Source of the DNA: Terriglobia bacterium
GTDB taxonomy: Bacteria > Acidobacteriota > Terriglobia > 20CM-2-55-15
Assembly (NCBI GenBank): GCA_965198225.1
Contig: CBDAOY010000008.1
Location: 896,001-960,000, forward strand
Direction: 5' to 3'
DNA length: 64,000 nucleotides
Made by a program: the position numbers and the translations under genes. Under the pieces are notes generated by a model. The model made no database searches and was not told the DNA's origin. It saw only the letters and a program-made list of their open reading frames with translations. This document shows positions 1-64,000 of the stretch, one piece after another; the first letter of the stretch is position 1; the number at the start of each line of letters is the position of its first letter.

Positions 1-358
1 CGGCCAGACCATGCAAATAGAGTTCTGGAATCAAGTCTCGTACCTCTTGCGTCCGCTTGGCAAACAGCGGCAAGACCCGGCTCTCAAAACGCTCTTCCAG
101 ATCCCGCACTCGGGGACGCCGCAGCTTGATCGTTCCGCAACTCAGCGTCAGTCGCCGCTCCTTACCGTAGCCGTTGCGATAGCCCCCGGGTGCGTCCACT
201 TCTCGGCGACGCTCATTCTTTCTTCGTCCCAGCAGCTGTGTCACTTCATCCTCCAACAGTTCCTGTACGTAAAACTGGATCTGCTCTCGCACCCACTCTT
301 CCAGCTGTTCAAAGCAGACTCTTGACTCCACACTTCGATCAATGTTCTTCTTGCTCAT
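1..358 (-). CDS. IS256-family (Mutator) transposase, N-terminal part, truncated by the window edge
   Basis: Manual translation: MSKKNIDR...EDEVTQLLGR...GYRNGYGKERRLTLSCGTIKLRRPRVRD...FESRVLPLF...ELYLHGLA; SD AAGGAAGGAG upstream; not in the ORF track. Confidence 0.9.
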   Translation of the reverse strand, partial: MSKKNIDRSVESRVCFEQLEEWVREQIQFYVQELLEDEVTQLLGRRKNERRREVDAPGGYRNGYGKERRLTLSCGTIKLRRPRVRDLEERFESRVLPLFAKRTQEVRDLIPELYLHGLA

Positions 359-461
359 GGCGGTGTGACTCCTTCCTTTCGGGCTCTTCCGCCCGGGTTT
401 TTATTTCACCCGGAAGGATAATCACCGCCTATGCTATTTACACACCTTTTGAGGGTAGCTC
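1..461 (-). mobile_element. IS256-family insertion sequence, left end (element continues beyond window start)
   Basis: Transposase N-terminus on the minus strand, plus an IS256-like terminus ATTTACACACCTTTTGAGGGTAGCTC ending at 461. Confidence 0.85.
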
Positions 462-601
462 GAAGACCCCGCTCACGAATGCCGCGGGAGTTCGTTCGAC
501 TCCGAATCCAAGATGCTAGGTCAGACGGTTTTCGCTGCTAGTTATTCTGGATTTAGAAAACACCGAGGTGTGTGTTCCGCGTTAATTAACCCCATTTTAG
601 C

Positions 602-1618
602 TCAAATCCAGGGATTCTTACTCAGTATTTTGGCGGTCGTTTCGTTGAGAGTGAGGGCGAGAACGTCGGCCATTAGCTGTTTGTTCAGGTAGTACTTCAG
701 GTTCGCCTCGATGAACTTGAGACAATCCGCGATCTGTATCAAACGGTCGATCGTAACCCGGGATGCCGACTCCCGGAGTCGGACCTCTATGTCGACGTTC
801 ACAAGGCGGTCGTCGAGTCCTTCCGAGAGAAAGATCAAGTCTGAGACGAGGACCCCCAGAATGCGCAGGCGCTCCTTGTAATCCTCTTTCGCACGACCCA
901 GTTCAGCACTGAGGGTCAGCAGACCGGCAAGTTCTGCCTCCCGAGCGGTCATCGCCGTCTCCAGAAACTCCAGCATCGCCGTTCGGCTTTCTCGGAGCGA
1001 GTCCGCATCGGTTCGAAGGGCGCGGCCGATGCTGCCCTGGGACCAGCGGACGACGAGTTCATCCTCGACGCCGCATCGACGAATCTCATCCAGCGTAAGG
1101 GGGGAGAAGTGATAGATCTGACTTCGGGACCGGATCGTCGGCAGCAGATCGTGCGCATTCTGGGTAATCAGGATGAAGTAGGTTCGCGGCGGAGGCTCTT
1201 CCAGCGCTTTCAGAAGGGCATTCGAGGCTCCGGGGCCCATCCGCTCCGCCGGGTCGATCAGGAAGAGTTTCGCCGCCCCTTCCAATGGCTCCAGGTTCAA
1301 CATCGGCAGGAGATTACGCACCTGTTCGATCTTGATCTGACTCGCATCGGCCGCGACGCTGATCGCAAACACGTCGGGGTGCGACCCGGCATCGACCTTG
1401 TGGCACGGCCGACAACGGCCACACGGAGCGACGCCCCCCTCTTCGCAGTTCAGCATTCTGGCGATGCGCAGAGCGCAAGTTCGTTTGCCGATTCCTTCCG
1501 GTCCGGAAAATATCATCGCGTGGGGCAGCCTCCCCGCCTCGAGCTTGGCCTCAAGACGATCGAGGACGTTGGCGTTGCCTACGAAGCCGAGACCTGTCCC
1601 GGGCGGAAGATCAGGCAT
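602..1618 (-). CDS. holB: DNA polymerase III subunit delta'
   Basis: HAMIFSGPEGIGK, Zn motif CGRCRPC, NALLKALEEPP, LLPTIRSRSQ; follows tmk. Confidence 0.93.
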   Translation of the reverse strand: MPDLPPGTGLGFVGNANVLDRLEAKLEAGRLPHAMIFSGPEGIGKRTCALRIARMLNCEEGGVAPCGRCRPCHKVDAGSHPDVFAISVAADASQIKIEQVRNLLPMLNLEPLEGAAKLFLIDPAERMGPGASNALLKALEEPPPRTYFILITQNAHDLLPTIRSRSQIYHFSPLTLDEIRRCGVEDELVVRWSQGSIGRALRTDADSLRESRTAMLEFLETAMTAREAELAGLLTLSAELGRAKEDYKERLRILGVLVSDLIFLSEGLDDRLVNVDIEVRLRESASRVTIDRLIQIADCLKFIEANLKYYLNKQLMADVLALTLNETTAKILSKNPWI

Positions 1619-2252
1619 TGGAGTCGAGCTCCAGCAGTCTCGCGATATCGTCGGCGACCTCTTCGATGGAACCGCCGGCCGGTATCACCCGGATTCGATC
1701 AGGATTTCGTTCGGCCAACTCCAGGTATCCCTGTCGAATACGGCCGTAAAAGGAGAGATCTTCACCTTCGAATCGTCCTTCGTCCTCAACCTGGCCGCTG
1801 TTCCGGGCACGAGCCCGCGTCAAGCCGGTCTCAGGATCGACGTCGAGCAGGATGGTTACATCAGGTCGATACTCGGCACACACCAGATCGGTCAGCTTCT
1901 CGATGAATTCCAACGGAAGCCCACGACCGTATCCCTGGTAGGCCATCGACGCGTCGTAGTATCGGTCGCAGATGACCATCTCGCCCCGCTTCAGGGCAGG
2001 CACGATCTTCTCGTGGATGTTCTGGCTGCGCGACGCATAGAAGAGCAGGAGCTCGGCCGCCGCAGTGAGGCTGATCGTTTCGGAATTCAGGAGAATCTTG
2101 CGGATACCTTCGCCGACAGCCGTTCCTCCCGGCTCCCGGGTGACGGTGTGAGGGAGGGATCGTTCATCCAGCAGGGCTGAAAGCTTCAAGATCTGTGTCG
2201 TCTTGCCACAGCCCTCAATCCCCTCAAAGCTGACGAACAGACCCGGCCTCAT
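1611..2252 (-). CDS. tmk: Thymidylate kinase
   Basis: FEGIEGCGKTT P-loop, TREPGGT, DRYYDASMAYQG; start placed at MRPGLF. Confidence 0.95.
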   Translation of the reverse strand: MRPGLFVSFEGIEGCGKTTQILKLSALLDERSLPHTVTREPGGTAVGEGIRKILLNSETISLTAAAELLLFYASRSQNIHEKIVPALKRGEMVICDRYYDASMAYQGYGRGLPLEFIEKLTDLVCAEYRPDVTILLDVDPETGLTRARARNSGQVEDEGRFEGEDLSFYGRIRQGYLELAERNPDRIRVIPAGGSIEEVADDIARLLELDSNA

Positions 2253-3414
2253 AGGCCGGGTATTGTACCAGAACCTCGGCGGTCTCCAGGGCGCGCTGGA
2301 ACTCCTCAGACACATCCAGTCTCTGCTCTACATCCTCTATTTTATTGAGGTTAGCGCGAGTTTCAGGATGCTTCGGGACGAACATCGAGCAGCAATCCTG
2401 ATCGGGAAGAATCGAAATCTCATAGCTGCCGATCCGGCGTCCGACGGAAACGATTTCCTCCTTGTCCGTGCCCACGAGAGGCCGCAGGACCGGCATGGCC
2501 ACCGCTCGGGTAATGACGTCAATGTTTTCCAGCGTTTGCGAGGCCACCTGACCCAGACTGTCTCCCGTCACAAGAACTCGCGCTTTCTCCCTGAAGGCGA
2601 TCTTCTCGGCCAGGCGCATCATGTAGCGCCGGTACAGGATCACGCGGGTTTCCAACGGCGTTTCGACCATGATCTTCCTCTGGATATCCGCAAAGGGAAC
2701 CAGATAAATGCGGGATCGCAGTTGGTTGTGTGCCAGGAGCGTCGCAACCTGCTTCGCCTTTTCCTGCGATTCTTTGTTCGTGTACGGAAAACTGTGAAAG
2801 TGGACGAACGTGGCGGTGCATCCGCGCCGAATCATCTTCCACGCGGCGACAGGGGAATCGATTCCTCCAGAGAGGAGGACGACGATCTTGCCGCCGGTGT
2901 GCGCCGGCAACCCTCCCGGACCTTCGAGCCTGTCGAAGAAAATCAAGGCCCGTCCCTCGACCAGCTCGATGCGGCAACAGAGTTCGGCATTCTCCAGATC
3001 GACCCTGGCTCGGGAACGATCGTTGACGTAGGCGCCTACCGCCTGGTTGACTTCCATCGAGTTCATCCCGAAGCGCTTGTCCGAACGACGAGTGTCGATG
3101 CGGAAGGATGCGAAAGAGATCGGCTCCAACAGCCGCCAGACAGACCGGCACAGAACGCCGATCTCCCAATCCACCGACCAGGCCTCGGCGTAGTAGGCGA
3201 TTCCGACAACCTTCCGAAGTCGGCGTTTGACCTCGGAAGCGTCGATGTCGCCCTCGAGTTCGAGAAGGAACCGGCCAGAGATTCGACGAACCCGCGCCAC
3301 GCCGCATCCTTCCAGAGTGGCGTCGACATTACGACAGAGGCGTTTCTCGAAGTAGTCGCGGTTACCCTTTTTGAGCCCCAGTTCACTGTAATGAATGACG
3401 ATGAGGCGACGCAT
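2224..3414 (-). CDS. thiI: tRNA 4-thiouridine synthase ThiI (no rhodanese domain)
   Basis: YSELGLKKGNR, THUMP domain, LLSGGIDSPVA PP-loop, GQVASQTLEN, DCC. Confidence 0.95.
   Translation of the reverse strand: MRRLIVIHYSELGLKKGNRDYFEKRLCRNVDATLEGCGVARVRRISGRFLLELEGDIDASEVKRRLRKVVGIAYYAEAWSVDWEIGVLCRSVWRLLEPISFASFRIDTRRSDKRFGMNSMEVNQAVGAYVNDRSRARVDLENAELCCRIELVEGRALIFFDRLEGPGGLPAHTGGKIVVLLSGGIDSPVAAWKMIRRGCTATFVHFHSFPYTNKESQEKAKQVATLLAHNQLRSRIYLVPFADIQRKIMVETPLETRVILYRRYMMRLAEKIAFREKARVLVTGDSLGQVASQTLENIDVITRAVAMPVLRPLVGTDKEEIVSVGRRIGSYEISILPDQDCCSMFVPKHPETRANLNKIEDVEQRLDVSEEFQRALETAEVLVQYPAYEAGSVRQL
2262..2270 (-). promoter_or_regulatory. Extended -10 (TGG-TACAAT) 9 nt before the tmk ATG
   Basis: Matches TGn-TAnnnT; no SD between it and the start codon. 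Confidence 0.55.
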
Positions 3415-3555
3415 TACTGGAGAATTATGCACCAAATGTGGTAAGAAAGTTAATCAGCGTACGTGCATATGGGGGTTTGCGCTGAAGATCTGAGGTAGGT
3501 CCTCCCGTCCCCCTTCCAATCCCAGGCGCGTGCACAAGGAGAGGTCCCAAACGCC

Positions 3556-4419
3556 ATGAGAGCCATCTGGAAGGGTAACATCAGCTTTGCGCTGGTGACG
3601 ATCCCCATTTCGATCTTCAGTGCCACACGTTCGAGCGACGTTTCGTTCAAGTACCTGCACAAGAAGGATCTCAGCAAGGTCTCCTACAAACGATTCTGTG
3701 AGGCGGAGGACAAGGAAGTCGCCTGGGAGGAGATCACGCGGGGATACGAGTACGAGAAGGGTCGCTTCGTCGAGATTAGTGACGAAGAGCTGAAGCAGGT
3801 CAACGTTGAACTCACACGAACGATCCAGATCATCGAGTTCGTCGATGAAAAAGAGATCGATCCCCTGTATTTCGACAAGCCGTATTATCTGGAGCCCCAG
3901 AAGGGGGGGGAACGGGCGTACGCTCTAATGCGGGACGCACTCGCCAGGGCGGGGAAGATCGGTGTGGCCCGCGTGGTCCTCAAGTCAAAGGAGCACCTGG
4001 CCGCCGTCAAGCCCGTCGGCAAGATGATCACGATGCAGACGATGCGTTTCGCGCACGAGATCGTCGACACGTCTGAATTGAACCTGCCGGACGTCAAAAA
4101 TGTGTCCAAGAAAGAGATGTCTCTGGCGAATACTCTGATCGACACGATGTGCGACACCTTCGACCCGGAGAAATACAAGGACGAATACCGGGGCCAGTTG
4201 CTGGACATCATTCAGAAGAAGGTCGACGGCGTCGCGCCGGCAGTCGCGGTGACGACGCGCCGGACCCCCGGGAAAGTGGTCGATCTGATGGAAGTGTTGA
4301 AGCAGAGCCTGGAGGAAAAGAAGAAAGCTCCACGACGCTCGGCGAAAGAGAAAACTGTCGCGGCGCGTGCCCGGACCGGCCGCACAAAGACCAAAGCGAA
4401 AGCCAAGTCGAAGAAGTGA
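3556..4419 (+). CDS. ku: Non-homologous end-joining protein Ku
   Basis: MRAIWKGNISFALVTIPI, RGYEYEKG, IDPLYFDKPYYL, basic C-terminal tail. Confidence 0.95.
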   Translation: MRAIWKGNISFALVTIPISIFSATRSSDVSFKYLHKKDLSKVSYKRFCEAEDKEVAWEEITRGYEYEKGRFVEISDEELKQVNVELTRTIQIIEFVDEKEIDPLYFDKPYYLEPQKGGERAYALMRDALARAGKIGVARVVLKSKEHLAAVKPVGKMITMQTMRFAHEIVDTSELNLPDVKNVSKKEMSLANTLIDTMCDTFDPEKYKDEYRGQLLDIIQKKVDGVAPAVAVTTRRTPGKVVDLMEVLKQSLEEKKKAPRRSAKEKTVAARARTGRTKTKAKAKSKK

Positions 4420-5075
4420 GTCAGGTTCGAGAGAATTACCGACGCCTCCTCGATCGGATCGGGGAGGCGTCGCTGCGTTCAGGAAGGAAACCGGAAGCCG
4501 TTCGCCTGATCGGAGTAAGTAAACGGGTGACCGTCGAGCGAGTTCGCGAGGCGGTCGAAGCGGGTTTGACGAACATCGGTGAGAATCGCGTTCAGGAGGC
4601 CCAGGAAAAATTTTCGCTCATGTCGGATCTCTCCGTCACCCGACACCTTATCGGCCATCTTCAATCCAACAAAGCCAGGAGCGCCCTACAGCTGTTCAGC
4701 TGGATCCAGTCTCTCGACAGCAGGTCGCTTGCCCGACGCCTCGATCGGCTGGCACCGGAGCCAACACCTGTCCTGATCCAGGTCAAGCTTGCTTCCGAGA
4801 ACACCAAGGCGGGCGCTGAAGAGTCCGATCTGGCGGGCCTTGTCGAGACCGTTCGTTCAGCGGAGAATCTCCAACTGCGGGGTTTGATGGCGATTCCGCC
4901 TTTCTTCCCCGATGGCGAGCAGATGCGGCCGTATTTTGCCCGGCTGCGAGGCCTAGCCGAGCGATACGGCGTGGTTGAAATCTCGATGGGCATGAGCCAC
5001 GATTTCGAGATCGCCATCGAAGAAGGTGCGACCATGGTTCGTGTCGGCACGGCGCTTTTCGGAGAGCGGGCGTGA
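4416..5075 (+). CDS. yggS: PLP homeostasis protein YggS
   Basis: LIGVSK, GENRVQE, HLIGHLQSNK, SMGMSHDFEIAIEEGATMVRVGTALFG; GTG start overlaps the ku stop. Confidence 0.95.
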   Translation: MSQVRENYRRLLDRIGEASLRSGRKPEAVRLIGVSKRVTVERVREAVEAGLTNIGENRVQEAQEKFSLMSDLSVTRHLIGHLQSNKARSALQLFSWIQSLDSRSLARRLDRLAPEPTPVLIQVKLASENTKAGAEESDLAGLVETVRSAENLQLRGLMAIPPFFPDGEQMRPYFARLRGLAERYGVVEISMGMSHDFEIAIEEGATMVRVGTALFGERA

Positions 5076-5350
5076 GACTCCTCGTTCGGGTGATTCCGAA
5101 CGCCCCGAAGACCGCGATCACAGGGACGCGGGGAGGCGAGATGGTCTTGCGGGTCAACGCCCCGGCCTCCGGCGGCAAAGCGAATCGGGCGGCAAGCCGG
5201 TTTCTCGCCCGCATGCTCGGGGTCTCTGCGTCTTCGATCCATCTGGTTTCGGGAGAAAAGAGTAGACACAAAAAATTCGAGATTGTAGGCTTGGAACCCG
5301 GCGAAATCAGGGAGAAACTCACCGATCTCCTCGGCTCGAATCCCTTGTAG
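5072..5350 (+). CDS. yggU: DUF167/YggU family protein
   Basis: VRVIPNA, APASGGKAN, LVSGEKSRHK; adjacent to yggS. Confidence 0.88.
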   Translation: MRLLVRVIPNAPKTAITGTRGGEMVLRVNAPASGGKANRAASRFLARMLGVSASSIHLVSGEKSRHKKFEIVGLEPGEIREKLTDLLGSNPL

Positions 5351-5362
5351 ATAAAGCAGTTA

Positions 5363-5803
5363 ATGGCAAACGAACCACCACCCAAGGCCGAACCCCCTGC
5401 ACCGGTAGAACCCCCGACGCCTCGAAAGCCGATGAATCTGGCGCCCACGCTGGCGATCTGCGCCTCGGGGTGGCTGTTGCCGGGGATCGGACACATCGTC
5501 CTGCGTCGCTGGGCCCGGGGCACGCTCTTCATGCTGGCCGTGATGGTGATGTTCGCTCTTGGCGTCGCGATGCAGGGGAAACTCTACGACCCCACCCCGG
5601 AACAACCCCTCCACATCTTCGCTTTCATCGCGAACCTGGGGGTCGGCATGCCTTACATCGTCGCTCAACGCCTCGGCTACGGAGCGGGCTTGATTTCTGC
5701 TCCGAGCTACGATTATGGAAGCACCTACCTTTGGGTGTCGGGCCTGCTCAACTACCTCATCGTGCTCGACGTGTTCGACGTGGCCCGGGGGCGGAAGCCA
5801 TGA
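5363..5803 (+). CDS. Conserved membrane protein (DUF6677-like)
   Basis: WLLPGIGH motif, TM segments, YLWVSGLLNYLIVLD. Confidence 0.75.
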   Translation: MANEPPPKAEPPAPVEPPTPRKPMNLAPTLAICASGWLLPGIGHIVLRRWARGTLFMLAVMVMFALGVAMQGKLYDPTPEQPLHIFAFIANLGVGMPYIVAQRLGYGAGLISAPSYDYGSTYLWVSGLLNYLIVLDVFDVARGRKP

Positions 5804-5976
5804 ACCTCTCGCACTTCGAGGCGCTGTTCATCTTTGCGTTGATCGTCTCGGTTGTCTTCGCTCTGATCAACAAGACGACTCCGATCGAGCAGCTCAAATA
5901 CGGGGCGCTGGTATTCCTTTCCTTCGTCGGTGTCGGTTTCTTCGTCGGCTGGTTTATGTTTCCCTTTCCATTCTGA
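5800..5976 (+). CDS. Small two-TM membrane protein
   Basis: MNLSHFEALFIFALIVSVVF...GWFMFPFPF; ATGA overlap with the upstream gene. Confidence 0.7.
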   Translation: MNLSHFEALFIFALIVSVVFALINKTTPIEQLKYGALVFLSFVGVGFFVGWFMFPFPF

Positions 5977-6216
5977 GCGGTGGTTCGATGAGCAAGTGTT
6001 TACTGTCATACACCGCCCTGTACGGGTTAGATGAATCGGTGGGTCCTGCAGAAGTCCGCGCCGCGTCAATTCCGATCAACGCTAGGGATTTATTCGGGAC
6101 TTGAGAATCATTTTCGAGGCTGTTCAGGTAAAGAAACTCGCGTATCGCGGTAGGAATGCCAGTCTCCCGGCACCACCCGCGCAGATCCGGACGTGCGGAA
6201 TTCCCGCATCCGGCTC

Positions 6217-6388
6217 CTACCTCGGATGGTTGGCGGCAAAGCGGCGATCCGGATAAGGATGTAAGACACGGGGTTCAGGAATCCAGCGGTCTGAGATCCG
6301 GAGCATCCGAGTCCACGTCACGTGCCCGCGCTGGCTACGACGATACAAGTTCAATCGCTCCGCACAGCGCTCAGTCCCTGAGACACGA
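6217..6388 (-). pseudogene. Collapsed intron RT/maturase: first codons joined to the last ~45 codons
   Basis: Start-like VSQGLSAVR followed out of frame by the maturase tail RRSQRGHVTWTRMLRISDRWIPEPRVLHPYPDRRFAANHPR*. Confidence 0.8.
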
Positions 6389-6507
6389 ATATCTCCTGCT
6401 CTGTGTCGGGCTCGTGTGAGACCCGAGCGATGTTCTCCTTGGTCCGCGTCCTTCCCTCCCCAATCTCCGCCGAGTACGGGTCCTCTTTGTTCGGCTGGTT
6501 CACAGGT

Positions 6508-7484
6508 GTAGAGTCGAAAGTGGTCGGGCCGCAATCGGCCCTTCCACCGTCCGCTCAATCAAACGGCTCGTGCGGTTTTCCCGCAAGCCGCTTTCCTCAG
6601 TTGCTCCTCGTTCGGAATTCGCTGTGTGACCGGGGGCGGCAGGTGGCGGCTTCGTTCGTACCGCGTTTGGGTCTTTCGCTAAGGGAACTATCCAAGTTCA
6701 CGATATCTCCGCGTTTCCCATCGCTCGCACATTCACGACTGAGTACGGGGACTTCCCCCTCCAACGGGCCTTTTGGACCCGCCAGCGCCGCTGCTCGAAG
6801 CAACGATCCGAGACCTTATGTTTGCCGTCTCGTTCCTGAGTACTATTCCCCGATCCGATTCCTGAGCACCGCGTCGGCCGGAATTTCGCTCTCGCTTATA
6901 TCCGCACCTACCGCGCCAGGGCTCTAGGTCGATGTTTGTCTTCTCGGTTGCCCGCCCTTTCGTCTGCACCTACCGCGCAGGGCTCTAGGTCGATGTTTGT
7001 CTTCTCGGTTGCCCGCCCTTTCGTCTGCGGGTGCCACATCATCTCGACCTTACCTTCCGCCCGGACGATACCAGGCCTCCCTGGGTCACTCGCGTCTCTT
7101 CTCCACCGTGTCGCCCGCACACACCTTGGTGCGATGGGGTGGAACCAAATGCGCCTTCGCCCCCATAGTGCGGGCTCGACCATTCCCCATCTTTGGCCGA
7201 CCGGTTCATCCTCGGGATCGCTCCCTTCGATTACGACCCGGTGGTTCTCCTCATGCCCTTCAGACCCCACCTCGCGGTGGGCGCCCTGCCCTCCAAAGTT
7301 TCCGTAGGTGGCTCCAGCTCTGCCTTGTCCGTTTCCGGCTTTCGCCTTCGTGCCCGTTTAGGCATCTGCCATACCTGCCTACACTCCGGCCAGTGAGGCA
7401 TTACCCCCACTTGTTGGATATCGACCCGTGGCCTCGGGCCGAGCGGGACTTTAACCCGCCGGAAACGCGTGCTGCCAGGCACGC
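6508..7484 (-). mobile_element. ORF-less group II intron (inner), nested in the outer intron
   Basis: 5' end GCGTGCCTGGCAGCACGCG; fully paired DV AAGCGGCTTGCGGGAAAACCGCACGAGCCGTTT; DVI ending CGACTCTAC; removing it restores CATAGT|ACC of the outer intron. Confidence 0.85.
6904..7026. repeat. Tandem duplication, 62 + 61 bp, inside the inner intron
   Basis: GCACCTACCGCG(C)CAGGGCTCTAGGTCGATGTTTGTCTTCTCGGTTGCCCGCCCTTTCGTCT occurs twice and differs by one C. Confidence 0.95.
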
Positions 7485-7888
7485 ACTATGACGCGGTCTG
7501 ATCCCTCCAGAGCGTTCATGCCCGCATTGTGGCCTTGGCCTTTTCGGGCCGGCCTCGGTTTCGACTTCACCGAGGCACTTCGGAGGTCTCCCGGTTCTCG
7601 TGTATGTTGTTTCTCAGCGTGCGCGGGGTCTTAGACTACGCAGGACCGACAAGCCACTTGCGTTTAACGCAGCCCATCGTGTTGCCTTCCGCGACCGTAA
7701 AAGCGTCGGCATCCTGATCTCGTACCCTTTTCGAAGCTCAATAGCCCAGCCCACTGATACCTCTGTCTACGCTTCAAGCGCCACCTCACGATGACAGCCC
7801 GCAAGACTCGAGGCCAGGATGGATTCGCTATCCCCTTTCCTGTACGACTCTTTCATTCGCGACAACATACCGGTTTATCCTGGCGTAC

Positions 7889-7930
7889 TACGGCACCGGC
7901 ACCGTTCCTTCAGTTCTTCAAACCAGCCGT
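7889..7930 (-). pseudogene. C-terminal relic of an acidobacterial-type Ser/Thr kinase or PD40 protein
   Basis: TGG TTT GAA GAA CTG AAG GAA CG(G) GTG CCG GTG CCG TA = WFEELKER(V)PVP* with one G missing; recognised from memory. Confidence 0.5.
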
Positions 7931-8095
7931 GCCCTAGTTTCGCAAGACTCGGCCGAGCGCTTCAATCTCAGCGAGGCCCCGCATCGCTGCCAGCGTTACC
8001 TTCGCCCTTGAATGCAGCAGAAATATTCCGTCCCTTTGCCATTCGCGTAAGGTCTGCTCATCTGTGCGGAGACCATTTGAGAATGCCGTCTGAAT

Positions 8096-8914
8096 CTACC
8101 TCCGACTTTTGGAAATCGCTGTAGAAGTCGGCGAACGCAACTCCCGAACGATCCCGAACAGACTCAGGATCCTCAAGACGTAGTACGTTATGTCAATCTC
8201 CCACCATCGCAAACCGTGCCGGGCACTATACATAAACCGGTGGTGATTGTTATGCCAGCCGTCTCCCAGTGTGATCAGCGCGACGAAGCGATTGTTCCGA
8301 CTTTGGTCTCCCGTTTCAAACGGCCTGGATCCCCAGACATGCGCGAGGGAATTAATTGAAAACGTGGAGTGCCACAGCACAACAGTCGAAACAACAAATC
8401 CCCAGAGGAAAACGGGATAGCCTCCCGCCGCAAACACGGCAGCACCAAACAAGAGAGCAGGGACACTGTGGTATCTGTTCAAGAGCCTGAGTTCCGGAAA
8501 CTTTTCGAAATCCTGCATGATGCGGCTGTCATATCCACTGGACTCACCGGAAAGAAGCCATCCGATATGCGACCACCAAAGGCTACCGCGTACTGGAGAA
8601 TGGATATCTTCCTCGGAATCCGAGTAGCGATGGTGCACGCGATGATGTGCCGCCCACCACAACACGCCCCTTTGCCCGCCGGTCTGGGCGAGGAAGGCTA
8701 AAACAAACTGAGAAAGGCGATTGAGCCTGAAGGCACGATGGCTGAAGTACCGATGATAACCGGCCGTGATTGCGAACATTCGAATGCCATAGCTGATGGC
8801 GAACCAGCCAAGGTAAGACCACTTGAACGGCGTCCACAACAAAAGCAGGCACGCGGCATGCATCGGGACAAAGGAAACAATTGCATCGAAATGAAATCGT
8901 CTAACTCGCGTCAT
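8096..8914 (-). CDS. Membrane acyl-CoA/acyl-lipid delta-9-type fatty acid desaturase
   Basis: Three His boxes HRYFSH, HRVHH and HNNHH; start placed at MTRVRRF, as the longer upstream ORF is unlikely to be coding. Confidence 0.92.
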   Translation of the reverse strand: MTRVRRFHFDAIVSFVPMHAACLLLLWTPFKWSYLGWFAISYGIRMFAITAGYHRYFSHRAFRLNRLSQFVLAFLAQTGGQRGVLWWAAHHRVHHRYSDSEEDIHSPVRGSLWWSHIGWLLSGESSGYDSRIMQDFEKFPELRLLNRYHSVPALLFGAAVFAAGGYPVFLWGFVVSTVVLWHSTFSINSLAHVWGSRPFETGDQSRNNRFVALITLGDGWHNNHHRFMYSARHGLRWWEIDITYYVLRILSLFGIVRELRSPTSTAISKSRR

Positions 8915-9405
8915 ATTTAGGCCCGATTGGGAACCGCGTACCGACACCGATTGAGCTTGAACCGTAAGAAACTGCCCATTCTCCTTGATTTCGCGGTCAC
9001 AACTCACAAAATTGGACCTTAACAGAGTCGGGAATCTCCACTCCATTGATGCAAGCCTCCACAAAAGCCATTTGCACCACATTTGCCACTTCAACGACCC
9101 TACGAGTGGCGCGATACGCCGAGGGACTCTCGGCGTGGACATCCCCAATAACGGGAATGTGGTGTTGAATGCCATGTCGGGTAGGGTTGCAAGTCTCGAC
9201 TACGTTGATGTCGGAAGTGAAAGGCCCTTTGTGCTCCGTTTGGTGCGTCACTAACTGAACCGCGAAAATCTGGCTAAATATAACTACAGGTGGGATTTAT
9301 AAGCAAGAAAAGTCTCAACTCCCGTTCAGACGGCGTAATTCGCCCAATTCTCAAATGACAACAAGGGGATTTATCGGGAGCTGACCCTCCAAAACGAGGG
9401 AGCCC

Positions 9406-9570
9406 TTCGCGGCAGGGACACCGGTCGCCCGGCCCCCGCACAGATTCCGTACGAGCGGAACTACTTCATACGGCTCCTGCCTCGGATGGATTGCGGCACA
9501 CACTACGTACCGCACACCGCAGAATTCCCGTGACACGTCTACCTCCCGCAGTTGTGTGCGTGAAGTCTGC
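9406..9570 (-). mobile_element. Degenerate group II intron 3' remnant (DIV relic, DV, DVI)
   Basis: GAGCCGTATGAAGTAGTTCCGCTCGTACGGAATC...GTGTCCCTGCCGCGAA; RT start-like VSREFCGVR joined to tail AAIHPR; branch A replaced by G. Confidence 0.75.
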
Positions 9571-9599
9571 AAAATTCGGATTCGGCATCTCCGTTGGCT

Positions 9600-10069
9600 T
9601 TAGGCTGGCCGCCTGAAACGCGAACGCCTACTGACAACTGAGTACTGATTACCTCCCGTACCACCAAGCCAGCGCAGAATCGTGTCCGTAACGAAATCCG
9701 CCACGTCCCGGTGGACGAAGTGTCCGGCGCCGGGGACCGTGACCAGGGTCAGGTCCCGCTCCAGCCAGTCCCACGTGCCGCTCAGGGCGTCGGCGAGTAC
9801 ATACCGGTCCTCCAGCCCGTGAATCAGGAGCACCGGGGCCTGTACCTTGACGAGGGGCGAGGTGTGTTCGGGTAGGGCTCACGCGGATAGTTCGCTTTGT
9901 AATCATCACGACGAGCGGCCCGTCGCCGAGCGTGACGTAGTGAATCGGGACGTCGGCGTTCCCGGCGAAGTGACGCTCGACTTCTTCGAAGAGGTCAGGT
10001 CCCCGGGGCGGGGGAATGCGGTGGTGCCGCCAAAAAAACGGCCGCCAGCAGGCCGGAGCGCAACCGCAT
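9600..10069 (-). pseudogene. Alpha/beta hydrolase (epoxide hydrolase-like) pseudogene with internal deletion and frameshifts
   Basis: IHYVTLGDGPLVVMI jumps out of frame to YKANYP...[10 protein letters not shown]...GAGHFVH; the HGFP and nucleophile regions are absent. Confidence 0.8.
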
Positions 10070-10082
10070 CGATGGACCCCGG

Positions 10083-10799
10083 TTAACGCCCAAGCGCATT
10101 CGAGAGCCGACCCGGTTCGTGGCACGACCCGCAGACCAGCTTCGCTCTCAGCGTGACTGAACTCGGGTCGGAGAGCCAGGTCTCGGCACGTCTGGCGTAG
10201 GCTGTTCCGGGCATCGTTTCGACGATTCGTTTCATGAAGACGTCCGCCCGTTCACGATTGTCGAGCCTGTACTCCGACTCGGCAACGCCGGCCAGGACTT
10301 CGCCCCTGTGGTGAAGGGGCATGTTGTCCAACTGCGCCTGCTGTTCTTCGTAGAGAACGTTGTAGGCGTCCCTGGCCTTCTCGAGCGCCCGTTGCCGGTG
10401 CTGGGTCGGCATTCGTCCCTGGTTCATGAGCATCGTGCCGCCGTAGACGGCGTTGACTCCGATCCCCCTTGGGTCGATGTTCAAGGCCAAGTCCAACAGG
10501 CGGAGCGCTTCGCCGTACTGGCGTTCGAAGCCCTCCGAATCTCCACTCTCGTGCGCCAGGACGGCCAGATGGGCGACACCCATGGCCTTCAACGCCATCG
10601 CATCGGGATCCTTCGGGTTTTCCTTGAGGATCTCTGCGAGTTTCTCCATGCCGACATTCATTCTGTTCAGATCGTTGCCAAGCGGTCCGGCAAATATATC
10701 TTCGCGGGCCCAGGTGTAGACACTCAGACCGTCGGGTCGCTGGGCAAAGGCGCCAGCTGCCATCAACAGCAGCAAGACAGCGCTCACTCGAATACGCAT
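10083..10799 (-). CDS. Secreted helical (TPR-like) protein with a C-terminal CxxCH
   Basis: Signal peptide MRIRVSAVLLLLMAAGAFA, amphipathic helical repeats, CGSCH near the C-terminus, SD GGAGGT. Confidence 0.8.
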   Translation of the reverse strand: MRIRVSAVLLLLMAAGAFAQRPDGLSVYTWAREDIFAGPLGNDLNRMNVGMEKLAEILKENPKDPDAMALKAMGVAHLAVLAHESGDSEGFERQYGEALRLLDLALNIDPRGIGVNAVYGGTMLMNQGRMPTQHRQRALEKARDAYNVLYEEQQAQLDNMPLHHRGEVLAGVAESEYRLDNRERADVFMKRIVETMPGTAYARRAETWLSDPSSVTLRAKLVCGSCHEPGRLSNALGR

Positions 10800-10929
10800 C
10801 AGAAACCTCCTCTCCGGATGTGGCCCGCACGATCATGCGTCGGGTCAGAACCGGTGCAGCCATTGGGAAAGCCTACGACTCGCGAGAAATGATAAGCGAG
10901 GGCACGGTGGGGGTCAATCCGTGCTCGAG

Positions 10930-11988
10930 CTACACGACAAGGCGGCCGTCCTTCACCACGGGCGTGCCGCTCGCGGGGACCGTCGCGTTCGTGATGAAGT
11001 TCCAGTAGACACCGCCCCCCCGGTTGGCTCCGCCCATCTCGAGGTTGTCCCCAAGGCTCAAACGGACCACACCGGCGCCGTATCCGTAGTAGCCGATGTA
11101 TGGTTCGTCCGGGCTGATCTCGAGGACCCGATTGCAGCCGATGCCGAGTTCCCGGAACGTTTTCGCCGCTCCGCCGGCCTTGCTCAACGCACTGTCGACC
11201 GCAGCGGCGTTGTTCCCCTGGATGTCGACGACCTGACCGTCGACGAAACGCAAGAGGAGCTCGCCGGCCTCGATGCCGAGATGCTGCCAGGTAGACAGAA
11301 AAAGGGTTCCGTTGGCGGACGTCTCGATCGGGGCGACACGCAGGACGCCGGAAGGCATTTCCACGTCGCGATCGATCCGGAGCGTCCATGCCGTCGCCGC
11401 GTCGGGACTCGCGTCCCCGGTTTGTCTCGAAAAGGTTCGATTTCCCACCACAAAAGTCATGTCCGTCCCTTCCGGCGTCGCAATCCGCACCGGCCCCGAA
11501 CGAAGGACCTCGATCGCTCGATCATGTGTTGCTTCCAGTTCATCCGGAGAGACATCGAGTGCTTCGAGATAGTGCCGATCGACGATGTTGGGAACCGGAG
11601 GCGTGGTGCCCGGTACGGCGAAGGTACCACTGGCCCAGTGGAAATGCACCGAGCGTCCCCGCTTGCTGTCGAGCCACTCATCCAACGCTTGGCGGACGGC
11701 GGGAGTGTTGCCCTGATGCACTTCCGGAAGCCAGATGAATACATCGGCGTCATCAAAGAGCCGTTGGATCGAGGCAAGCTCGTCCTCGGAAGTCTCTGCA
11801 GTCTCCTCGGAGAGTATGGTCCCGGAAACAAAAGCGCCGGCGTTTCGAATCTCTTTCCGGAGAGGGCCGACGATTTCAGTGAAGACCCGGACGTCGACTT
11901 TCAGCAGGACGCTCTCACCTTCCTGAAAGCACAGAGCTTCGGCGATCTTGCGGGCGCACTTTTCGTAGTCGGCGGTCGTGAGGCTCAT
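10930..11988 (-). CDS. M29 (thermophilic metallo-aminopeptidase)-fold protein with a divergent active site
   Basis: TPEGTDMTF, APIETSANGT, FVDGQVV, FRELGIGCN, LGDN..MGG; overlaps the hemD stop. Confidence 0.7.
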   Translation of the reverse strand: MSLTTADYEKCARKIAEALCFQEGESVLLKVDVRVFTEIVGPLRKEIRNAGAFVSGTILSEETAETSEDELASIQRLFDDADVFIWLPEVHQGNTPAVRQALDEWLDSKRGRSVHFHWASGTFAVPGTTPPVPNIVDRHYLEALDVSPDELEATHDRAIEVLRSGPVRIATPEGTDMTFVVGNRTFSRQTGDASPDAATAWTLRIDRDVEMPSGVLRVAPIETSANGTLFLSTWQHLGIEAGELLLRFVDGQVVDIQGNNAAAVDSALSKAGGAAKTFRELGIGCNRVLEISPDEPYIGYYGYGAGVVRLSLGDNLEMGGANRGGGVYWNFITNATVPASGTPVVKDGRLVV

Positions 11989-12755
11989 CGATCTCTTTCG
12001 TTCGTGTTGTCGAAATAACGATCGATCGCCAAGACCAGATCGGGAATGGTCGCACTCGATGCCTGGATGTCGGCCCGCAGCCCGACTTGGGCAGCGCAGT
12101 CTCGGGTGACCGGCCCGATGACCGCCACGGCGATTCCTTTCAGGAGTTCAGATAGGTCGGCGGTCCCGAGCATGTCGACGAGGTTCTGCGCTGTGGCGCC
12201 GCTGGTCAGGGTGATGCAGTCGATCTTTTCCTCGCCGAGCGATCGGCACAACCGGGAAGCGCCTTCCAGCGGCCGTTGCGTGCGGTAGACGGTCACGACG
12301 TCCACCTGGGCTCCCCTGGCGCGCAGGGTGTCGGGAAGGTGTTCCCGCGCCGCCTCCGCTCGTGGAAGCAGGATGCGCTGACCGGACAGGTTTTCCGGGA
12401 GCGCCTCGATGAGGCCTTCCGCACGGAAGTCGTCCGGGATGAGGGCTGGAGAGAGTCCCCGTTCCTCGAGATTTCTTGCCGTCTGGGAGCCGACGACGGC
12501 AATCGGCGGAATGCCCGCATGATCGTCCAGACGGTCCAGAAAGCATCGAACGGCGTTCGCACTGGTCAGAATCAACCAGTCGTAGTCGGCAAGACCAGCG
12601 ATCGCGGCATCGACTGGCGCCCAGGATTCTGGAGGTACGATTTCGATGGTCGGGATCTCCAGGACTCGGGCACCGAGTTGTTCGAGCCGCTCGCGCAACG
12701 GAGCAGACTGGCCCTTTGCCCGTGTCGTCAGGATCGTTCGGCCCTCAAGTCCCAT
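11985..12755 (-). CDS. hemD: Uroporphyrinogen-III synthase
   Basis: ILTTRA, DWLILTSANAV, LLPRAE, VYRT, VIGPVT. Confidence 0.93.
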   Translation of the reverse strand: MGLEGRTILTTRAKGQSAPLRERLEQLGARVLEIPTIEIVPPESWAPVDAAIAGLADYDWLILTSANAVRCFLDRLDDHAGIPPIAVVGSQTARNLEERGLSPALIPDDFRAEGLIEALPENLSGQRILLPRAEAAREHLPDTLRARGAQVDVVTVYRTQRPLEGASRLCRSLGEEKIDCITLTSGATAQNLVDMLGTADLSELLKGIAVAVIGPVTRDCAAQVGLRADIQASSATIPDLVLAIDRYFDNTNERDR

Positions 12756-13674
12756 TGCGAATGATTTCTTCAAGCACGGCCCGGCCGCCCGAAGCCAGCA
12801 GCCGCCGGCCCAGTTCCGCACCGATCTCTCCGGCCCGGGCAGTGTCGCCCTTGGCGCGGTCGGTGATCAGATCTGTCCCGTCGAGGCTCGCGATCAGACC
12901 GCAAAGGACGATGACATCTCCCTCGACCCGCGCGTGTCCGCCGATCGGGACCTGACAGCTCCCTTCAAGACTCGCCAGCAGCGCACGCTCGGCCAGGATG
13001 GCCGCGCGTGTGGCCTCGTGGTCCAACCGGAGCAGGGAAGCCTGCGTTTCGCTGTCCCCGCGGCGGCAAACGATCGCCAGGGCTCCCTGTCCGACAGCCG
13101 ACAACATCACCTCCGATTCGAGGTATTCGGTGATGCGGTCAGAGTGTCCCAGTCGATTCAGACCTGCGGCAGCCAGTACTATTCCGTCATACTCCCCTGT
13201 GTCGAGCTTACGCAGCCTTGTGTCTACGTTGCCTCTGAGGGGAACGACATCGAGTTCGGGAAAACGATGTCGGAGCTGCACCTGCCTCCGAAGGCTGCTC
13301 GTGCCGATACGGGCGCCGGGGAGCATCTCTCCGAGCTTCCTTCCGTCCGATACGAGGACGTCGCGATGATCTTCGCGTTCCGTGATCGCGACGAGTCGGA
13401 TGCCGTCGGGGAGATCGAATGGAAGATCCTTCATGCTGTGAACCGCGAAATCGATCCGCCCGTCGAGAAGGGCTTCGTCGAGTTCCTTCGTGAAAAGCCC
13501 TTTCCCTCCAATCTGGGCCAGGGGAACATCCAGGATGCTGTCGCCCGTCGTCTTGATGATGACGATTTCGACAGAGAGGCTGTCGAAGATACTTTCGAGT
13601 TCGGTCTTGGCCCAGTTCGCCTGCCGCAGCGCGAGCTGGCTTCCGCGCGAACCGAGCTTGAGCGTGCGACTCAC
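12745..13674 (-). CDS. hemC: Hydroxymethylbilane synthase
   Basis: GSRGSQLAL, GGKGLFTKEL, AVHSMKD, GTSSLRR, RGNVDTRL, EGSCQVPIG. Confidence 0.97.
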   Translation of the reverse strand: MSRTLKLGSRGSQLALRQANWAKTELESIFDSLSVEIVIIKTTGDSILDVPLAQIGGKGLFTKELDEALLDGRIDFAVHSMKDLPFDLPDGIRLVAITEREDHRDVLVSDGRKLGEMLPGARIGTSSLRRQVQLRHRFPELDVVPLRGNVDTRLRKLDTGEYDGIVLAAAGLNRLGHSDRITEYLESEVMLSAVGQGALAIVCRRGDSETQASLLRLDHEATRAAILAERALLASLEGSCQVPIGGHARVEGDVIVLCGLIASLDGTDLITDRAKGDTARAGEIGAELGRRLLASGGRAVLEEIIRNGT

Positions 13675-13686
13675 CGAACGGCCTCG

Positions 13687-14943
13687 CTACTTCTGTTTGA
13701 CATTAAAGATTCTACGAACCACGTCGAGATACTCCGGCCCTTTCGGGTCGTGAGCCATGTCTTTCAGCTGGGAAATCGGGTGATGGAGGATCTTGTTGAT
13801 GAGCGCCTGCGTGATCCGGTCGACAGCCTGCTGCTGCTGCTCATCGAGGGCGCCCAGGTGCTTCCGGTTGCGCTCGATCTCGTCACGTCGCAGCTTCTCC
13901 AGGGTTTCTCTCAGGCCTACGATCGTCGGGACAACCTCGCGGGTCTGCATCTTCGAGCAGAACGCCTGAACCTCCTGGTCCACGATCTCCTCGGCCCGGC
14001 CGGCCTCCTTCATCCGTTCCCGAACGTTTTCATCGACAACCTGCTGCAGGTCATCGATGTCGTACAGGAAGATGTTGTCGATGTCGTTGACGGCGGGGTC
14101 GATGTCACGCGGAACGGCGATATCGATGAAGAACATCGGGCGGTTTTTCCTGCGGCGGATGATCTGTTCGGCAATCGGCTTGGCGATGACGAAATGAGGG
14201 GCTCCCGTCGAACTGATGACGATGTCGGCCCGGTCGATGTGGTCGTGGAGGTGTTCGAACTGGATTGCGGCGCCTTCGAACACGCGGGCCATCTCGACGG
14301 CGCGCTCGAAAGTCCGGTTGGTCACCATCACCATCGAGACGCCGCTTCGCTTCAAGTGCTTGGCGGCCAGCTCTCCCATCTTGCTGGCGCCGATTATCAT
14401 GACGCTCTTGGCCGAGAGGTCGCCGAAGATCTTCCGGGCCAGCTCGACGGCCGCGTAGCTGACCGAAACGGCGGATTGGGCAATGCCGGTCTCGGTTCGT
14501 ATCTTCTTGGCGACGACGAACGCGCGATTCATGAGCGAGCCGAGGTGCAGGCCCACGGTCCCGGCGTCGCTGGCGACGCGGTAGGCTTCCTTCACCTGGC
14601 CCAGGATCTGGGGTTCTCCCACCACCATCGAGTCCAGGCTCGAGGCCACCCTGAAGATGTGACGGATCACGTCGTTGTCGTTCAGCGTGTACAGGTAGTC
14701 GGTGATGCTATCGCTCGGAATCCGGTGGTAGGAGCAAAGGAACTGGCGGACCAGATCGTCACCGGGAGCCTCGGCGACGACCTCGACACGGTTGCACGTG
14801 GAGAGGATCATCGCCTCGGAAACACCGTCGTAGCGGACGAGCGCCCGCAGTGCTTCCCGGATGTCCATGTTGTCGAAGGCCAGCCGCTCGCGGATTTCGA
14901 CCGGTGCGGTCTTATGGCTCAGGCCAACTAGAGCTAACTGCAT
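13687..14943 (-). CDS. hemA: Glutamyl-tRNA reductase
   Basis: GLSHKTAPVEIRE, LSTCNRVE, SLDSMVVGEPQILGQVK, DIAVPRDI. Confidence 0.97.
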   Translation of the reverse strand: MQLALVGLSHKTAPVEIRERLAFDNMDIREALRALVRYDGVSEAMILSTCNRVEVVAEAPGDDLVRQFLCSYHRIPSDSITDYLYTLNDNDVIRHIFRVASSLDSMVVGEPQILGQVKEAYRVASDAGTVGLHLGSLMNRAFVVAKKIRTETGIAQSAVSVSYAAVELARKIFGDLSAKSVMIIGASKMGELAAKHLKRSGVSMVMVTNRTFERAVEMARVFEGAAIQFEHLHDHIDRADIVISSTGAPHFVIAKPIAEQIIRRRKNRPMFFIDIAVPRDIDPAVNDIDNIFLYDIDDLQQVVDENVRERMKEAGRAEEIVDQEVQAFCSKMQTREVVPTIVGLRETLEKLRRDEIERNRKHLGALDEQQQQAVDRITQALINKILHHPISQLKDMAHDPKGPEYLDVVRRIFNVKQK

Positions 14944-14947
14944 ATCC

Positions 14948-15763
14948 TCACTGCGTAAACGTGTGGAGCCCTCCAAAGTAGTTGGCTCCCAGGAACGAAA
15001 CGAGCACGCTGATGAAACCGACGATGGCCAGGTATGCGGCCTTCTTTCCGCGCCATCCGCCAATCAGGCGGTAGTTGATCAACAGCAGGTAGATGACCCA
15101 GGTGAAGAGCGACAACAGAATCTTCAGATCGCCGCCCCAAACCGTTCCCCAGGCCGACTGGGCCCACAGTGCTCCGGAGATGATGCCGAGCGTGATCAAG
15201 GGAAATCCGATCGCGAGCGATTTATACGACAGGTCGTCGCAGACCTCCAGCGACGGCAATCGATGAAAGTACGCCGAATGGTGTTTCGACTTGAGCTCCC
15301 GCTCCTGGATCAGGTACATGATCGCGCCCGCGAAGCTGATGAACAGCGCCGCATATCCAAGGAAAATCAACGGTGTATGGATGTAAATCCAGTTGCTCTG
15401 CAAGGCCGGCGGAATCGAGCTGGACGGGTCATACGCCAGGTTTGCGATGAACGTGACGATGAAGATCAACGGGAACACGAAGACGCTGAGCGAGTCGATC
15501 CGGTACTTCGTATAAGCAATCAGGAAACCCAGGACCCCCAGAGCTGCAAAGAAGGAGAATGCCTCGTAGCGCTGAGTCAAGGGCATGTACTGCAGCTCGA
15601 CCGCCCGCAGGATGATCGACGCCGAGTGGCAGATGAAGCCGACGATGATAGAGAAAAGACTGAGGCGGAACAGGGAGTATTTTCGGTTCAGAACCGTGAG
15701 TACCGAGTGCAGCAAACCCACTGAATACAAAGCCAGTGCCACCCTCAGAAGCACGACGTGCAT
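14948..15763 (-). CDS. ccsA: Cytochrome c assembly protein (CcsA/HemX-like)
   Basis: Multi-TM, WIYIH, GALWAQSAWGTVWGGDLK (WWD-like), GLHTF; first gene of the hem operon. Confidence 0.85.
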   Translation of the reverse strand: MHVVLLRVALALYSVGLLHSVLTVLNRKYSLFRLSLFSIIVGFICHSASIILRAVELQYMPLTQRYEAFSFFAALGVLGFLIAYTKYRIDSLSVFVFPLIFIVTFIANLAYDPSSSIPPALQSNWIYIHTPLIFLGYAALFISFAGAIMYLIQERELKSKHHSAYFHRLPSLEVCDDLSYKSLAIGFPLITLGIISGALWAQSAWGTVWGGDLKILLSLFTWVIYLLLINYRLIGGWRGKKAAYLAIVGFISVLVSFLGANYFGGLHTFTQ

Positions 15764-15769
15764 GGGCGG

Positions 15770-15778
15770 ATTATAGCA
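15770..15778 (-). promoter_or_regulatory. Extended -10 TGC-TATAAT 6 nt before the ccsA ATG (leaderless)
   Basis: Perfect consensus; no SD. Confidence 0.75.
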
Positions 15779-15833
15779 CAGCGCTTGCCTCCGCCCGGGC
15801 GTGCCCGGTGCAGTGTGCTAGCATGGTAAGTCT

Positions 15834-16526
15834 ATGGGTATAGACGTCTTTCAGGTCGTTTCCTTATTCATCGCGCTGTTGCTTTCCCTCAGCGTTCACG
15901 AGTCGGCGCACGCCTGGACGGCCGATCGTCTCGGGGATCCTACGGCACGCGACCTGGGCCGCATCTCGATGAATCCGCTGGTGCATGCCGACCTGTTCGG
16001 GACCTTTCTTTTTCCCCTGATCGGCTTATTCAGCAGTTTCGTCTTCGGCATTAGTGTCATCTTCGGCTGGGCGAAACCGGTGCCAGTCAACACTGCGCGA
16101 TTGCGCCACCCGAAGCGGGACTACATGCTGGTCGCGGCGGCTGGGCCGGCAAGCAACGTGTTGATGGCGGGCGGCTTGCTGGCCGTGCTGCTGGTTCTGA
16201 AGGCTTCTTCGCCTTCCATGGGCCTCCTGATCAACCAGGTAGCCCGGGGGGTTGCGACCGGGGACTCGATTCTCGTGCCGATGCTCTCGATGGCGTATCT
16301 TGGGGTGATGATCAACCTGATCCTGGCGATCTTCAACATGATTCCGGTCGCTCCGCTCGACGGCGCCGCCGTGTTGTCCGGCCTGCTGCCGGATAGCCTG
16401 TCGCCGCTTTACGCCCAGATTCAGAATTACGGATTCTTCATCTTGATCGGCTTGCTCTACCTGGGGGTGCCCTGGTACCTGTTCAGTCCGGTTATCGGTG
16501 CAGTCCGATCCGTCCTCGTGTACTGA
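15834..16526 (+). CDS. Site-2 protease (M50 family)
   Basis: HESAH, GWAKPVPVN, AGPASN, FNMIPVAPLDG. Confidence 0.92.
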   Translation: MGIDVFQVVSLFIALLLSLSVHESAHAWTADRLGDPTARDLGRISMNPLVHADLFGTFLFPLIGLFSSFVFGISVIFGWAKPVPVNTARLRHPKRDYMLVAAAGPASNVLMAGGLLAVLLVLKASSPSMGLLINQVARGVATGDSILVPMLSMAYLGVMINLILAIFNMIPVAPLDGAAVLSGLLPDSLSPLYAQIQNYGFFILIGLLYLGVPWYLFSPVIGAVRSVLVY

Positions 16527-16539
16527 CAGACTCGTATCG

Positions 16540-17523
16540 ATGGCTAAGAAACGAATCCTCAGCGGGATGAGGCCGACCGGCCGACTGCACCTGGGCAATT
16601 ACGTCGGTGCTCTGGAGAACTGGGCGCGTCTCCAGCACGAGTACGACAGCTTCCACTTCGTCGCCGACTGGCACGCCCTTACGACGGACTACGACAGCGG
16701 TCTGGACATTCGCGACGACAGTATCGAAGTCGCAACCGATTACCTCGCCGCGGGGCTGGATCCCGAGCGGGTGACGATATTCGTCCAGTCCAGCGTCCCG
16801 GAACATGCCGAGCTGCACCTACTCTTCTCGATGGTCACGCCCCTGGGATGGTTGGAGCGGGTTCCCTCCTACAAGGAAATGCAGGAGAACCTCGATCACG
16901 ACATCAACACGTACGGCTTTCTCGGTTACCCAGTGCTCCAGTCGGCCGACATCCTGATGTACAAGGCCGCCGCCGTCCCGGTCGGAGAAGATCAGGTGGC
17001 GCACGTGGAGCTGACGCGGGAGATCGCCCGGCGCTTCAATCGGATCTACAACACCGACATCTTTCCCGAACCCCAGGCTCTGCTCACTGCGACGCCCAAG
17101 CTTCCGGGCACCGATGGCCGCAAGATGAGCAAGAGCTACGGGAACACGATCGCGATCGGCGACTCACCCGAGGATGTGCGGGCTTCGATGATGACCATGA
17201 TGACCGACCCTGCGCGCAAGCGCCGGGTCGATCCTGGTAACCCCGACGTGTGTCCCGTTTTCGACTACCACAAGGTGTTTTCCAGCCCGGAAACGATCGC
17301 CGAGGTGGACCAAGGTTGTCGCTCCGCCGGAATAGGCTGTGTCGAGTGCAAGGGTTGGCTTTTCGACAGCCATCAGAACAAGTTGGGCCCGATCTACGAG
17401 CGACGCCTCCATTACGAGAAAAACAGGCGGGAGGTCATCGACGTACTGGACGGCGGAGCCAAGCGAGCGCAGAGTTTCGCTCGGGAGACCACGTCCCAGG
17501 TTCGGGACGTAATGAAGCTGTGA
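16540..17523 (+). CDS. trpS: Tryptophanyl-tRNA synthetase
   Basis: SGMRPTGRLHLGN, YPVLQSADI, VPVGEDQ, KMSKS. Confidence 0.97.
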   Translation: MAKKRILSGMRPTGRLHLGNYVGALENWARLQHEYDSFHFVADWHALTTDYDSGLDIRDDSIEVATDYLAAGLDPERVTIFVQSSVPEHAELHLLFSMVTPLGWLERVPSYKEMQENLDHDINTYGFLGYPVLQSADILMYKAAAVPVGEDQVAHVELTREIARRFNRIYNTDIFPEPQALLTATPKLPGTDGRKMSKSYGNTIAIGDSPEDVRASMMTMMTDPARKRRVDPGNPDVCPVFDYHKVFSSPETIAEVDQGCRSAGIGCVECKGWLFDSHQNKLGPIYERRLHYEKNRREVIDVLDGGAKRAQSFARETTSQVRDVMKL

Positions 17524-17603
17524 GTTCGGCTCCGCAGTTAGCCCGTTATGCCTGTCGACACTAGAACCTTTGTACGCGTCACCTGCATAACGGGCCAGGC
17601 GCC

Positions 17604-17775
17604 AAAGGCGCCGCCGCGAGGAAGCGGCGCGCGGCTGGCAGCGCCACGCAAGCGAACGAGCCGGGGTCCGGGGCAGAGCCCCGGCTAGGAAGAAACCGAA
17701 GGCGCCGCTGTCGCGAGGAAGAATCAACGGCTGACGAGCCATCGCAAGCTGAACGAGTTGGGTCCGGTTGCAGAC
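17604..17775. repeat. Two degenerate tandem copies of an intergenic REP/MITE-like unit
   Basis: AAGGCGCCGC..CGCGAGGAAG..GGCTG..GCCA.CGCAAGC.GAACGAG..GGGTCCGG..GCAGA occurs twice; copy 1 ends in the hairpin GCCGGGGTCCGGGGCAGAGCCCCGGC. Confidence 0.65.
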
Positions 17776-17812
17776 TTCTTAGCCCCAGGCTCCTAGTCAG
17801 TTCCGGAAGACC

Positions 17813-18562
17813 ATGGCCGATGAGCTAAGGATAACGTTGCCGCTCTACGAAGGGCCACTCGACCTGCTGCTGGACATGATCCGGAAGCAGAAGATCGACA
17901 TTTACGACATCCCGATCGCGGAAGTCACAGCACAGTACCTGGACTTCCTGCACCTGATGAAGGAGATGAACGTCGATCTGGCCTCGGAGTTTCTTCTGAC
18001 GGCCGCGCAACTCATCTACATCAAGTCCCGCATGCTGCTGCCTTCCGATCCCGACGCGGACCCGGAGGAAGACGAGGATCCCCGGGCCGAGCTCGTTCGT
18101 CGCCTGCTTGAGTACGAGAAGTTCAAGAATGCCGCCGAGATGCTCTACCAGAAGGAGATGATCGAACGAGCGATCTGGACCCGGCCGGGCAGTCTGGACT
18201 CTGGCGGCCAGGAACCCGAGCACCAGGTAACGGCGACTCTCTTTGACATGCTGTCGGTGTTTCGCGACGTCCTGAAGCGCTTCGAGGAGCGCCCGCCCCT
18301 GGATATTGCGCGAGAGGAGTTTTCCGTCGAGCAGATGATGAAGTTCGTGCTCGGTGAGGTCCGCAGCGCACCGAACGCTGTGGGCTTCTTGAAACTTCTG
18401 GAAAACTTCTCGACGCGAGGCGCCCTGATTACGGTCTTCCTGGCCTTGCTCGAACTGGCTCGAATTCGTGCGATCAGTATTTCGCAGAAGGGAGCCCTCT
18501 CCGACATTCAGCTCACAGCCAACCCGAACTATGAGCGATCCGAAACTTTCAGCATTGCTTGA
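17813..18562 (+). CDS. scpA: Segregation and condensation protein A
   Basis: YEGPLDLLL, IYDIPIA, IKSRMLLP, FLALLEL. Confidence 0.95.
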   Translation: MADELRITLPLYEGPLDLLLDMIRKQKIDIYDIPIAEVTAQYLDFLHLMKEMNVDLASEFLLTAAQLIYIKSRMLLPSDPDADPEEDEDPRAELVRRLLEYEKFKNAAEMLYQKEMIERAIWTRPGSLDSGGQEPEHQVTATLFDMLSVFRDVLKRFEERPPLDIAREEFSVEQMMKFVLGEVRSAPNAVGFLKLLENFSTRGALITVFLALLELARIRAISISQKGALSDIQLTANPNYERSETFSIA

Positions 18563-19172
18563 GGCCATCATCTATCTGGCCGAAGAACCGGTGCGCATCG
18601 GACAGATCACCCGGGCGCTCAAAGATGTGTCCCGCAAAGAGGTGACGGCCGGCATCGGGGAGCTCATCGATAAATACCAGGCTCCAGAACACGGAGTTGA
18701 GATCCGTGAAATCGCAGGAGGGTATCTCTTCTCGACAAAAGCGGAGCATCACGAAATCCTGAAGAGGTTCGCCAAGAGCCTGGTGCCACCGACACGCCTC
18801 TCCCTTGCGGCACTCGAAACGCTTGCCGTGATCGCCTACCGCCAACCCATGACCGTGCCCGAGATTCAGGAGATCCGCGGGGTACAGGCCAGCGGTGTGA
18901 TCAAGACGCTGCTGGACCGCAAACTCGTCACGGCAGCCGGTCGTAAAGAAGTCATCGGCAGACCGATTCTCTACAAGACCACTCGAGATTTCCTGATCCA
19001 CTTCGGCCTCAAAAGCCTTGACGAACTGCCAAGCATGGAGGAGTTTGAAGAGTTGATCAAGAGCGAGCACTCCGTCGGGCAGGCCGAGCTCCCATTAGAC
19101 GATCCGGAAGGGAATCAGGCGGACGATCAGGGGACGACCGACGGGGGGGCCGACATCCCGCCGGACGCCTAA
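18531..19172 (+). CDS. scpB: Segregation and condensation protein B
   Basis: LSLAALETLAVIAYRQP, IRGV, GRPILYKTT, FGLKSLDELP. Confidence 0.95.
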   Translation: MSDPKLSALLEAIIYLAEEPVRIGQITRALKDVSRKEVTAGIGELIDKYQAPEHGVEIREIAGGYLFSTKAEHHEILKRFAKSLVPPTRLSLAALETLAVIAYRQPMTVPEIQEIRGVQASGVIKTLLDRKLVTAAGRKEVIGRPILYKTTRDFLIHFGLKSLDELPSMEEFEELIKSEHSVGQAELPLDDPEGNQADDQGTTDGGADIPPDA

Positions 19173-19208
19173 CGCCGGTAATCGCCACATCCTCTTCAGA
19201 ACCAATCG

Positions 19209-20024
19209 ATGGACGAACGTCTACAGAAGATCCTGGCCCACGCCGGCGTCGCGTCTCGCCGAGCGGCTGAGGAGATGATCGTTGCCGGCCGGGTTTCGGT
19301 GAACGGCAACGTCGTGCGGAAGATGGGCGTCCGCGCAAACCCGTTCCGTGACATCATTGCCGTCGACGGAGATCGGATTCCCAAGGCAGGCAAGCCGGTC
19401 TACGTGCTGCTCAACAAACCCCGCAGCGTCGTTTCGACGCTGGAAGATCCCGAAAAAAGACAAACGGTCGTCGATCTGATTCGACCCAAGATCCACGAAC
19501 GTGTGTATCCCGTCGGTCGGCTCGATTTCGCATCCGAGGGACTCCTGATCCTCACCAACGACGGAGAGTTCACGCGATTCATGACGAGGGGAGGCCACGT
19601 CCCCAAGGTATACCGGGTGAAGGTTTCCCGAACCCCGGCCGAGGAAGAACTGGGACGACTTCGCCGAGGCCTGCGGGCAGGGGGTATCCGCTACGCCGCA
19701 TGCAAAATCCACCTCGTCAAACCGGGGACGAACCCATGGTATGAGATCACCCTGCTGCAGGGCCGAAACCGTCAGATCCGCCGGATGATCGAGGCCATCG
19801 GGCATCGTGTCCTCAAACTGCGACGGACGCGAATCGGCTTCCTGGAGGACCCGCGGCTGAAACCCGGAGAATGGCGCCTCCTGCAAGCGTCCGAAATCAA
19901 GAAATTCTATGATCGTTACTCGAACCAGGAGGCAACCGAGCCCGGTCACTCCCGGCCGGTCGGGATCCGCAAGACGAAGGCTCCCCGGGCCTTCAAGAAC
20001 AAGACGAAGCGGAGAAGACTATGA
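19209..20024 (+). CDS. rluB: RsuA/RluB-family rRNA pseudouridine synthase
   Basis: S4 domain ERLQKILAHAGVASRR, YPVGRLD, GRNRQIRRM; follows scpAB. Confidence 0.9.
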   Translation: MDERLQKILAHAGVASRRAAEEMIVAGRVSVNGNVVRKMGVRANPFRDIIAVDGDRIPKAGKPVYVLLNKPRSVVSTLEDPEKRQTVVDLIRPKIHERVYPVGRLDFASEGLLILTNDGEFTRFMTRGGHVPKVYRVKVSRTPAEEELGRLRRGLRAGGIRYAACKIHLVKPGTNPWYEITLLQGRNRQIRRMIEAIGHRVLKLRRTRIGFLEDPRLKPGEWRLLQASEIKKFYDRYSNQEATEPGHSRPVGIRKTKAPRAFKNKTKRRRL

Positions 20025-21109
20025 AATTCATGGACATCGTACCGGAGCACATCCGCGCCATCCAGCCATACAAGCCCGGCAAACCGGTTGAAGAAGTCGA
20101 GCGCGAACTCGGCATTTCGGCCATCAAGCTCGCGTCGAACGAGAACCCCTGGGGACCCTCGCCAAAAGCAGTGGCGGCGGTGCGGGAGTATCTCGAGGAC
20201 GCGGGCCGATATCCGGAAGATACGGGCTTTTACCTTCGCCGCCGTCTCGCGGAGAAGCACGGTGTTGACATGAACGACATTATCGTTGGTGCGGGTTCGA
20301 GTGAAATTCTCGCGATGGCGTTTCACTCCTTGATCGGGCCCGGTGACGAGGTGCTGACTTCCGAAGGGTCGTTCGTCCTCTACTACCTGCTCACCCAGGG
20401 CATGGGGGGGAGACTCGTTGCGATGCCCCTGCGGGACTACCGCTTCGATCTGGATGCCATGTCGGAGCGAATCGGGGAAAAGACCCGGCTGATTCTCATC
20501 GCTAATCCGAACAACCCGACCGGTACGATGGTGGGACGTTCCGAGGTTGGGCGTTTCATGGAAAAAGTGCCTGAACACGCACTGGTCGTGTTTGACGAGG
20601 CTTACTTCGAGTATGTCCAGGACGACGACTACCCTGATTCGTTCGAATACCTTTCGTCCGGTCGGGGCGTGTTGATTCTGCGGACCTTTTCCAAGGCGTA
20701 CGGCCTGGCCGGCTTCCGTGTCGGTTACGGCATAGGGCAGCCGGACGTCGTGGAGATCCTGCACAAGGTGCGCCCTCCGTTCAACACACCCAGCGTTGCC
20801 CAGGTCGCGGCGCTGGCCGCTTCGGACGACCAGGATCATGTCCGCAGAAGCGTGGGCGAAAACCGCAAGGAGTTGGACTTCCTTGCTGCTGAATTCGAAG
20901 CGCGAAACATGCCCGCTGTCGGGTCGGTGGCGAATTTTGTCCTGGTCGATGTCGGGATTCCGGCGGGAGAAGCTTTCGAGAGGCTCATGCGGCTCGGAGT
21001 GATCGTACGCCCGATGCATGGCGCCGGCTTTCCGACCATGGTGCGCGTTTCAGTGGGCACCCACGACGAGAACGAACAGTTCCTGAGTGCCCTGGACCAG
21101 GTTCGATGA
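20021..21109 (+). CDS. hisC: Histidinol-phosphate aminotransferase
   Basis: KLASNENP, NPNNPTG, DEAY, RTFSKAYGLAGFRVGY. Confidence 0.93.
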   Translation: MKFMDIVPEHIRAIQPYKPGKPVEEVERELGISAIKLASNENPWGPSPKAVAAVREYLEDAGRYPEDTGFYLRRRLAEKHGVDMNDIIVGAGSSEILAMAFHSLIGPGDEVLTSEGSFVLYYLLTQGMGGRLVAMPLRDYRFDLDAMSERIGEKTRLILIANPNNPTGTMVGRSEVGRFMEKVPEHALVVFDEAYFEYVQDDDYPDSFEYLSSGRGVLILRTFSKAYGLAGFRVGYGIGQPDVVEILHKVRPPFNTPSVAQVAALAASDDQDHVRRSVGENRKELDFLAAEFEARNMPAVGSVANFVLVDVGIPAGEAFERLMRLGVIVRPMHGAGFPTMVRVSVGTHDENEQFLSALDQVR

Positions 21110-21495
21110 ACATCGCACAGATTCTCCAGACCTACCGCACGATCGCCGTCGTCGGGCTCTCCTCCAGCCCCTGGAGGCCGAGCCACTCGGTCTCGAAATA
21201 CATGCAGGGCCACGGATATCGCATCATTCCGGTCAACCCGAACGAAGACTCGGTACTGGGTGAGCTCGCGTATCCCCGCCTGGAGGATGTCCCTGAAGCG
21301 GTGGAGATCGTGGATGTTTTCCGGCGTTCCGAATACGTGCCGGACATCGTGGAATCGGCGATTCGGATCGGGGCAAGGGTCGCATGGCTACAGGAAGGTG
21401 TGTTTCACGAAGCAGCCGCGGCACGGGGGCGCGAAGCCGGACTGGATGTCGTCATGGACCGCTGCATCCTGAAAGAACACGCGGCCACCCGGTGA
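21106..21495 (+). CDS. CoA-binding protein (YccU-like)
   Basis: IAVVGLS, IIPVNP, VDVFRR, WLQEG, VMDRC. Confidence 0.9.
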   Translation: MNIAQILQTYRTIAVVGLSSSPWRPSHSVSKYMQGHGYRIIPVNPNEDSVLGELAYPRLEDVPEAVEIVDVFRRSEYVPDIVESAIRIGARVAWLQEGVFHEAAAARGREAGLDVVMDRCILKEHAATR

Positions 21496-21550
21496 TCGAG
21501 CGACAGCGCCCAGTCTCAAGAATGCGAACCGAGGCCCTGCTGTCCCTGAA

Positions 21551-22855
21551 TTACCGTTTTCTGTTCCGCTTCTTCTCGATCTCTTCCAACCTCTGCTTGA
21601 CCCGCGCCTCGACCCCGACGTCCGTGGGGCGGTAGAAGCGCTGACCGAGGAGGCTTTCAGGCAGGCAATGCATGTCGGCAACCTGATCCTCGGTGTCGTG
21701 GGCGTACTCGTAGCCTTCTCCGTAGTGGAGTTTCTTCATCAAGCGGGTCGACGCATTACGAAGGTGCAACGGCACGGGTTCTGCCCGGCTGTAGCGGGCC
21801 TTCTCCAACGCAGCCGAATAGGCCGTGTAGACCGAAGTCGATTTCGGCGCCGCCGCCAGGTAGATGGCGCATTGGGCCAGCGCCAGTGCTCCCTCCGGCA
21901 TCCCGATGAAGGCCACCGAATCCTTGGCGTTCAACGCGACTCGAAGGGCGGTGGGATCCGCCAGGCCCACGTCTTCCGACGCAAAACGAACCAGACGGCG
22001 GGCTACGTAGAGGGGATCCTCACCGGCATCGAGCATGCGCGCGAGCCAGTAGAGTCCGGCATCGACGTCCGAGTTCCGGATGGACTTGTGCAGGGCCGAG
22101 ATGATGTTGTAGTGCTCCTCGCCGGACTTGTCGTAGAGAAGCACCTTCTGCTGCGCGACCTCTTGGATGATGTCTCTGTTTATCTCCTGGTGCGATTCGA
22201 TCGACTGGGACGCCATTTCGAGTATGTTGTATCCCGCCCGAGCGTCCCCGTTGGCCAGGTCGACGATGGTCCGAGTGGCTTCGGCACCGAGGTCATAGTT
22301 GAACCTGGCGGCCGCCCGCTCGATCAGGGTGTGGATTTCGTCATCGGTCAAAGCTTCCAGGACAAAGACGCGGACGCGTGACAAAAGCGCCGCGATCACT
22401 TCGAAGGAAGGATTCTCGGTCGTCGCGCCAATCAGCGTAATACTCCCTTTTTCCACGTAAGGCAGGAAAGCATCCTGCTGCGCTTTGTTGAAGCGGTGAA
22501 TCTCGTCAATGAAGAGGATCGTCCGGCGGCCCAGGTGGTGGGAGCGTTCGGATACCGCCATGATGTCCTTGATCTCTTTGATACCGGACAGAACGGCGCT
22601 GAAGGTCAGGAACTGCGACTTCGTCATGTGCGCGATGATCTGGGCCAGCGTGGTCTTGCCAACGCCGGGCGGGCCCCACAGGACCATCGAGGGAACCTGG
22701 TCATGTTCGATCGCGACCCGCAACGCCTTGCCGGGACCGAGAAGGTGCGCCTGACCGATGAACCCATCGAGTGCTTCGGGGCGCATACGTTCGGCGAGTG
22801 GTGCGGCCTCGGGTTCACCAGGCGGTTTCGGTTCTTCAAACAGTGAATCCATCAT
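21551..22855 (-). CDS. rarA: Replication-associated recombination protein A (MgsA/RarA)
   Basis: PLAERMRP, WGPPGVGKTT, DEIHRFNKAQQD, ISALHKSIR, VPLHLRN. Confidence 0.96.
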   Translation of the reverse strand: MMDSLFEEPKPPGEPEAAPLAERMRPEALDGFIGQAHLLGPGKALRVAIEHDQVPSMVLWGPPGVGKTTLAQIIAHMTKSQFLTFSAVLSGIKEIKDIMAVSERSHHLGRRTILFIDEIHRFNKAQQDAFLPYVEKGSITLIGATTENPSFEVIAALLSRVRVFVLEALTDDEIHTLIERAAARFNYDLGAEATRTIVDLANGDARAGYNILEMASQSIESHQEINRDIIQEVAQQKVLLYDKSGEEHYNIISALHKSIRNSDVDAGLYWLARMLDAGEDPLYVARRLVRFASEDVGLADPTALRVALNAKDSVAFIGMPEGALALAQCAIYLAAAPKSTSVYTAYSAALEKARYSRAEPVPLHLRNASTRLMKKLHYGEGYEYAHDTEDQVADMHCLPESLLGQRFYRPTDVGVEARVKQRLEEIEKKRNRKR

Positions 22856-23637
22856 CTCTGCGCATCAAGCCCACGCCGTCGTGCCGCTTCGTAGAGGACG
22901 ATACCCGCTACGACTGCCGCATTCAAGGACTCGACGGCGTCTTGGTGCGGTACCCGGAACAGTCGATCACACATGTCCTTCTCCTCCGTCGAGAGTCCGC
23001 CACCTTCGTTACCGAACAGGACTGCGGCAGGCTGCTCCCAGGAGAATTCGCCAAGCGGCTGCGGCGCGTCCGTAGCGGTTCCGAGCAGATGGATTCGGGC
23101 CGAACGCAACCGTTGGGCGAGGGCCCCGAGGTCTAGATCCCAGCAAAGTGGCAGGCGGAACAAACTGCCCGCGCTAGCTCGGACGAGCTTATCGTTGTAA
23201 AGGCTCACGGTCCCGAGGGTCGCGAGGCACCCGGCAGCGCCGAAGGCTTCCGCCACCCGCAGGATGGTTCCGGCGTTGCCGGGGTCCTGAATTCGGCAAA
23301 GAACGACAAGGACTTGCGGATCAGTTTCGAGGACGTCAGCGAGGGTGAACGTTCGGGGACGGACCAGGGCGATCGCTCCCTGAGAGTGTCGCGTCGCCTG
23401 TATCGACCGGAAGACCTGGCCTGCCAGTGTGTAAGTCGGCGGGGAGACCGGCGGCGTGTAGGTAGTGTGCTGCTCGAGAAACAGTTCGACGATCTCCACG
23501 CCGCTCCGATGCGCTTCCTCGATCAGAGTCGGTCCTTCCACCGGCAGCAGGCCGTCAGCGGTGAGGGACCCGCGAGAGATGGACTTCCGGATTTCCTTCA
23601 GACGCGGGTTGTGCCTGCCGATCGTCTCGGGCGTCAT
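22852..23637 (-). CDS. TrmH/SpoU-family RNA methyltransferase
   Basis: IQDPGNAGTILR, FGNEGGGL, ESLNAAV; start placed at MTPETIGRHN. Confidence 0.9.
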   Translation of the reverse strand: MTPETIGRHNPRLKEIRKSISRGSLTADGLLPVEGPTLIEEAHRSGVEIVELFLEQHTTYTPPVSPPTYTLAGQVFRSIQATRHSQGAIALVRPRTFTLADVLETDPQVLVVLCRIQDPGNAGTILRVAEAFGAAGCLATLGTVSLYNDKLVRASAGSLFRLPLCWDLDLGALAQRLRSARIHLLGTATDAPQPLGEFSWEQPAAVLFGNEGGGLSTEEKDMCDRLFRVPHQDAVESLNAAVVAGIVLYEAARRRGLDAQR

Positions 23638-23810
23638 GACCGTCATTATCGCAGCAGCTGTGGCCTCCATCCGTAAGAAACGTATGACACGGATAGGATT
23701 CAACGGATATTCTGACGAAATGGAATCTGTTAAATCCGTGGCACACCGATTGAGGTGATGGCTGAACACCCAGCGAAACAATCCAAATATTTTTTGGTAG
23801 TCTTGATCCC

Positions 23811-24455
23811 ATGAGGGTGGTCGACGCCGGACGACACTCGGGGGAAGCAGTTGACGCGGTTATCGATGTCGTCGCCAGCGGCGGAGTGATCTGCTTTCCC
23901 ACCGACACCGCCTATGGTCTCGGCGTCGACCCGGGTAACACCTCGGCCCTGGATCGCCTGTTCACGATCAAGGGCCGGGCTGCGAACAAGCCGATACTGC
24001 TGTTGGTCGACTCGATCGATATGGCACGGACACTGTCGAGAGAGACCGCTCTGTTTGAGCACCTGGTCGGGGAATTCTGGCCCGGCCCCATCACGCTCGT
24101 TGTCTCGGCGGCGCCGGGTCTGTCGGAGCGTGTGACCGCCGGTAGCGGTACCGTGGGCATTCGTTGGCCGCAAGCACCGCTCGCGACCAGGCTGGTCGGC
24201 CGCCTCGGCCACCCCTTGACGGGGACCAGCGCAAACCTGAGCGGAGAGGCTCCAGCCCGCTCTGCGACCGAGGCCGTCGAGCAACTCGGGGATCGGGTAG
24301 ATCTGGTCGTCGATGGCGGCGCGTCTCCGGACACGCCGCCGTCGACCCTGCTCGATCTGACGAAGGATCCACCCCGGCTTCTGCGCGAAGGCTCGATCAC
24401 ATACGATGATCTGGCGAGTTTGCTTAATGGGCGTCTGCGAAAGGTTTCGTCATGA
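23811..24455 (+). CDS. tsaC: Threonylcarbamoyl-AMP synthase (Sua5/YrdC)
   Basis: PTDTAYGL, KGR, FWPGPIT, TSANLSG, PST. Confidence 0.93.
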   Translation: MRVVDAGRHSGEAVDAVIDVVASGGVICFPTDTAYGLGVDPGNTSALDRLFTIKGRAANKPILLLVDSIDMARTLSRETALFEHLVGEFWPGPITLVVSAAPGLSERVTAGSGTVGIRWPQAPLATRLVGRLGHPLTGTSANLSGEAPARSATEAVEQLGDRVDLVVDGGASPDTPPSTLLDLTKDPPRLLREGSITYDDLASLLNGRLRKVSS

Positions 24456-25060
24456 TCCGTCGTTTGCTCAAAGTTGCGGTTCTGCTCATCGTTGTCATCA
24501 CCCTTTTCGGGTTCGCGTACGGGGCCGTGATGTTCTCCCGCATCCGGACCTCCGCCGGACACGACCAGGCCCAACGCGTCGACGCAATCATCGTCATGGG
24601 AGCGGCGCAGTACAACGGACAACCCTCGCCGGTGCTGAAAGCCCGGCTGGACCACGCGCACGACCTCTTCGATCGGGGCTTTGCGAACATCATCATCACC
24701 ACCGGTGGCTTCGGTCCGGACCCCAACTTCTCCGAGGCACACGTCAGCGCCCGGTACCTTTCCGAACAGGGAATAGATCCGTCGCAGATCGTGACCGAGC
24801 AGGGAAGCGGCACCACTTACGACACGGTTCAAGCCGCGTCCCGTCTGATGCATTCCAATGGTTGGAAGAAAGCCCTGGTTGTCAGTGATGGGTTCCATCT
24901 CTACCGCGTGAAAGAGATCTTCGCTGACAGCCGCGTGGACGCGCTGACTTCGCCTGCGCCGGCCAGTCCGATCGAGGTGGCATCGACCTCCCGCATCTGG
25001 TTCACCGTGAGGGAGATCGTTTTGCTGTCCGCGTATCGTCTTGTCCGTTTGGTGGGATAG
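24452..25060 (+). CDS. YdcF/DUF218 family protein
   Basis: DAIIVMGAA, RLDHA, SEA, VSDGFHLYR, RE. Confidence 0.88.
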   Translation: MIRRLLKVAVLLIVVITLFGFAYGAVMFSRIRTSAGHDQAQRVDAIIVMGAAQYNGQPSPVLKARLDHAHDLFDRGFANIIITTGGFGPDPNFSEAHVSARYLSEQGIDPSQIVTEQGSGTTYDTVQAASRLMHSNGWKKALVVSDGFHLYRVKEIFADSRVDALTSPAPASPIEVASTSRIWFTVREIVLLSAYRLVRLVG

Positions 25061-25094
25061 GGCGATCAGCCGTCTAGTGACCTGTTGCAGGCCA

Positions 25095-26603
25095 CTAGGA
25101 TGGATCAATCCAGATTTCGTTCAGGAATTCGTACTCGCCAGCCGGGTAGAGCTTCATGCCCTGGACGCGCCTGTTGTACACGCACACGTTGTCGATGTAC
25201 CAGAGGCTCACGTAGGGCAACTCCTCGGAGACCGTCTTCTGGACCAGCTCGTAGTATTCCTTCCTCTTCTCGGTGTCGGTCTCGCTTTGGGCCGCATCGA
25301 CCCAGCGGTCCACGTCTTCGTTCGCATAGTGGCCGCGGTTGGCGCCGTTTGGCGGAACCATTTCGGAGTGAAAGATCAAGTTGAAGATATCCGGATCGTT
25401 GTTTCCCCCGATCCACCGCAGGGAGTACATCTGGAAGTTGCCTTTGATGACATCGTCATAGAAGGTGGCGAATTCGTTGGAGCGTATTTCCATGTCGATC
25501 CCGATGCTCCGGAGCTGTTGCTGCAAGACCTCCGCGACCAGGCGCCCTGTTTCGTCCGTGGAGGTCCGGTATGTGAAGGCCAGGTCGGTGTAGCCCGCCT
25601 CGGCGAGGATCGCGCGAGCGTGTTCCGGGTCGTATTCGTAACGTGTCACGCCATCAAAATAGGCCCAGTTCGTGGGCGGAAGAACCGAATCGGCGACCCG
25701 GACCTGGTTTCTCCAAACGTTCTGGATGATGCCTTCACGATCGATCGCATGGGCGACGGCCTGGCGAACGCGGAGGTCGCCGAATAGTGGGTCGTCAAGG
25801 TTGAAGGCCAGATACTGGTAGTTGGTGCCTTCGGCCGTCATCACGTCCAGTGCCGGTTCGGAAACCAGCGCCTCGATCATGTCGGCGGGGAGGACGTTCA
25901 GCGCAATATCGACGGTTCCCTTGCGCAGTTCCAGGCCTCGGACGACGGCCTCTGGAATGATCTTGAAACGTACCGCGTCGAGCTTCGGCGTCGGCCCGAA
26001 GTAGTCCTGGTTTGCCTGGAGCAGAACCTCGCCGTCACGGATGTAGTGTTCGAAGCGAAACGGACCGGAACCGATCGGGTGGTCGAAAAAATCGGGGCCT
26101 GAGCCCTCGGGCACGATGCCGATTGCGCCGCGAGCCAGGTTCCACAGGAATGGAGCGAACGGCTCGCTCAGGCGGAAGACGACGGTGTGGTCGTCCAGGG
26201 CCTCGACCTCGTCCAGCAGGCGGTACGTTCCGGCTTTTGCCGTACGAATCGACCCGTCCATGACCGTCTGGAACGTGTACACAACATCCCGGGCCGTCAG
26301 CGGCCGACCATCGTGAAACCTTACCCCCTCGCGGAGACGAAACACGTATGTCGTCGGATCGGGAATCTCCCAGCTTTCGGCCAGGTCCGGGACGATCGAT
26401 GCCGCCTCATCCTTCCGGACCAGTGAGTTGAAGATCAGTTGGACTAGTCTCTCCGACGAAGCATCGGTCCCGATGCGCGGGTCCAGGTTCGTCGGCGGCA
26501 CGTCCAGCGCCAGCGTGACGATGTTCTCCGAGGTTGGTGCGGGTCCGCAGCCCGACAAAGCCGCCAGCAAAAGCAGGGGTGCGACCCATGAACGAAAGCT
26601 CAT
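25095..26603 (-). CDS. ABC transporter substrate-binding lipoprotein, family 5 (peptide/nickel)
   Basis: Lipobox LSGC, PDLAESW, FHDG, PIGSGPF, VRQAVAHAIDR; no permease genes adjacent. Confidence 0.92.
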   Translation of the reverse strand: MSFRSWVAPLLLLAALSGCGPAPTSENIVTLALDVPPTNLDPRIGTDASSERLVQLIFNSLVRKDEAASIVPDLAESWEIPDPTTYVFRLREGVRFHDGRPLTARDVVYTFQTVMDGSIRTAKAGTYRLLDEVEALDDHTVVFRLSEPFAPFLWNLARGAIGIVPEGSGPDFFDHPIGSGPFRFEHYIRDGEVLLQANQDYFGPTPKLDAVRFKIIPEAVVRGLELRKGTVDIALNVLPADMIEALVSEPALDVMTAEGTNYQYLAFNLDDPLFGDLRVRQAVAHAIDREGIIQNVWRNQVRVADSVLPPTNWAYFDGVTRYEYDPEHARAILAEAGYTDLAFTYRTSTDETGRLVAEVLQQQLRSIGIDMEIRSNEFATFYDDVIKGNFQMYSLRWIGGNNDPDIFNLIFHSEMVPPNGANRGHYANEDVDRWVDAAQSETDTEKRKEYYELVQKTVSEELPYVSLWYIDNVCVYNRRVQGMKLYPAGEYEFLNEIWIDPS

Positions 26604-26769
26604 AATCGATCATGTTAGCCCCTTCCGGGTCACAACGGGGGATCATTGCCTACGGAATAAGATCAACAACACCTAGAGCGCGGTGGAGGCGCCGCAGGCG
26701 TATGAATAATACGCCGAGGACGGACGTGCGAGCGTGACAACGCCCAGGTGGATGCATCCGCCGCGCGAT

Positions 26770-26809
26770 GGTAGCAGCCCGTGGCAGAACTCTGCCACGG
26801 GCTGCTACC
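26770..26809. repeat. Perfect 19-bp inverted repeat with a 2-nt spacer, overlapping the nagZ stop
   Basis: GGTAGCAGCCCGTGGCAGA-AC-TCTGCCACGGGCTGCTACC. Confidence 0.9.
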
Positions 26810-27899
26810 GCACCCGGACTTTTTCGACTGTTGGAATCGACTGTTTCAGCTTCTCGATCTGTCGGGTCAGGCGGACCTTCACGTGCGGGCGGTAACGTAG
26901 AGGGACGAATTCGATCTTCTGTTTGCACTCGAAGATGCGTTCGACCGAAGCGTCGATCCGGAGCCGGAGTTTCTTGTCGGCCCGGGCCGTCTCCAGGATG
27001 AACCAGAACGCCTCTTCGAGGAGCGGCGTGGTCTGCGAGAACAGAAACATGTCGTTCCCGGCCTCAAGCGCTCGGAGGAAGATCTTAGGGGTGAGACCGA
27101 TTGATGTGACGGCCCCCATCGTCAGGTCGTCGGTGAGCACAATCCCTTCAAAACCGACCGTCTCGCGCAACAGACCGTCGATCACGCGGTGCGACAGCGA
27201 CGCGGGCAGGGGACGGATGTCTCCCAGAGACGGATAGTGCCCATGAGAGACCATGATCATGTCGACGTCGTTGGAAAGAGCATCGAAGGGGACGACATCT
27301 TCCACGATCAATTCGCGACGGCTGCGATCGATGCGGGGTAAGGCGAAGTGAGGGTCTCGGTGAGCGCCCCCAAGGCCGGGGAAGTGTCGGGCACAGGTAA
27401 AGATCTTCTTCTTGGCGAACTCTTCCACGACGACACGACCAAGACGGGCCACTTCGCCCGCGGCTGCCGCCAGTGTCCGCTCGCGCACGATCGAGTCTGG
27501 GAGTCCCAGGTCCAGGACCGGAGCCAGGTTGGTGTTGAGACCGGCCGCCTCGACTTCGGAAGCCAGGATCCGGGCTCCTGCGCGGACTGCGCTGGTTCCC
27601 AGGTCCGCCAGGTCGGCAAGGGAGGGAACCGGTGCGATGACGTGCCTCAGGCGGTCGACCGCCCCGCCTTCCTGATTGATCGCCAGGAAGAGGGGGACAT
27701 TGGCGTTGCGCTGCAATTCGAGGCTGAGGTCGTAGACCTGGTCGAGGCTCTCGAGATTGCGCTGCGAACAGACGATACCTCCCGGGCGCACCCTTTCCAG
27801 CACCCCGGCGGCATCGGGCGTGAGTTCGCTTCCCTGGAAGCCGACAAAGAAAAGCTGACCGACCCGCTCTTCCAATGTCAGCCGTGCGGAGTCTCTCAT
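26805..27899 (-). CDS. nagZ: GH3 beta-N-acetylhexosaminidase-like protein (variant motifs)
   Basis: INQEGGAVDRL, NLAPVLD, RHFPGLG...DPH, TDDLTMGA, AGNDM. Confidence 0.82.
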   Translation of the reverse strand: MRDSARLTLEERVGQLFFVGFQGSELTPDAAGVLERVRPGGIVCSQRNLESLDQVYDLSLELQRNANVPLFLAINQEGGAVDRLRHVIAPVPSLADLADLGTSAVRAGARILASEVEAAGLNTNLAPVLDLGLPDSIVRERTLAAAAGEVARLGRVVVEEFAKKKIFTCARHFPGLGGAHRDPHFALPRIDRSRRELIVEDVVPFDALSNDVDMIMVSHGHYPSLGDIRPLPASLSHRVIDGLLRETVGFEGIVLTDDLTMGAVTSIGLTPKIFLRALEAGNDMFLFSQTTPLLEEAFWFILETARADKKLRLRIDASVERIFECKQKIEFVPLRYRPHVKVRLTRQIEKLKQSIPTVEKVRVR

Positions 27900-28016
27900 A
27901 CGTTCTGAAACTGGAAAACCGTCTGCGATTCGTGGACGAAAACGCGAACCACTCACAAAACGAGGCGAGGCGAAGGCGAATTCCTCAGGAAATTCAGTCT
28001 CCGTCCCCGAATTCCC

Positions 28017-30653
28017 TTAGCTCTCGTCTGCCTTGTCCTTCAAATCAGCCAGTATCTGCAGGGCGTCGATCGGCTTGACCTGATCCAAATCCAGGTCGCG
28101 CACACGTGCCCGAAGCTCTTCCTCCTCTGGGGAAAAGAGCGCTAGCTGATTGATAACGATACGTTTCTTCCGTCTGGCACGGACCGTCAGATTATCCGAC
28201 AATTCATGCTCGGTTTCCTCATGTTTTTTCAATATTTCTCGGGCACGTCTGATGACTGAAGGAGGGATGCCTGCCAACCGGGCCACTTCTATGCCATAAC
28301 TCCGGTCTGCGGCCCCGGCGGCGACCTTTCGCAGGAAAATGATCCGATTCTCGGTTTCTTTGACCGTCAGGTGGAAGTTCCGGATGCCCGGCAGGAGATC
28401 CGCCAGTTCCGTGAGTTCATGGTAATGCGTTGCAAATAAGGTTTTTGCGTGTATGTGTGCCTGAATGTGTTCCACGACGGCCCAGGCGATGGACAGCCCG
28501 TCAAAGGTGGCTGTGCCACGCCCGACCTCGTCGAGGATGATCAGACTCCGGGCGGTTGCCGAGTTCAGAATGATAGCCGCCTCGGTCATCTCGACCATGA
28601 AAGTCGAGCGTCCTCGGGCGAGATTGTCGGAGGCCCCGATTCGAGTAAAGACCCGGTCGATGATCGGCAACCTGGCGAACTGCGCCGGCACGAACGACCC
28701 CATTTGGGCCAGGATCACGATCAGCGCGTTCTGTCGGAGGTAAGTCGATTTACCGCCCATGTTGGGTCCGGTGATGATCTGGATTCGGCTGTCGCCCTCG
28801 TCCATGAACAGATCGTTCGGGACGAACCTTTCGGCGCGATGGTCCTCGGCCAGAGATTCGAGAACCGCGTGCCGACCGTTCCGAACGAGCAGGGACTCGT
28901 CGACGGCTGGTTCCGGACGCGAATAGGAAAAGCGTCGGGCCAGCAGGGCCAGTCCGGACAGGACATCCAGCTGCGCGACGACCGCCGCAGAGGCGCGAAT
29001 GCGAACCGACGCGGCGCCCAGCCGGTTCCGGACCTGCCCGAACAGCTCTTTTTCCAGGGCAACGAGCCGTTCTTCCGCGTTGAGAATCTTTTCCTCGTAC
29101 TCCTTCAGTTCCTGGGTGATGTAGCGCTCATGACCGACCAGCGTCTGCTTCCGAACATAGTCGTCCGGAACAAGATGCAGATTGGCCCTAGAGACCTCGA
29201 TGTAGTAGCCGAAGACCTTGTTGAATCGAACCTTCAGAGATCCGATGCCGGTCTGCTTCTTCTCTCTCTGTTCGAGGCTCGCGAGGTAGGCCTTGCTGTG
29301 GAGCGAGACGCCCCGAAGTTCATCCAGGGTCGAATCGTAACCATCTCGGATCACACCACCATCGGCGAGAGTAACGGAAGGTTCGTCTTTGATCGATCGT
29401 TCCAGCAGCTGGCGCATGTCCTCGAGCTGGTCCATCCGGCCGGCGAGGGCTCCGAACCGCGGCGCCTTGAGCCTGCTCATCACACTGGCCAGCCCAGGCA
29501 GGAGCCCGAAAGCGGCTCTGAGCGCCACGAGTTCACGCGGGGTCGTGGTACCGACGGTAACCTTGCTCAGAAGCCGTTCGACGTCGGCCATCCCATCGAG
29601 CCCGTTCCGGAGCTCCTCGAGCAGTGCACTCGCGCCGATCAGCTCCTCGACCGCATCCAGGCGGTGTGTGATCTCCTCGCGCTCGATTGAGGGGCGCAGT
29701 AGCCAGATTCGGATGAGCCTCGCCCCCATCCCGGTTGCCGTGTGATCGATGACTCCGAGCAGGGTCTCGCTGCGGTCCCCGCCTGTGGAAGATTCGAGTA
29801 GCTCGAGGTTCCTTATGGAAGAGGCGTCCAGCACCATGTAGTCGGACGATTCCTCGCAGGTCAGTCCGCTGATGTGTTCGAGTCCCGCCTTCTGCGTCTG
29901 ACGCGCGTAGTGCACCAGGGCACCGGCTGCTCCGATCGCCAGCGGTTTGTCCTGACATCCGAAACCGTCCAGGCTGGCTGTGGCAAACTGATCTCGAAGC
30001 AGGCGTGAGGCGGATTCCTCGTCGAAGAGCCAGTCGTCGAGGGGCGTACGTACGCAGCCGTCCAGAGCAGGCAGCTTCCCTTCATCGGACCGGGGAAAAA
30101 CCACTTCACGCGGTTTGAAGTGTTCTACGTCGAGCAAGAGCTGGTCCCGGCCTGAGCGGGCCTCAGACTCGCGTACCCGAAACTCGCCGGTCGATACGTC
30201 GATGAAGGCCGTCCCTAGCTGTCCTCCCCGTTCGAGGAACGCGAGAAGAAAGTTGTTTTCGCCTGATTGCAACACGTGCAAGTCCGTGATCGTGCCGGGA
30301 GTGACCACGCGCGTGACCTTGCGTGCCACGAGCTTGACGCCCTTCCTTGGCGGTTCCGTCTGATCACAGATCGCGACCTTATATCCCTTCCGGAGAAGAC
30401 GTGCGATGTACCCTTCGGCGGCATGATAGGGCACGCCGCACATGGGGATTCCCGAGCCTCGTTCCTTCTGACGTGCGGTGAGCGTGATGCCCAGCTCGCG
30501 CGATGCCGTGACGGCGTCGTCGAAGAAGAGTTCGTAGAAATCGCCCAGTCGAAACAGCAGGAGCGTGTCCGGCACTTCCTCCTTGATGGCATGGTACTGG
30601 CGCATCATAGGGGTCATCCCAGACCGGGAAGTCGGATCGGACTGGCTCGGCAT
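28017..30653 (-). CDS. mutS: DNA mismatch repair protein MutS
   Basis: TPMMRQY, GDFYELF, TGPNMGGKSTY, STFMVEM, DEVGRGT, SYGIEVA. Confidence 0.98.
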   Translation of the reverse strand: MPSQSDPTSRSGMTPMMRQYHAIKEEVPDTLLLFRLGDFYELFFDDAVTASRELGITLTARQKERGSGIPMCGVPYHAAEGYIARLLRKGYKVAICDQTEPPRKGVKLVARKVTRVVTPGTITDLHVLQSGENNFLLAFLERGGQLGTAFIDVSTGEFRVRESEARSGRDQLLLDVEHFKPREVVFPRSDEGKLPALDGCVRTPLDDWLFDEESASRLLRDQFATASLDGFGCQDKPLAIGAAGALVHYARQTQKAGLEHISGLTCEESSDYMVLDASSIRNLELLESSTGGDRSETLLGVIDHTATGMGARLIRIWLLRPSIEREEITHRLDAVEELIGASALLEELRNGLDGMADVERLLSKVTVGTTTPRELVALRAAFGLLPGLASVMSRLKAPRFGALAGRMDQLEDMRQLLERSIKDEPSVTLADGGVIRDGYDSTLDELRGVSLHSKAYLASLEQREKKQTGIGSLKVRFNKVFGYYIEVSRANLHLVPDDYVRKQTLVGHERYITQELKEYEEKILNAEERLVALEKELFGQVRNRLGAASVRIRASAAVVAQLDVLSGLALLARRFSYSRPEPAVDESLLVRNGRHAVLESLAEDHRAERFVPNDLFMDEGDSRIQIITGPNMGGKSTYLRQNALIVILAQMGSFVPAQFARLPIIDRVFTRIGASDNLARGRSTFMVEMTEAAIILNSATARSLIILDEVGRGTATFDGLSIAWAVVEHIQAHIHAKTLFATHYHELTELADLLPGIRNFHLTVKETENRIIFLRKVAAGAADRSYGIEVARLAGIPPSVIRRAREILKKHEETEHELSDNLTVRARRKKRIVINQLALFSPEEEELRARVRDLDLDQVKPIDALQILADLKDKADES

Positions 30654-30755
30654 CGAGGATCCTTCCCTTGCAGGTTTACTGGAGATCGGCCGCCGCCACC
30701 GGCGGCCAGCCAGCAGTTTATAATATGGCATGCCTATCCGAGGTCCCGGAGGCCC

Positions 30756-31421
30756 ATGAACGTCCTGGCGGTCGACACCAGTTCCGAAAGGGGAAGCGTC
30801 GCCATCATCGGCGATGGACAAGTCCTGGGTGAGGTCCGCCTCGTTTCCTCGATTCAGCACTCCGAACGGTTGTTCCGGTCGATCGATTTCCTATTCGACC
30901 ACGTCGAAATCACGCTCGAAGACATCGACGTCTTCGCGGCCGCCCGTGGACCGGGTTCTTTTACGGGGTTGAGAGTCGGTCTGGCCGCGATGGAGGGGTT
31001 CGCTTTCGCAAACGACAAGCCCGCCGTCGGCGTTTCCACGCTGGCGGCAATGGCATGGCAGGTCGAGGAGCCGAACACCCCGTTGGCGCCGATGCTGGAC
31101 GCCAGGCGCGGGGAGGTCTACGGCGCATTGTTCGAGAGGCACGGGGAGGAACTCGTTGAACTGCGACATGCGGTCGTGCTACAACCCGCCGAGTGGTTTT
31201 CCTGTTTGACGGAGAGCCGGGTTCTTTTTTGCGTGGGGGACACCTCAGACGCTAAGCTTCCGACGGAGCATCCCAGGGATTGGGAAGTGGTGCCGATCGA
31301 CCCATATCTGTCCGTCACGATCGCTGGGATGGCATCGACGTCGAATCGGGAGCCTCTCGAACCTCTCTACGTCCGAAAACCCGACGCCGAGGTCAAGCGG
31401 AATGAAAGCGGTCCCCGTTAG
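30756..31421 (+). CDS. tsaB: tRNA t6A biosynthesis protein TsaB
   Basis: LAVDTS, HSERL, GPGSFTGLRVG, DARRGEVY, PLYVR. Confidence 0.95.
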   Translation: MNVLAVDTSSERGSVAIIGDGQVLGEVRLVSSIQHSERLFRSIDFLFDHVEITLEDIDVFAAARGPGSFTGLRVGLAAMEGFAFANDKPAVGVSTLAAMAWQVEEPNTPLAPMLDARRGEVYGALFERHGEELVELRHAVVLQPAEWFSCLTESRVLFCVGDTSDAKLPTEHPRDWEVVPIDPYLSVTIAGMASTSNREPLEPLYVRKPDAEVKRNESGPR

Positions 31422-31878
31422 GGTGCGCTCGGCACGCGCCGGCGACATCGACCGAATCATCGAGATTGAACGTTCCTGGGTGCACCTGTCGCACTGGTCC
31501 GTCGATGCCTACCAGCGGTTGCTGAACGAGGACAATTTCACGTCGAGTTTCGTCGGTGAAATCGAGACCGGAGAAGAGGAGCCTGCGATCGTCGGGTTCG
31601 TCATCTTTCACGTCGCCGATCGCATTTCCGAAATCTATAACATCGCCGTCGACCGAACCTATGCGCGGGATGGAGTCGGAACTTACATGATGAACGCCGT
31701 GATCGAAGCGTCCCGCCAGGAGGGAGCCCGGAAGCTGATGCTGGAGGTCCGGAAGTCGAATTCGGGCGCCATCAAGTTCTACAGCCGGTTCCAGTTCTCG
31801 ATCGCCGGAGAACGACACAACTACTACTCAAGCCCGGTCGAAGACGCGTATGTCATGGAGCGGGACCTGCGGTTCTGA
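31402..31878 (+). CDS. rimI: Ribosomal protein S18-alanine N-acetyltransferase
   Basis: GNAT motifs NIAVD, LEVRKSN..A..FY, R.NYY..PVEDAYVM; follows tsaB. Confidence 0.9.
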   Translation: MKAVPVRVRSARAGDIDRIIEIERSWVHLSHWSVDAYQRLLNEDNFTSSFVGEIETGEEEPAIVGFVIFHVADRISEIYNIAVDRTYARDGVGTYMMNAVIEASRQEGARKLMLEVRKSNSGAIKFYSRFQFSIAGERHNYYSSPVEDAYVMERDLRF

Positions 31879-32032
31879 CAGGAGTTGGTCCGGGAAGAAG
31901 AAGGAGCGGTGTTCTTAAAGTGTTGATTCATTGGAGCGTAAATTGTGTTTCCGTTGAATCGGAATCGTGCGTATGGTACGGTGACGCGGGATTGTTCCGG
32001 AACCTTCTAGACTGTCGAGGAGGCGCTGCCTA

Positions 32033-32275
32033 ATGACAAGAGACGAGGAGATCAAAGAGTACCTGAGCTCCAACAACCCGGATTTCAAACGCCTGGTCGA
32101 AGAACATCAGTCCTATGACAACAAGCTCCGAGAGTTGGCCAACCGACCGCACGTCTCGGGACAGGAGCAGATCGAGCAAGTCCAGCTGAAGAAGAAAAAA
32201 CTCTTTCTCAAAGATCAAATGAGCAAGATGATTCAGCAGTTCCGCCAGGACCAGGTGAGTCATCAGCATCCGTAA
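32033..32275 (+). CDS. DUF465/YdcH-like small coiled-coil protein
   Basis: FKRLVEEHQSYD...LKKKKLFLKDQM; SD GAGGAGG. Confidence 0.85.
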   Translation: MTRDEEIKEYLSSNNPDFKRLVEEHQSYDNKLRELANRPHVSGQEQIEQVQLKKKKLFLKDQMSKMIQQFRQDQVSHQHP

Positions 32276-32438
32276 ACGGTTCCGAGGGGCGGCGACGCCC
32301 GTCCCGTTTCGGCCCTCCTATTCCGAGTATCACCTTCTATTCTCGATTCAAGCTTGATATGAATGATCTTGCTGGTTTGGAGCGGCTGCGGTTTCAGACT
32401 CTGACGCACCGGCCCGCGATACGTCTGACGCTCGACCG

Positions 32439-33047
32439 ATGGTCAAAGACGCATTCTTCTTCCTGATTCCGTTGCTAGCCGGAGCGGTGGTCGCGTTGTG
32501 GGTCGGCTGGAACGCCGTCGGCGCAGGCCTGCTGACCCTCCTCGGTTTTGTTGCGTACTTCTTCAGGGATCCGGAGCGTTCGATCACTTCGGACACCTCG
32601 ATTATTGTGTCTCCGGCCGACGGGAGAGTCGTTAGAATAGAAAAACAGGGAGCTGCGACCCGCATCAGCATCTTTCTGTCGATATTCAACGTGCACGTGA
32701 ACCGTTCCCCCATGGGAGGAACCGTCGCCGATGTCGAGTATCGGAAGGGCCGGTTTCGGGCGGCTTTCAACCACTTGGCGAGCGTCGAGAACGAACAGAA
32801 CACGTTGACCATCCGGGGCAACGGTCTCGAGATCGCGTGCTCGCAGATCGCTGGGCTCGTGGCTCGACGGATCGTTTGCTGGAAGAAACCTGGCGATTCG
32901 GTGCACAAAGGAGAACGCATCGGGTTGATTCGTTTCGGCTCGCGCGTCGATTTGCTGCTGCCCGCACAGGCGTCACCGACGGTCCAGGTGGGCGACAAGG
33001 TACTGGGAGGAAGTTCCGCAATAGCACGCCTGACCACATCAGCATGA
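32439..33047 (+). CDS. psd: Phosphatidylserine decarboxylase proenzyme (short type)
   Basis: FFRDPER, SPADG, VHVNR, QIAGLVARRI, FGSRVD self-cleavage motif. Confidence 0.95.
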   Translation: MVKDAFFFLIPLLAGAVVALWVGWNAVGAGLLTLLGFVAYFFRDPERSITSDTSIIVSPADGRVVRIEKQGAATRISIFLSIFNVHVNRSPMGGTVADVEYRKGRFRAAFNHLASVENEQNTLTIRGNGLEIACSQIAGLVARRIVCWKKPGDSVHKGERIGLIRFGSRVDLLLPAQASPTVQVGDKVLGGSSAIARLTTSA

Positions 33048-33910
33048 CGACCTCTTCAAAGCCTCACAGCAGGCAACGGCTCCGGGACAGACCCCGAATC
33101 CGCACCGGTTTGTCGATAATTCCCAGTCTGTTCACGATCGGGAACATGTTTTGCGGCTATTACTCCATCGTATCCACGCTGCGGGAAAACTACGACGTGG
33201 CGGCCATCGCGATCGGAGTGGGCGCGGTGCTCGACCTCCTCGATGGCCGGATCGCCCGACTGACCAACACCACGAGCGACTTCGGACTCGAATTGGATTC
33301 TCTCGCGGATGTGTTGACGTTCGGTATCGCGCCCGCCGTGCTGGCGCTGAACTGGGGAATCGGGTCGCTGGCCGGGCTCCCGGCCGAGATCACGCAGGAC
33401 GTCTACAAGTTTGGGTGGCTGAGCACGTTCGGCTTCCTGATGTGCGGGGCCCTGCGTCTGGCTCGGTTCAACATTCAGGCGCGCAAGCCGGTCGACGAGT
33501 CGACGTCGAGGAGGGATTTCGTCGGACTGCCGATTCCGGCTGGCGCCGCCGTGATCGCGGCGATCGTTCACTTTGGCAAGAACCCGATCCTGCAGGTCGG
33601 CTCGGCGCTCCTTTGGTGTTTGCTCGTGGCATTGCTGGCTTTCCTGATGATCAGTCGCGTTCGCTACCCCAGCTTCAAAGCGTTCGACCTGAAGAAGCCG
33701 CAGCCGCGCACGACGATCGTGGGAACCGCGATGCTGATCGGCCTGATCTTCTTCTTCTCCGAGATCGTACTCCTGTCACTGGCAACGGCCTACCTGGCCT
33801 CCGGCCCCGTGGCCCGCATGTCCCAGGCTGTGCGCCGCCTCGTGTCATCTCCCGAGGAAGCCGGGGACATTACCGAACCGCACGTTGAGGGGCGCGGAGA
33901 CCTGTTGTGA
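33044..33910 (+). CDS. pssA: CDP-diacylglycerol--serine O-phosphatidyltransferase
   Basis: DLLDGRIAR...GLELDSLADVLTFG CDP-alcohol motif, LRLARFN, FVGLPIP. Confidence 0.95.
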   Translation: MTTSSKPHSRQRLRDRPRIRTGLSIIPSLFTIGNMFCGYYSIVSTLRENYDVAAIAIGVGAVLDLLDGRIARLTNTTSDFGLELDSLADVLTFGIAPAVLALNWGIGSLAGLPAEITQDVYKFGWLSTFGFLMCGALRLARFNIQARKPVDESTSRRDFVGLPIPAGAAVIAAIVHFGKNPILQVGSALLWCLLVALLAFLMISRVRYPSFKAFDLKKPQPRTTIVGTAMLIGLIFFFSEIVLLSLATAYLASGPVARMSQAVRRLVSSPEEAGDITEPHVEGRGDLL

Positions 33911-34884
33911 CCCGGTCGGGTCCGACTACCCGCGTCACGATCGTCGGCTCCACTTCTCCCCTCGGCAAGGAGGTGCGGGACCTCCTCGAGCGGAGCGATA
34001 GCTTCCGTCCCCATTTGACCCTTCTGGACACGGACGACTACGCCGGCCTGCTGCAGGAATTCGCCGGCAAGATCGAGGTGACTCAAGCCATTTCGCCGGA
34101 ACGGCTGGCGGACTCGGATGTCGCGCTGCTGAGCTGCGAGCCCGCAATCATCGAGCAGTACGACCAGAGCGGAGCGGCGCTGCCGGACGCCACCGTCGAC
34201 CTGACAGACGGAGGCAGAGGGGGGCGTCTTTTCGTGGCGCCTCGATCGAGGACGGACACCTACGCGCCGGCTCCCTATGTGGCGCCTCGGGTGGCGACGC
34301 TGGTCCTGGGCGAGGTGCTCTCCCGTTGTCATGACACTTTCGGCATCGACGGTTGTACCGCCACCGTGCTCGAACCCGTTTCGGAGCGGGGAGGGAAAGG
34401 GATTCGCGACCTGGAGGAGCAGACAGCCGGTATCCTGAATTTCAAGGCCGGGACCGACGGAGGCGCGCAACTCGCGTTCAATGTCCTTGGTCCCGATGAG
34501 GATGCCCGTAACCGGGAGGCGCGCGTCGCATCCGAGATCTCGTGCCTGTGTCCGGGTTGCCCCGCTCCTTCGGTTCAGATTGCAACGGTTCCCATCTTTC
34601 AGGGGACGAGTTTTTCGCTGCACGTTCGGACGGAGCGCACCGTGGAAATCGGGAGACTCAAGGACGTTTTGAGCGGACCGGGCGGGATCTCCATCGCCTG
34701 GGACATCCGGCCGAGCAGCCTGTCGCCCGTCGCGGTAGTGGGCTCCGAAAGCATCCATGTGACACGGGCCGATGTGGAGGACCACGGAGCCCGAATCTGG
34801 CTCGTTGCCGACAATCTGAGACTTCCTGCGCTCAATGCGTGCCGACTGCTCGGACTACTCGAACGCATCCACCCCGACCGATGA
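33907..34884 (+). CDS. Aspartate-semialdehyde dehydrogenase-like (Usg-like) protein lacking catalytic residues
   Basis: Rossmann start VTIVGSTS, QLAFNVL, VPIF, WLVADNLR..ALNA; no NPNC motif. Confidence 0.78.
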   Translation: MTRSGPTTRVTIVGSTSPLGKEVRDLLERSDSFRPHLTLLDTDDYAGLLQEFAGKIEVTQAISPERLADSDVALLSCEPAIIEQYDQSGAALPDATVDLTDGGRGGRLFVAPRSRTDTYAPAPYVAPRVATLVLGEVLSRCHDTFGIDGCTATVLEPVSERGGKGIRDLEEQTAGILNFKAGTDGGAQLAFNVLGPDEDARNREARVASEISCLCPGCPAPSVQIATVPIFQGTSFSLHVRTERTVEIGRLKDVLSGPGGISIAWDIRPSSLSPVAVVGSESIHVTRADVEDHGARIWLVADNLRLPALNACRLLGLLERIHPDR

Positions 34885-35759
34885 GGGTTTCCGGTTACCT
34901 CGCGGCCGGTTTCACCCTCGCCTCACGCCGCCTCCACCTGGTGTTCCTGGACTTGATCTCCAAGCTGCTCTGGATCGCGGTCACTCTCGGCGTGTTCTGG
35001 TTGGCCGGCATCTGGTTCTCATCCCGGGCGCTGCTAAGCGGCGACGATCTGCGGGCGTTCGAGACTGGCATTGCGCCCCTCGCGCTGGCTGGCGTGGTCC
35101 GGGTAGTCCTTGAGAACGCCGAGACCCTCGGATGGAATCTGGGCGTTGCCGCCGCCGCGTCCTGTGGCTGGTGGTTCGTCGCCGAGGCTTTCGTCCGGGC
35201 GGGCATGCTCCCACTTTCCGGAAACAGCTTTTACCGCAACGCGCTGGGCAACTTTTCCGTCTGTCTGGCCTCGGGTCTGATTCGAAGAAGCATCATGGGG
35301 TCGGCGGGGCTTCTTCTGGGCCTGATCATCTTTGGACCTCTCCTGACAGCTCCCCTCGGAGAATGGGGGCAGGCGTTGCCGGACATCGGATGGCCAGCGC
35401 TCGCCGGAAGCACTCTCATTGCCGTCCTGGCCTTCGCCTTGATCCTGCTGGACACACTCCTTCGCAATGATGCGCTCGAAGTGGCCGGCGATCAACTCGG
35501 CCAGGTCCTTGGCGTCGTCGGCACGCTCGTCCTGTTTGAAGCGTCGCTGCTGGCCTCGGCCGCGTTGCTGGTGGGCGTGTCTTTCGGAATGACCGGCGGG
35601 GCCACAGGGGTATCGGGTGTGTTGCTCCTGGCGCTGATCCTGATTGCGGCCTCGAGCGCAGCGCACAGCTACCTGCTTCTCGTGCGCTACTACTCAGTTG
35701 GTATAATGCGATCCTACATTCATACGGAGCGAATCAAGCAATATGGCAGCGACGTCTGA
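34881..35759 (+). CDS. Hypothetical multi-pass membrane protein
   Basis: About 6 hydrophobic segments; ATGA-coupled to the upstream gene; overlaps the guaA start. Confidence 0.7.
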
Positions 35760-37275
35760 GGAAATCCTGATCCTGGATTTCGGCTCGCAATACACACAGC
35801 TGATCGGGAGGAGGATTCGTGAGGCGCACGTCTACTCGGAAATCCTGCCCTTTCACACGCCGCTCGACGCGCTCCGGGAACGCCGGCCCAAGGGCATCAT
35901 TCTTTCCGGCGGGCCCAGCTCGGTCTATGAAACGGATGCGCCCGTCTGCTGCCCAGAGCTGTACGACATGGGAGTTCCTATCCTTGGCGTCTGTTACGGC
36001 ATGCAACTCCTGGCCAAGGATCTCGGCGGGAGAGTCGAACCGGCCGAGCAGCGGGAATACGGCCACGGGGAGCTACAGCGTTCCGGCGACTCCGCCCTTC
36101 TGAACGGACTGAAGCGGGTCTGGATGAGTCACGGCGATCGGATCCTGGAGCCCCCTCCGGGTTTTGCAGTTACCGCTCGCACCGATACGACGACGGCGGT
36201 CATCGAGAATCCCGGAAAAAAGATCTTCGGCGTTCAGTTTCACCCTGAGGTCGTGCACACGGAAAACGGAGCGGAATTGATCCGTCGCTTCATCTTTGAC
36301 ATATGCAGGTGTTCCGGAAACTGGACGCTCGGTTCTTTCCTGGAAGAAGAGGTCAAACGGATTCGCGCCCAGGTCGGCGAGGGACGGGTGCTCTGTGCCA
36401 TCAGCGGCGGGGTCGACTCCACGGTTGCCGCCACTCTTGTCTCGCGCGCGATCGGCGATCGACTGGTCTGTATCTTTGTCAACACGGGTCTTCTTCGGAT
36501 GCGGGAGTACGAGAAGGTCCTGTCGACGCTCCGAGACAACCTGCAACTCAACGTTCGCGGCGTCGACGCGTCGGAGCGCTTCCTGAAACTGCTTCAAGGG
36601 GTTATCGATCCGGAGCAGAAGCGGAAGATCATCGGACGAGAATTCATCAAGGTGTTCGAGGAAGAAGCTGCGCGTATCGGTTCGGTCGATTTCCTGGCCC
36701 AGGGAACCCTCTATCCGGATGTCATCGAATCGGTGTCGGTGCGGGGGCCGTCCCGGACGATCAAGTCGCATCACAACGTCGGCGGCCTGCCCGAGAAGAT
36801 GCACCTGGAACTGGTCGAACCCCTCCGCGAGCTCTTCAAGGACGAAGTGCGGCAGCTCGGCGTGGAGATGGGTTTGGCCGAGGAGTTGGTATGGCGTCAG
36901 CCGTTTCCGGGGCCAGGTCTGGGTATCCGGATCATGGGCGAAATCACACCGGAAAACATACGCATCCTTCAGGAGTCCGACGACATCCTTATCACCGAAA
37001 TCAAAGAGGCCGGTCTCTACCGTGACATCTGGCAATCGTTTGCCGTGCTCCTGCCGATCAAGAGTGTCGGAGTCATGGGAGATGTCCGGACCTACGAGTA
37101 CACCGTGGCCATTCGGGCGGTCACCAGTACCGACGGTATGACCGCGGATTGGGGCCGCCTCCCATACGATCTGCTCGGTCGAATCGCCAACCGTATCGTG
37201 AATGAAGTCCACGGAGTAAACCGTGTCGTCTACGACATCACGTCAAAGCCCCCGGCGACGATCGAATGGGAGTAG
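35743..37275 (+). CDS. guaA: GMP synthase (glutamine-hydrolysing)
   Basis: [42 protein letters not shown]. Confidence 0.98.
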
Positions 37276-37285
37276 TGGGGGCAGT

Positions 37286-37366
37286 CGTAGGCCGTTACCC
37301 GTTGTCCGTTGAAGACCGCCCTCCGGCAACTGATAACAGCCTACGCACAACGGCCTACGCGTTTTT
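37286..37366 (+). terminator. Possible terminator or palindromic element after guaA
   Basis: CGTAGGCCGTT...AACGGCCTACG inverted arms followed by a short T-run. Confidence 0.4.
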
Positions 37367-37397
37367 AAAGGAAGTTCGGATCGGTTGAGGAACAATT

Positions 37398-40300
37398 TTG
37401 AAAACTGCTCAATCCGCGCAAAGCGAATTCGTCCACCTGCATCTTCATTCTGGATTCAGCCTGCTCGATGGGGCCTGCGACCACACTCGCCTGGCGCAGA
37501 TGGCCTCCGACTACAACATGCCGGCCGTTGCCGTTACCGATCACGGGAACCTGTTTGGTGCTATAGGCTTTCACGATGCCGCCGTAAAGCAGGGGGTCAA
37601 GCCGATCATCGGATGCGAGATGTACGTCGCAAAGTCCTCGCGCCACGATCGGGACCCCCGCACGGCGCGCCCGCATCATCTTATCGTCCTCTGCGAAAAC
37701 GCCACCGGCTACCAGAACCTGATAAAGCTCGTGTCGGCCGGCTATCTGGAAGGCTTCTATTACAAACCCCGGATCGACAAGGAAATCCTGGCCGCGCATA
37801 GCGAGGGTTTGATCGGCCTCTCGGGCTGTCTCAACGGAGAGGTGTCGGCGAACCTCCTGGCCAATCATTACGAAGTGGCGGAAGAGGCAGCGGGTGAACT
37901 TCGGGACATCTTCGGTCCGGATCGCTTCTTCCTGGAGGTTCAGGACCAGGGCCTGGCCAAACAGCGTCAGATCATTCCCGACATGCTCCGCATGGCCGAT
38001 CGGACAGGTATTCCCGCTGTTGCGACGAACGACTGTCACTACATGTGTCAGGACGACTCCCGGGCTCACGACGTCCTGCTCTGCATCCAGACCGGTAAAG
38101 CCGTCAACGATCCAAACCGGATGAAGTTTTACACGGATCAGTTCTACTTCAAGTCGCACGACGAGATGCACGCCGTGTTCGGGGACTATCCGGACCTGTT
38201 GCGTCGAACCGTGGACATCGCCGAACGCTGCCATGTCGAGCTGAAGAGCATCGACAATCCGTTTCCGGAATTCGACGTCCCCCCCGGTTTTACCGCCGAT
38301 TCCTACTTCGCGAAGGTTGCCCGCGATGGGTTCGAAGATCGTCTGGCACACCTGAAGCCGCTCGCGGATGCCGGTGGCCTGAAGCATCCGGTGTCTGAAT
38401 ACGAAAGGCGTCTCGAAGATGAGATCGGGATCATCCAGGGGATGAAGTACTCGGGATACTTCCTCATCGTGTGGGATCTGATCCGTTATTCCCGTGAAAA
38501 CGAGATTCCGGTAGGCCCTGGAAGAGGGTCGGCTGCCGGAAGCCTCGTGTCCTACTGTCTCCGGATCACGGATCTGGACCCCCTGCAGTACGGCTTGCTC
38601 TTCGAGCGCTTTCTCAACCCCGAACGTGTAACGCTGCCGGACATCGACATTGATTTCTGCATGAATCGCCGGGCCGAGGTCATCGAGTACGTCACTCAGA
38701 AGTACGGACGCGAGAATGTTTCGCAGATCATCACGTTTGGAACCATGGCCGCGCGTGGGGTCATCCGCGACACGGGGCGTGGGATGCAGATGCCGTACGC
38801 CGAGGTCGATCGGATCGCAAAGATGATCCCCCCCGAGCTTAACATCACCCTGGATCGCGCGATAGAGCAGAACAAAGACCTCAAGAATCTGGTGAATCGC
38901 GACGACAAGGTTCGCGACATCATGCAGGTTGCAAGGCGCCTTGAAGGTCTGGCCCGGCACGCGTCGATGCACGCTGCGGGAGTGGTGATATCTCCGAGAC
39001 CGCTGACCGAACTCGTCCCGCTCTACAAGTCCACCAAGGACGAGATCATGACGATGTATCCGATGACGGACGTGGAGAAGATCGGTCTTCTCAAGATGGA
39101 TTTTCTCGCCCTGACCACGCTCACGATCATCGACGACACGCTCAAGATGCTCCAGAAACAGGAAGCGCTCCTCCTGGACGTGGACGAGCTTCCTCTCGAC
39201 GACGAGAAGACGTACGAGTTGTTCGCCGACGGACTGACGAGCGGTGTCTTCCAGTTTGAAAGTTCGGGAATGAAAGACATCCTGCGCCGCTTCAAACCAT
39301 CCAGCATCGAGCACCTAACGGCACTGAACGCCCTCTACCGACCGGGCCCCATCGGCGGGGGGATGATCGCCGATTTCATCGAGAGAAAACACGGAAAGAA
39401 GAAGATCAGCTACGAACTGGCGGAGCTCGAGCCGATTCTCGAGGAGACCTACGGCGTGATCGTCTACCAGGAACAGGTCATGCAGATCGCAAACCTCATC
39501 GCCGGGTATTCGCTCGGCGAGGCCGATCTCCTGCGCCGGGCGATGGGCAAGAAGAAGGCCGCAGAGATGGCCGCTCAGCGACAGAAGTTCCGTGAAGGGG
39601 CTGCGGCCAAGGGTTTCTCCGACAAGAAAAAGATCGCCAAGCTCTTCGACCTGATGGAGCAGTTCGCCGGTTACGGATTCAACAAGTCCCACTCCGCCGC
39701 GTACGCCGTCCTCGCCTACCGGACCGGCTACCTGAAGGCTCACTACCCGAACTACTTTATGGCGGCCGTGCTCACCAGTGAGCGCGGCAATACCGACAAG
39801 ATCGTCAAGTACATCAACGAGTGCCGGGAGATGGGCATCCCCATTCTTCCGCCGGACGTAAACGTCAGCGATGTCGACTTCACGCCGACACCCGAAGGAA
39901 TCCGTTTCGGTCTGGCGGCCATCAAGAATGTCGGCGAGACGGCGATCCGCTCCATAGCTCGGAACAAGCCCTTCCGCTCCATTTTCGACCTGTGCGAGCG
40001 AGCCGATCTTCGAACCGTGAACAAGCGCGTTCTGGAGAGCTTGATCAAGGCAGGGGCCTTCGACAGCCTCGATATCGACCGGGCGTCCCTCTACAACAAC
40101 GTGGATCGGGCAATCGAATGGGGACAGAGGAAGCAGCATGAGGCCGAGGTCGGACAAGGAGGGCTCTTCGCGATGTTCGCCGATCCCGCCTCCGACGACA
40201 GGGACATGATGGCTCCAGCCGAGGCCTGGCCGGAATCGCTGAAACTAGCGCACGAGAAGGAGGCCCTGGGTTTCTATATCACGGGCCATCCCTTGCAACG

Positions 40301-40865
40301 ATTTCGGTCCGACGTCGAGACCTATGCTACGGCAAACACCTCGAGCCTGGCGTCGCGGACCGCCAACTCGGAAGTCGTCGTCGCGGGAATCGTCGCCAGC
40401 ACGCGAACGATGCGCACGAAGAAAGGAAATCGGATGGGCGTGGTGCTCCTTGAAGACCTGCAGGGCGTCGTCGAAGTGCTCGTGTTTCCCGACACCTTTG
40501 AGCGCACCGAAGAGCTGCTCCTGTCCGATGCCCCCGTTTTCGTGGTCGCGAAACTCGACAGCGACGAATCGACTCTGCGCCTGCTCGCCAGCGACATACT
40601 GCCGATGGACCGCGCCCGGGAGCACCTGAGCAAGCGAGTCACCGTTGCGATAGACGCCCAGGACGCACCGAAGGATCTCGCGGAACGCCTGCGTCCGATG
40701 ATCGAGGAAAAGACCGGCGATGCGGAACTCGTGTTCGAGCTCCGGTACTCGGGGCGGTACACCGCGTTCATCCGTCCCAACCCCTACCTCAAGGTGCGCC
40801 CTGATAGGGAGTTCGTCCATTTTCTGGAAGAGATTTGCGGCCGCGATGCGGTAAGGTTCAGCTGA
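37398..40865 (+). CDS. dnaE: DNA polymerase III alpha subunit
   Basis: HLHLHS..SLLDG, TDHGN, GRGSAAGS, PDIDIDF, YGFNKSH; TTG start with SD GAGG; no intein. Confidence 0.98.
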   Translation: MKTAQSAQSEFVHLHLHSGFSLLDGACDHTRLAQMASDYNMPAVAVTDHGNLFGAIGFHDAAVKQGVKPIIGCEMYVAKSSRHDRDPRTARPHHLIVLCENATGYQNLIKLVSAGYLEGFYYKPRIDKEILAAHSEGLIGLSGCLNGEVSANLLANHYEVAEEAAGELRDIFGPDRFFLEVQDQGLAKQRQIIPDMLRMADRTGIPAVATNDCHYMCQDDSRAHDVLLCIQTGKAVNDPNRMKFYTDQFYFKSHDEMHAVFGDYPDLLRRTVDIAERCHVELKSIDNPFPEFDVPPGFTADSYFAKVARDGFEDRLAHLKPLADAGGLKHPVSEYERRLEDEIGIIQGMKYSGYFLIVWDLIRYSRENEIPVGPGRGSAAGSLVSYCLRITDLDPLQYGLLFERFLNPERVTLPDIDIDFCMNRRAEVIEYVTQKYGRENVSQIITFGTMAARGVIRDTGRGMQMPYAEVDRIAKMIPPELNITLDRAIEQNKDLKNLVNRDDKVRDIMQVARRLEGLARHASMHAAGVVISPRPLTELVPLYKSTKDEIMTMYPMTDVEKIGLLKMDFLALTTLTIIDDTLKMLQKQEALLLDVDELPLDDEKTYELFADGLTSGVFQFESSGMKDILRRFKPSSIEHLTALNALYRPGPIGGGMIADFIERKHGKKKISYELAELEPILEETYGVIVYQEQVMQIANLIAGYSLGEADLLRRAMGKKKAAEMAAQRQKFREGAAAKGFSDKKKIAKLFDLMEQFAGYGFNKSHSAAYAVLAYRTGYLKAHYPNYFMAAVLTSERGNTDKIVKYINECREMGIPILPPDVNVSDVDFTPTPEGIRFGLAAIKNVGETAIRSIARNKPFRSIFDLCERADLRTVNKRVLESLIKAGAFDSLDIDRASLYNNVDRAIEWGQRKQHEAEVGQGGLFAMFADPASDDRDMMAPAEAWPESLKLAHEKEALGFYITGHPLQRFRSDVETYATANTSSLASRTANSEVVVAGIVASTRTMRTKKGNRMGVVLLEDLQGVVEVLVFPDTFERTEELLLSDAPVFVVAKLDSDESTLRLLASDILPMDRAREHLSKRVTVAIDAQDAPKDLAERLRPMIEEKTGDAELVFELRYSGRYTAFIRPNPYLKVRPDREFVHFLEEICGRDAVRFS

Positions 40866-41806
40866 TGAGCAAGGCCCGGGATGAGACGCTGGAGCGGCTC
40901 GAGCGCGAACTCCATGAGTTGGAGCGATTGCCGGCATCTCCCGGCACCGAGGACCGCGCCCGGCTCGAGTCCCAGATTGCGCAGCTTCGGCAGGACATTC
41001 TCGACAAGATGAGCGCCTACGAGAAGGTTCAACTGGCGCGTCACCCGCAACGTCCCTATTTTCTCGATTACGTCGACCTCATCTTCACCGAGTTCGAAGA
41101 ATGGCACGGTGACAGGAACTTCGGGGACGATCCGGCAATCGTCACCGGATTCGCCCTGTTCAACGATGAACCGGTCTGCGTCCTCGGACAGCAGAAAGGG
41201 AGAGACACGAAACAGAAGCTGCACCGCAACTTCGGCATGCCGAAACCCGAGGGTTACCGGAAGGCGATCCGGATCATGAAGCTTGCGGAGAAGTTTTCCC
41301 GCCCCGTCCTGACCTTCATCGACACCCCGGGGGCCTATCCTGGGATCGACGCGGAGGAACGGGGCCAAGCGGAGGCGATCGCCTTCAACCTGAGGGAGAT
41401 GGCAAGCCTGAAGGTACCGATCATCGTGACGGTCACCGGGGAGGGCGGCTCGGGCGGGGCGCTGGCCATCGGTGTCGGCGATCGGGTCAACATCCTACAG
41501 TTTTCGATCTATTCCGTGATCGCACCCGAAAGCTGCTCCGCGATCCTTTGGCGGGATCAGCAACACGCCGCAGAGGCGGCCGAAGCCTTGAAGCTGACAC
41601 CGGAGGACCTGAAGCGGCTGAACCTCGTCGACGAGATCGTACCCGAACCGAACGGGGGCGCCCAGAACGACCCGGCCGAGATGGCGGAAACGCTCCGACG
41701 ATTGTTCGAACGCCAGCTGGGAGAACTGCGGACAGCTCGGATCGCGGACACACTGGAGGAACGCTACCGAAAATTCCGCAGAATGGGAGTCTTCGGGGAG
41801 AGCTAG
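40865..41806 (+). CDS. accA: Acetyl-CoA carboxylase carboxyltransferase alpha
   Basis: ARHPQRP, NFGMPKPEGYRKA, DTPGAYPG, GEGGSGGA. Confidence 0.97.
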   Translation: MSKARDETLERLERELHELERLPASPGTEDRARLESQIAQLRQDILDKMSAYEKVQLARHPQRPYFLDYVDLIFTEFEEWHGDRNFGDDPAIVTGFALFNDEPVCVLGQQKGRDTKQKLHRNFGMPKPEGYRKAIRIMKLAEKFSRPVLTFIDTPGAYPGIDAEERGQAEAIAFNLREMASLKVPIIVTVTGEGGSGGALAIGVGDRVNILQFSIYSVIAPESCSAILWRDQQHAAEAAEALKLTPEDLKRLNLVDEIVPEPNGGAQNDPAEMAETLRRLFERQLGELRTARIADTLEERYRKFRRMGVFGES

Positions 41807-41989
41807 TGACCTGTAACAGTGCTATCGGTACCAGCGTTCGGCCGAACCCTTCGGGCCGATGGGGGTTGCGGGCGATCTCTTTGTCGGAAGCCGTCACCGA
41901 TGAAAGAGCATCGCTTTCCGTCTCCCTCCTCGACCTTGCCCGCAAGACCCATCGGCGATGGTGCCGATAGCACTGTTGCAGGCCACTAA
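41803..41989. mobile_element. MITE-like element with ~30-bp imperfect terminal inverted repeats
   Basis: CTAGTGACCTGTAACAGTGCTATCGGTACCA ... TGGTGCCGATAGCACTGTTGCAGGCCACTAA. Confidence 0.7.
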
Positions 41990-42114
41990 TGATCGCCCGA
42001 GTGAAGGTTTTCTTCGCCCCTCTTGACGGCCGCAATGCTGATCGCGATCGTCAGGACGACGATCGGCGCCAGAATCAAGGCCCCGGTGCCGATCGCGGCA
42101 AAAACATCCGACAT
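41986..42114 (-). CDS. 42-aa single-TM small protein (not in the ORF track)
   Basis: MSDVFAAIGTGALILAPIVVLTIAISIAAVKRGEENLHSGDH*; strong SD AAAAGGAGGT. Confidence 0.65.
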   Translation of the reverse strand: MSDVFAAIGTGALILAPIVVLTIAISIAAVKRGEENLHSGDH

Positions 42115-42243
42115 CCAACCTCCTTTTCAGTCGTCGTCAAGCCTCGACGACGTCAACCATGATCCCAGAAAACCGTTTTTCCGACAACTCGCATCGGAGG
42201 ATGGCGTCGGACCTCCGAGTCACGAACGCGTGGAGTGCCCAAT

Positions 42244-42292
42244 GCTTTGTATTGTAAAGCGCTTGACTAAAACAAGGAGGGCGCGCTAACTT
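42244..42292 (+). promoter_or_regulatory. Putative operator GCTTT-N7-AAAGC plus TTGACT-N18-TAACTT promoter
   Basis: Dyad at 42244-42260 just upstream of the -35 of the membrane protein/wHTH operon. Confidence 0.5.
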
Positions 42293-42299
42293 GGGTTTC

Positions 42300-42914
42300 A
42301 TGTCGTCCCCTTTTCCCAAGCGCGAAGCTCCGCCCGAGCCCGCGCCAATCGAACGGAAGGCCGCGGCGGACCTCCACTACATCCGGCAGACGATGGAGCG
42401 CGCCACTGCGTTTACCGCCGTGCCGGGTTGGGGTGGTGTCGTTATGGGAGTCGCCGCGTGCACGGCGGCCTTCGTCGCCAGCAGCACGTCCACCCCACAG
42501 GCCTGGACGCTGACGTGGATTGCGGCCGCGGTCATCGCGATGGGAATAGGGGCGTGGGCGATGAACCGAAAAGCCATGCTGGTCAACATGCCACTCCGCA
42601 GCGCTCCCGGGCGGCGCTTTGTCATGAGCCTCCTGCCCCCGATGATTGCGGCTGCCGTGATCACTCTGGCGCTGTACAGCTCCGGTGGGATCGAGTTTCT
42701 GCCGGGACTCTGGCTGCTGCTTTACGGAGCAGGCGTCGTCAGCGGCGGAACGTACTCCGTTCGAGTGGTACCGATCATGGGGGTCTGCTTCATGGCCCTG
42801 GGAGCCGCTGCGGTGTTTGCTCCTTTCGAGGTCGGGAAATGGTTGATGGTGGCCGGATTTGGCGGCCTCCACGTGACTTTCGGTTGGATCATCGCGAGGA
42901 GGTACGGTGGCTAG
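42300..42914 (+). CDS. Six-TM membrane protein paired with a wHTH regulator
   Basis: DLHYIRQTMER, WLLLYG, GFGGLHVTFG..IARRYGG. Confidence 0.8.
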   Translation: MSSPFPKREAPPEPAPIERKAAADLHYIRQTMERATAFTAVPGWGGVVMGVAACTAAFVASSTSTPQAWTLTWIAAAVIAMGIGAWAMNRKAMLVNMPLRSAPGRRFVMSLLPPMIAAAVITLALYSSGGIEFLPGLWLLLYGAGVVSGGTYSVRVVPIMGVCFMALGAAAVFAPFEVGKWLMVAGFGGLHVTFGWIIARRYGG

Positions 42915-43290
42915 ACGAAGCCTGTCGGCCGAGCGAAAGACACGGCCGAGCACGAAGAAACTGAAAAACGCGGTACGGCTGACGCCCCAACGTCAGGCTT
43001 CCGAACTCGATCGCGTGATTCACGAACCTGTCCGACTCGGGATCGTCAGCGCGCTGGCAGTCAACGCGTCGATGTCGTTCCGGGATTTGAAGGAACTGCT
43101 CAACACGACCGACGGTAACCTCAGCGTCCATGCCAGAAAGCTGGAGGATGCCGCCTACATCGCCTGCACCAAGCACTTCGAGGGCCGAACCCCGAAGACG
43201 GAGTTCCAGATAACAGCCGGGGGGCGGAAGGCTCTGGAGAGCTACCTCGACCACATGGATGCGCTCATCCGGGCGACCCGGCGGGGTTGA
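42907..43290 (+). CDS. Winged-helix transcriptional regulator (HTH_34/MarR-like)
   Basis: LDRVIHEPVRLGIVSAL, TDGNLSVHARKLE, GRTPKT. Confidence 0.9.
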   Translation: MARRSLSAERKTRPSTKKLKNAVRLTPQRQASELDRVIHEPVRLGIVSALAVNASMSFRDLKELLNTTDGNLSVHARKLEDAAYIACTKHFEGRTPKTEFQITAGGRKALESYLDHMDALIRATRRG

Positions 43291-43378
43291 ATAGCTGGAT
43301 CCGGTCCGCTCCCGAAACTCGATGTTGGTCGTCCAAAACTTGAGAGTCCGGATTCCTTCACCGCGTGACGTTGTTCAC

Positions 43379-43444
43379 CGCAAAGGCGCGAAGGCGCAAA
43401 GAATTTGATCTCTTGTCCCGACCTTTGCGTCCTTGCGCCTTTGC
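43379..43444. repeat. Intergenic imperfect palindromic repeat
   Basis: CGCAAAGGCGCGAAGGCGCAAAG ... CTTTGCGTCCTTGCGCCTTTGC. Confidence 0.7.
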
Positions 43445-43572
43445 AGTAGAAATCCCCTCCGGCGTGCTGCTCTGGGGGTGAATGGTCGGAAGCCAACGGG
43501 CGAAGCCTTTGTTCACGATCGGCTTCCGCCGATGGTAAGATATCGAGACACACACCTCAACGAGGAGAGGAC

Positions 43573-44556
43573 ATGCTGATCAGACGGCCCGAGGACATCA
43601 AGTCTTCAGAAATCACCGATGAGAAACTCTACGGGAATCGGCGTCAGTTCCTGAGAGCGGCGGGGATCGCGACGATCGCCTCAGCGGCTGGCGTGATCGT
43701 GCCGGCGGGTTGTGCCGGCCCTTCCGAATCGGAAGCTTCCACCCGCAGCCCTCAAAACGCCGGTTCTCCGAGTCGCGTCGAGCCGGGGACCTACGACACG
43801 GACGAAGAAAAGAGCCCCTATGAGATGGTCACCGGGTACAACAACTTCTACGAATTCGGCGTCGACAAGCTGGATCCCGCCAAAAACGCGGGAACGTTGC
43901 GGCCGCGACCGTGGAAGGTGAAGGTCGAAGGTCTGGTGAACAAACCGGCCACCTGGGACGTGGATGATCTTCTGTCGGGCTTCACGATGGAGGATCGCGT
44001 TTATCGGATGCGGTGCGTCGAAGGCTGGTCGATGGTCATCCCCTGGTATGGATTCCCTCTGTCGGCGTTGATCGACAAACTCGAACCCCTCCCCAGTGCC
44101 AAATACATCAGGATGGAAACCCTTTACGACACGGATCAGATGCCCGGCCAGAGGCGCGCGGTACTGGACTGGCCTTACGTCGAGGGGCTGCGGATGGACG
44201 AGGCGATGAACCCGTTGACGCTGATGGCCGTCGGGGTCTACGGCAAGGAGGGTCCGAACCAGAACGGGGCTCCGATCCGCGTCGTCATCCCGTGGAAGTA
44301 CGGGTTCAAAGGTGTCAAGTCGATCGTCAACATCAGTTTCGAGGAAAAACAGCCCTTGAACACCTGGCAGGCTCAGGCCGCGCACGAGTACGGCTTCTTC
44401 GCCAACGTGAACCCCGATGTCGACCATCCCCGTTGGACTCAGGCCCGGGAGAGGCGGCTTGGAGAGTTCTTCAAACGGGAGACGTTGATGTTCAACGGCT
44501 ATGGCGAGCACGTCGCCCACATGTACGCGGGCATGGACCTCCGGAAGTACTACTAG
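43573..44556 (+). CDS. msrP: Protein-methionine-sulfoxide reductase catalytic subunit
   Basis: Tat [41 protein letters not shown]. Confidence 0.97.
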
Positions 44557-44560
44557 CCCC

Positions 44561-45202
44561 ATGACTCCAGACCGGCTTCGCAAATTCGTGCTGAAGCCGG
44601 TCGTGTTTCTCCTCTGCCTGCTGCCACTGGGTCTTCTCACCTGGAACGCCTTCACGGGCGGCCTCACCGCCAACCCGATCGAAGACATAACCCACGCGAC
44701 CGGCCGCTGGACTCTTCGGTTTCTCCTGATCACTCTGGCGATCCGGCCGCTGCGCCAGATCACGGGTTGGAATCAGCTGATCCGGTTCCGGAGGATGGTC
44801 GGCCTTTTCGCCTTCTTTCACGGCGTGCTCCATCTCATAACCTACCTCTGGCTGGACCAGTTTTTCGACATGGAGGCAATCCTCAAGGACATCCCTCAAC
44901 GTCCTTTCATCACCGCGGGCTTCACCGGATTCGTCTTGATGTTGCCGCTTGCGATCACATCCACGAAAAAATGGATCGGAAGGCTGGGAGGGAAGCGCTG
45001 GCAGCTACTTCACCGCCTGATCTACGTGAGCTCGGCGGCAGGGGTCATCCATTACCTCTGGCTTGTAAAGGCCGACACGTTGAGACCTTTGACCTACGGA
45101 GCCATCCTGTCGGTGCTTCTGCTTTTTCGCCTCGTTGTGTACCTGAAGCCCCAGATCATTATTTCCAGCCGCGCGGCTAAGGCAGAGCGGGCGGAGGCCT
45201 AG
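44561..45202 (+). CDS. msrQ: Protein-methionine-sulfoxide reductase heme subunit
   Basis: TGRW, RRMVGL, PLAITS, WQLLHRLIY. Confidence 0.95.
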   Translation: MTPDRLRKFVLKPVVFLLCLLPLGLLTWNAFTGGLTANPIEDITHATGRWTLRFLLITLAIRPLRQITGWNQLIRFRRMVGLFAFFHGVLHLITYLWLDQFFDMEAILKDIPQRPFITAGFTGFVLMLPLAITSTKKWIGRLGGKRWQLLHRLIYVSSAAGVIHYLWLVKADTLRPLTYGAILSVLLLFRLVVYLKPQIIISSRAAKAERAEA

Positions 45203-45203
45203 C

Positions 45204-46463
45204 TCAGCTATAGCTAGTAGAGAAGAAGGCCACAGATTTCACAGCGCCGATGGCTTCCAGGTTCGAGCTGCGGGAGGAGCCCTTTTCTGCTTCGCTCTTT
45301 GGGTCACGACCGGCAAGGCCGTAAGCGATTTTCACCAACGCTGCAGCGAGAGCGGACGGGTCGTTCGTGACCTCGCCGGCAAATCGGTCGGCATGGTATT
45401 CCAGGGTTCGCGAGAACCACAGCACGGCATATTCGCTGACGATGTAGAGGATGTAGGCGGCGATCGCGATATAGATGGCTCCGCCGCCTCCCTTCTTGTT
45501 GCCGCTCTTGGATCCTCCCGAGTCGACCGTTGCTCGAAAAATGTAGTAGAGCAGCAGGGGAACCAGCTGGGCGATCGTCATCAGGAACATGTCCCAGTGG
45601 ATGGCATGACCATTTCATGCGCGACCACGGACTCGGCTTCGCCTTCGTCGAGGATTTCCAGAAGACCGCGAGAGATGACGATCCGGGCGTTGTTGGGCCG
45701 ATGCCCGTACGTGAAGGCTTGGGGGGCGCGGTCGTCGATGATGCCGAAACTGGGGAACCGGATCTCTTGTCTTTCGAAACCCGTTCGATGAAGCTGCGCA
45801 GATGGTTCGGCAGTCGCGCCGGGCTGACCCACTCCATCCGGTACAGCGAGCGCAGAGACAGGTCCACCAAGAAAGGGCCGAAGACGAATTGAATCACGAC
45901 GACCATGACCCCGACCGCCACGACGAGGGGGACCGGCACACCACCGAATTCGGCGATCGTGATCAGGACAAGACCCAGAATCGTGTACAGGCCGATCAAG
46001 GTCGCCACGGAGCGCACGAACAGGTTCGGGAGCCCGAGCATCCCCGCACGGATCCGAGCGTGGCGGTTCGCCTCAGCTGAAGAATCCGGCCCGGCCGGGC
46101 CTGATCCAGCGCTCGCCGGATCGAGATCGAGTTTCAGGGCGCCCTCCGCCTCCAGGATCGAACGGAGTTCTCCTCCATCGAACCAGAGCCCTCCTGAACC
46201 AGGACAGTGATTCACTTGCGGGCCCCCGGGTAGGTGATGACTTCCATCGCCTCGTCGGTCCTCGGGGAGCGTTTCAACGTGGGTACCCGTCGTTCCAGGG
46301 CCCGGTCCCGCTTCTCGGCCATCGCGCCCGGGTCTCTTGAAAAGAGCAACAGTTCGCCCCGGTCCAGCCACACGCCCTGGCATGAATCGCAGTATTCCAC
46401 CTCGACTCCCTGTCGGGTCAGGACCGGGCGGAGATCGATGCCGTCACAGTTTGGACACTTCAC
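45204..46463 (-). pseudogene. Zn-ribbon + HtpX-like M48 metalloprotease, frameshifted three times and 3'-truncated
   Basis: CPNC..CDSC.GVWLD zinc ribbon; PQAFTYG; HEM(G)HAIH; WFSRTLEYHAD; fragments lie in different frames. Confidence 0.82.
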
Positions 46464-47724
46464 GGGCAACTCTCCGGTCGGAGATGTGTCGCACACGCAA
46501 GGACAAACTCACCAGGAAGCCTAGAGCCAGGATCGCGCCGAGCATGCCGACTGGCCAGAACTCGCCCCCCGGACCGGCTGCCCGGACGTAGTCGACAGCC
46601 AGACCCAACAACGGTGCCATCCCCATCGTCGCAAGACGTCGGCCCTGGCTCTCGACGCTGAGCAGCGTCGCCCCCTGGGTATCGTTGCCTGCCGCATCAA
46701 AGCGGCTGATGAGGACGGGCCTCCAGAAGTTCTGGAGGGTGTGAAGCAGGACGAAGGCCGCAATAACCGACCAGAGAATCTCCAGGTAGGCCGAAACGGA
46801 CATGGTGCCAAAGACGACCAGCGCCATTCCCCACATGAGAAAGGCTGCGCGATCCTCGCTTCCCGCTGAATCCACGAAGCGATGAGCATGCCGACTGGCG
46901 GTTGCCGAAAGCAGGTAGAGGACCAGGTAGACCGGCGCCACGAGCAGGGAAGCACGCTGGGCGTCGCTCAGGCCCGACAGCTCCACAAACCCTGTGGTCG
47001 CAGACACTGCGGCGACCATCAATACCGGTTGAATGTAATCCTTGACTGCATGAAAGGCGCCTTCGAAACCCATCGATTCAAACAGGAGCCGGCGCAAGGG
47101 CCGCTCCCGAAGCGTTGTGCCCACTGCGCTCGACAGATGCCGGACGACCGCCGACGGTGATCCGGGCACCGAAACTTCATCGAGCTCGGGAGGATAGCCC
47201 AGGAAGTTGACGATGCTGAACAGATAGGGAATCGTCGCGAAGTAGAAGATCGTCACGTAGCTGTCGCTGGTGAAGACGAACACGCCCGCAAGCACGACCG
47301 AAACCGCGGAGCCCAGTTTGCTCCAGGACCGTGTGTAGCCGTAGTAGCGTGTTCGCTCCTCCACTCGGCCCTGAAGCTTCAGCCAGGAGAAGATCATCGC
47401 CTTGTGGGTGCCGGTCCGGAAGGCCTCACCGATCCCGAACAGCAGCATCGCGGGGAGGAGCAGGACCACTCGTTCGGCAGCGGCGAAGATCAGGAAGCTG
47501 CCCAGGTAGGCGACGAAGGACAGCATCATCGATTTGCGCCGTCCGTAGACGTCGGCGATCGCCCCTGAGGGAACTTCCAAAGCTACGACGGTGATCTCCC
47601 GGAAGGCGATCAGGAGTCCTATTTCGAAAAACGTGAGTCCCTTTTCGAGAAACGCCAGGATCAAAAACGGTTCGAAATACCGCTGGTTCTTCAGGAAGCC
47701 GTACAGACTGAAGCGAAAGAGCAC
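46444..47724 (-). CDS. MFS transporter
   Basis: EVPSGAIADVYGRRKS motif A, ~12 TM. Confidence 0.88.
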   Translation of the reverse strand: MLFRFSLYGFLKNQRYFEPFLILAFLEKGLTFFEIGLLIAFREITVVALEVPSGAIADVYGRRKSMMLSFVAYLGSFLIFAAAERVVLLLPAMLLFGIGEAFRTGTHKAMIFSWLKLQGRVEERTRYYGYTRSWSKLGSAVSVVLAGVFVFTSDSYVTIFYFATIPYLFSIVNFLGYPPELDEVSVPGSPSAVVRHLSSAVGTTLRERPLRRLLFESMGFEGAFHAVKDYIQPVLMVAAVSATTGFVELSGLSDAQRASLLVAPVYLVLYLLSATASRHAHRFVDSAGSEDRAAFLMWGMALVVFGTMSVSAYLEILWSVIAAFVLLHTLQNFWRPVLISRFDAAGNDTQGATLLSVESQGRRLATMGMAPLLGLAVDYVRAAGPGGEFWPVGMLGAILALGFLVSLSLRVRHISDRRVAREVSKL

Positions 47725-47815
47725 TAGGAAACCGATGGTAGCAGATGTGGATGTTCGACAGCGCTGTGCGCTCTCGTTCGGTTATTCCGACCGGACCCCA
47801 TCCGGTTTCGTTTCG

Positions 47816-48505
47816 CTATACCTGAGGCCGCTGGCGATCCCGTAGGACACCGTGCCAGAAGCATAAGGGCCCCAAGGCCCCGTACATCCACCCCGGCAGG
47901 CCGAACTCGATCCCGACGCCGCTCCACGCGATTCCGACAGAAACCAGCCCAACGAAAACATAGATCAAGTAGTACTGAACCGCGGTCTGGGCATCAAAGT
48001 CCTCGCGGCGCGATAGATTCAGTCTCTTTCGCGCATGGAGATACAGGAACGCGAAGCACGCGAATATCGTTACGAAGCCGAGGCCATACAGAATGAACAG
48101 AGACGCCAGTTCCCCGAAACCGGAAAGAATAACGCTGGTGGTGCCGCCCGGCTGCCGGAAGCCCAGCACCCAGCTGACGAAACCCTGAGACAGGAACTTC
48201 AAGGGATAGACGAAGAACAGGATGACGAACAGCAGGATTGCATTCAGCAGGATCGTGATGTTGTCCTGCAGGCCAAAGCGCCGGAAGTAGGAGTTGTGCG
48301 CGGCCCAGATCAAGACCAGGGCACCGAAACTGAAGCCGAAAGCAACGAACCCGTAAAGATCCGCCACCAGTTCCGAAAACGTCCTGGGTACCTCCAGCGA
48401 TACCACGAGCAACGTCGCAGAGAACGCGAAAACGGCATCGCTGAAAGCCTCCAACCTGGTGACGCCGTGAACGGCATCCGTCCAGGTCTCAGTTTGTTTA
48501 CTCAT
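47816..48505 (-). CDS. TMEM175-family (DUF1211) potassium channel
   Basis: RLEAFSDAVFAFSATLLV signature, 6 TM. Confidence 0.9.
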   Translation of the reverse strand: MSKQTETWTDAVHGVTRLEAFSDAVFAFSATLLVVSLEVPRTFSELVADLYGFVAFGFSFGALVLIWAAHNSYFRRFGLQDNITILLNAILLFVILFFVYPLKFLSQGFVSWVLGFRQPGGTTSVILSGFGELASLFILYGLGFVTIFACFAFLYLHARKRLNLSRREDFDAQTAVQYYLIYVFVGLVSVGIAWSGVGIEFGLPGWMYGALGPLCFWHGVLRDRQRPQV

Positions 48506-48578
48506 TTTCTCCCTGTCTTTCTTCGTTCTTGTTGAACTGAGGTCACGACTGGAACGCTGCTAGAATTGACAGCTTCAC

Positions 48579-49271
48579 ATGACGGAAACTCGAGAACGCC
48601 GACAGTATGAATACTACGACTTGGTCATGGCCATCTTCGTGACGGTCCTGATCTGCTCCAACGTCATCGGTGCCGCCAAGGTGGCTACTCTCTGGGGTTT
48701 CACTTTCGGTGCCGGAGTTCTGTTCTTTCCGATCAGCTATATCTTCAACGACGTTCTGACCGAGGTCTACGGCTACGCCCGGGCCCGGAAGGTCGTCTGG
48801 GCCGGGTTCGGAGCCCTCATCTTCGCCTCGTTCATGAGCCTAGTCGTCGTCTGGTTGCCCCCGTCAGCGGATTGGGGCGACCAGGGAGCCTACCAGACGG
48901 TCTTCGGGCAGACGCCGCGCATCGTTTTTGCATCGATAGCGGCATTCTTCGTCGGAGAGCTGTCCAATTCCTACGTCCTGGCCAAGATGAAGATCCAGAC
49001 CAAGGGGCGTTTGCTGTGGGTGCGAACGGTCGGTTCGACGATCGTCGGCGAGGGAATCGACTCGGCCGTCTTCTACCCGGTGGCGTTCTTCGGTGTCTGG
49101 TCCAACGAGCTGCTCCTGCAGGTGATGGTTTCCAACTATCTCATCAAATGTGGATGGGAGGCGGCGATCACCCCGATTACCTACAAGGTCGTCTCGTTCC
49201 TCAAACGTGCGGAGCGCGAAGACTACTACGACTACGAGACAGATTTCACCCCTTTCTCGATCGAAGTGTGA
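48579..49271 (+). CDS. yhhQ: Queuosine precursor transporter
   Basis: SNVIGAAK, FPISYIFNDVLTEVYG, RTVGSTIVGEGIDS. Confidence 0.92.
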   Translation: MTETRERRQYEYYDLVMAIFVTVLICSNVIGAAKVATLWGFTFGAGVLFFPISYIFNDVLTEVYGYARARKVVWAGFGALIFASFMSLVVVWLPPSADWGDQGAYQTVFGQTPRIVFASIAAFFVGELSNSYVLAKMKIQTKGRLLWVRTVGSTIVGEGIDSAVFYPVAFFGVWSNELLLQVMVSNYLIKCGWEAAITPITYKVVSFLKRAEREDYYDYETDFTPFSIEV

Positions 49272-49337
49272 GCGATAGCCCTCAGCCCGACCTGCACGAT
49301 AGCGACTCCCTGATCGCTTAAAGCTGACCACAATGGG

Positions 49338-50558
49338 TCAACGGTTTCCGCTAGCCAACTTCAAGGATTCGTTCATGCCACGAAGCCGGCCCATGGCCAG
49401 GACACCGAGGGCGGGCCCGATTGCCAGAAACGCGAAGGCATAGCGCCACGTCAGGATCTCGACCAGGTAGGGGACCAGGTGGATCGTCACCATCGTCAGG
49501 AGGAAACCAACGCTGGTCTGAACCGTGAGCATCGTCCCGACGATCGAGGGGTCCGATAATTCGGCGATACTTGCCGAAAACTGGGCTGAGTCGGCGACGA
49601 TCGCAATGCCCCAGACGACGCAGAAGGCGGTGAGCAAAAACGGATTCGCTCCAAAGAGGAAACCCGCTGTCACGCAACAGGCGCCGCTGATCGCCATTGC
49701 AGTCATCGTGACTGTGGTTCGCCCCCACCGGTCGGCGATCAGGCCCGCCATCAAACAGCCCAACGCCCCGCTACCCACGGTCAGGAAGGTAGCCAGGCGC
49801 GCCAGGTACGCCGCTGCATCAGCTTCCATCCGAATCGCGAAGCTGGCCTGGAGGAACACGGCGATCCAGGCCCACATGGCGTAGAGCTCCCACATGTGGC
49901 CGAAATATCCGAGGTTGGCAAAGCGCAGCGACCGAGTGGTCCAGGCCTTGGCAGCCAGGGTTGGATTGAATGGAGGACTCTTTGTCTTGTTCGGCCCGAT
50001 GGGAAAGAAGTTGATCAGGGCTGCCGCCATTGCCGCTGCAACCGTCGCGACTCCGATCGTGAAACGCCACTCCACGCCCCCGAACGCATTGATCAAATGA
50101 GGTGAGGCGGAACCCAGCGTCAGAGCGCCGACCAGGAGTCCCACCATCAGGCCCATATCGCCCGAGGCCCACGTGGAGGCCATCTTCATCCCGACGGGGT
50201 AGATCCCGGCCATGCACATGCCGGTGACGAAGCGGAGCAGGGGAACCGCAAGCGTTGATGCGTCCTGGAACAGGATCGCGCCGTTTGCGGCCGCCGCCAC
50301 CAGGCCCGCCACGGTGAAGAAGCGCCGGGGATCCAGGCGGTCGGCGAGCCCCAGGACGGCGCTGATCAGCGTGCCGACAACAAACCCTATCTGGACCGCG
50401 CTCGTGAACAGCGAGGACTGCAGCGGCGTGAGGTCATACTCGGCACCAAGGGAAGGCAGGACTGCCGAAGCGGAGAACCACAGGGTCATCGCCAGCACCT
50501 GACAGATGCAGAGCAGCGCCAGCGCGACCCATTTGGTTTTGAATAGGGGGGCACTCAC
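49338..50558 (-). CDS. MFS transporter downstream of arsM
   Basis: GLADRLDPRR, YPVGMK, GHMWELYAMW, ADSAQFS; ~12 TM. Confidence 0.88.
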   Translation of the reverse strand: MSAPLFKTKWVALALLCICQVLAMTLWFSASAVLPSLGAEYDLTPLQSSLFTSAVQIGFVVGTLISAVLGLADRLDPRRFFTVAGLVAAAANGAILFQDASTLAVPLLRFVTGMCMAGIYPVGMKMASTWASGDMGLMVGLLVGALTLGSASPHLINAFGGVEWRFTIGVATVAAAMAAALINFFPIGPNKTKSPPFNPTLAAKAWTTRSLRFANLGYFGHMWELYAMWAWIAVFLQASFAIRMEADAAAYLARLATFLTVGSGALGCLMAGLIADRWGRTTVTMTAMAISGACCVTAGFLFGANPFLLTAFCVVWGIAIVADSAQFSASIAELSDPSIVGTMLTVQTSVGFLLTMVTIHLVPYLVEILTWRYAFAFLAIGPALGVLAMGRLRGMNESLKLASGNR

Positions 50559-50568
50559 AAGAAGGGCA

Positions 50569-51390
50569 TTATGGCTTTACCGCCCGGATGAATGCACTCA
50601 TGAACTTGCCCCCGACTTCCTCGACCTCCATACCGCAAGGCGAGCCGGATCCAGCGAGGTTTCGCGCATCTTCGACACCGAAGATCCGGGTCGGTTCCAC
50701 CGCGACATAGGTAAAGCCGCTGCTTTCCAGGCAGGCCTTGTATTCGATTTCCTCCAGAGCGCCTGCGACGCACCCGACCCAGAGGTTCATGTCGGCTCGG
50801 AGATCGTCTGAAACGCTGCCGCGAACAACGATATCCGAAACCGCGAAGCGGCCGCCGGGACGTAGTACGCGGAACGCTTCGGCGAACACCCGATTCTTGT
50901 CTGCCGAAAGGTTGATGACACAGTTCGAGATAATCACGTCGACCGAGGCGTCGGGAAGTGGGATGTCCTCGATGTCGCCTTTGAGGAACTCAACGTTGTG
51001 GATGCCGGCTTCGAGCTGGTTCTCCCGCGCCAGTTCCAGCATCTCGTCGGTCATGTCAAGGCCGTAGACCTTGCCCGTCGGGCCGACGCGTCGGGCCGAG
51101 AGCAGCACATCGATCCCACCGCCTGCGCCGAGATCGAGTACGGTTTCGCCGGTGCGCAAATCGGCCAGGGCAGTCGGGTTCCCGCAGCCCATCGACGCGA
51201 GTAGGGCCGCGGCCGGCAGTTTGCTTGTTTCGTCGATCGTGTAGAGCTCGGGGCCCACCGAGCTGGCGTAATCCGAGGAGGTCGTCCCGCGGCGGGAGGG
51301 AGTCGGGCAGCAGGATGCAGCCCCGGTGGCTGCCTCGCGGGCTGCGCGACCGTACGTTTCTTTGATGTTGTCTTTCAACGTTGAACTCAT
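50569..51390 (-). CDS. arsM: Arsenite S-adenosylmethionine methyltransferase
   Basis: CC at the N-terminus, [26 protein letters not shown]. Confidence 0.93.
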
Positions 51391-51737
51391 TTTGTCTCCA
51401 GTTCCACCAGGATGTTTTCAGGCCGGACCACGTTGTTTCGCGAACAGCATTCCGCAAAAAGGAAACGAGTCAGGACTTCCAGATTCGCCGTGTTCGCGCT
51501 GTACCAGAGGAACTGCCGGTCCCGGCGAACGCGAAGGAGCCCTTCGTTCTTGAGTCGCTCCAGGTGGTGGGAGAGTGTCGAATTGGGTATGCCCAACTCG
51601 GCCTGAATTTTCCCCACCACCATTCCGTCAGGATGGGCCGAGAGCAGCAGTCGCAGGATTCGCAACCGTGCCTCGTTCCCGATCGCCGCAAACATGTCCG
51701 CGAATCGGGCCACCTGCCTGTGGGTTGGTGTTTTCAT
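51387..51737 (-). CDS. arsR: ArsR-family transcriptional repressor
   Basis: RLRILRLL, STLSHHL, C-terminal ECC As(III) site. Confidence 0.92.
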   Translation of the reverse strand: MKTPTHRQVARFADMFAAIGNEARLRILRLLLSAHPDGMVVGKIQAELGIPNSTLSHHLERLKNEGLLRVRRDRQFLWYSANTANLEVLTRFLFAECCSRNNVVRPENILVELETK

Positions 51738-51759
51738 ATTTCTACAATAATAGAAATAT
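51736..51759. promoter_or_regulatory. ArsR operator dyad overlapping the -10 and the arsR start codon
   Basis: ATATTTCTA-N6-TAGAAATAT perfect 9-bp arms; TATTGT 6 nt before the ATG on the minus strand. Confidence 0.75.
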
Positions 51760-51912
51760 AGAAATACGGAAAGGAGTTTTTTCCTGTCTTCCCTCCGCGA
51801 ATGGCTTCCGACGTGAAGTACCGTGCTGCTCGCCTATCGGACTGTATCGGGAAGCCTAACCGCATTCTTAATTGAGACTCAGGACACCGGAACCGTTTAT
51901 GCTGAGCGTGTC

Positions 51913-52836
51913 GTGGCCGCGTCTTCTCGAAAAGTCATCTTTGCCGCCCTCGTGGGCAACTCCCTGATCGCAGTGACGAAGTTCGTCGCCGCAACCCTGA
52001 CAGGGAGTTCCGCCATGCTATCGGAAGGCATCCATTCGGTTGTGGACACGGGTAATCAAGCGCTACTGCTCTATGGCCTGAAGCGAGCACGCCGGCCGCC
52101 GGACGAGCAGTTCCCGTTCGGACACGGGAAAGAGATCTACTTCTGGAGCTTCGTCGTTGCGATCCTGATCTTTGCCCTCGGAGCGGGCATCTCAATTTAT
52201 GAGGGCATCAGGCATCTTCTACACCCGGCTCCGATCGGGAACCCGATGGTCAATTATGTGGTTCTGGGAATCGCGATGCTTTTCGAGGGAGTTGCCTGGT
52301 ATCTGGCGTTCAACGAGTTCACGAAAGCGAAGGGTAAGTGGGGCTACGTCGAGGCCGTTCAGAGAGGAAAGGATCCGACGCTCTTCGTGGTGCTGTTCGA
52401 AGACTCCGCCGCGATGATGGGTCTGCTCGTCGCTTTCGTCGGTGTCGCGTTGACCCAGGCCACCGGCCTGCCGGCATTCGACGGGCTGGCTTCCGTAGCC
52501 ATCGGTGTCATCCTCGGAGGCACGGCCGTCTGGCTTGCCTATGAGACGAAGGGCCTCCTCATCGGTGAATCGGCAAACCCGCCGGTCATTTCGGGGATCA
52601 GAGAACTCGTGGGTTCGGCCCCCGAAGTCCGCCATGTGAACGAAGTTCTGACCATGCACATGGGTCCGGATTTCATACTGCTGAACCTGGGTGTCAAGTT
52701 CGCGGATGAAATCAAAGCGCGCGAACTCGAAGAAGCCGTGCGGCGTCTCGAGCGGAAAATCAAGCAGGCGTATCCCGAGGTGAAGCGGATATTCATCGAG
52801 GCGGAAGAGCGCCCTGCCAGGTCCGGCGACGGGTGA
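51913..52836 (+). CDS. Cation diffusion facilitator family transporter
   Basis: SEGIHSVVD, PFGHGKEIYFW, FEDSAA, C-terminal IFIE; GTG start at MAASSRKVIF. Confidence 0.92.
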   Translation: MAASSRKVIFAALVGNSLIAVTKFVAATLTGSSAMLSEGIHSVVDTGNQALLLYGLKRARRPPDEQFPFGHGKEIYFWSFVVAILIFALGAGISIYEGIRHLLHPAPIGNPMVNYVVLGIAMLFEGVAWYLAFNEFTKAKGKWGYVEAVQRGKDPTLFVVLFEDSAAMMGLLVAFVGVALTQATGLPAFDGLASVAIGVILGGTAVWLAYETKGLLIGESANPPVISGIRELVGSAPEVRHVNEVLTMHMGPDFILLNLGVKFADEIKARELEEAVRRLERKIKQAYPEVKRIFIEAEERPARSGDG

Positions 52837-52915
52837 TCGACTCGCGCTCATAGGCTCGGACGACGGCCGAAATACGGCGCTTCCTTCCGGATCGTTCGGG
52901 TTATATTGACCAACT

Positions 52916-53774
52916 GTGAATAACGGTTGGCGCGCCCGCCTCTACGAAATCATCTTCGAACACGACACCTGGGAAGGAAAAGCGTTCGACGTCGCCTTGC
53001 TCTGGTCGATCGTCCTGAGCGTTCTGGCCGTGATGCTCGAGAGCGTGGCCTCGATTCACGCCGAATACGGAACTCCCCTTCGCTGGATCGAGTGGGTGTT
53101 CACGATTCTGTTCACCGCGGAGTATGCCCTCCGACTCGTCTGCGTTCCAAGCCCGCGTCGGTACGCGCTGAGCTTTTTCGGGGTCGTCGACTTGATGGCG
53201 GTGGCTCCCACCTACCTCAGCCTTCTTCTTCCGGGGACACAATCGCTTCTCGTCATCCGCGCCCTTCGACTGCTGAGGGTCTTCCGCGTGCTCAAGCTGG
53301 GTCATTACCTCCGGGAAGCCGAGGTGCTGAACCGTGCCATCCGCTCCAGCGGGCAGAAGATCACCGTTTTTCTCTCCGTCGTGCTGATCGTCGTCCTCGT
53401 GATCGGTGCGATGATGCACCTCATCGAGGGCGAGGCCAACGGATTTACGAGCATTCCTAGGAGCGTGTACTGGGCGATCGTGACCATGACTACGGTCGGG
53501 TACGGCGACATTGCACCTCAGACGGTCGTCGGTCAGATTCTGTCACCCGTGCTCGATTTCGCGTTCAAGCGCTTCGGTTCTGATGATTACGGGCTACGGG
53601 GTGATCGCGGTTCCCACGGGGATCGTTACCGTCGAACTCGGCCATGCGGTCCGGTCGCGCTCCGGGGCTCGGACTTGCGGGGCGTGTGGGGAGACCGGGC
53701 ACGATGTCGACGCCCACTACTGCAAGTACTGTGGCAATCCCCTGGAGGCTGTCGCCGATCAGTTCGTTCGGTAG
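52916..53774 (+). pseudogene. Voltage-gated-type K+ channel frameshifted by a 28-bp insertion
   Basis: S4 RALRLLRVFRVLK, filter TTVGYGD; frame breaks at 53543-53570; removing the insert restores GQILASVLMITGYG and the C-terminal CxxC..CxxC. Confidence 0.85.
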
Positions 53775-54259
53775 TTGGTGACCTGGATGTCGATGCCGTA
53801 GTCGTCTTCCTTGATCAGCTGAATCGTGTCCTGAAGAAGATCCCGACTCTTGCCACTGACGCGCACCAGATCTCCCTGGATCGATGCCTGGACCTTCAAC
53901 TTGCTCTTCTTGATCTTCTTGACGATCTCCCGGCACTTCTCGATCGGGATACCATTCTGGATGGAAATCTCCTGCCGGACCGTGGCCCCGGCGGCATCCT
54001 CGACCGCCCCGTAGGTCAGACCCTTCAACGGAACTTTCCGCCGGACGAGTTTTTGTTCGAGCACGTCGTTGACTGCCTTGAGCTTGTAGTCGTCGGCGCT
54101 GGAGACGATGAGCTTGTGCTCCTTTTCATCGAGTTCGACCCTCGAGCCGGAGCCTTTCAGGTCGAATCGGGTTGCCACTTCCTTCCGGGTCTGCTGGACG
54201 GCATTGCCCACTTCGGCCAGATCGATCTTGGAAACGATGTCGAAGCTGTTAACTGCCAT
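53759..54259 (-). CDS. yajQ: YajQ family nucleotide/c-di-GMP-binding protein
   Basis: SFDIVS, RFDLKGS, KVQASIQGD.VRV.GK.RD.LQ, NYR. Confidence 0.95.
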   Translation of the reverse strand: MAVNSFDIVSKIDLAEVGNAVQQTRKEVATRFDLKGSGSRVELDEKEHKLIVSSADDYKLKAVNDVLEQKLVRRKVPLKGLTYGAVEDAAGATVRQEISIQNGIPIEKCREIVKKIKKSKLKVQASIQGDLVRVSGKSRDLLQDTIQLIKEDDYGIDIQVTNYRTN

Positions 54260-54326
54260 GCGTTGTGATGTCCGGTGTGATCGCAGGGAAGGCCGGGACG
54301 GCGCTGGAACCATCCCGGCCGAATCG

Positions 54327-54752
54327 TCAGAAGGGGATGTCGTCGTCGCTGATCGTCGAACCGCCCGCGGCGGCCTGCTCGGGTGCCGGTCGACGTCCAC
54401 CATCGCCGCCGCCTCCCGGTGATCCCAGCAAGACCATGTCCCGCGCGCGAATGTCGTAAGAGGTCCGCTTGTTTCCGTCCTGGTCCTCCCACTGCCTCGA
54501 TTGGATGCTCCCTTCGATGTACACCAGACGGCCCTTGGCCAAGTACTGCCCGCAGATCTCGGCGAGACGTTCCCACGCGACGACGTTGTGCCACTCGGTC
54601 CGCTCCTGGCGCTCGCCCGAGTTTTTGTCTGTCCACGAGTCGTCGGTCGCCATTGAAAACCGGCAATAGGCGGTACCGCCGGCCGTGTACTTCAACTCCG
54701 GGTCCCGGCCGAGGCGGCCGATCAGGGTTACTTTGTTGATAGATTTCGCCAT
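54327..54752 (-). CDS. ssb: Single-stranded DNA-binding protein
   Basis: NKVTLIGRLGRDPE, TEWH, DDDIPF tail. Confidence 0.97.
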   Translation of the reverse strand: MAKSINKVTLIGRLGRDPELKYTAGGTAYCRFSMATDDSWTDKNSGERQERTEWHNVVAWERLAEICGQYLAKGRLVYIEGSIQSRQWEDQDGNKRTSYDIRARDMVLLGSPGGGGDGGRRPAPEQAAAGGSTISDDDIPF

Positions 54753-54811
54753 TTTTATCGTTCCTCTTCCGCCGCTCATCTGGAAGCGGCACCTTGCCCT
54801 GGTCGCAAAAC

Positions 54812-55597
54812 CTACCGGTCGCCGGTCAGCTCGTCGATCTTCTGCTGGGCACTCGCTGCTTCGGTGCTGTCTGGAAAATCAGAAACGACTTGGCGAAGGT
54901 AGGTCAGCGCGTCCTCAGTTTCGTCGAGTTCGGCCAGGGCCAGGCCTTTCTTGTACAGGGCAGTGACCTTTTTAACGCTGTTGGGATACTTCTGCAACAG
55001 CAAATCGTACTCGATGATCGCCTGGTCGTATTCCCGCTGGTTGAAGTGGACGTCGCCCATGTAGAGTTGGGCCTCAGCCGCTCGGGAGCTCGTTGGATAA
55101 CTGTCGAGGTATTCCCGGAAACCCTCCGTCGCCAACTCGTAGTTCCCGGATAGGAAGTCCGTCACAGCCAACCGCATCAACCCTTCCGGAGATTCCAACT
55201 GCTCCGCTGTCGTCTGCATCGTCGTCAGCTGCTGCGCCATCCCGTTGACCTCACCGCGCAGCTCGCCCAGACTCCGATCCATGATCTCGACGTCGTCCCG
55301 CAGGTTGGACATCAGGACGCGCATCTCACCGCTGAGCCTGTCGTTGCTGGTCTGGACGTCATTCAGAGTGCCGGTGATGCGATCGACGGTTCCGGCGAGC
55401 GAAACGACACGGTCGTAAAGCTGCTCGACCAGATTCTGGACGACGGTGTTCCGGTCATCGAGGCTGTTCTGGATCTCGGTGACCTGCTGCGTCAGACGAA
55501 TGATGTCGGCCTGAAGCTGGACGATCTCCCTCCGCTGCCCCAGGGCCGGGCTCGCCGCAACCAGAAGCGCGAAGGCGACGAGGAATGGCTTTCTCAT
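54812..55597 (-). CDS. cpoB: Tol-Pal protein YbgF/CpoB
   Basis: Signal peptide, coiled coil, three TPRs; follows pal. Confidence 0.88.
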   Translation of the reverse strand: MRKPFLVAFALLVAASPALGQRREIVQLQADIIRLTQQVTEIQNSLDDRNTVVQNLVEQLYDRVVSLAGTVDRITGTLNDVQTSNDRLSGEMRVLMSNLRDDVEIMDRSLGELRGEVNGMAQQLTTMQTTAEQLESPEGLMRLAVTDFLSGNYELATEGFREYLDSYPTSSRAAEAQLYMGDVHFNQREYDQAIIEYDLLLQKYPNSVKKVTALYKKGLALAELDETEDALTYLRQVVSDFPDSTEAASAQQKIDELTGDR

Positions 55598-55610
55598 GGT
55601 GACTCCCGGA

Positions 55611-56405
55611 CTACTGCCGCGTGACGAATGCCGCTCGACGATTCTGCTGGTAGCAGCCCTCGGTCGTGGCTGTGCAGACGGGCCTCTCTTCACCGAAACT
55701 GACAGTGCTGATGCGTGACTCCGCGATCCCTTGCTCTACGAGGAACTGGCGGACGGCGTTGGCCCTCAGGTCGCCAAGACCGATATTGTATTCCTGGCTA
55801 CCGCGTTCGTCGGCGTGACCGCTGACGGTGAATCGGACACCGCGATTCTGCTGCAGGAAGCGGGCGTTCGCCTGAAGGCGTCCCACCTGGTCGGGGCGAA
55901 TCTCCGACCTGTCGTAGTCGAAGAGGATCGCTTGAACGTTGTCTCGGAAGAGCTCCTCGATGGTTGGCTCCGGCGTGCTTGGTAAGGGCGGGGCGGCCGG
56001 CGGGGGAGCCGGGACGCTGACGGTAACGCGGACCGTGTCAGTTGACGTTCCGCCCGCTCCTGTGGCCGTCGCCGTGTAGGTAACCGACGAAGAGGGACTG
56101 ACGTCCCTGCGGCCCGACGTGCCAACCGTGCCGACGCCGGGCTCGATACGGACCGAATCCGCATTCCGAGCTTGCCACGCTAGCGTCGTTTCTTCCCCGC
56201 GGTCGATGCTGGAAGGTTGGGCGCTGAGCGAGATGGCCGGGGCGGCTGGCGGTGGTGGCTCCTCAACCGGCGCGGGCGGAGGAGGCGGCGGTGGTGGAGC
56301 GACCGGCTTCCGGCATGAAAATGAAAACAGTCCAACCAGGACAAGAACGACGACCAACCCGGTCCCTGATCTTTGGATCACTCCATTTGAATTCGCCGAT
56401 TTCAT
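55611..56405 (-). CDS. pal: Peptidoglycan-associated lipoprotein with an extra Ig-like insert
   Basis: Lipobox FSFSC, Pro-rich linkers, FDYD, GHADERGSQEYN, SFGEE, NRRA. Confidence 0.92.
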   Translation of the reverse strand: MKSANSNGVIQRSGTGLVVVLVLVGLFSFSCRKPVAPPPPPPPPAPVEEPPPPAAPAISLSAQPSSIDRGEETTLAWQARNADSVRIEPGVGTVGTSGRRDVSPSSSVTYTATATGAGGTSTDTVRVTVSVPAPPPAAPPLPSTPEPTIEELFRDNVQAILFDYDRSEIRPDQVGRLQANARFLQQNRGVRFTVSGHADERGSQEYNIGLGDLRANAVRQFLVEQGIAESRISTVSFGEERPVCTATTEGCYQQNRRAAFVTRQ

Positions 56406-56440
56406 TCGCGAGCCTCCCTTTCGAGTGTTGCAGAATGGTG

Positions 56441-57817
56441 CTACCGCCGAGCCTGGCGCCCGATGTATCCGGACCACGCTGGCCCCACGTTGTTTCCCTC
56501 GTTCGTCAGCTGGCGGACCTTCGTTCCGTCCGCCAGCATCGAGTAAATGTGTCGTCTTCCGCCGCGGTTGGACTCAAAGGCCAGGTGCCGTCCGTCGGGC
56601 GACCATGTCGGTCGCTCATTATTCCGGACGTTCTGGGTCAACTGCACATTCCGACCCGATGCCAGGTCGTGCAGGTAGATATCGTAGTTTCTCGTACCTC
56701 GCTTCTGCCATGCAAATGCAATCGTCTGCCCGTCAGGCGACCAGGCGGGATTGACGGCGGATCCCCTGCCGCGGACGATCTGCCGCACGTTGCCACCCTG
56801 GGCGTCAACGATGTAGATCTGGGTGGACCCGTCGCGGTCGGACACGAAGGCGATCTGTTCGCCCGTTCTTGGATTCCACACCGGAGAGGTGTCCACCCCC
56901 CTCGACGTCGTCAACCGCCGTAGATTACGCCCCCGCGAGTCCGATACGTAGATCTCCGGGTCGGGTTGGCCGCGTACCTTTCCCATGCTGGACGAAAACG
57001 CGAGCCGGGTTCCATCGGCCGACCAGCTCGGCGTCGTCGTGGTTCCTTCGAACTCGGGGAATGCGAAGCCACGTCGGTCGATTCGAGAGACGATCGCGAC
57101 ATCGGCTTTGTTCCGCTCCCAGCTCGTGAAAGCAATCCGCTCGCCGTCGGGCGACCAACTGGGTGTCAGCGCGAGGTCGCGAACCGTTGTCAACTGGAAC
57201 TGGTTGTGACCGTCGTAGTCCATGACGAAGATCTCTTTTGCACCGCGTCCTGTGCGGTCGGACACGAAGGCGATTTTGGTCTTTGAAACACCACGGATGC
57301 CTCCGCCCAGGGCCTCGATGATCATGTCCGCCCACTCATGGGCAACCTGCCGCACGGCATTGTCTCCCGACGGCACGCGGAAACGCTGGCCCGGCAGTAT
57401 CGCTTCGCGGTCTTCGATGCGCGTCTTCAGGTCCCAGAGCCTCGACTCGACTACGAAATTACCCCGCTCTACCGTCGCGTTCCCGAATGAGACGAACTGT
57501 GCGTCGACCGCGGTCGTGGTCCAGGCCGTAGCGTCGATGTCAATCGGGCGGCCGAAACGGCCGAGCGGGTAGAAACTCCGGCTGACGAGATTAACGACGC
57601 CGGAAAAATCCAGGTCGTCCCAGAGGGTTTCGTTGAATGTCCGCGTGTACTCGGCTCCCTGAGGACCACCGCCTCCCCGAAACTGGAACTCGGGCAGCGC
57701 CAGCCTCACCGAGCCTGCCCCTGTTCGAGTGCCGGTGACGATCTGTGCCTGCTCGGAACCCAGGCTCCACACGGGCAGAAGCAGGGCGACGAAGAACGCA
57801 GCTTTCTTGAAGGTCAG
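56441..57817 (-). CDS. tolB: Tol-Pal beta-propeller protein TolB (start uncertain)
   Basis: TolB N-domain, IAFVSDR, repeated PSWSPDG (PD40). Confidence 0.9.
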   Translation of the reverse strand: MTFKKAAFFVALLLPVWSLGSEQAQIVTGTRTGAGSVRLALPEFQFRGGGGPQGAEYTRTFNETLWDDLDFSGVVNLVSRSFYPLGRFGRPIDIDATAWTTTAVDAQFVSFGNATVERGNFVVESRLWDLKTRIEDREAILPGQRFRVPSGDNAVRQVAHEWADMIIEALGGGIRGVSKTKIAFVSDRTGRGAKEIFVMDYDGHNQFQLTTVRDLALTPSWSPDGERIAFTSWERNKADVAIVSRIDRRGFAFPEFEGTTTTPSWSADGTRLAFSSSMGKVRGQPDPEIYVSDSRGRNLRRLTTSRGVDTSPVWNPRTGEQIAFVSDRDGSTQIYIVDAQGGNVRQIVRGRGSAVNPAWSPDGQTIAFAWQKRGTRNYDIYLHDLASGRNVQLTQNVRNNERPTWSPDGRHLAFESNRGGRRHIYSMLADGTKVRQLTNEGNNVGPAWSGYIGRQARR

Positions 57818-57987
57818 CCCGCTTTTCTCACCGGTTGTCGCAACGAAGAGTCGGAGACGCCGCCAGGACAAGGCGCGCGCGGGCCGCGTGTCTGGTTCAA
57901 GTACCGCGGTCGACCCTTCGCGCACCACAGTCCTGGTGGATGTATCCGGCGCTGCAGCAGACCACTGGTGGGAAAATCGGGCTAATC

Positions 57988-58815
57988 TCATTGCTTGGTG
58001 TACTCGAACCAGAAACTGACCTGGACGCTTCGTCCCCGAAATCCAGTCGGAAGCGGCGCCAGCGGACTGGATGCGAAGACGGCGCGTTGAGCTGAGCGGT
58101 CGAGGGAGCGATTTCCGCTAGTCTCGGAGATCTCGACGTTCGTAATCGAACCGTCACGCAGGATATCAAAACTCATGTAGATTCGCGGCGCTCGCCGAAG
58201 GTTTACGTCCACCGTCGACTGAAGCCAGTTCTCGGAGATCCTTCGAGTGATGGCCTCTACGTAGCCCCCGTACAGCTCTCCGAATGCACCCTCGCCGATC
58301 GCCCCGACGCCGGTGCCTTCTCCACCGGGCTGGCCGTAGTTGATGGCCGGACGACCGCCTTCGCCGAACGGAACGGCGTTGTCGACATCGGGTTCCGCCT
58401 CCGGTTCCGACTCATCGGGTGGGGGACCGGGCGGGGGAATGGTCTCGGGCGGAGGGGCTGGAGGTGTCGTTTCGAACGATGCCGTCGTCTCCGGGACCGG
58501 TTCGGCTTCCGGGACGGGTCCTTCCGGCGTCGGTTCCGACTCCACTGCGGGTTCCGGCTCCGATTCATGGAAACCGGCGGATTCGTTGGCAACGGCTTCA
58601 TCATTGACGACGGCCGGGGCCGGCAGCGGCACACCGGAGATGCTGGCAACGATCTGCACGCTCATTCCTTCACCCCCGGCGTTCTCTGAACCCCAACTGA
58701 TTCCACCGAAGGCGGGGAAGATCGCCGGAGACAGCACGACGATTGAGGCCAGAACGACATGCAGCAGGAGTGACATCAACACGCCGCGGTCGAAGCGCTC
58801 GTGGTCCCTCGTCAT
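57988..58815 (-). CDS. tolA: TolA/TonB-family energy transducer
   Basis: TM SLLLH, Pro/Glu-rich linker, C-domain SGNRSLDRSAQRAV..PLAPLP. Confidence 0.8.
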   Translation of the reverse strand: MTRDHERFDRGVLMSLLLHVVLASIVVLSPAIFPAFGGISWGSENAGGEGMSVQIVASISGVPLPAPAVVNDEAVANESAGFHESEPEPAVESEPTPEGPVPEAEPVPETTASFETTPPAPPPETIPPPGPPPDESEPEAEPDVDNAVPFGEGGRPAINYGQPGGEGTGVGAIGEGAFGELYGGYVEAITRRISENWLQSTVDVNLRRAPRIYMSFDILRDGSITNVEISETSGNRSLDRSAQRAVFASSPLAPLPTGFRGRSVQVSFWFEYTKQ

Positions 58816-59234
58816 TGAACGCCTTCGTTCAACGGCTGGGTCACGACACTGATGTTTTCGATACCCACCTGGTTCAGTCGGTCCATGACGACGGTGATCG
58901 TGCCAAAGGGAACCGATTCATCGGCCCTGAGGTAGACGCTCCGGCTGTCGGGATCGCTGATGCGGTCCAGGATCAGGGGCCCCAGCTCATTGATGTTGAC
59001 GCGTTCGTTCTGCAGGTAGAGGTACTGCTCGCGATCGATGGACACCACGAGTTTCTCTTCGGCCAGCTCGCGAACGACCTGTGTCCGGGGAACGTCTATA
59101 TCGATGCCGGATTGAATCACCGGAGCGGTAATCATGAAGATGATCAGGAGAACGAGCATGATGTCGATGAAGGGGATCATGTTGATCTCCGACAGTTCGG
59201 TCCTGGTTCTCCCTTCCCGCGTCGTAAACGCCAT
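58812..59234 (-). CDS. tolR: TolR/ExbD
   Basis: INMIPFIDIMLVLLIIFM, LRAD. Confidence 0.92.
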   Translation of the reverse strand: MAFTTREGRTRTELSEINMIPFIDIMLVLLIIFMITAPVIQSGIDIDVPRTQVVRELAEEKLVVSIDREQYLYLQNERVNINELGPLILDRISDPDSRSVYLRADESVPFGTITVVMDRLNQVGIENISVVTQPLNEGVQ

Positions 59235-59271
59235 CGTTACTCCTATGGCGAGTGAGCTGAACCGTTACAGA

Positions 59272-59982
59272 TCACTCCAGTCCGCTCCTCTCGGCCAGCG
59301 CCAGAAACTCGACTTGAAGATCATCCAGCTGGCCACCGAGGCTCCGGATCTCGGCCACGAAATAATTGTAGGCCACCACCGCGGGAATAGCTGCAAAAAG
59401 GCCGAAGGCCGTCGCGATCAGGGCCTCGGCGATTCCGGGTCCGACGGCGCTCAGGGTCGTCACATTTTGATTGGCCAGGCCGGCGAAGGATCCGATCACA
59501 CCCCAGACCGTGCCGAACAGGCCGATGAACGGCGTGACGGCCGCCGTCGTGGCCAGAAACGTCATCCGGGCCTCCAATTCCGTCAACTGCGCTGCCGACG
59601 CCCGGAGGAGCCCTCGCTGGACTGTCGTCGCGCTCGCTGCCCTCAGCAAGACCCCGTTGCTCTCGGGGGAGCGGATGGGACCAACCATTTCGAAACCGGC
59701 ATCGAAGACCGGGACAAGTGGAGTGAAGTGCAATGTCTCGCAGGCGGTGCTGATCTCCGACAGGCTGTGCCCCTTGCGAAAAATGCGCCAGAAGACCTCC
59801 GATTCCTTCCGGATCTTCCGGATAAGCAGGGTCTTGGAGATAATGACCCCCCAGGACCCGACTGAGAACACCAGCAGGATCACCAGGATGATTCGTGACA
59901 GCAGACCGGTGCTTTCCAGGAGCTCGACAATACTGGCACCGCCCTGCAGGATCATCGAGGCTGGGTATGTCATCGCGGTCAA
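59272..59982 (-). CDS. tolQ: TolQ/ExbB proton channel
   Basis: PFIGLFGTVWG, PGIAEALIATAFGLFAAIPA. Confidence 0.93.
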   Translation of the reverse strand: MTAMTYPASMILQGGASIVELLESTGLLSRIILVILLVFSVGSWGVIISKTLLIRKIRKESEVFWRIFRKGHSLSEISTACETLHFTPLVPVFDAGFEMVGPIRSPESNGVLLRAASATTVQRGLLRASAAQLTELEARMTFLATTAAVTPFIGLFGTVWGVIGSFAGLANQNVTTLSAVGPGIAEALIATAFGLFAAIPAVVAYNYFVAEIRSLGGQLDDLQVEFLALAERSGLE

Positions 59983-60138
59983 ACCAGGCCTCCTTCATGA
60001 CAGAGACGTCGCGGGCGCGCATTCGGTTGCCCGGCCGCAAGTAAATTTATCGTTCTTCGCGTCGTCACACGAAACGGTGTAGGCAGCGTCAGCTTCGTCA
60101 TTGCAAGACGTCGTTGGTTGACATATAAACGCTCAGGT

Positions 60139-61776
60139 ATGCTCCAGCTGCTCCGCGTCCGAAATTTCGCGCTCATCGATGAACTCGAACTGGAATTCGA
60201 AAAGGGCTTCAACCTCCTCTCCGGCGAAACAGGGGCCGGAAAATCCTTGATCGTCGACGCGCTTTCGCTCCTTGCGGGAGCGAAAGCATCACCCGACATG
60301 ATCCGAACTGGCGAGCAACGCGCCATCATCGAAGCCGTGTTCCAAGCTCCGGCGGACCTCGACCTGGAGTCGGTCGGCATCGATGCCGAAGACGACGAGG
60401 TCATCGTCAGGCGCGAGATCTCCTCGGGCAACAAGAACCGGGTCTACATCAACAGCCAGCCCAGCACTGTAGGCGCCCTTCGGGCTCTCGCACCCGCTCT
60501 TCTCGACATTCACGGGCAGCACGAACAGCAGACGCTGCTCAATGTGGGCCGCCAACTCGCTCTCATCGACCGCGCCAGCGACGCCGGAACCCTTGGCGAG
60601 CAGGTCCGTGCTTTCTACGACGCGCTACGACGTCTGGAAGACGAACTGTCGGCGCTGACGAGGGCGGAATCGGAAACACTGCAGCGCACCGACCTGTTGC
60701 GGTTCCAGCGCGACGAGATTGAAGGCGTCAACTCTCGGCGCGGCGAAACCGAGGACCTCCGGGAACGTGTCCGAGTCCTCGAGCACTCGGGGAAGCTGCT
60801 CGAAACCGCTTCCGACAGCTACCAGACGCTGTATGAAGCCGAATCCTCGGTGCTCTCGATGCTGGCGGCGGTCGAAAAGAGGCTGCGAGAAGTCGCCGCC
60901 TACGACTCGAGACTCGGGAGCATCGTCGAACAATCAGCGTCCGCAAGCGCCAGTGTCGAAGACATGGCCTTCGCCCTGCGGGACTACTTGCAGAACATCA
61001 ACGCGGATCCGGCCGAACTCGAACATCTCCAGGGCCGGCTTGCAGAGCTAGAGCGACTGCACCGCAAATACGGTCCGGATTTATTCGTACACTTGGCAAA
61101 AGTAATCCGGGAGCTGGACAATTTAGGTCTTACGGACACCAGGAAAACGGATATCAAGAGGCAGTTGACTGAGTTACGCGACAATTACGCCCGGGTGGCA
61201 GCGGAGCTTCGCGTCATTCGGCATCGAGTTTCGACGAAGCTGGAACAGTCTGTTACAGGAGAACTTCGGTCGCTGGCCATGCCGAGTGCGGACTTCTCGA
61301 TCCGCTGGGAGTCTATAGAGCCTTCCGCGACCGGTATCGATCTCCCGGTTCTTCTGCTGGCTCCGAACCCGGGCGAAGAGGCCGCTCCGCTTTCCCAGAT
61401 CGCTTCGGGCGGAGAACTCTCACGCGTCATGCTGGCCCTGCGGACGGTCATGGCAATGGATGGTGGGGATAAGTCGCTGGTTTTCGATGAGATCGACGCC
61501 GGAATCGGCGGGGAAGCCGCCGAGACCGTCGGGCGCAAACTCCGAGAGCTTTCCGCGTCCTACCAGGTCCTTTGTGTCACGCACCTGTCCCAGATCGCCC
61601 GTTTTGCCGATCACCACTACAGGATAGAGAAACTGGTCGTCGATGGCCGGACCGTGACGCGTTCAGAAACGCTGGATGGCACCGCACGCGTTGAGGAACT
61701 CGCCCGTATGATGAGCGGCCCCAACGTCAGTGACGCGGCCCGCCGCCATGTAAAGGAACTACTCAAGCGGCAATAA
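60139..61776 (+). CDS. recN: DNA repair protein RecN
   Basis: GETGAGKS, DIHGQHE, ASGGELSRVML, FDEIDAGIGG, VTHL. Confidence 0.97.
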   Translation: MLQLLRVRNFALIDELELEFEKGFNLLSGETGAGKSLIVDALSLLAGAKASPDMIRTGEQRAIIEAVFQAPADLDLESVGIDAEDDEVIVRREISSGNKNRVYINSQPSTVGALRALAPALLDIHGQHEQQTLLNVGRQLALIDRASDAGTLGEQVRAFYDALRRLEDELSALTRAESETLQRTDLLRFQRDEIEGVNSRRGETEDLRERVRVLEHSGKLLETASDSYQTLYEAESSVLSMLAAVEKRLREVAAYDSRLGSIVEQSASASASVEDMAFALRDYLQNINADPAELEHLQGRLAELERLHRKYGPDLFVHLAKVIRELDNLGLTDTRKTDIKRQLTELRDNYARVAAELRVIRHRVSTKLEQSVTGELRSLAMPSADFSIRWESIEPSATGIDLPVLLLAPNPGEEAAPLSQIASGGELSRVMLALRTVMAMDGGDKSLVFDEIDAGIGGEAAETVGRKLRELSASYQVLCVTHLSQIARFADHHYRIEKLVVDGRTVTRSETLDGTARVEELARMMSGPNVSDAARRHVKELLKRQ

Positions 61777-61844
61777 CTTGCAATTTCAGGGTCCTGGAAT
61801 ATACATTGCAAGGTGACGACACCGACAAGACCGAGGAGACAACC

Positions 61845-62327
61845 TTGGAAGTCGAGATGAAGATTCGGGGTCTGATGATGGACCCGATCACGAACATGCC
61901 GATCGTGATCCTCAAAGAAGCCACGGGTTCGGCAATCCTGCCTATCTGGGTCGGCGTGTCCGAAGCGAACGCGATCGCCCTGGAAATCGAGAAAGTCGTC
62001 ACCCCACGCCCGATGACGCACGACCTTCTGAAGAATGTCCTGATCGGCCTCGACAGCCACGTTCACAAGATCGTCGTGACCTCGATCAAGGACGACACAT
62101 TCTACGCCGTCATCTGGATTCAACGCGACGGGCAGCTGGTTTCCGTCGATTCCCGGCCGAGCGACGCTTTGGCCCTGGCGCTGCGGATCGACTGTCCGAT
62201 ACTCGTGGAGGACGAGGTCCTGCAGAACGCGAAGGGCCAGGCCAACGGCACCGAGAAAATCCCCAACGAAGAGCTCAAGCGTTGGCTCGACATGAACGAC
62301 GAGGACCTCGGCAAGTACAAGATGTAG
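61845..62327 (+). CDS. Bifunctional nuclease / DUF151 family protein
   Basis: LPIWVG..EA.AI, PRPMTHDL, DSRPSDALALA, LGKYKM; TTG start with SD GAGGAG. Confidence 0.92.
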   Translation: MEVEMKIRGLMMDPITNMPIVILKEATGSAILPIWVGVSEANAIALEIEKVVTPRPMTHDLLKNVLIGLDSHVHKIVVTSIKDDTFYAVIWIQRDGQLVSVDSRPSDALALALRIDCPILVEDEVLQNAKGQANGTEKIPNEELKRWLDMNDEDLGKYKM

Positions 62328-62373
62328 GTGTACAGGCTTACCCGCCGCGATACCAGCCTCAGCAGCAATCAGT

Positions 62374-62442
62374 GTAGGTGCGGTCTATGACCGCACTCCT
62401 TGTGGCTCCGCGGGCATCTGTGCGCTCATAGAGCGCACCTAC
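62374..62442. repeat. Inverted REP doublet (GTAG-type) between convergent genes
   Basis: GTAG-GTGCGGTC-TAT-GACCGCAC (62374-62396) and the reverse copy GTAG-GTGCGCTC-TAT-GAGCGCAC (62420-62442). Confidence 0.85.
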
Positions 62443-62451
62443 ACCGCAGGA

Positions 62452-63081
62452 TCAAGCGTCAATTCCGAGGATTCGCAATCCGGCGTTCTTGACCTTGTAC
62501 TGGCGGTTGATTGCGATCAACAACAGGGTCATCTGTTCAAGATAGCGCGCAGACGACAAGGGGCCGGCGTACACGGGGTGGAGACCGAAACCCTCAACGA
62601 GAGCCAGGACCTCCTCCTTTCGATCCCGCGGACCCGCTACCAGGATATCTGTCTCAACGTGTCTCTCGCGTAGAGTGTGGAAGGAAACCGTCTGGAACGC
62701 CGCGAATACCGCGGTCTCCCCGCCCAGGATTTCGCTTGCCTCTTCGGCTGCAGAACGTCCACTCCCGCTTCGTACCTGCTTCGGGTTTTCCGGATCGATC
62801 GGGACGGTGGCGTCGATCACGAGTTTGCCCCTCAGACCCGAGGCGAGCGGTTCGAGGGTCTGGCGGTGAGCGCCGTAGGGCACACTGAGAATGGCCGCTT
62901 CGCAATCGTTTGCCGCGGCAGCGTTCGACATGCCCCGGACCCGGGCGTCGATTGTCCGCGCTGTGTCTACGGCACGGCCGGCATCACGAGAACCGACAAT
63001 GACGTCATGGCTCGCAGACAGGGCCCGGGCAGCCAGGCCCTGTCCCAACTTTCCCGTACCCCCGATGACCGCAATCCTCAT
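62452..63081 (-). CDS. fno: NADPH-dependent F420 reductase
   Basis: IGGTGKLGQGLA, GSR, SVPY, GSAAE-like RSAAE, AAFQTVS, IN..YK...AGLRI; follows cofE. Confidence 0.88.
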   Translation of the reverse strand: MRIAVIGGTGKLGQGLAARALSASHDVIVGSRDAGRAVDTARTIDARVRGMSNAAAANDCEAAILSVPYGAHRQTLEPLASGLRGKLVIDATVPIDPENPKQVRSGSGRSAAEEASEILGGETAVFAAFQTVSFHTLRERHVETDILVAGPRDRKEEVLALVEGFGLHPVYAGPLSSARYLEQMTLLLIAINRQYKVKNAGLRILGIDA

Positions 63082-63809
63082 CTGAACAAATCCTCCTCCG
63101 GCGCTCGGACCAGAGCCGCCGCGTCCGAGCCGCCCGCGGACCACTCGTACCCGCGGATGCGGACCGCGGGGATGCCCTGTGCCTTACCCATCAGGAGGCC
63201 CGCAGCCGCAGCCAGCGCATCGGCGGCGCACAGCACCGTGGAAGACAGGCGATAGCCGAAGCGATCGGGGTGTCCTCTCAGGTCCAGCAGCGCGGCAGGT
63301 CCCGCAATCCCAATACAGACGTCGACCAGCCCTTCGCGCCACGGCCGGCCAAACGTGTCCGTGATGATAATGCCACACCCCAACCGTTCACGAAGTTGTC
63401 GAGCCGACCGGTCCGGGTCTCGGGGCAGCATCGTGACCGTGTCGGTCCCGTCGATGTTCGAGCGGTCCACACCGGCATTGGCGCAGACAAATCCATGGTG
63501 GGTCTCGGTGATGAGCAGTTCGGATCGTTGTCGGACGACGCGACGGCTTTCCCTGAGGATTACTTCGACTAAGCGGGCGTCTTTCATGACCGCCCGCGAC
63601 AGATCGAGCGCTTTCGCCGACGGCTGGACCTCATCGAGCTGAAGAATCCGGTTCTCCGCCTTGGACACCACCTTTTGCGTCACGGTCAGTATGTCGCCCT
63701 CGTCGAGATCGACCTTGTTCCGGGACATGGCCCCGCTCAGGGCCGATGCCAGGTCGTCGCCGGGGCGGATCTCAGGAACGCCGGAAAGCGGCAGAAGCTC
63801 GAGGCTCAT
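63078..63809 (-). CDS. cofE: Coenzyme F420-0:L-glutamate ligase
   Basis: PEIRPGDDL, KVVSKAE, CANAGVDRSN, DTFGRPWREG, L.MGK. Confidence 0.95.
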   Translation of the reverse strand: MSLELLPLSGVPEIRPGDDLASALSGAMSRNKVDLDEGDILTVTQKVVSKAENRILQLDEVQPSAKALDLSRAVMKDARLVEVILRESRRVVRQRSELLITETHHGFVCANAGVDRSNIDGTDTVTMLPRDPDRSARQLRERLGCGIIITDTFGRPWREGLVDVCIGIAGPAALLDLRGHPDRFGYRLSSTVLCAADALAAAAGLLMGKAQGIPAVRIRGYEWSAGGSDAAALVRAPEEDLFR

Positions 63810-64000
63810 CAGAGAGCACGCAGAGAACGCTCGGGGCCACCCCTGGACAGGTAGCTCCAGGTATGCGTATCGAGGGGACGGGTATCCATCAGGTCGAAAA
63901 GGTCTTTCGCCGTGTCGACATCAAAACGGATGCCCGGGATGTCGACGACATCGACGGACAAGCGAGAGGCTTGTGCGGAGGCGAGATGTCGGCGCAGGCT
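63809..64000 (-). CDS. cofC: C-terminus of a probable phospholactate/PEP guanylyltransferase (partial)
   Basis: Manual translation SLRRHLASA...IPGIRFDVDTAKDL...*; TGATG coupling to cofE. Confidence 0.65.
   Translation of the reverse strand, partial: SLRRHLASAQASRLSVDVVDIPGIRFDVDTAKDLFDLMDTRPLDTHTWSYLSRGGPERSLRAL

Follow-up and report, generated by a model that had tools for sequence, protein, structure and literature searches.

Two sets of group II intron ends lie one inside the other on the minus strand of the 64-kb window (the whole stretch of DNA analysed here). The question that they raise is whether they mark a true twintron, and, if so, how one intron without an open reading frame (ORF) came to sit within another and whether the pair could still splice. 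The original prediction had drawn the outer intron from 7888 to 6144 and the inner one from 7484 to 6508, and both sets of boundaries hold to the nucleotide. Its structural reading, an ORF-less intron inside an ORF-less intron, was also right: a complete inner intron lies between the match to domain I (DI) of the outer intron and the outer domain V (DV). We consider it highly probable that the region is a true twintron which arose by retrohoming, when an ORF-less copy of a repeat family that we call family I entered an older ORF-less outer intron. What the prediction chiefly omitted is that this twintron is one case of a family, and apparently of a lineage, that regularly homes into group II introns. 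The features of the locus are collected in Table 1.

Table 1. Features of the nested introns and their surroundings, in window coordinates
Feature	Position	Strand	Basis or remark
Outer ORF-less group II intron	6144..7888	minus	Rfam D1D4-6 and DV/DVI matches
Domain I core, outer intron	7626..7851	minus	RF02005 (group-II-D1D4-6), model positions 1-225 of 225
Proposed EBS1 loop UACGGU, outer intron	7694..7699	minus	DI hairpin loop complementary to 5' exon end
Helix H, covarying DI helix of outer intron	5' strand 7576..7588, 3' strand ~7500-7514	minus	RNAalifold
Outer segment, insertion site to DV	6219..6507	minus	Presumed DII-DIV; no recognisable ORF remnant
DV and DVI, outer intron	6144..6218	minus	RF00029 (Intron_gpII, DV/DVI), 40.2 bits, cut-off 40
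5' exon, 38-nt relic of gene 3' end	7889..7926	minus	Homing site of outer intron
Fatty-acid-desaturase-like ORF (putative)	8096-9175	minus	Upstream neighbour, same strand as twintron
Inner ORF-less group II intron, family I copy	6508..7484	minus	Shared family ends
Inner intron homing site, 5' side	7485..7508	minus	Motif table from 27 distinct sites
EBS1 of inner intron, ACUAUG	7164..7169	minus	Alignment of lineage members
62-nt tandem duplication	6917..6978	minus	Private to window copy; absent from 13 other aligned copies
Unoccupied family I self-target (…AAUAGU/ACUC…)	6841..6842	minus	Inside inner intron
Private 7-nt insertion, window copy of family I	6629-6635	minus	
RT ORF deletion junction	6611..6619	minus	~1260 nt here in RT-bearing siblings
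DV and DVI, inner intron	6508..6595	minus	RF00029, 36.4 bits

The outer intron

The outer intron measures 1745 nt in total and 768 nt without its insert, and runs from 5' GUACG to 3' ...CUACCGCGAU, a 3' terminus that is the same as that of the P family. A search with the Rfam models matched its DI to RF02005 at 166.3 bits (cut-off 49, E 3.4e-48), the top score among the 23 D1D4-6 matches in the whole genome, and its DV and DVI to RF00029. These two were the only matches in the window to reach their gathering scores. The AGC triad read earlier in both DVs and the bulged A of DVI are there, and the outer intron combines a DI fold with a DV carrying the catalytic triad and a DVI with its bulged A. 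The G of the triad in the outer DV lies opposite an A; since the P family has the same oddity, it appears to be a trait of the lineage rather than a private defect.

Group II introns begin with the consensus GUGYG. The outer intron departs from it with GUACG, and the variant is probably inherited, because it also begins two relics of the same genus (L053 and L054). The placement of this end agrees with the distance to the D1D4-6 match, which begins 37 nt into the outer intron versus 36 nt in the related P family. A hairpin loop of DI, UACGGU, complements the last six bases of the 5' exon, GCCGUA (7894-7889), and would be the EBS1 of the outer intron; in the P family the equivalent loop is UAACGG and the exon ends CCGUUA, so that loop and exon covary between the two. 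Helix H, predicted with RNAalifold from nine D1D4-6-type introns, has 12 of its 13 pairs in the window copy; seven of the nine sequences form 10 or more, and several pairs show compensatory changes. MAFFT alignment of the outer intron with the P family put the insertion site wrongly, and the wider D1D4-6 set was used instead. A minimum-free-energy fold of the whole outer intron gave no interpretable structure.

The claim that neither intron encodes a usable reverse transcriptase (RT) is borne out. None of the seven minus-strand ORFs in 6144-7888 matches any Pfam family at E <= 0.01, and none of the 35 tblastn matches that the family I RT gives in the genome falls within this interval; the outer intron does not have the mobile form, with an RT encoded in DIV. 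A possible RT remnant in its 3' part (…PEPRVLHPYP…) found no support in three-frame tblastn or Pfam, the sole tblastn match of the segment between the insertion site and DV being a related host half at C5:501464-501713.

There is one copy of the outer intron in this genome, and no cognate RT-bearing relative of it was found there. Its relatives in the genome are a 140-nt fragment with 82% identity, the related 3' half on C5 mentioned above and the more distant D1D4-6-type families O and P; two genomes of the same genus, G002 and G003, contain only 5' relics of its type, of about 274 nt. The 5' exon is a relic from a family of paralogous genes, the products of which terminate in ...NWFEELKERVPVP before the stop. 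BLAST within the genome gives 27 to 32 matches that terminate at the insertion point of the outer intron, coding context is kept in nine of 13 inspected copies of the 5' exon motif, and the same motif stands before the relics in G002 and G003. The outer intron sits in this 38-nt relic of its own target, and therefore no gene relies on it. The twintron as a whole is intergenic, 208 nt downstream of an ORF whose translation reads as that of a putative fatty-acid-desaturase-like protein. On these sequence comparisons the outer intron is probably an immobile leftover. No empty allele of it, without the inner insert, was found, so we reconstruct the inner insertion event by analogy with other sites.

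The inner intron and family I

The inner intron is 977 nt long, with the 5' end GCGUG, which departs from GUGYG, and the 3' end CUCUAC. In Rfam it falls below every D1D4 cut-off and below that of RF00029, for which its DV and DVI reach 36.4 bits where 40 are required (a scan of 3 kb gave E 8e-5). By eye, its DV has the AGC triad, with a G-U pair, and its DVI a bulged A 7 nt from the 3' end. We assign it to group II through the repeat family to which it belongs. Family I has 17 loci in this genome with exact common ends, its termini being identical at 20 5' junctions and 21 3' junctions, and amounts to roughly twenty copies or fragments, nested up to four deep.

The ends of the inserted unit are fixed by sites with and without it. 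The target inside the inner intron is filled by another family I copy at C5:62160-64012, C6:840163-841975 and C8:158737-160383, and comparison of the uninterrupted self-site with these three self-twintrons gives an insert of exactly GCGUG...CUCUAC. A 5' end 2 nt upstream (GUGCG) had been considered, as GT precedes 19 of 20 copies, and was rejected: the uninterrupted self-site at 6842/6841 already has that GU, and the empty sites of the P family and of L058 match the length of the ligated exons only with the GCGUG boundary.

Within the ribozyme, the EBS1 core ACUAU does not vary among the 15 aligned lineage members of this genome or at 14 loci elsewhere; 14 of the 15 have G as the sixth base. 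The window copy carries three private indels in total, among them the 7-nt insertion and the 62-nt tandem duplication; the duplicated stretch is missing in six of the 15 aligned members. Because its only private indels lie in a length-variable region, we rate the inner intron as probably splicing-competent.

Three copies of family I bear an RT, and two of them, at C6:343788-345941 and C5:501714-503866, retain an intact ORF of 405 aa directly upstream of DV; the RT/maturase of the C6 copy is encoded at C6:343899-345113. The product has RVT_1 (E 2e-33) and GIIM (E 4e-20) matches and no endonuclease domain. Its best solved relatives are the RT/maturase of entry 7uim (E 3e-65) and the GsI-IIC RT (E 8e-63), whereas the ribozyme, at about 900 nt and with a 34-nt DV, is unlike IIC. 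The 5' parts of the ribozyme in the RT-bearing siblings are 98-99% identical to the inner intron, which itself shares 97-99% identity with the copies of what was evidently a recent burst. ORF-less copies stand at 10 distinct sites, as judged from their 5' flanks, in the same genome as the intact related RTs. One ORF-deletion junction is common to 11 of the 12 aligned ORF-less copies, the twelfth having a further deletion across it, and for this reason the spread of a single ORF-deletion derivative on RT supplied in trans is, as far as sequence can tell, well supported. The original suggestion of a maturase acting in trans, and of RT-bearing relatives elsewhere in the genome, therefore stands for the inner intron, with its two intact siblings and its one deletion at 10 sites; for the outer one, no cognate RT-bearing relative was found in this genome.

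Recombination has left its mark on the family, in forms that consist of a full copy plus a 3' part or a 5' part plus a full copy, or that have chimeric host flanks. At C6:838.8-843.6 kb family I lies within family I, within O and within X, and the rest of X follows the 3' end of O. GAGCG was rejected as the start of the O family: uninterrupted X copies assign GAGCG to the exon and put the start of O at UUGCG.

The target site in host introns

Of the 17 family I loci, 15 have another group II intron, or family I itself, as their host. A D1D4 match of the host intron stands just upstream on the same strand at the window locus and at 14 of the 16 others, and the hosts span four different Rfam D1D4 types. 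The family I target has the consensus GRRG(U/G)CRGA-N6-CRUAGU/A. Across 27 distinct sites, drawn from this genome and from 17 loci in others, T at -4 is found in all 27, T at -1, G at -2 and A at -3 in 26 each, and C at -16 in 25. In the window, IBS1 is CAUAGU (7490-7485) and forms all six pairs with EBS1, and the 3' side begins with A at 6507. The inner intron thus combines precise termini with site-specific insertion at a site that pairs with its EBS1. Further, the last EBS1 base, which is G or U among 14 family copies, tracks target base -6: the G variant has C there in four of five sites and the U variant A or G in eight of nine. Three unoccupied copies of the P family have C in place of G at target position -2.

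The insertion point falls 13 alignment columns after the covarying helix H of the host ribozyme, about 190 nt upstream of the host RT start in the O and Q families and about 370 nt upstream in R. Read with the general architecture of group II introns, the alignment would place the target at the 3' end of host DI.

Relatives of the family I RT, at 53-94% identity, occur in metagenome-assembled genomes (MAGs) labelled as several other phyla, and they too sit at this target motif within host introns. The closest relative with a name, as judged by the RT, comes from a MAG labelled Terriglobia. We tentatively suggest, at somewhat less than even odds, that the inner intron belongs to a lineage of endonuclease-less group II introns, present in MAGs labelled as at least six phyla, that homes to a conserved element at the 3' end of DI in host introns of several structural types, its own lineage included. 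On that reading the lineage members would be obligate parasites of group II introns, and the ORF-less derivatives would form a further tier that exploits both the host intron sequence and the RT of the lineage. More speculatively, the invader may read the element of its host with the strand (GUCUGA, ~nt 220) that in its own fold normally pairs with its copy of that element. A literature search that left most subscription journals outside its reach returned no account of a lineage homing into the end of DI of other introns.

RNA evidence

The DNA of the window occurs in sponge metatranscriptomes. Neither spliced joint (7485/6507 or 7889/6143) appeared in three contig sets of this kind, and contigs cannot show absence. 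RNA contigs over the inner intron derive from other copies, as they have O-family flanks and skip the 62-nt duplication. Some of the outer intron has coverage of depth 2-4 in RNA libraries that possibly contain DNA. A contig of X9 that ends exactly at 7888 was considered as an excised intron and rejected, a repeat of about 30 copies abutting that position.

Discussion

The sequence of events that we favour begins with an ORF-less D1D4-6-type intron as the older resident, lodged in what is left of one copy of its own target, an intron into which a non-autonomous family I copy would later have inserted. Retrohoming would have been the mechanism. At the least, EBS1 (ACUAU[G/U]) would have paired with IBS1 for recognition; the RT, or a further pairing that involves the upstream block of the target, probably contributed too. 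An RT/maturase from the two intact siblings on C6 and C5 would have mobilised the window copy in trans. The insert splits the outer ribozyme just beyond its covarying DI helix, and for this reason the inside-out splicing that had been proposed is a reasonable expectation: the inner intron would have to leave before the outer ribozyme can fold.

The nesting could be real and yet a dead fossil, with both introns inert and persisting only through their intergenic location. A single-copy outer intron with no cognate RT and a 38-nt relic exon, the short 5' relics that are all G002 and G003 retain of its type, the three private indels of the inner copy and RNA contigs with no spliced junction would all suit such an end state. 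They have to be set against an outer DI that outscores every other D1D4-6 match of the genome, an EBS1/IBS1 pairing and a helix H that are intact, and an inner copy that retains its 5' end, EBS1, DV and DVI and remains nearly identical to the copies of the recent burst; nor can the silence of contigs speak to splicing. We give this explanation a real chance, though one that falls short of even. Far less credible, and the least so of the explanations weighed here, is an assembly artefact, a family I repeat having been misplaced within a unique intron to which it does not belong. Family I does lie at about 35 times unique depth in DNA run X1, and no short-read contig spans the whole element. However, both junctions are exactly at family I termini and the flanks make a perfect target, with the upstream motif in addition to a fully paired IBS1. 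The two outer halves also match up, a D1D4-6-type DI going with a P-type DV/DVI end, the private indels are unseen in 13 other aligned copies, and fourteen comparable nests stand on other contigs, with more in other genomes.

A composite unit would be another matter, the twintron having been mobilised whole or co-opted as a regulatory 3' UTR of the desaturase-like gene, from which it lies a short way downstream on the same strand. Mohr et al., in the accessible part of their paper (PMC2882425), raise the retromobility of composite twintrons as a possibility. The composite of outer and inner intron is single-copy in this genome, however, and similarity to the window extends no further than the stop codon of the desaturase-like gene in G012, G001 and G004, which have no intron-type match beside that gene. 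We regard this explanation as very improbable, and retrohoming of a family I copy into an older intron as the reading to which the evidence points.

Several known systems invite comparison, and the two closest are those of Methanosarcina acetivorans and Thermosynechococcus elongatus. In the first (Dai & Zimmerly 2003), as far as the accessible part of a review (PMC4424553) describes it, group II introns have likewise homed again and again into specific sites of other group II introns, in nests up to five deep there and up to four here. In both, ORF-less members stand beside RT-bearing ones, no coding exons depend on splicing, and copies have been lost or rearranged by homologous recombination, seen here as the recombinant forms of family I. 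The present genome thus has arrays of the M. acetivorans type in their repeated homing, multi-level nests and recombinational loss. The targets differ: judging by the title of the 2003 paper, the M. acetivorans introns home into related intron ORFs, whereas family I enters the ribozyme, ~190-370 nt before the host ORF, and not the ORF itself. Moreover, the genome here is bacterial, and the hosts are of four Rfam D1D4 types.

In T. elongatus, the TeI3/TeI4 twintrons and the ORF-less introns that Mohr et al. (2010, PMC2882425, in its accessible part) describe resemble our case in that ORF-less deletion derivatives multiply on the RTs of related introns in trans, that one family enters a conserved site of another mobile intron, and that the inner copies are near-identical and the outer ones diverged. 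There, however, the incoming intron lands in DIV, between the first and second ATG of the host ORF, and leaves the host ribozyme uninterrupted, whereas the family I insert splits it; the outer intron here is also ORF-less, and family I targets itself as well. In the Trichodesmium erythraeum twintron, for which sequential splicing was shown experimentally (Pfreundt & Hess 2015, PMC4649490, again from the accessible part), the inner intron lies within DI of its host, as it probably does here. That one isolated twintron occupies a protein-coding gene, and each of its introns has an ORF for an intron-encoded protein, in contrast to the two ORF-less, intergenic introns of the window, whose nesting is one of many insertions by a specialised family.

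ORF-less bacterial introns are called rare and only several bacterial twintrons are recorded in the accessible part of the review by Zimmerly and Semper (PMC4424553); this genome has both in quantity. The twintron of the window itself has no consequence for any gene. The genome as a whole offers a natural system for intron proliferation in which other introns serve as safe landing sites, for the spread of non-autonomous derivatives on a common RT, and for the limits that are set by recombination and by target changes, such as the C at -2 in unoccupied P copies. If the lineage-wide preference is true, it would be a distinct targeting strategy, with a target guaranteed wherever group II introns exist and with each insertion disabling the host ribozyme until the invader splices out. 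It would also matter for how intron proliferation and a shared splicing apparatus are modelled.

Boundaries of the nested introns

Rfam searches returned two DV/DVI elements and the outer domain I, and thereby bore out the original prediction that two sets of group II intron ends are nested on the minus strand, the outer at 7888-6144 and the inner at 7484-6508. The D1D4-6 and DV/DVI matches of the outer intron were the only ones to reach the gathering score in the whole 64-kb window; the inner DV/DVI and two weak D1D4 matches came from a permissive scan of 5500-8500. Neither intron encodes a usable RT, as had also been proposed: none of the seven minus-strand ORFs within 6144-7888 matched a Pfam family, and the family RT gave 35 tblastn matches across the genome, none within the twintron region.

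The inner intron is an ORF-less copy of a mobile family, here called family I, whose members also insert into one another. Uninterrupted copies read …AAUAGU|ACUC… at the self-target 6842|6841, and in three self-twintrons the GU of this target is kept by the upstream half. This comparison shows that the inserted unit is exactly GCGUG…CUCUAC, confirming 7484-6508 as first given. GT precedes 19 of 20 family I copies, and at the corresponding position relatives in other genomes begin with GUGUG or GUGCG. A 5' end shifted 2 nt upstream (GUGCG) is ruled out, since GU is already present in the uninterrupted self-site and stays with the upstream half. The outer 5' end, GUACG at 7888, is supported by the identical start of two same-genus relics, by its distance of 37 nt from the D1D4-6 match (36 nt from the 5' end GUGCG in the P family, another intron family of this genome) and by a DI hairpin loop, UACGGU (7699-7694), whose sequence complements the exon end GCCGUA. 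In the P family the equivalent loop is UAACGG and the exon CCGUUA.

Features of the nested introns, of related copies and of the family I target (bases 5' of the insertion point are negative)
Feature	Position	Strand	Detail
D1D4-6 domain I, full-length, outer	7851-7626	minus	166.3 bits, cut-off 49
DV/DVI, outer	6218-6144	minus	40.2 bits, cut-off 40
DV/DVI, inner	6595-6508		36.4 bits, below cut-off 40, E 8e-5
D1D4-3, weak match	7281-7174		
D1D4-4, weak match	7461-7367		
Private tandem duplication, window copy of family I	6978-6917	minus	62 nt
Private insertion, window copy of family I	6866	minus	1 nt
Private insertion, window copy of family I	6635-6629	minus	7 nt
RT-bearing family I copy	C5:501714-503866		intact 405-aa ORF, RVT_1 and GIIM, without endonuclease domain
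RT-bearing family I copy	C6:343788-345941		intact 405-aa ORF, RVT_1 and GIIM, without endonuclease domain
P-family intron without family I	C6:296063-296868		ORF-less, ~806 nt, near-identical to the next two
P-family intron without family I	C8:78632-79436		as preceding
P-family intron without family I	C5:569679-570483		as preceding
Target base	-1		T, 26/27 sites
Target base	-2		G, 26/27
Target base	-3		A, 26/27
Target base	-4		T, 27/27
Target base	-5		A or G, 27/27
Target base	-6		C, 20/27
Target base	-13		A, 22/27
Target base	-14		G, 22/27
Target base	-16		C, 25/27
Target base	-18		G, 22/27

The outer intron and its exon

The 38 nt before 7888 have 27 to 32 matches in the genome, each ending at the insertion point, and in 9 of the 13 copies inspected they are the closing codons of genes with products ending in …NWFEELKERVPVP*. 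The window copy is a gene tail alone, with a 1-nt deletion and without upstream coding context; because only this tail is retained, the outer intron occupies what is left of its own homing site, a relic. It lies 208 nt downstream of the ORF at 8096-9175, and its splicing matters to no gene. A large paralogous gene family (…INIVLNWFEELKERVPVP*) has this 36-40-nt repeat (window 7889-7926) as its conserved 3' end; copies are numerous in the window genome, at C6:283-342 kb, C9:758-797 kb and other places, and in the related genomes G003, G005, G012 and G015.

The outer intron is single-copy in the genome. Its 3' half shares 82-88% identity with the 3' flank (C5:501464-501713) of an RT-bearing family I copy that has a different type of 5' flank, and in the same-genus genomes G002 and G003 only the first ~274 nt of the outer-intron type survive after the same gene tail. 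A further segment (9407-9498, minus strand), upstream of the desaturase-like ORF at 8096-9175, is 77% identical to the outer DV/DVI and is a possible 3' remnant of a further intron of this type; it scored below the Rfam gathering score in the 64-kb scan. The window also holds an ORF (3556-4419, plus strand, beginning MRAIWKGNISFALV…) whose product, to judge from its translation, may be a Ku-type end-binding protein.

Multiplication of an ORF-less derivative

BLAST of 7484-6508 against the window genome (6.4 Mb, 9 contigs) returned 53 segments at 17 loci and two fragments of <60 nt. The canonical ORF-less copy is ~906 nt long, and three loci are longer by ~1260 nt, which lie between family positions 850 and 869. 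Two RT-bearing copies have intact ORFs; at the third RT-bearing locus the ORF is truncated and frameshifted. When 12 ORF-less copies were aligned with 2 RT-bearing ones, the same ORF-deletion junction was found in 11 of the 12, and a further deletion crosses it in the twelfth. The common junction indicates that a single deletion derivative multiplied. This derivative has 10 distinct 5' flanks in the window genome, and its spread would require RT supplied in trans. The expectation of RT-bearing relatives elsewhere in the genome thus held for the inner intron, with its two intact ORFs; for the outer intron the genome search found no cognate RT. Compared with the family consensus, the window copy has 13 substitutions and two indels (1 nt and 2 nt) also present in one to five other copies. 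Its private 62-nt duplication falls in a stretch wholly absent from 6 of 15 aligned lineage members.

Family I resides mostly in other group II introns

At 14 of the 16 other family I loci, Rfam found the D1D4 match of another intron (D1D4-6, -2, -3 or -4) just upstream on the same strand, and most of these have a second RT gene and a DV downstream. With the window included, 15 of 17 loci lie inside another group II intron, the exceptions being C5:3834 and C8:158737. The deepest arrangement, at C6:838.8-843.6 kb, holds intron X, then intron O, then a family I copy and, nested in that copy, another of family I. O, which starts UUGCG and inserts after GAGCG, stands 8 nt past the DV of X, and the remainder of X resumes after its 3' end, which confirms the four levels. 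X plus O also occurs at C5:606-610 kb, C5:759-762 kb and C5:810-816 kb. A P-family intron occupied by family I (C6:1003531-1005821) has ~580 nt encoding only the C-terminal part of an IEP, which would be a 5'-truncated IEP, thumb/maturase-like by eye.

Composite forms (a full copy plus a 3' part, or a 5' part plus a full copy) are also present, and at some loci the 5' and 3' flanks come from different host families; homologous recombination between copies would account for both. At C4:150750-152235 and C5:889958-890863, family I has a D1D4-2-type 5' flank and an O-family 3' flank, a combination that either misassembly or ectopic recombination between copies lying in different hosts would give.

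The target motif was drawn from 27 distinct sites, 10 in the window genome and 17 at loci of other genomes; in the window genome, +1 is A at 21 of 21 3' junctions. The segment ACUAU(G/U) of the inner intron (7169-7164) is complementary to IBS1, and its core ACUAU is invariant among the 15 aligned lineage members. Its last base is either G or U in the 14 copies of the window genome: four of five G copies occupy sites with C at -6, and eight of nine U copies occupy sites with A or G there. The window target pairs 6/6 with this EBS1 segment. All three unoccupied P-family introns have C in place of G at -2, which may reflect chance or resistance. The related genome G017 has an uninterrupted D1D4-6-type intron (L058, contig C19) with a perfect family I target, …CAUAGU|AG…, and the search found no family I DNA there.

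The insertion site is within the host ribozyme. An alignment of nine D1D4-6-type introns has a 13-bp helix with at least 10 of 13 pairs in seven of the nine sequences, and several pairs show compensatory changes. The insertion point is 13 columns past the 3' strand of this helix, and a short hairpin and an AGC-containing linker follow downstream. On the group II architecture that we assume, this would put the site where domain I ends, with DII and J2/3 next. In the window the site is about 140 nt (142) after the D1D4-6 match (144 nt at L083, a locus in another genome) and 289 nt before DV, and where a host has an ORF the site is ~190-370 nt upstream of it. Since the insert separates parts of the ribozyme, removal of the inner intron before the outer one splices is a reasonable expectation.

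Window DNA was found in runs of nine studies, sponge metatranscriptomes among them, and contigs assembled from three RNA runs and from a single DNA run were compared with the twintron region. Depth in the DNA run was ~11-12 for unique parts versus roughly 380-430 for the family I contigs listed. RNA contigs over the inner intron have O-family flanks and lack the 62-nt duplication, and therefore stem from other family I copies. Neither joint (7485|6507 or 7889|6143) was reported in the assembled contigs of the three RNA runs, and such contigs drop rare forms.

Relatives in other genomes

Family I DNA was not found in three same-genus genomes (94-96% complete) and was present in 2 of 29 relatives at 77-91% identity. 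Scanning contigs of other genomes with the family I RT returned 44 loci. The closest RT (94% identity) is from a MAG labelled Terriglobia, followed at ~80% by two MAGs, one labelled Desulfobacterales and one "uncultured delta proteobacterium." RTs of 53-73% identity come from isolate assemblies of one Desulforhopalus and two Sedimenticola and from MAGs labelled Alpha- and Gammaproteobacteria, Nitrospinota, NC10, Ignavibacteriaceae and Neomarinimicrobiota; a group at 40-48% is mostly from MAGs labelled Verrucomicrobia or its subgroups. A host-intron signal was found at 21 of the 44 loci: a D1D4 match upstream of the intron 5' end at 15 of 23 loci scanned (one below cut-off), a second RT gene, 26-42% identical, downstream on the same strand at 16 of 44, and at one locus (L070) a second DV 145 nt downstream. 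Loci without such a signal are mostly on short or cut contigs or in the 40-48% group. Where junctions could be mapped, the target motif is the same.

Comparison with known nested introns

Nested group II introns are already known, and the window twintron adds a new case to them. A review describes nests up to five deep in M. acetivorans, with repeated site-specific homing into other introns balanced by recombination (PMC4424553), and another paper documents sequential splicing for a twintron with its inner intron in host domain I (PMC4649490). Three features set the present system apart: family I targets a conserved ribozyme element rather than an ORF, its hosts span four Rfam D1D4 types as well as family I itself, and its intron-targeting habit appears to extend to MAGs of several labelled phyla that have RT relatives. 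We found no account of such a habit in the literature searched, and one may already be in print. The original interpretation of 6144-7888 was largely right, and too narrow: the inner intron is one case of an intron-targeting family. Ordinary in its consequence for the cell, this twintron offers a clear way into a family of introns that live on others.
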